NCBI GenBank assembly: GCA_009103225.1
Contig: RHPI01003053.1
Span: forward strand, 1-25,717
DNA length: 25,717 bases
Direction: 5' to 3'
DNA from: Chlorokybus atmophyticus
Lineage: Eukaryota; Plantae; Mesostigma and Chlorokybus algae
The notes under the pieces are model-generated. The model was not told the DNA's origin. It saw nothing but the letters and a program-made list of their open reading frames with translations, and made no database searches. The position numbers were made by a program, and so were the translations under genes. Shown piece after piece: positions 1 to 25,717 of the stretch; within the stretch, counting starts at the first letter, position 1; every line of letters starts with the position of its first letter.

Positions 1-2198
1 CACCATGCCTTGTATCAACAATTGCCAATGATTCCCAGGGTTGATGCGCTGGTCAAACACGCGCGGTTTTGCGGTGAGCTGCGGAGCTTTGATATCTTAC
101 CGATGCAGGTAGGCAGTGTTGTAGTGAAACATAGATTGGAAGCTGCGGATTAACGCTGAGAGAAATGCAACGTTTGAGTTAATATTAGCTTGGCCGGTAA
201 CCGTACTCGTATGGGTACATGTCGCATTTCATACCCATTATATCAATTGGTTGAGTTCACAATACATCAAAGTAAATTTCGGGAGGATTGCCGACTCCGT
301 TATCAAACCGGTTTAATTATAACCACGGTCAACTACTCAATCAGTTGACCGTAGTAAATTATTTACTGCGCCCGCTGCGGCAGGCCGCGATTGCCAGACA
401 GCCGCCAAAGTTGCGAGTCCCGCCGATTTCCTTGCCAAAATTGCGCATAACTTCTAACACAAGTGTCCGAAAATCACAAAATTACTTTTACGTTGTATTG
501 CTCGAATTACTACAACTTGATATAAGCATTGCTATAATGAATGCATTACGATTTTAGAGATACACCGCGGCCAAAAAAGTCCGATATTTGGTATCTCAAA
601 AAAAACATATATGCAGAAGAGTATCGTAGTCAGCGTAGTATTAATAATAAACTATAAAACCGTCACACCTCGAGGCGAAATTTGCTGTCATGAGTGGTGC
701 ACCCCTCATGGCAGCGAATTTTGATGCCATGACCCCAGTGGGTTGTTACACGCAGGGCGTAGTTGGTGCGACCTAACCTAGCAATGGCACGGCAAATGCG
801 GGCGATGCGATGCATCCGCAAGGACAGGGGGCGAGCGGTGACGTGACCGCTGCGCCCCAAGGCTCCAGCTGTGCTAAAGAGGCGACAAGCGAGGCTTTCA
901 TCGATGCAAGAGGCTGCAACTTTTGCTTTGGCTTCAATCAGAGCTCCGACGCTAGTCAGGACGGGGCGTGGGGCTGCGATGGTTGAGGACGCGCAACCAA
1001 CTGCGAAAGGGGGAGCGGGGGAATTTTCCTGAAGGTACGGCCTCGCAGCGGGGCCCATCTGCGCCTCAAGGGCTAGTCACGGCGGGGAGAGTGCGAAGAA
1101 CATGCTATGTGTAATATGCACTTGGCGTCTTCACACGATGCACCGCCTCTCACATACTCTGACTCAGTTATGAGGGCGTGACGTGTCCATTTCATGCATA
1201 GCGGAAAGGACTCGTGACTTGATGCGTCCCACCGTGTTGTGTCGTCGGCATTGCATTGCGGCTTGCTCAAGCAGACAAATAACCAATCATAAAGGCGTAG
1301 AGCTTGCTTGCTTATTCACCTGACGCAAATCGTCCACACTATGCGTTGTCCACAATCACTCCGCCGACACGATGCCCAGTCGCTGCTCCAAGCGTGCAGG
1401 TCCACGGCTCGCAAGCTGACGTCGAGGCGCTATATGCAATTCCCTTCCAATGGTGGCACAAGCCAGGTGTTTGCTCAATTGTTGGGAGCGTCACTGTCTA
1501 CCATGGCTTGTGACCTTTAGCTGAGCAGGCTGCTGCATGCCAATAACCCGCCCTGCTTTAAACATTGCTTACGGTATCAACGACTACGCCAGGGGCGCCA
1601 AGAGCAACAACAACAAGGGCGATGAGGCCGCCATGCTCAAAGATATGGAGAGGGAGGTCGTTTCTGACTGGCCCATGCCTGCTGCCAAGCGGCCAGTTTA
1701 AGCTCAGCTGACTGGCTCTTCGGTGGGGGAGGCAGCTGTCGCATCGCCGTTGAGACAGCCGGCGGCGGCAAGTGGGCTTTCTGTAGTCTGGTCACTTGTG
1801 CATGCGGCACTGCGTGGCACGTCCAGTGCCTCACATAGACAAGCTCAGCTCCTCAGCAGCGTTTGTTGTTGAGGAGCTTCGCAGCAGGCCCTTGCGCTGC
1901 TCGACCAATTGGCTTGCTGCTCAACATGCGTTGCCAAAGCAAAGCAAGTACCACTCTACACTGTGGTGCACGTACACGTAGGCCTATTCTCGATTCGAGG
2001 CTCAAGCACGCCGGGCCGGCCTGGGGAGGGACGCAGTACGGGCAAGCGGCCTTAGGAATCTGTCTGCCAGTAGCACGGATGAAGCGCATGCGACCTGGCT
2101 TTCTTTATTTTGACATGTTGTTTCGCTACATGTGTCCGCATGTTGAGCAGCGACCCCATTGGCCGAGCAGCGCAACAGGCGAAAGCTCCTCAGCAACG

Positions 2199-2370
2199 CA
2201 CGGCGTAATCTGGGCATCACGCCTGATGTCGCGCGGAGGCGGCCAAGCCAAATAAGTACGTACTAGGCTATATGCCCACTGTACCTGTAGTACCTCCAAG
2301 ATCCAAGGAAAGCGGCCTTTATACATGTAGACTTAGGTAGCCTACGGCGTGTTGCCCAGATTACGCCGTG
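2199..2370. repeat. 25-bp inverted repeat pair enclosing about 120 bp (MITE-like), upstream of the host gene
   Basis: CACGGCGTAATCTGGGCATCACGCC (2199-2223) matches the reverse complement of 2346-2370 at 24/25 positions. No TSD found. Confidence 0.55.
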
Positions 2371-2530
2371 GGGTGCACTTGCTCGCTTGTCGGGAATCCA
2401 ATATCTCAAGGGTAAAAAGGCCTGGCTTTCTGCACTTGTGACTACCGCTGTTGTCGCGGCCACTCCGCTCGCCCGCCTCGCCTACCGTCCCGCAAAGCTC
2501 AGCCGCTCCTGAGTGCTAGCGGACAATCTG

Positions 2531-2636
2531 GTAAGAGTGTGTGTGTGTGTGTATGTGAGTGTGAGAGTGTACATGTGGTCGCTCAGTCCTGTGTCCACCT
2601 GCAGCTTTTACTTACTCTGCGTTGGTCTCAGTGCAG
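2531..2636 (+). other. Probable 5' UTR intron of the downstream gene
   Basis: Donor CTG|GTAAGA at 2531, GT-rich body, acceptor TGCAG ending at 2636, one base before the ATG at 2638. Confidence 0.55.
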
Positions 2637-2637
2637 G

Positions 2638-4250
2638 ATGGCCTCTCGATGGCGTTGTGCTCCGCAAGTCTTTGCGCTGCTGTGGACGCTCCTGTGCGTG
2701 CTGCTGTTGTCGCTGCCGGTCACATCAGCTGCAGTCTGTGGCAACGACAACTGTATATGCAACTGCAACAACCTCTGCAACCGTGTCTCCCTATATTGTG
2801 GCTGCACAGGCGATTGTCCCAAACCGACACAAGACTGTGTAGGCGGGGGTTGCGGCGTCAATTGCATGCCTGGCAACGGCATGTGCACTTCATCCGGAGG
2901 CGCACTCCCCTGCACCTGCACCGCCTCCCACGGCGACCCTCACCTCACTGGCTTCCAGGGGCAGCGCTTTGACTTTCAGGGCGTCCGGGGCCTCCCGCAA
3001 TCGAACTACGCCTTTCTATACGACCCAACCTCCCGCATCTGGGTCGGCGTCACGCTCGTCTCCAGGCCCCTTCAACAAGCTGCAGATGGTAGCCCCTTGT
3101 GGGTGACCGTCATCCAAGCCATTGGCGTCTCTGTGCCTGCTGCAGCTGCCATTGGAAACAACTCCGCTGGCACCTTCAAGCGCGACCACCACATCATCAT
3201 CCGGGTATGTATGTCCGGGCAGCTGCATGCAACACTGTGCCGCTCTCGCTGTGCATGCACATGCACCTGCGCTGTTCTGTGTTCTCACAGCCACCGACAT
3301 GGCAGGTAGGCGCGACTGCCTCTGCTGCTGAGGGCCACGACAGTCTTTTGGTGGCCGAGTTTGAAGATGGCACGCGTATAGACTCCTCAGTTAAAACTGC
3401 CGACTATGAACTCATCCGTCTGGAGGTGCGAGCGTGCACGTGTTGTTTGCAAACTGTTATGTTGTCACTGTGTGCTGACGCCAGCTGAGTTTCCTTGACA
3501 GGACAAAGTTGTTGCCATTAAGTTTGTGAACATTGCTTTCTCCGTCGTGGCGAGTCTCGCAGCCCGGCGCACGTCACCATACCTGAACTTGGGCTTCCAA
3601 GGACCAGGGTAAGTTCTCCCCCTGTCTTGCTATCTATCAACACTCTTGTACTGCAACGCTGTTGGCTTTTCTCTCTGCATATCCTAGCCCATGCTGAACT
3701 CGGCTCTCAATTGCCCTCGCAGCTTGTCTCAGCACACTCATGGCGTCATGGGTGAGTGCAAACGGCCTTGGATGACCTCGAACTGTTGTTAGTAGTGGTC
3801 ATCATGTGCACATGCTGCCCCTTGTGTGATGGTATGATGCTGTTGAAAGTATTGGATGTATCCCTGATCCGTGGCATTTGTATGCAGGTCAAACAGTCCA
3901 CACCTGGTACAATGCAAGTGGCAGTGAAGAGTATGGACATGCGTATGGTCCGAATGGTCACTTCAGTGGCAAACCCTCTGATTACAGTACGTACCTTGCA
4001 TTCGTCATAACTATTTTGCATGCATGAATGTACTGTAACGTTAACTTTGCTGCAGCAGTCAATGATATGTGCATGTTCTGCAGTGATCAAGCACTTGTTC
4101 GATGTGGATTCGTTTGAACAACACCTTCCGGAGCTTGAGTTGGAAGAATCTGTCAAGAACAAGTACGTAGCGAAAGACAAGTACGCTGGGGTTGCACACC
4201 ATCCCGCCGATGTTGATGCTAACAAGGAAGGTGCTCGTGATGATGAGTGA
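2638..4250 (+). CDS. Secreted Cys-rich root-cap/LEA-related (VWD-like) protein, 367 aa; join(2638..3204,3291..3425,3502..3608,3723..3751,3888..3986,4084..4250)
   Basis: All five introns are GT..AG with matching phases (0,0,2,1,1). Exons total 1104 nt and stay in frame to TGA at 4248-4250. The protein has a hydrophobic signal-peptide-like N-terminus (VFALLWTLLCVLLLSLPVTSA), a Cys-rich segment, then GDPHLTGFQGQRFDFQG and C-terminal THGVMGQT...DY..KHLF, motifs typical of plant/algal root-cap-type proteins. Confidence 0.8.
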
Positions 4251-4636
4251 CCAGCATTTTCTGCTTCAAGCATACGTGAGTAGTGTGTTGAGCACAATGT
4301 AGTGCATGTTGTAGCATGCTAGGTGGGGATCTTCCTTACGAAATAGATATCGGAAGATAGTACTGTGAAACCTTCGCGCAGCAGCTGCAACACCCTTGTA
4401 CATATACACATGCATCCCACCCATACTTGCAGACATAGCCTTGAACACGGCTTTGCCAAGACTCCCAGTCAGTTTGTAGTTGAACTGACTGTGTGTATAT
4501 TGCTACTCTAACACGTGTTTCTCACCGATGCATGCCTCAACCGGCATGATATATGTGCATGGTACTTTGGTCTGCGTGCACATGTATCTTTGTGCATGCA
4601 TGTATTGTCTCTGCATGGTTTTGCCCGCTGGCGGGC

Positions 4637-4832
<196 letters not shown>

Positions 4833-7379
4833 NCATGTAGATGCCCGCGCTTGCGCGCGTGTGCACACGCATGCAAGTCTGCAAGTCTGTGTCCTCATGC
4901 GATTGGAACAGTGTTGTGCTCGTTAGCAACGCACGCATGCATATCTCTTTTGCCTGCGAGTGTGCATACCTGCGCTGTATTCCACTGGGCAAGCAGGGAG
5001 GTGAGGTAGGGCGAGAGTATGTGAGCGACTGCTATGCATATGGTTCTTGAGCAATCCCATGACGTTTTTTTCAGAGGCTGTGTCATACTCAAATCTGATA
5101 TCAAAGTGCTGCTAATCAACTGCGTATAAGAAACCGACTACAGAAGATTGTACCAGACTAGACGTACTCGCCGCACTTGCCCACAACGAGAAAATCTGCT
5201 TGGCTCGTCTAACCCCGCCGTGAAATACCAAACTTGTACGCTTCTGCAGTTTACAGCCATATATACAATCAGAACAACATGAACACATAAACACTTGCAC
5301 TCACCATCTGCGCGTGTGCGCGCGCGCATGTTGCCTCCTCTTGCACTGGTAACGATGTTGCAGCAGCACTCACGACCAGAACCCTGCAACGGGAAACGGG
5401 ATGCTCAAAGCTGCAAGCAAACCATGCATGCATGCATATGCTAATGCTGCTACGCTCGTGCCCTGACCTGCTGTTTAGCGCGTCCGGCCCGTCTTTTTGC
5501 CGTGTAAGTGTCGTTGAACCCATTGCATAGTGCAGAAGTGACGTACGATCCACCCGTAACGGGACTTTGTCATCCTCGCAGACCCAACGCCTATCTCCCT
5601 GGCATGGACCTGCCAGTAGCTTTGCAACTTGCAAAGCTATTGGCAGGTTCACAGGTATGGGCCATACCTGGGGTTGTGTTGCTGCCGTTCGCTGCAAGCT
5701 CAGTCTCTGGCAGCGCCAACGCCATGTAGAAGTACAGCAAAAAGACTGCAATGTACGGCGAGCAAGGGTGAGAGGTGTGCTCGGCAGCAATGAAAGGGCA
5801 TTGTTTTTGACAATGCAAAAGACTAGCGCTCGGTGCAGCTCTCATGCAGCGAGCTCACCTGGCACAGAGTGATTGGTACAGATGCACTCCTTGTGGTTGC
5901 GCATCCAAAGCAACAATCGAATGGGAGATTTCAGGGAAATCACAGCTAACCAATCCTGTTGGAATACAATTATTGTCAAAGGATGCCGTGCAAGCTTGTG
6001 CACTGCATTGTTCCAGGCTACATGAACAGAGCCAACTAATCGATGACACTCAATGCCAGTGTCTGTCAATGCTATAGGTTATGGTATCTTTGACGAGTTC
6101 ATAGCACAAAGTCTACTGGTGCACGCAGACACTGGGGAAAGCAAGCCGATTTGCCGCCATTGAAAGACAAAGCATGCATGCAACTAACACTAAGCTTGCT
6201 GGCAACACCTACGCACGTGCTAACCCATGCCTTAGCCGTCAGTAGTCAACTATANCCAGTAACTGTAAAAAACAGCAAGCAACATGATCACTTAGGAAGC
6301 AAAGCGTCAACAACGAAGCCAGCAAGCACAAGCACTCCAACAACTAACGTTAACGTGTACAGCTAGTTGAGCAGCAAGCAACTTCCAACAAGGGCAGCAG
6401 CAAGCATACGATTGTTACCAATAGAACTTTTAACTTTGTGACAAAGCTACTGCGCCATTAGTACATATGGCTATGTGCTACAGCTAGCTTAGCAGCAAGC
6501 AACTCTCAACCAATCTGGTTTATATATGGCTTGCTGCTTAGCTATATATATATGCTTCCAGCTGTATGCATATAGCTGGAAGCATATTGCATGCACCTCG
6601 GTTGAGCTGAAAGCATACAGGCAACAATGAAACAAACCTAGCAAGCAATCTTTGTTTCTACTTGAGCCCGCATCAGATCTTTGATTACAAGTTCAAGGCA
6701 AGAATATTAGTGTACAGGATACCTTCATGGTCAAACAGACAAACTACACAGCACGACTGTTGCTAAGATGCCTAGCAGGCAGCAACTATGGCATCCACGC
6801 AAGCCACTGAGGGGGAAGGGATTGAGCTAGAGCCCGCGCAATAAACGGAATTACCTCTCCATGAGGAGTGATAAGAACTGCCACTCACTCCTCCCGAGCA
6901 CGAACAGTCATGGCCTTGAGAACACCCGCTGGGGGGAGGCGTGGCCGTAGCAAAGAGAGCAACGGGAACACCAAAGGCACCACGGTGCCAGAGGGCGCAC
7001 TGCTCCCGATACCTGTGACAGATGGCCCGGGAGGGACGCTGTGCTCACCCCGAATAATACTAAAGGAATTAAGAGATCAACAATCACCCCGAACGAGGTA
7101 AAGAGAGCGGCGACCCAAGCCCTTAGAGCTGAGGCAGCCGGGCATTGCACAAAGATATGCAAGGTAATCTCCACCGTCCAAGAGCCACAAGTCATACGCG
7201 AAGGGACAGCGTCTAGGTGCTGCAAGCTTTTGCCCGTGTTGAGGGCGTCGTGGGCACTGCCTTTGAATGCGCCACAAGAGATTGCATTGATTGCCAGGAA
7301 TGGAGAGTTTGTGCATGGTCTTCCAGATGCGGTCAAGGAAGTGCGGGCTGGAGAAAAGCCCAGCGTTTCAAACCACGCA

Positions 7380-7797
7380 TGTCACGCGGTACTAAATACA
7401 AATAAATAAAATCATTAACACTTGACGCCTCTCCGCATTGTAGCGCTTTGCTACGATGACATAGTGGTTGTTACATCGGTATCTGGAGCTTGGGGTATAA
7501 GTTCGAACCTCACTGCATGCGGATGGGCGAGAAGGGCGACCATACTTGATTTTTTCGGCCATCAGGTCGAAGCGCGGGTCGCACCACGCGAGGCTGCGCG
7601 CTAAGTGGTGTGGCCTTGGTACCTTGCCGTTACAGGCTCTGTTGGGCGCAACTTCCGTACACGGGATGCGGACAGGTCGCCGTGGGTTAACGCCGGGAAT
7701 GTCACGCGATATCAAATACAAATAGATAAATGTCATAAATCCTTGACGCCTCTCTTCATCGTAGCGCTTTTGCTATGATGATCTAGTGGTTGTTACA
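7380..7797 (+). mobile_element. TRIM (terminal-repeat retrotransposon in miniature), 418 bp
   Basis: Direct repeats 7380-7475 (96 bp) and 7700-7797 (98 bp), roughly 80% identical by eye, each running TGTCAC...GTTACA (TG..CA). Exact 5-bp TSD ACGCA at 7375-7379 and 7798-7802. Degenerate iMet-type PBS (CGGTATCTGGAGC vs TGGTATCAGAGC) just after the 5' LTR. Only a short purine run (GGGAA) precedes the 3' LTR. The 224-bp interior is non-coding. Confidence 0.85.
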
Positions 7798-7944
7798 ACG
7801 CACCAATTGCACAGCAGGGCGTGTGAGAAGATGGTAGTCGAGGCGGGAGTAGTCCCACAGCTGGTGGGGCGACTCTCCGAAGTTTCCCCTGGCCAGCAAG
7901 CTGAGTCCGAGTCGCAATGCTCTAAAAGCAACAAAATTACAAGG

Positions 7945-8258
7945 TGCATCTAACTCAATAAGGTGGAGAGACTGGGCGGACACCTGGAGGTAGCGGATAG
8001 GCCAGGCGTGGCTTCAAAGTAAGACGGGAAAAGGTGTGCACATGGTGGAGCTGAAAGAGGTCCTTCATGTTCCGGGTGCACATGCTAGCCTCTTCTCCAT
8101 GACGGTCGCATTGAAGACTGAGCCAAACTGTCAAGAAAAGGAGAAGAATTTTCGTCTTTATATTAATTACATCGCGAGAGAACAGCAAGGAGGGCTTTAT
8201 CTAATATGAGCGGCAGAGACTAACGAGGCATTGATGGTAATAGCCCCAAAGTTAGCTG
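7945..8258 (+). pseudogene. Ty1/Copia-like protease and pre-integrase linker remnant
   Basis: With frameshifts it reads IRW(R)D-GGHLEVA-IGQAWLQSKTGKGVHMVELKEVLHVPGAHASLFSMTVA...QQGGLYLI*. This fits the Copia pattern GDG..L.V.G.G.V.L...V.L.DVL.VP...NL.S...GLY.L. No intact DSG catalytic motif was recognised. Confidence 0.65.
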
Positions 8259-8259
8259 A

Positions 8260-10230
8260 ACAAGAAGGAGCGGGTGGTGTCATACGCTAGCCGGAGCAAT
8301 AACAGCGCCGAGGCCAACTACAGCATCTTCGAGGGCGAGTGCCTCGCTGCAGTATGGGTCATCTCCTTCTTTCGGCCCTTCCTCTTCCGCCGACATTTTC
8401 AGTTGATTATTAACTATCAGCCACTCAAGTGGTTGATGAGTAACCAGCACTTGATAGGCAAACTTGCCCAATGGGCACTGTTGCTATAGGCATACGACTT
8501 TGAAATTGATCATCGCGCTGGCATCACCAATCAAGACTCCAATGGGCTTAGCTGTACCCCCCACCTCAGCACTGACCAACGATGCAACGGGAGCTCGACA
8601 CGAGCTCGGTCGCGCAATTGTAGCCCCTACAATGGCTGCCATGTTTGCTGTCCCGCGCTGCGCTCGGGGCGCAAGACCAACACCGCTGCTACAGTCAACG
8701 TAGAGGAGATACCTGCCTCTGAGCCAACCAGCTCTGCAGAAAACGCAAGAGACGCTCGCGTCGTCGACGCCAAGATCGATGACACAGAGCTGGCACTCAC
8801 GGACATCAGATAGTACATATGGCTGGACAATCCATCATTCTCTTTCCTGCAAAGTGGCATAAGTGCGCGCGAGAAGGATCGCGTTAACCAGCGCATGCAG
8901 CAATTCCGGTGGGCAGATGACAAGCTGTATCGTCGTCTTCATGGTGAAGACAAATAAGTGCCTACACAAGCGACACGTGAAGGCATCATTGCTGCCCTCC
9001 ACACCGAGTTGAGACATTTCGGTGTCAAACGGACAGTCAGTCTGGTGTGAGCACAATATTAGTGGCATCGGTTGTACAAGCAAGTGCAGGTATATGTGAG
9101 CCGCTGCCAACAGTGTGACATGGTGCGCGCCAGCCTTGACGCACGCAGCGCCACTCCGCACTCTCTCCCCATCTTCGGCCTCTTCTATCGATGGGGGCTC
9201 GACATCTTAGGAGACTTGTCACCTTTGGCACGCGGCAAACGTTATATCCTTGTGATGATTGAGCACTTCTTTAAACGGGCGGAGTTGATGCCATTGCCTG
9301 GCAATAGCGGGAGGGGGGTGTTTCAAGCCTTCATCTCCCACGTCCTCAGCCGGTTTGGCAGCTGCGCTGAGGTTATCACCGACCAAGGCACTGAGTTCAG
9401 AGGGGAGTTTTACACCCTCTTGGACAGATGCTACATCGACCATTGCCGTACCTCACGTGACCACCCTCAAGCCGATGGCCTCGCCGAGCATACAGTGCAG
9501 ACAATCAAGAAGGCACTCCGCATGTACGTGCTTGAGTATGAGGAAAACACCTGGGATGACCACCTCCCGTGGGTGGCTCTTGGGTATCAACTGTCAAAGC
9601 AAGCAGCACTGCGCGAGTACAACCTATATTATTTGATGTTCGGGCGACAGCCATCGCTTCCCTGCCATGCACAGCAGGAGGTAAATCGAGTGGTGAACAA
9701 CCTCAATGACCCCAATTGGATGCACCACGACATTACAACGCGTGCGGCTCTGTTTGAGCGCACCATCCCAATGGCTTTCAACAACTTGCGCATCGCGCAG
9801 CACGGTAACACGCTGCCCTACGAGGGCGTGCGCAGTAGTGATGTCCATAAGGACCGACAGCGTTGGCTCCAGGCAGGAGACTTTGTCTACCGCATGGAAG
9901 CCACCCACGACACACTTGAGACCTCTGTTGGCGAACTGTTTACAAGGTACTGAAACCACAGATGTTCTGGACCTCCTCGGCCAAAATAGCCAAAGGTTGA
10001 AGGACAACATGGTGAACTGCGCGCCCTATCACCCTATACATAGCTGGGTCCGTGCATATCACCCTCGCCCCACGCGAAGCACACACTGTGAGCGCTGTGG
10101 CAGTGCCGACGACGACCCATAAATAATGCTCTGCGATAACTGCAACAAAGGGCTGCACTACTATTGTTTGGAGCCCCCAATAGATGCAGTGCCCATGGAG
10201 GAGTATTGGTGCGGTGACTACCGCGCCAAC
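8260..10230 (+). pseudogene. Decayed Ty3/Gypsy pol fragment (RNase H - integrase - PHD), same clade as the intact minus-strand element
   Basis: RH: VVSYASRSNNSAEANYSIFEGECLAAVW...KWLM. IN zinc finger: LHTELRHFGVKRT...CQQCD. IN core: WGLDILGDL / ITDQGTEF / HPQADGLAE. PHD remnant at 10087-10221: CERC...MLCDNC....LHYYCLEPP...W.CGDY. In-frame stops at 8487, 8811, 8955, 9048, 9060 and 10120, and a frameshift near 9945. Confidence 0.95.
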
Positions 10231-10296
10231 GGACCTCCACACTTGCGTTATGAGCTCATCTCTAAAGCTTGGACCTCCTAGAAGCTAAAAGGGGGG

Positions 10297-10671
10297 NNNN
10301 NNNNNNNNNNNNNNNNNNNNNNNNNNNNNNNNNNNNNNNNNNNNNNNNNNNNNNNNNNNNNNNNNNNNNNNNNNNNNNNNNNNNNNNNNNNNNNNNNNNN
10401 NNNNNNNNNNNNNNNNNNNNNNNNNNNNNNNNNNNNNNNNNNNNNNNNNNNNNNNNNNNNNNNNNNNNNNNNNNNNNNNNNNNNNNNNNNNNNNNNNNNN
10501 NNNNNNNNNNNNNNNNNNNNNNNNNNNNNNNNNNNNNNNNNNNNNNNNNNNNNNNNNNNNNNNNNNNNNNNNNNNNNNNNNNNNNNNNNNNNNNNNNNNN
10601 NNNNNNNNNNNNNNNNNNNNNNNNNNNNNNNNNNNNNNNNNNNNNNNNNNNNNNNNNNNNNNNNNNNNNNN
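10297..10671. other. Scaffold gap (375 N) flanked by G runs
   Basis: N run with GGGGGG on the left and G12 on the right. Confidence 0.99.
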
Positions 10672-10685
10672 GGGGGGGGGGGGCG

Positions 10686-10988
10686 TGTTAACTGTGTGCC
10701 TTACAGCACAACATGTGCACCATGGTGGAGCACCACTCCACACTGAGTTATCTTTTGGTGGTTTATCTTTAGCTTTGGCTAACACTGCAAGACATGCTAC
10801 AGCATGCTGCAGTAGCATGTCTAGCAAGCATGACTCTATCGTCAGCTGTCCAGGACAGCGTAATCTTTGACTCTCTTCGGCCCGACAAGTCAGTGAAGTG
10901 CTGCAACGGCTATCCAAATGCACATGACATATCCTTAACTCTGTAATAAATTGGCCTTCATATAACTGCATAAATGTGATATGTAACA
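10686..10988 (+). mobile_element. Candidate 3' LTR (303 bp) of the decayed Gypsy element
   Basis: Follows AAAAGGGGGG (10287-10296) and the G run (10672-10683), which resemble a PPT. Starts TGTTA and ends TAACA (5-bp terminal inverted repeat, TG..CA). AATAAA at 10945-10950. No second copy in the window to confirm it. Confidence 0.5.
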
Positions 10989-13900
10989 CCGGTAAGTGCT
11001 AAACGGGCTTTTAAATCGATTCATAAGCATTAAATTAAAAGCTTATACCACCTGCTTTTAGCCTGATTGACGCCTCTTGTTACGTGATGCGTGTGGTAAA
11101 CGCGAGAGAAATGGTGCAAATTAGAGTGTATCTCTAATTGACCAACATAGATCGGCGGCGAAACACCCTCAATCTCGTCATCGATACGCATGATGCATTA
11201 ATACGGCATCAACATGTTATCGATCACGCTAACGAGAATGACATCTTTTACCTACGGAATATGTTATAGCCAAGCTCGAACTTGGGTAATCTCACCAGCA
11301 TAAGATGCTAATTGGTATGTACAGTACGCGCTACACCCTGCCTGTTATGATCAAGACTATTTAATGAACAACAATTGTGTGATATAAAATATGGAATTAA
11401 ATTATAGTATAAGCTCGACCCGATCATTTGCACAATTGTTGCCACGTCGACACAACATGGACAATGCGCAGTGATTGTATGTAAGCAAGCGTGATTGTAG
11501 ATGTGTTATTTCGTATAATCAGACTTACATACCACATTTATTTATCTAGCAAGTGGCTTCCCTACACCTACATTATTATAATGATACCATTAGCTAATGA
11601 TGTCGACATCATCGAGCTCACACTGATTGTGCTACTAGCACAATGATGTAGTACATCAACGCGTAAACATAGGTAACGTTGCCTCAATGGAACACTTAAG
11701 CTTAGTTTCTCTGTTAGTTTTATCATTAACGAGCTGTTAATGGTTGACGAGTTGATGCGTTTGTTGTGTGAGGACCCTCGATATCAAATGATGTCGGTTG
11801 AATCTTACACCCACAACACGTTTATTGATGACAAGCATATATTGTAATATGCGATTTTAATAATTATAGTAAAGGCACGGCGTTGCGAACAAAAAGCCTT
11901 GATTCTGCCGACATCGGACTTATAAGAGCAAACAATCGCGAACATATTTGCGGGAACTTAACACACAACAACATGCGCAAGGCAAAGTTTAAGACGTCGA
12001 AGAAGCGCGGCTGTGGCGTTAAAGATCCTTAGCCTAGCAATTGCTATTGTAACCTTCAGTTGCTAGCTCGATCATGTTAACACCATGTGCCATTGTATAG
12101 CTTCTATATAAGGCAGTAAGTGTTCAAGTAAATTGGAGAAACCCAGTTACTCTGCTATACAACGTTTAATCCTTTCCGTCCTTGCGTATGCATCTGGCTT
12201 TGAGTGTATTCACGTACATACGCATCAGTGATACACGTATTCGTGCTTGACTGCTTATTGCGCTGTGCATGTGATGCCTTAGCTTTATCAGTTATCATTT
12301 ATCATCAACCAATTGCGCATGCCACTGTCACTCTCTTGTGCAAGTTTACACGATGGCATTATAATAAATACATCTATGTGAATTGCATTGAGCCTATTAA
12401 AATTTTAAGGACACATATAGATGAAGAAGATTTACAGGTCGACTTGAGAATGGCAAAGTTTTATTAAATTTTTGCTATTTGCAAGTGCGAATGGATAAGG
12501 CTCAAGGTTCAGGGTGGCAGTTACACCCTCATAGTTACACTCTTGAACGCATAGCATGTTTGGGGTAGTGAAGTCCCGACACCATATGACACGAGTTTGA
12601 AATGCACAGCAGGTTGTTATATAGTGAATAGCAATACTTTATCAAACACTTGCCACATTACAATGTTGTACATCACACATAGAAAACAACACAATTAACA
12701 TTGGCATATCTCACTCGCAACATTGCTCGGTTGCACTCGATGAACATAATACATGCATGTTGGCAACGCATTAACCACAAATTGTTCTCAAACTCAATTT
12801 CATCTTTTAAAGATTAAGTTATACACATATATGATGTGTTAAACATTGAGCATGCTAAGCCAAGTGTGTGTGTTTATACACAAATCTACAACAGCTGTTG
12901 CACCGTCTTTACATTTGAGAGTAAATGGGATTTAACTTTACAACACGATGCGTTATTACACATAGCATGCATTTACACCACACGGAATTTTTTCCACGGA
13001 CCAGCCCTGGTCCGCACGTACGGACCAGGGCCAAAACGCCCGGGCGGCTTGGGGTCCGGACCAGGGTCGCCCGCCTTGGTCTGCACGCGGGGACCAGGGC
13101 TGGTCCAAACAGTACGTAATTGTCCCACGGTCCCCCAAATAACCGGGCCAGCCCTGGTCCCGGTTAGAAACCGGTTTAAGACGGATCATTTATGGTCCTT
13201 CATTTTACATCAAAGAACCTTGTTTGGTTCGAGGTCTTTTGTTTTACGACGAGTACCTCCTGCCTGTTACAGCAGCCATGGCCCGTACTTACGGATCATG
13301 GCTGGTGCGTCTCGTAAGGTAGTTCAGACCATGTGTTTCACCGGCAATAGAAACTGATCGGCGATGTTAAAACGCTGCAAATTAACTGTGCTATGGCGGC
13401 TAACTACGGTCAGCTGCGGCAATTAAGCCGCAGCTGACCGCATTGGGCCGCCGCTGCTGGTGGCCTGGCGGGCGGCCTGGTGCTCCACACCAAGAGCACC
13501 AGGCCACGCCTGGTGGCGACCAGCCCAGTATGGCCAAGGCCAAGGGCTTGGAGGTCGCCAGGCCATAGCCATAGCCATGGCCATGGCTTCCACGAACGCC
13601 GCTGCAGTTGCAAGCCTGCACATCAGGCCAAAAGCACATGCAACCCCCCTAGGCCGATCCCTGATGCATGCATGAGGACGTTCAAAGCCACATACACACA
13701 CAACCAGGCCATAGTCACCCACCGTTAAGCATGCAACCACGCATACATATGTCCAAGTAGTAGCAGACATAGGCAGAATGGTTGAAACTGCAAGTCACTT
13801 AATAAGTAGACAACACAACATCACCTTACCAGCTTTACAACCCTCCAGAACATGCACTGCAACTTGTATTGCAATGCTATTCGCTAACTAACTCTAGCAT

Positions 13901-14255
13901 AATCAATATACAGCCCGCACATACTGATGAGCACGCACGCACGTCCGCAACCACACCAACTCAGTTGGTAAGATGGCTTCTTACCTGCCCCAGCCTTGTG
14001 CCGTCTTCACTGTCCTCCTTGAGTGCTGCGCGCTTCCATCCCCTTGCCCCGCTTCTGCTCTCTCCATCGCTGATTGACGCGCCATCCGGCACTGTCCTGT
14101 ACGTGCTGCAGGAGGAGCAGGAGTGAGTAGAGGAGCAGACGCATGCGCATATGCACATGCTTGTATGTGTGTGCACGTCAATCAAGGGGGCGGACACACA
14201 CCTGTTCACATGCATAGTGCAACTGTCTTGAACGCCGCACTGACCAGCGCCTATG

Positions 14256-14258
<3 letters not shown>

Positions 14259-14347
<89 letters not shown>
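14259..14347. repeat. (AG)n microsatellite, about 44 units
   Basis: Pure AG run ending at a single N (14348). Confidence 0.97.
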
Positions 14348-15412
14348 NGCCTTCCTGTGCGTGTCCGCATGCGCAAGCATGCGCACGCGGACACGCACAG
14401 GCAGTCATCCTCACACCCAACCATGCCAAGCTAAGCAGGCCTACCTGGAAGTTGAGCGGGGTGGTCTTCGCCACCATCCCCTCTGTGTCATTCCCACCAT
14501 CAGCTCGTTTCCGAACACTCATGCGCGTGCACAATAATACACGCAACACATCGGAGTGACTCGCACAGCGACGCACGCACTTGCACACGTTGGTCAAGAA
14601 TACGAATGCGCACGCACGCACGCTCATACGCGTGCGCACACACAATTGTTGTACCTTGAAGGTGGTGGAGGGCAGGACAGCGGGGCCGGGGTAGTGCTTG
14701 CCCACGCGAAGCCGTGCACTAACAACTCGTTCTCTCTTTTAGCAGCGGACTGTTGTTGATCGCACCTTGCGGGAGGGCATGCAGTCCGGGAAACTGCATG
14801 CGCGCGTGCGGGTGTGAGCATGCGCATGCCCGCATGCTTGTGCGTGTGCGTGGCTTGTTGAGAAAGGGGGGGAGGGGGGGGTGGGGGGTAAACCTGTTTA
14901 CATGCATAGTGTACACGCCGAGCTGTCTCATGGGCTGCACCAGTCAGTGCAGTCTATGAGCCGCCTATAGCAACTGCCTCATAGGCTGCACTGTCCAGTG
15001 CCGCACTGTCCAGTGCAGCCTATCATGATGAGGCAGTCACTTAGCCTATGAGGCAGTCTGACCGGTTGCTTGGGCTGATCAACCACGGCGGTCTATCAGC
15101 CCATTATCAACAAGTGTGTGTTAATGTGTATGTGTGTAACAAAGAGCACATGTGTAGTATGCGTGTGTGCGCATGTCTCCCCCCCCGCCCCGTTCCTCCT
15201 CACACCCCTCCGCTCACCTTGAGGTCCAGCAAATGCATTTGATTGCAGCGCCCCCCGCTACCGGGGGCTCTAAGAAGAGCAGCAGCATCGGGCTCCCCGC
15301 CAACACTGTTGGCTGGCAGCCACGTCCCGGATCACATGTGCAGACATGTGCGAAAAGAATTGTGTGTGCAGTTGCATAGTCACGCCTGCACACGCCTAAG
15401 CACAGATGCACG

Positions 15413-16070
15413 CACATGTGTGTGGGAGCGCACAAGCACACATCGAGCGTATGTGACATATACGCATGCATCAACATGCACACGCACGCGCGAACCTTCA
15501 AGCACTGTGGGGTGTGGACCTCCCGCATCTATACATAAGTGCTCACATACAGCCGCCTATGACTTTTGGATTCTATAGCGTGGCAGCGCTGGCTCATAGG
15601 CCGCACTGGTCAGTGCGGCCTATGAGCCAGCGCTGCCAGGTCACACACAGCCGCCTATGACTTTTAATATCTATAACCTGGCAGCGCTGGCTTATAGGCC
15701 GCACTGACTAGTGCGGCCTATAAACCAGCCTCNCGCACGAACATGTGTGTGGGAGCGCACAAACGCACATCGTGCATATGTGACATATACGCGCACACAC
15801 GCCTATACGCATGCATGAACATGCACACGCACGCGCGAACCTTCAAGCACTGGGTGGACCTCCCGCATCTATACACAAGTGCTCACATACAGCCGCCTAT
15901 GATATTTGGAATCTCTAGCATGGCAGCGCTGGCTCATAGGCCGCACTGGTCAGTGCGGCCTATGAGCCAGCGCTGCCAGGTCACACACAGCCGCCTATGA
16001 CTTTTAATATCTATAACCTGGCAGCGCTGGCTCATAGGCCGCACTGACCAGTGCGGCCTATGAGCCAGCC
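15413..16070. repeat. About 340-bp tandem duplication, each unit containing two 98-bp sub-repeats built on a 58-bp palindrome
   Basis: TGGCAGCGCTGGCTCATAGGCCGCACTG-nn-CAGTGCGGCCTATGAGCCAGCGCTGCCA is perfect at 15581-15638 and 15921-15978, and partial at 15679-15730 and 16019-16070. Confidence 0.9.
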
Positions 16071-19000
16071 TCATATGCTGCACTTGATAGTGCGCTGCAC
16101 TGCATCTTCTTGTTGGGCTATAGCCCGGAGGTCTATAGCCCAACAAGTGTGGGTATGTGTGCACGTGCATGCGAAAGAGCACTTGCATGCTTGCATAAAC
16201 AGTGCGAATGGCTGTGTGGACAGTGCCGTCTACGAGCACAGTTGTAAGCGTGTACGTGCATTCACAAATGAGCATGCCTCACAATCCACATACGCACGCA
16301 CGCACATGCGCATGCACACAAGCGCCCACACATGCGCGGGCGCACACACACTTACCGCACCTTGAAGATGGTGATGAGTGCGGGCAGCTGCGGCAAGGGA
16401 GTGCCTGCCGCCATGTACGCAAAGCTGTTCACTACAAACTCTTTTTCCCAAGCGAGTTGCTGATTGCCAGCTTTGGGACAATCCGCATACCAGCGCGTGC
16501 ACGTAAGCGCATGCACGTGTGTACGTTCACATGCGTCACGGTGTGCAGGCATACTTGTATGTGTGTGCGCATCTTTTTACCTCGAAGACCATGACAAGGA
16601 AGATCGTTACGAGAAAGATAGTACGGGCAAGAGGTGGGCGGGAAGGGGGGGACACACCTGGTCATATGCATAGTGTACAAAACTGGCTCGTAGGCCGCAC
16701 TGCCCAGTGCGGGCTATGAGGCAGTTGGCGGCTCCAATAAGTGTGATTGCGTGTGTATGTGCGTGTGACAAAGAGCACATGCAAGCACACGCATGCCCAA
16801 GTGCGTGCGCTTGCGCGTGCGTATGCGCGCACATATGCTTTCCCATGATATCATTTGAGTGTCACCAGGCACACCACCGTACAGCATACATGCATGCGCT
16901 TGTCAACAACACAAACGGGAAACAGCATTGATACCTGGTAGGATTGGAACTTGTGATGCGGACAGCTGCAAGCTGCTGATCTCTGTCTGAAAGGCAGTCG
17001 TATAAGGCGTGGACCCAGGGTAGATACTTGTTGGGCGCGTCTGATGGCGTGGTGAGGACACTGTGCTGCAAACTAGCACATAGGTGAACTGATCGCCTTT
17101 ACCTTCACAGCCTGCATGAGAGACAGACACACATGTGAAGGAGGTATGCGTGACAGACATAACATCAATCACACAATTGCTCACCTCCGGATGCTATCTC
17201 GCACACGTCCCACACTTACTCCAGGCTCCAACGTGAGGCGAGGTGGTCTAGAGTGCGAGGAGGACATAATTTTGGAGTATACATATAGACGTGCACTTGT
17301 AGAACACAAGCATACGTGTGTCCATCCATGCGTGTGCCTGCAGGTGTGCCAGTGCGTGCGTGTGTGCGGCATGCAGGCACACTTGTCACATCAACCTAAC
17401 ATTTTGAACTTGCTCATCTACGTGCGTGCTGCTGAAAGAGTGCAAGTGGCTGTGGCTATGACGGCTATAAGGCAACTGTAAAGAACAATCAACGTGTATT
17501 CTATGTCTACAGTGTTGTAGACATGGAGGCATACAGCCTCCATGTCAACAACCCTCTACATAACAAAAGGAAATCAACCTTGCATGCTAATACCTGACGG
17601 GCACGGTCTAGGTTGTTCATCATGCCCTCAAATGCCTGCAGGCTTGCATTGTCTTGATGGCGCACATTGGCATTGCTTAGTTGAAGGACAAAAACAGGAC
17701 ATAATACATCGGACGTAGTGTAGTCTCAAAAGCTAATGATCAGTGTTGCATATTGCCATGAGCATGCAATGCTTGAGCAATACGCCGTACATGGTGTCGC
17801 CACATGCATCCACTCCTAATACAAACACACGCGCATGTGCATGCACTCACACACATGCGTGCGCGCACACCGCTGTCCAAGTAAGTGCATGTGCAGAATT
17901 GTTGACGATGCAGACAACCCAATTGTTTATCAATATTGTTACTTTTACTGCTGCTGCAGCCACAACAGCTGCGGCTTGCTGCTGTAGCAACTGCAGCGGC
18001 GGCGGCGGCCGCTGTAGCTTGCCGTTCCTCTTGTTCATTTGAGTGAAGCTACAGCAGCAGCAATAGGCGCATCTGACAAGCTCACTAGCAGCTGACAAGC
18101 ACAACCACCTCCACAACAACTTGTGTGGTTTGACAACAACGTCAACAACACGTCATGGACTCAATTGTGTTGTTGTTGTCGGACAACAACAACACAATTA
18201 GCGACAGAGCAGACAATGGCAGCGAGCCGCTGCAACCGTAGCTACTACTGTTATACTAATGCCAACAGCAAGTGACTTACGTAACTATTGTAACTTACAG
18301 TGTGCTTACAACAAGCACACAAGAGGCAACGAACATTCCACACCACAAAGCACTTACCTTGACGTAGTAAGCCTACCTCCAGCACCGCCGCCTGTGGCGC
18401 CGCTTCTAGCGCTTGCAGCATAAGCGAGCAACGCAAGCAGTGCCTCAGTACGACCCATCGAGTAGGGTTTCAGCACGGGGTAAGGACAGTATCGTACTCA
18501 TTGCTCTGCTAACATGTGCAAGGCCGCGGCTCAATTTGTCATTGTCTCTAACGACGCGTAGTAAGTGACAGGCCTGGTGCTCACAATGTCCGCGTACGAA
18601 CCGGACTTGGTTCTTGGCACCTGTACCACTGTACCAGTGCGGCCCTGGCTCATAGGCCGCAGGGCATGCGACCAGCCTTAGTCCTACTGCTCAGGCCGCG
18701 TGCTGACCAGTGCTGTACCGGTCTATAAGCCGCGGGACACGCCACCAGCCCTGGTCCGGTCGTTCGGATCATATTGGCGGGCTCTGGGGCCGGACCACCG
18801 GCGGTCCGATCATGCCGAACCAGTCGCGGCACTGGTACGCTACAACGTACCAGACGTGGTCTACGGGCTGCGTACGACTGGTCCGCGTGTAAAAAGCCCT
18901 GTGCACATAGCATATAATGTCTCGCAATTTACAGTATTGATCAGTGTTCTTCGCAATGGTGGTGGCATGTTCGTGGTACTCTTATTCAATGCTTGGCAAT

Positions 19001-19251
19001 AACAATGATCATGGTTGTCTAACATAGCAATACGGTATAACTGAAAATTGATGATTTTCACATGTTGCTACTTATGCACTTTATTCAACAATGCGAGCTA
19101 ATTCATCTCCACGGTGTGGCACATGCCTAAATCTTCGGCGTTTGAACCAAGGGCTAGATCATGTGGCATGCTTGTTGAATGGCCTACGAGTTCTTGTCCG
19201 TGCTTGCCAAGCACGGCTTGCACATTGGTTGTGTGCATTACGTATGTCTTA

Positions 19252-19411
19252 TGTCGTGCCTTCCCGCATCGTGACTCGAACTCATCGTAAACCTCCTTGC
19301 CATGCATGTACGCATGCTATTATACACCATGAGACCATGTCATGCTGCCTCATGCACCATCTCTCAACACATGAAGCTGACACACGCATGACAGATGCGT
19401 GTCCCCTTGCA
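19252..19411 (-). repeat. Duplicate of the PPT/LTR-start block at 20185-20349
   Basis: 152-bp core (19252-19403 vs 20185-20336, offset 933) with 3 mismatches seen. Similarity continues into a PPT copy with a 5-bp deletion. Confidence 0.9.
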
Positions 19412-19538
19412 AAAGGTAGGCAAGTAGACCACAACTTGACTTGCAATCAGCCGTTCACTTATGTAAAGCAGTCCCAACTCAATCCTCACTCAAAGTACAT
19501 GCTAAGGCAGCCCATACGGTGCATCAAAGTCGCAACAG

Positions 19539-20337
19539 TGACACACACCCCTTCATGCACAGCAACGCACAGCAACGAACACGTGCACACACGCCATACA
19601 TGCAAGCATGTGCACACGCATCCGCTCAGCCAAGAACCTCTTCCCAAAGGTGTTGCTTGCACTCCAGTAGGCCAACTTGCATCCAACCAAACTAGGAAAC
19701 AGGCTAGCAAAGCCTTATATACCACCGTTGAGCTCAAGCCCAACCAACTCTCCAACTACCCTAACTGTCAATCTGCACCAGCATAGTAACAGTCATGGTG
19801 GCGTTGATAAGTAACGGTAAACAGTTAGGAAAGGCTTATCCAAGCTCATCCTCTTCAAGTACACTTCAAGACGCATCTTTTGACGCCAACCCATGGCCAA
19901 ACCGCCACTCCAACTGTAAGTTACGGCTTCTCAAAGTCACAACTCCGAAACAGCTGTGCGAGATACCATAGTGACCCAAATATGCTGTCAGCTCCGTATC
20001 TGACTGTAGATACGCCTCGAACACACCTCCCTCACGTCCATGAGGACCCAAACATGAGTTCCCAATGAAAACCCAACACATAAACCCTGTAAAATGGCTA
20101 TGAGAGCCAAAATCCCAAGGTCCATCCATGTCGCCAGCCCCGAGGGCATCATGCACATGACACTACATGCTCGCGCATGACAGCTGTCGTGCCTTCCCGC
20201 ATCGTGACTCGAACTCATCGTAAACCTCCTTGCCATGCATGTACGCATGCTATTATACACCATGAGACCATGTCATGCTGCCTCATGCACCATCTCTCAT
20301 CACATGAAGTTGACACACGCATGAAAGATGCGTGTCA
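19539..20337 (-). mobile_element. 3' LTR of the intact Gypsy element (start well supported, end tentative)
   Basis: On the minus strand TGACACGC begins at 20337, directly after the PPT and 60 bp past the pol stop. TATATAA at 19721-19715. Candidate end GTGTCA at 19544-19539 would form a terminal inverted repeat. The 5' LTR lies outside the window. Confidence 0.6.
19715..19721 (-). promoter_or_regulatory. TATA box in the candidate LTR U3
   Basis: Minus strand GGTATATAAGG, within the candidate LTR. Confidence 0.4.
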
Positions 20338-20346
20338 CCACCCCCT
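20338..20346 (-). other. Polypurine tract
   Basis: AGGGGGTGG on the minus strand, immediately 5' of the TG LTR start. Confidence 0.7.
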
Positions 20347-20396
20347 GCAGCTGAGCGCCAACGCCCTCGTGCGCCTTCAGCTGACTCACACGCTAC

Positions 20397-23300
20397 TCAA
20401 GTCCTCGTACACGCTGGACAATACCATGTCCCATCAGGGATCTCCTCAACTGGTGGACGAAGGCACTCCATGTGCCAACCGGCAACACACCCGTCGCACA
20501 GCAGCATGGTGTCCCAGCCTTCCGCTCGGCCACACCGCTCACAACGGTGGCCCACATCTGGTATTGCCAGAGCCGGATCCACGCTGTCATCCACGTTTGG
20601 CAGATGGCAAGGAGCGCAGCTCTTCATGTGCTCCTTAGTGGTCCTGGCATCAGCTCCCTCTAACAACAACACACCGTTGTTGAGAAGCTTCTTCACACGA
20701 AGGATGGTGCGGCTCGCACTCGTATCCAACGTGTCCTTGGTCTTTCTCTGCAGGTAGACAAAGTCTCCGGGCTGAAACTTCTGCAGTCTTGGCTTGTAGA
20801 AGCCACTCCTCACCCTGGCATAGCGCAGCGTGTCGCGGTGTTGTGCCACTTGCAAGTTGCCAAGTGCAATCGGCATCACACACCGGAACAGCTCCGCACG
20901 CTTTGCCATCTCCTTCTCCCACACATTGGGATCCTCCAAGTCAAGCTCCTGCTCAACCTGTCTCCGGATTGATGTTGGCAATATGGGCTCTCTCCCATAC
21001 AACAAAAAATAGGGGCTGTATGAGCTCAACGCAGCCTGCCGCGTCATGCGATAGCCCATTGCCAACCATGGCAACGCCAAGTCCCAGTCTCTCTTGTTGT
21101 GGTTGAGACAGTACTTGCGAAGCCCTTTCTTCACCACCTGTACCATTCGCTCAGCAAGCCCATCGGCTTGAGGATGGTCACGAGAAGTCCTTCGATGGTC
21201 GATAAAGGCTTGCGCCAACAAGTCATCGAACTGGCCACGAAACTCGGTGCCTTGGTCAGTGAGAACCTCAGCACAAGCACCGAATCTGCTAAGGACTTGA
21301 TCAAGGAAAGCTTCAGCCACAATCTTGCTCTCCTTCGATGGCAGCGCCACGACCTCGACCCACTTGGAGAAGTGCTCTATCATCACGAGCACGTAGCGGT
21401 TGCCTCTCTTGCTGACTGGTAGATCTCCGGCCAGGTCTAGGCTCCACCGATAGAAAAGTCCTTGAATAGGTAGAGGGTGCAGCTGTGGGTGCTTGGCATT
21501 GAAGCTTGCCTTCACTCTGTCGCACTCCACACAGCTTGCAACAACTTCCGCCACGGTAGACTTCATGCCAGCCCACCAATATGCTGATTGCACGAGCCCA
21601 AGTGTCCTCTTGACACCAAAGTGGCCCATCCTCTCATGAAGCAGCTCCACAAGCGGCTTCCTCTCATGTGGTTGAGGCACAATCCTCACACCTCCATCCG
21701 GCATCAAGCGCACAAGGTGGTTTCCCTCCCATCGATAGCGTTGCGCGCGTTGCCACACGCGATCTCGCGTCGCCGTGCTGCAACCAGCTTGGAACAGCCC
21801 GGTTTTGAGGTGAGCAAGCACTTGCTCATCCCTCCAAATGTCCTTTGAAGCCTCGGCTTCCTCCCCTTCAATGTCATTGACCGTTGGGGCTGGTGCAGCC
21901 TCCAAAGGCGGCATTACACCATTGTTGTCGCTATCTCCAGCTGCGTTTGCGCGCATGGATGCGCATGCTTCCACCGAACCCGCCAACACCAGCAAAGAAG
22001 CCACACGGTAGGCCAAAAACCCAGCCACGGGCATGCCATAGTCATGCCTCGCCTCACTCTCATCCAACGATGAAGGGTTTGGGTTCCTACTCAGCCCATC
22101 CGCGTCCATGTTGTCAACACCAGCTCGGTGCTCAATCTCAAACTCATACTCTTGCAGTATGAGCGCCCACCTGGCATGCTTCCCCGTGAGCTTGTCATTG
22201 GTCATCAACCACTTCAAGGGCTGGTGGTCGGTGATGAGTGTGAAGGGACGGCCATAGAGGAACGGTCTGAAGTGAACTATGGCCCAAACTACTGCCAAAC
22301 ACTCCCCCTCATAGGAGCTGTAGTTTGCCTCAGCGTTATTGTTGCTTCGGCTGCCATACGCGACCACATACTCCTTCCCATCATCATCCTTTTGACACAA
22401 CACGGCCCCAATGCCCAAACGGCTCCAATCCGTGTGTAGGATGAAGGGACGGTTGTAGTCCGCCCGTCTCAACACCGGCGCGGTGCATAGCTTCTCCTTG
22501 AGAAGCTCAAAGGCACGTTGGCACTCCTCCGACCAGCACCAGGCCTTGTCCTTCTTCAACAACTCATTTAAGGGCTTTGCAATCTTGCTATACCCCTCCA
22601 CGAACCTCCGATAGTAGTTCGCCAAGCCGAGAAACGCTCGAAGCCGGCTAATGTCCGTCGGTGCGGGCACTTGCACCAAGGCATCCACCTTTGCTTGCTG
22701 CACACGGACGCCATCCGGCACTATCTCATGGCCGAGATACGGGATGCGATCAGCTCCAAACAAGCACTTCTCCGGGTGACACCTCATGCCGCTCTCGCGC
22801 ACGCGCTCGAACACGCGCTCCAAGTGCACGAGATGCTCCTCCATCGTGTGGCTAAACACCAAGATGTCATCTATGTAGCACCTTGCGAAGGGTAGACCAC
22901 GAAGCACACGGTCCATCACACGCTGAAACTTCACAGGCGCATTCTTCAAGCCGAACGGCATGACCTTCCATTGGTAGAGCTGGTCCACTCCCCAAAACGC
23001 TGTCTTGCCACGATCCTCGGGCTTGATGGCGATCTGGTTGAAGCCCTGCCTCAAGTCCACGATGGAGAACACCTTTGCATCACCGATGTCATCAAAGATA
23101 GCCTCAGGGATAGGCATGGGGTACCGATCAGCCTTGGTCTTCTCATTGAGAGGCCGATAGTCACCACACATCCTTCTCGAGGTCCAGTTTCCTTGTGCAT
23201 CTTTCTTCAACGGCAACACCGTCGCCGCCGCGAAGTCCGAGGTTGACTCCTCAATGAGTCCGGCCTCCAACAAGTCAGCACACTTTTCTGCCACAAACTC

Positions 23301-25717
23301 CTTCTCCACCTTGCTCAGCCGATACTGCCGACGAAAGATGGGCTCTGGAGAGGTCAACTCAATGTCCATTGTGTAGAAGTTGCAAACTCCCAACTCCTTG
23401 GTAGAGTAGGCGAAGCAGTCACGCTTGCGCGCCAGCAAAGCCTCGAGCCACTCACGCTCATGTGGTGTCACATGCTCGCCTATACACCACTCCATGGTCT
23501 GGTCGGTGGCCTTTTCCTGCTTCAAGGCACCATCTACAGCCGCTTTCTTGCCACTTGCAGCTGTCACAGGCGAAAAAGACACCCCCTTACTCTCCTCATC
23601 ATGTACAACCTGCTCCCACCCCCTCGACAGAGGCGCAGGCTCCCGACGCGCTTGCTGTCGCATCGGCATGATGCTTGCCACCAACTCTTGTGCCGCCAAG
23701 CAGACAACCATCAGCCACACCATGCTGTTCTGGTCCATGGCTTGTCCTAGCAGCACACGGCGCTGTTGTTCACTTAGTCCCGGCGCCGCTGTCGCACCGG
23801 ACAAGAACCCCATCGCACGCTCGCGCTCACCAGCTGTTGGCTCTTCCAACCTGCTGTTCTGTGAGTCCCACACCAGCCCTGGCCCTCCCTTGCGGAATGC
23901 ATAAGAGCCTGGGTATGTCACCAATGTCGGCAGCGCCGCCATGTCGTGCCCGACCTGGTTCACCACCTCTTGAGGCGGCTGATCAGCCTTGCTGACCTGT
24001 TGTGCTGTGCGCCCATGCTCCAGCACCTGGTTGACTGTAAAACCTTGCGGTCTAGAGTACTCTTGCTGCACCGTGCGAAGCAACTCAACCGGCGCGAGGT
24101 TTGTCCACTTCACACGCAGCCGATGCGCGCGCGAACCATGCCGTGCTGCATCCATGACCAGCTCATGGCCTAGCACATGTCTCACCAGCTGATAGTCTTC
24201 TCGCACGCGCTTGCGCTTGTCATCTTCAGCTGGTACATTCTCGACGATGTACGCCATGGGCTGCTCTTGTCCTTGCTGAATCCTGTTGATGATGCGCACT
24301 AACTCCCAAAACAATGACGAGCGCGCATCCATCAATCCTTTGCCATGACCAGCCCGTGAATGCCCTTGGCATTCCCACCCGGCTACAAGCAAATGCACAT
24401 GGCCGATAGCTGCAAGTTGATGTGGCCCTATCAAGCAAATGTCTTGCGGCCATGTGCTTTGAAAGCCCTTCACCGCATCCTCATGTAGCAGATCTGGATA
24501 CTTCAACAACATCCTCACATGATGTTGTGCACCTTGTTGTGCCGTTGGCGAAGGGTCCACATAGATATAGCGCCGCAGCTTGATGCCGGCGTTCAACGCG
24601 GCCGCAAGCCCACTTGCAATGCCACCGAACAGCTCCACCATCACAACACCCTCCTCGGGGACCTTCCACTCGACGGTGCTGTAGTTGATAGGCGGATGAA
24701 CAGCTCTCACACCCTCGGGCAGCAATGGCGGCTCCAATGCCATCACATCCTTCATCCATGCTTGGCTAACCTTGTCTTGAGCCTCTTGTTGCCGCTGAGC
24801 ACGATGTTGTGAAGCCAACTCCAGCTCTTGTGACTGAGTTTGCGCCATATAGACCAGCTCCGGAGGTCTCCCCTCCTCCATGTGTGCGAGGACACTCTCC
24901 CCCTCCTCCACATGGTCATAGTACATGTCGGTGCTGTCACCAAGCCATCCCTTGACTGAACGGCGACTCAAGCACGCCCACACAGCAGATGCAGAGGTTG
25001 GAGACCTCTCAAGACCCCCTTGTGTGATGCTCAACGGAAAATAGGCCTTCTCCCCTCCACCCACACGCCAACGCGGCCGAAAGAACCCTTGTTCGATCCA
25101 ATTGTCAACGCCGCCGCCGACGGGGAACAAGAAGTCTTGTCCGAGCAGCACATCGTACCCCTTTGCATCCGTGATGAGGCATCGAACCTTGAAGGACGTG
25201 GTAGCACCTCCCACCGCAGTCAAGCATATGTCCACCGGCTGCACCGTTATGCCGCACACGGCCTCTACGGTCCCCGCCGAGGTATTGATCATGACCGGGC
25301 ATGGCTCCCACTCCTTGGGGCTGAGTCCCATCCCCTTGACAGCTCTAGCACCCAAAATGACAGGTTGTGCACCTGTATCCACCAAGACAACATCTGGCAC
25401 GAAGCCGTCTAGGCTGATGTGCCCCCCACGGTTGTCCACCATCGCCACATTCGGCGATATCTTCTCTCTCAAGGCCGGCCGAGTGGCGGGAAGCATTGCC
25501 AACATCCCTCCTACACTCCCCACACCTTCCTCCAGCTTGTCTTCAAGCTGAGTGAGAGAACTCGACGCCGACGCGGACCCCTCGGGCGCCGCCAGCTCCG
25601 CGCGCGCAACCATACGGCCTGCTTGCGCCACCATATCTTCATGAGACTTGCTCATATGGTCATGAGACTTTGTCGAGGCAGTCCTAGTGGTGTCTAGAGC
25701 ACTTTGCAACAGCTCCA
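20397..25717 (-). CDS. pol: Ty3/Gypsy polyprotein (5'-truncated by the window edge): PR - C5 DNA methyltransferase - RT - RNase H - IN - PHD
   Basis: At least 1772 codons without a stop. The ORF-track start is an internal TTG and the frame stays open to the window edge. Gypsy domain order (RT-RH before IN); all catalytic motifs are readable. Confidence 0.97.
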   Translation of the reverse strand, partial: ELLQSALDTTRTASTKSHDHMSKSHEDMVAQAGRMVARAELAAPEGSASASSSLTQLEDKLEEGVGSVGGMLAMLPATRPALREKISPNVAMVDNRGGHISLDGFVPDVVLVDTGAQPVILGARAVKGMGLSPKEWEPCPVMINTSAGTVEAVCGITVQPVDICLTAVGGATTSFKVRCLITDAKGYDVLLGQDFLFPVGGGVDNWIEQGFFRPRWRVGGGEKAYFPLSITQGGLERSPTSASAVWACLSRRSVKGWLGDSTDMYYDHVEEGESVLAHMEEGRPPELVYMAQTQSQELELASQHRAQRQQEAQDKVSQAWMKDVMALEPPLLPEGVRAVHPPINYSTVEWKVPEEGVVMVELFGGIASGLAAALNAGIKLRRYIYVDPSPTAQQGAQHHVRMLLKYPDLLHEDAVKGFQSTWPQDICLIGPHQLAAIGHVHLLVAGWECQGHSRAGHGKGLMDARSSLFWELVRIINRIQQGQEQPMAYIVENVPAEDDKRKRVREDYQLVRHVLGHELVMDAARHGSRAHRLRVKWTNLAPVELLRTVQQEYSRPQGFTVNQVLEHGRTAQQVSKADQPPQEVVNQVGHDMAALPTLVTYPGSYAFRKGGPGLVWDSQNSRLEEPTAGERERAMGFLSGATAAPGLSEQQRRVLLGQAMDQNSMVWLMVVCLAAQELVASIMPMRQQARREPAPLSRGWEQVVHDEESKGVSFSPVTAASGKKAAVDGALKQEKATDQTMEWCIGEHVTPHEREWLEALLARKRDCFAYSTKELGVCNFYTMDIELTSPEPIFRRQYRLSKVEKEFVAEKCADLLEAGLIEESTSDFAAATVLPLKKDAQGNWTSRRMCGDYRPLNEKTKADRYPMPIPEAIFDDIGDAKVFSIVDLRQGFNQIAIKPEDRGKTAFWGVDQLYQWKVMPFGLKNAPVKFQRVMDRVLRGLPFARCYIDDILVFSHTMEEHLVHLERVFERVRESGMRCHPEKCLFGADRIPYLGHEIVPDGVRVQQAKVDALVQVPAPTDISRLRAFLGLANYYRRFVEGYSKIAKPLNELLKKDKAWCWSEECQRAFELLKEKLCTAPVLRRADYNRPFILHTDWSRLGIGAVLCQKDDDGKEYVVAYGSRSNNNAEANYSSYEGECLAVVWAIVHFRPFLYGRPFTLITDHQPLKWLMTNDKLTGKHARWALILQEYEFEIEHRAGVDNMDADGLSRNPNPSSLDESEARHDYGMPVAGFLAYRVASLLVLAGSVEACASMRANAAGDSDNNGVMPPLEAAPAPTVNDIEGEEAEASKDIWRDEQVLAHLKTGLFQAGCSTATRDRVWQRAQRYRWEGNHLVRLMPDGGVRIVPQPHERKPLVELLHERMGHFGVKRTLGLVQSAYWWAGMKSTVAEVVASCVECDRVKASFNAKHPQLHPLPIQGLFYRWSLDLAGDLPVSKRGNRYVLVMIEHFSKWVEVVALPSKESKIVAEAFLDQVLSRFGACAEVLTDQGTEFRGQFDDLLAQAFIDHRRTSRDHPQADGLAERMVQVVKKGLRKYCLNHNKRDWDLALPWLAMGYRMTRQAALSSYSPYFLLYGREPILPTSIRRQVEQELDLEDPNVWEKEMAKRAELFRCVMPIALGNLQVAQHRDTLRYARVRSGFYKPRLQKFQPGDFVYLQRKTKDTLDTSASRTILRVKKLLNNGVLLLEGADARTTKEHMKSCAPCHLPNVDDSVDPALAIPDVGHRCERCGRAEGWDTMLLCDGCVAGWHMECLRPPVEEIPDGTWYCPACTRT
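20409..20543 (-). other. PHD finger (C4HC3) at the integrase C-terminus
   Basis: CERC-x11-CDGC-x4-HMEC-x14-CPAC with LLC and PP....P.G.W.C signatures. Confidence 0.95.
20750..21640 (-). other. Integrase (HHCC zinc finger and DDE core)
   Basis: H..GH...CVEC (21638-21522), D in WSLDLAG (21437-21435), D in TDQGTEF (21257-21255), E in GLAERM (21152-21150). C-terminal FQPGDFVYL. Confidence 0.97.
22085..22450 (-). other. RNase H domain
   Basis: LHTDWS (D at 22430-22428), YEGECLAVVWA, ITDHQPL, DADGLSR. Confidence 0.96.
22480..23350 (-). other. Reverse transcriptase domain
   Basis: RMCGDYRPLN, DLRQGFNQI, MPFGLKNAP, YIDD (22877-22866), LRAFLGLANYYRRF. Confidence 0.98.
23710..24650 (-). other. C5 cytosine DNA methyltransferase domain, DNMT3-like, in frame within pol
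   Basis: Motif I VELFGGIASG (24638-24609), IV AGWECQGHS (Cys 24371-24369), VI YIVENV (ENV 24242-24234), VIII RAHRLRVKWTNL (24131-24099), IX ERERAMGF (23828-23805), X RRVLLGQAM (23762-23736), in canonical order. Confidence 0.93.
25120..25410 (-). other. Retroviral-type aspartic protease domain
   Basis: VLVDTGAQ (DTG at 25379-25371) and C-terminal DVLLGQDFL. Confidence 0.9.

Follow-up and report, generated by a model that had tools for sequence, protein, structure and literature searches.

Why should a retrotransposon encode its own DNA methyltransferase, and does the element at this locus indeed do so? Cytosine methylation is the main route of transposon silencing in plants and algae, which makes a transposon with its own de novo methylase counter-intuitive, as was already pointed out in 2018 for Klebsormidium and Symbiodinium (PMC5890265). 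The window analyzed here is the whole stretch of 25,717 nucleotides of Chlorokybus atmophyticus DNA. An earlier sequence-only reading had placed in it an LTR retrotransposon with a DNMT3-like cytosine methyltransferase between protease and reverse transcriptase (RT).

A minus-strand reading frame was found to run from position 20397 to the right window edge (25717), covering at least 1772 codons with zero stops. Gag, the primer-binding site and the 5' end of the element lie beyond this edge, and only pol and the 3' end are visible. Pfam analysis of the whole open reading frame (ORF) revealed a polyprotein with the order aspartic protease, C5 cytosine methyltransferase, RT, RNase H, integrase and PHD finger (residue numbers below are those of the ORF):

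20397..25717, minus strand: pol ORF, partial, running off the right window end; stop codon at 20399-20397
25128..25388, minus strand: retropepsin-type aspartic protease, residues 110-196 (Pfam PF13975/PF13650); active-site VDTGA at 25382-25368
23676..24698, minus strand: DNMT3-type C5 cytosine methyltransferase, modelled segment, residues 340-680 (PF00145, PDB sequence and profile matches, AlphaFold, Foldseek)
22722..23186, minus strand: RT core, residues 844-998 (PF00078, RVT_1); YIDD at 22877-22866
22146..22535, minus strand: RNase H, residues 1061-1190 (PF17917/PF17919)
21171..21671, minus strand: integrase, with an H2C2 zinc finger (residues 1349-1403) and a DDE core (rve, residues 1422-1515) (PF17921, PF00665, PF09337)
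20409..20543, minus strand: C-terminal PHD finger fused to the integrase, residues 1725-1769 (PF00628, E 5e-9)

A frame of such length with domain matches of such strength cannot be due to chance. The order protease-RT-RNase H-integrase, the YxDD motif of the RT and an integrase with zinc finger and DDE core are characteristic of Ty3/Gypsy elements, and all are present; RT-like sequence starts near residue 745. What the window shows of this element, a Ty3/Gypsy-type retrotransposon of the streptophyte alga Chlorokybus, is its pol gene together with the 3' end. Pfam detected no tyrosine recombinase in the ORF, which has the DDE integrase instead, and the element is not a member of the DIRS order despite a similar repeat layout. 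The PHD finger has its nearest solved counterparts in CHD4, ATXR5, BAZ2B, KDM5A, AIRE and PHF21A. The PHD fingers of these proteins are readers of the unmodified histone H3 tail.

The motif core of the methyltransferase spans approximately positions 23712-24653 (minus strand). It comprises motif I (ELFGGIASG, 24635-24609), motif IV (AGWECQGHS, 24383-24357, with the catalytic Cys at 24371-24369), motif VI (IVENVP, 24248-24231), motif VIII (AHRLRVKWTNL, 24128-24096), motif IX (ERERAMGF, 23828-23805) and motif X (RRVLLGQA, 23762-23739). Recomputing the coordinates returned the motif positions and the catalytic Cys that had been read from the letters. The motifs follow each other in the unpermuted order I, IV, VI, VIII, IX, X and in HMMER alignments three blocks are collinear with DNMT3A; the domain is thus not permuted as in DRM enzymes. 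The Pfam check proposed with the earlier reading was passed: PF00145 (DNA_methylase) matches residues 425-500 at 36.2 bits, above the cut-off of 22 (E 6e-9), and the match covers profile positions 49-117 only. In motif IV the catalytic Cys is preceded by Glu, instead of the Pro of the textbook Pro-Cys dipeptide. This position is polymorphic in the family, with Glu in 58 % and Pro in 35 % of the relatives, and both residues alternate within both of the clades described below.

In a single-sequence search of solved structures DNMT3A was the best match (E 4.5e-8). A family profile ranked DNMT3A (1.7e-24, 89.8 bits) above DRM (2e-14, 56 bits) and M.HhaI (1e-9, 41 bits); DNMT2 reached 23 bits and DNMT1 was absent among the matches listed. 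The AlphaFold model of the methyltransferase segment (pLDDT 95.5, pTM 0.93) retrieved only DNMT3A, DNMT3B and DNMT3C among the top 50 Foldseek matches, with a best E-value of 3e-20 for DNMT3A with DNA and TM-scores of about 0.8 on the target. The domain therefore appears closer to DNMT3 than to DRM, DNMT1, DNMT2 and bacterial enzymes, a statement about the ranking of solved structures and not about phylogeny. No PWWP or ADD domain, the readers of animal DNMT3, was detected in the ORF by Pfam, and only the catalytic domain is present. The accessory domains of DNMT3 have been reported as not conserved across eukaryotes. The central claim of the sequence-only reading, an unpermuted DNMT3-like domain that sits in frame in a stop-free Ty3/Gypsy-type pol, flanked by protease and RT, is thus borne out by Pfam, profile and fold alike.

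The domain belongs to a large family: 1751 cluster representatives match at E<=1e-3, and 259 still do so at E<=1e-30. Relatives were found in Marchantia, Closterium, Haematococcus, Monoraphidium and many environmental (metagenome) contigs, while the best identity of the window protein to any database protein is approximately 52 %. The family is therefore far wider than the two published hosts, extending to a liverwort, desmids and chlorophytes, and Chlorokybus, among the earliest-branching streptophyte algae, is added as a new host. Two arrangements can be distinguished. Class-A elements have the order protease-DNMT-RT and occur in Chlorokybus, Klebsormidium, Closterium and Marchantia; class-B elements have the order RT-RNase H-DNMT-integrase-PHD and occur in chlorophytes, e.g. 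Haematococcus lacustris and Monoraphidium neglectum. The DNMT sequences of both classes form separate clusters in a grouping based on identity matrices and average-linkage clustering, which includes no cellular DNMTs and is not a rooted phylogeny. The DNMT domain lies within pol in every case, and no stand-alone gene for it with expression signals of its own was seen. The first ORF of many class-A relatives stops just past the DNMT, suggesting that the amount of DNMT relative to RT may vary between lineages. Of the 143 relatives in which DNMT and integrase occur together, 111 also have a PHD finger. The finger thus characterizes the clade and is not, as had been supposed, an addition made by this copy. 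The searches also brought out the two DNMT positions in pol, the constant integrase-PHD fusion and the unusual termini (see below).

Selection on the domain had been deduced from the open frame, and is supported indirectly. Among 214 full-length relatives, with an overall identity of 35-50 %, the catalytic Cys, the motif VI Glu and both Arg residues of the motif VIII RxR are conserved with a frequency of 1.00 (one exception at the catalytic Cys and one at the second RxR Arg). The motif VI Asn is kept in 98 % of them, and the motif I Gly, which in the window is the second one of FGGIASG, in all or nearly all. Class-A relatives share 45 % identity with the window in the DNMT, similar to the RT (51 %; protease 36 %). 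Between two Marchantia copies the dN/dS of the DNMT domain is 0.16. For K. nitens copies a Ka/Ks below 0.2 was reported, indicating purifying selection on the domain (PMC5890265). The conservation of the catalytic residues throughout the family argues that the enzyme serves the life cycle of the element.

The 3' end of the element does not have the form of a plain LTR:

20341..20345, minus strand: G-run resembling a polypurine tract, immediately upstream of repeat B1; same arrangement in three relatives
20185..20339, minus strand: repeat B1, approximately 155 nt, ending ...GCACGACA, followed by the dinucleotide GC (20184-20183)
19407..20182, minus strand: repeat A2, approximately 776 nt, beginning TGTCATGCG, assigned by analogy with the three relatives
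19252..19406, minus strand: repeat B2, which forms the 3' terminus and ends ...GCACGACA; the flank starts with TAAG at 19251

The visible end thus reads B1-GC-A2-B2, a split direct repeat in which B1 and B2 show 4 differences over approximately 155 positions. Repeat A2 starts with TG and repeat B2 ends with CA. The three relatives (L004, L005 and L006) have the layout A1-internal-B1-A2-B2 and not LTR-internal-LTR, with TG...CA termini and 4-bp target-site duplications. By analogy, the partner A1 of the window element would sit beyond the right window end. On the evidence of the visible 3' end, the word LTR in the term LTR retrotransposon calls for correction. At the settings used no terminal repeats were detected in a class-B locus of Haematococcus (L003), and another locus (L001) was assembled as a tandem or a circle, with a period of 8262 nt, and is uninformative on the ends. 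In a literature search for Gypsy elements with split direct repeats, none of the papers listed dealt with integrase-bearing ones in its title or abstract.

Elsewhere in the window, a gene neighbouring the element has the same sequence as a JGI Chlat1 model, which makes Chlorokybus and not Klebsormidium the host. An assembly gap (379 N) lies 10 kb from the element, and the window also contains other transposon debris. A different Gypsy fragment at 8259-10212 (RNase H-integrase-PHD) shares 44 % identity and lacks a DNMT region; no second copy of the element with the DNMT region was found inside the window. Pfam analysis of ten further window ORFs gave the integrase fragment as sole match and an Rfam scan of the window gave zero matches. 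No relative turned up when JGI metagenome contigs were searched for close copies by means of the DNMT domain. The observed/expected CpG ratio of the element (0.74) does not differ from that of its flanks (0.76-0.85). The sequence thus carries no special methylation footprint, a result that is uninformative.

What the enzyme would be for is best explained by an active, pol-borne methylase of a Gypsy-Dnmt3 element that marks the element's own new DNA near integration, with the PHD finger as a tether, to which we give a probability of roughly 0.55. The domain would be an active S-adenosylmethionine-dependent cytosine-5 DNA methyltransferase produced as part of Pol. Being made within Pol, it is proposed to be present where RT and integrase operate, and it may act on the fresh DNA of the element around integration, while the integrase-PHD would anchor the complex on histone H3 tails. 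The likely gain is that a new copy would arrive pre-marked like host-methylated DNA, which could result either in self-limitation or in escape from host action on unmarked incoming DNA. Self-methylation has already been proposed for the known DNMT-bearing elements (PMC5890265). Release of the DNMT domain by the element's protease is a guess. Several observations speak against the explanation as a whole. The catalytic Cys is preceded by Glu instead of the near-universal Pro, the CpG ratio of the element is like that of its flanks, and the first ORF of many class-A relatives stops just past the DNMT. The closest known domain, that of K. nitens, has been assayed for activity in a single published test, in which no methylation was observed in yeast, an outcome the authors judged inconclusive (PMC5890265).

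A broader and doubtful proposal, which we put forward tentatively and with all its parts taken jointly, is that the DNMT resides in an old, integrase-bearing Gypsy clade across Viridiplantae that is undescribed as a whole. This clade would consist of two sister lineages with the DNMT at different pol sites, both with the integrase PHD. At least the first lineage would have split repeats, whose B-GC-A joint resembles the junction of a right with a left end. DNMT and PHD would cooperate, copies being inserted into PHD-read chromatin and methylated on arrival. If true, such elements could supply DNMT3-type de novo activity to hosts like Chlorokybus, which has been reported to lack DRM and Pol IV/V.

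The strongest alternative, though an unlikely one, is that the enzyme is active mainly in trans, on host or foreign DNA (competing elements, host genes, incoming DNA viruses) and not on its own new copy, in which case the element would be kept for reshaping host methylation or helping the host. Effects on the host epigenome have been discussed for the Symbiodinium elements (PMC5890265), and defence against DNA viruses was proposed for transposon-borne methylases (PMC6338049). The persistence of the family across Viridiplantae also fits, and with DRM and Pol IV/V reportedly missing, a DNMT3-type enzyme from an element could matter to Chlorokybus. However, a domain confined to pol would be made only upon expression of the element, and K. 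nitens carries such elements yet has an ordinary plant-like methylome (PMC5890265).

We consider it improbable that the domain no longer methylates DNA and serves as a structural or DNA-binding module, compare the non-catalytic DNMT3L, or acts on RNA. The Glu in the Pro-Cys dipeptide and the yeast result with the K. nitens domain would fit a loss of activity, and RNA methylation has been raised as a possibility for LINE-borne DNMTs (PMC5890265). Nevertheless, human DNMT3B likewise failed in the same yeast assay (PMC5890265), and Glu and Pro alternate within both clades. The Cys, the motif VI Glu, the RxR Arg residues and the motif I Gly are kept in all or nearly all of the 214 relatives although these are so divergent, which argues against a non-catalytic module, since that would not need them. 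Fold and best matches point to the DNA enzymes DNMT3A, DNMT3B and DNMT3C and not to the tRNA enzyme DNMT2. An artefact, in the form of an assembly chimera or of a retrotransposon lying beside or within a host DNMT3 gene, may be suspected from the assembly gap and the transposon debris but is very hard to believe, as the gap is 10 kb distant, a single uninterrupted frame spans all six domains, and the same order recurs in K. nitens, Marchantia and Closterium and on many metagenome contigs, all of them independent genomes.

The element can be set beside several known systems. The catalytic domain of animal DNMT3A/3B/3C provides the best sequence, profile and fold matches, with the same motif order and a likewise short VIII-IX region. 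The window domain differs in sharing only approximately 20 % identity with it, in lacking PWWP and ADD, in having Glu for Pro before the Cys and in being embedded in a polyprotein. In chromoviruses, which are Gypsy elements as well, the integrase ends in a C-terminal chromodomain that presumably steers integration. They likewise have a chromatin reader at this position, but judged by sequence the reader of the window element is a PHD finger and not a chromodomain.

Class-B relatives have a homologous DNMT (approximately 40 % identity), RT, integrase and the same C-terminal PHD as the window element, but their DNMT lies between RNase H and integrase and not between protease and RT; no published description of class-B elements was found in the literature. 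PAT-like and Ngaro elements (PMC4157794) share the repeat layout A1, internal, B1, A2, B2 with the window clade. They use a tyrosine recombinase, whereas the window clade combines a DDE integrase with TG...CA termini and 4-bp target-site duplications. SymbioDIRS-Dnmt3 of Symbiodinium also has a DNMT3-type domain in a retrotransposon Pol, for which self-methylation of cDNA was proposed; it differs in its DIRS order, tyrosine recombinase, host from another kingdom and independent acquisition (PMC5890265). The Symbiodinium DIRS DNMT3 domains performed de novo CG methylation in yeast (PMC5890265).

The closest known system is KnitGypsy-Dnmt3 of Klebsormidium nitens (PMC5890265), which like the window element has a Dnmt3-type, unpermuted and intron-less domain in a Gypsy-type Pol ORF of a streptophyte alga. 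Its repeats were described as DIRS-like and not plain LTRs, a further likeness, and the DNMT domains of the K. nitens elements were placed in a divergent Dnmt3 clade (PMC5890265). A K. nitens locus (L007) has the order protease-DNMT-RT-RNase H as in the window, on a contig that ends before the integrase. A K. nitens 'putative retrotransposon protein' (P0310; E 9e-27) shares only approximately 41 % identity over the part covered, and the window element is therefore a different family of the same kind. The hosts also belong to different classes, Chlorokybophyceae and Klebsormidiophyceae. Identity of the window element with the published K. nitens one was considered and rejected, given the best database identity cited above and a host gene that is that of Chlorokybus. 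Searches of the literature on Chlorokybus and DNMT3 or retrotransposon methylases brought up nothing on the window element. DNMT-bearing retrotransposons, cited as a precedent in the sequence-only reading, are correctly attributed to de Mendoza 2018 (PMC5890265): the Gypsy-Dnmt3 type of element has been known since that year, and the window adds another member to it.

On the minus strand of Chlorokybus atmophyticus contig RHPI01003053.1, a single frame reads from the right window edge to a stop at 20399-20397 and spans 1772 codons without an internal stop. Pfam places six domains in this Pol ORF.

Domains of the Pol ORF (ORF residues, strand, Pfam assignment)
110-196, minus strand, retropepsin-type protease
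425-500, minus strand, DNA_methylase PF00145 (E 6e-9; 36 bits, family cut-off 22)
844-998, minus strand, RVT_1
1061-1190, minus strand, RNase H
1349-1515, minus strand, integrase zinc finger and DDE core
1725-1769, minus strand, PHD finger (E 5e-9)

The frame and the order of its domains bear out the sequence-only reading, which had described a stop-free pol with a methyltransferase in frame between protease and reverse transcriptase (RT), and that domain scores above the PF00145 family cut-off. The visible part of the element is intact, without breaks. The Pol frame continues past the window edge, so that any gag, primer-binding site and 5' repeat would lie outside the visible part. No PWWP or ADD domain was found by Pfam beside the catalytic domain anywhere in the ORF.

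All six C5-methyltransferase motifs quoted earlier were recovered at their positions, and the coordinates proposed for the catalytic Cys (24371-24369) proved correct. The HMMER blocks are collinear with DNMT3A, in agreement with the claim of a canonical motif order lacking the DRM permutation.

Methyltransferase motifs of the window element (coordinates, strand, motif)
24635-24609, minus strand, motif I, ELFGGIASG
24383-24357, minus strand, motif IV, AGWECQGHS
24248-24231, minus strand, motif VI, IVENVP
24128-24096, minus strand, motif VIII, AHRLRVKWTNL
23828-23805, minus strand, motif IX, ERERAMGF
23762-23739, minus strand, motif X, RRVLLGQA

Comparison of the window domain with all PDB sequences gave DNMT3A as best match (E 4.5e-8), followed by DNMT3C and DNMT3B, with the bacterial M.HhaI far behind. 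A family profile built from the window domain and 39 relatives ranked DNMT3A (1.7e-24) before plant DRM (2e-14), M.HhaI (1e-9) and DNMT2 (~3e-4); DNMT1 was absent among the PDB matches listed for this profile. AlphaFold2 with the family alignment returned a confident model of the domain (pLDDT 95.5, pTM 0.93), for which the best 50 Foldseek matches in the PDB were all catalytic domains of DNMT3A, 3B or 3C (best E 3.4e-20; TM-score ~0.8, normalised to the target). The label DNMT3-like is therefore supported by sequence, profile and predicted fold, as a ranking against solved structures.

When 1.84 billion cluster representatives were searched exhaustively with HMMER, 1751 matched at E<=1e-3, of which 259 also passed E<=1e-30. 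The highest identity to any database relative was ~52%, and no close copies of the window element were found in the JGI metagenome contigs scanned. Named hosts of the matches are Marchantia polymorpha, several Closterium strains, Klebsormidium nitens (a 'putative retrotransposon protein', 41% identity), Haematococcus lacustris and Monoraphidium neglectum. Public records assign two relatives, P0257 and P0113, to bacterial bins from metagenomes (Candidatus Obscuribacterales and Minisyncoccia); both look like mis-binned fragments of eukaryotic retrotransposons.

Mapping of the six window domains onto all fetched proteins (P0001-P0314) revealed two architectures. Of the 130 proteins in which DNMT and RT both occur, 24 have the DNMT upstream of RT and the remaining 106 have it downstream of RT and RNase H and upstream of integrase; protease precedes DNMT wherever it was seen (44/44). 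Class A (protease-DNMT-RT) comprises 56 proteins, from streptophytes: the window, Marchantia and Closterium. Class B (RNase H-DNMT-integrase) comprises 126 proteins plus 32 probable members and includes chlorophytes (Haematococcus, Monoraphidium). DNMT sequence clusters match these classes, one containing 43 A and no B, the other 145 B and one A, and the RT, RNase H and integrase sequences divide in the same way. K. nitens locus DF238371.1 is class A like the window, since protease, DNMT, RT and RNase H follow in that order; its DNMT match is split across two frames and the contig stops short of integrase. In 28 proteins RT is missing and the DNMT starts past residue 500; 26 of them end at most 167 residues beyond the DNMT. 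Many class-A relatives thus have a first ORF that stops shortly after the DNMT, with RT and integrase in a second one, which in a young Marchantia copy (L004, gene Mp_4g09160) follows in frame. In such two-ORF copies the DNMT would be made together with gag and protease, and in the Marchantia copy RT would be made by read-through only. The window element has no stop between DNMT and RT.

A Pro nearly always precedes the catalytic Cys of C5 methyltransferases. In the window this position (residue 448, 24374-24372, minus strand) is a Glu. Among 214 full-length relatives 58% have Glu here and 35% have Pro, each variant being present in both sub-clades (class A and class B). Glu before Cys is a trait of the family rather than decay of the window copy. 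The catalytic residues themselves have been conserved over the long term: the catalytic Cys, the motif VI Glu and both motif VIII Arg residues each have a share of 1.00 in the 214 relatives, with one exception at the Cys and one at the second Arg, and the motif VI Asn is retained in 98%. Identity of class-A relatives to the window is 45% for DNMT, 51% for RT, 63% for RNase H, 58% for integrase and 36% for protease; conservation of the DNMT is thus close to that of the enzymes at the core of replication. Between two Marchantia copies with DNMT domains 98.1% identical, dN/dS was 0.16 over 335 codons, and one of the two carries a single stop inside the domain.

The PHD finger is no addition of the window copy, as had been supposed, but a trait of the clade, present in 111 of the 143 relatives showing both DNMT and integrase. 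Its nearest solved relatives are those of CHD4, ATXR5, BAZ2B, KDM5A, AIRE and PHF21A, which bind the unmodified H3 tail. Because these nearest PHDs read that tail, the finger may tether integrase to chromatin with unmodified H3 tails.

The 3' end of the element, an LTR retrotransposon in the sequence-only reading, is not a plain LTR. Downstream of the Pol stop the following order was observed (19252-20345, minus strand).

Features of the 3' end (coordinates, strand, feature)
20345-20341, minus strand, run of five G, downstream of the Pol stop
~20339-20185, minus strand, repeat B1, ending ...GCACGACA, with the dinucleotide GC next
20182 to ~19407, minus strand, 776-nt stretch A2, starting TGTCATGCG, after the GC
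~19406-19252, minus strand, repeat B2, also ending ...GCACGACA, after A2

Over ~155 positions, B1 and B2 show 4 differences, all of them before the final 115; beyond B2 unrelated, AT-richer DNA begins with TAAG. Two Marchantia loci (L004, L006) and one Closterium locus (L005) have the complete arrangement (A1, internal region, G-run, B1, GC, A2, B2). In all three the A repeat begins with TGTC and 4-bp target-site duplications flank the element. The B repeat ends with GACA in both Marchantia copies, and Closterium B2 now ends ...GCGATA. Chlorokybus and Marchantia have the termini TGTCATG... and ...GCACGACA in common. Inside the element, the B1-GC-A2 joint resembles the fusion of a right end with a left end. 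The liverwort copies (L004, L006) are young DNMT-bearing Gypsy elements with repeats 96-100% identical.

The DNMT domain is probably an active cytosine-5 DNA methyltransferase. Being part of Pol, it would accompany RT and integrase, and its predicted target is the new DNA of the element itself at about the time of integration. Such self-marking was already proposed for transposon-borne DNMT3, and Symbiodinium DIRS-borne DNMT3 domains performed de novo CG methylation in yeast (PMC5890265). Three observations count against it. The K. nitens Gypsy DNMT showed no activity in the yeast assay, which its authors judged inconclusive (PMC5890265). The Glu-for-Pro change before the catalytic Cys may affect activity, and CpG observed/expected is alike in the element (0.74) and its flanks (0.76-0.85). 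Competing explanations are that the DNMT acts in trans, either on DNA of the host or on foreign DNA, or that its role is non-catalytic or RNA-directed. An artefactual DNMT-in-pol arrangement is excluded by the architecture common to relatives.

Elsewhere in the window, an ORF at 2638-3306 (plus strand) matches EukProt jgi/Chlat1/1718/Chrsp129S01964 with 100% identity over 109 residues; on the JGI portal Chlat1 stands for Chlorokybus atmophyticus (Chlorokybophyceae, within Streptophyta). All 281 residues of this 281-aa protein map to 2881-4247 (plus strand) in five pieces. This host gene marks the window as Chlorokybus and rules out Klebsormidium as its source. The protein has no Pfam family; the mapped part contains a GDPH motif, and a Cys-rich, signal-peptide-like stretch of the same ORF immediately precedes the annotated start. 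A different Gypsy fragment at 8259-10212 (plus strand), 44% identical to the focal pol, consists of the RNase H end, integrase and the PHD start, lacks everything upstream of the RNase H end and adjoins an assembly gap; it has at least one frameshift, because it was matched in two frames. After the gap (379 N, ~10290-10670), GC content stays low (32-39%) up to ~13 kb. Five copies of a ~43-nt palindromic unit (CTGGCTCATAGGCCGCACTG...CAGTGCGGCCTATGAGCCAG) lie within 219-nt direct repeats at 15589-16745, and may represent a hairpin-forming miniature element. Long GA/CT dinucleotide microsatellites at 4634-4774 and 14259-14351 lie on opposite strands, 9.5 kb apart.

Literature searches for Chlorokybus elements that carry a DNMT returned no paper. 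How widespread the family is, the two DNMT positions and the termini may go beyond the published record, including the 2018 paper (PMC5890265). The split-direct-repeat layout described above is the same as that of PAT-like/Ngaro elements, but here a DDE integrase accompanies it, together with features typical of insertion by integrase. DIRS-like repeats with Gypsy-like domains were also described for the K. nitens element (PMC5890265). This KnitGypsy-Dnmt3 is the closest known system: its kind and its domain order agree with those of the window element, but it resides in a different host class and shares ~41% identity.
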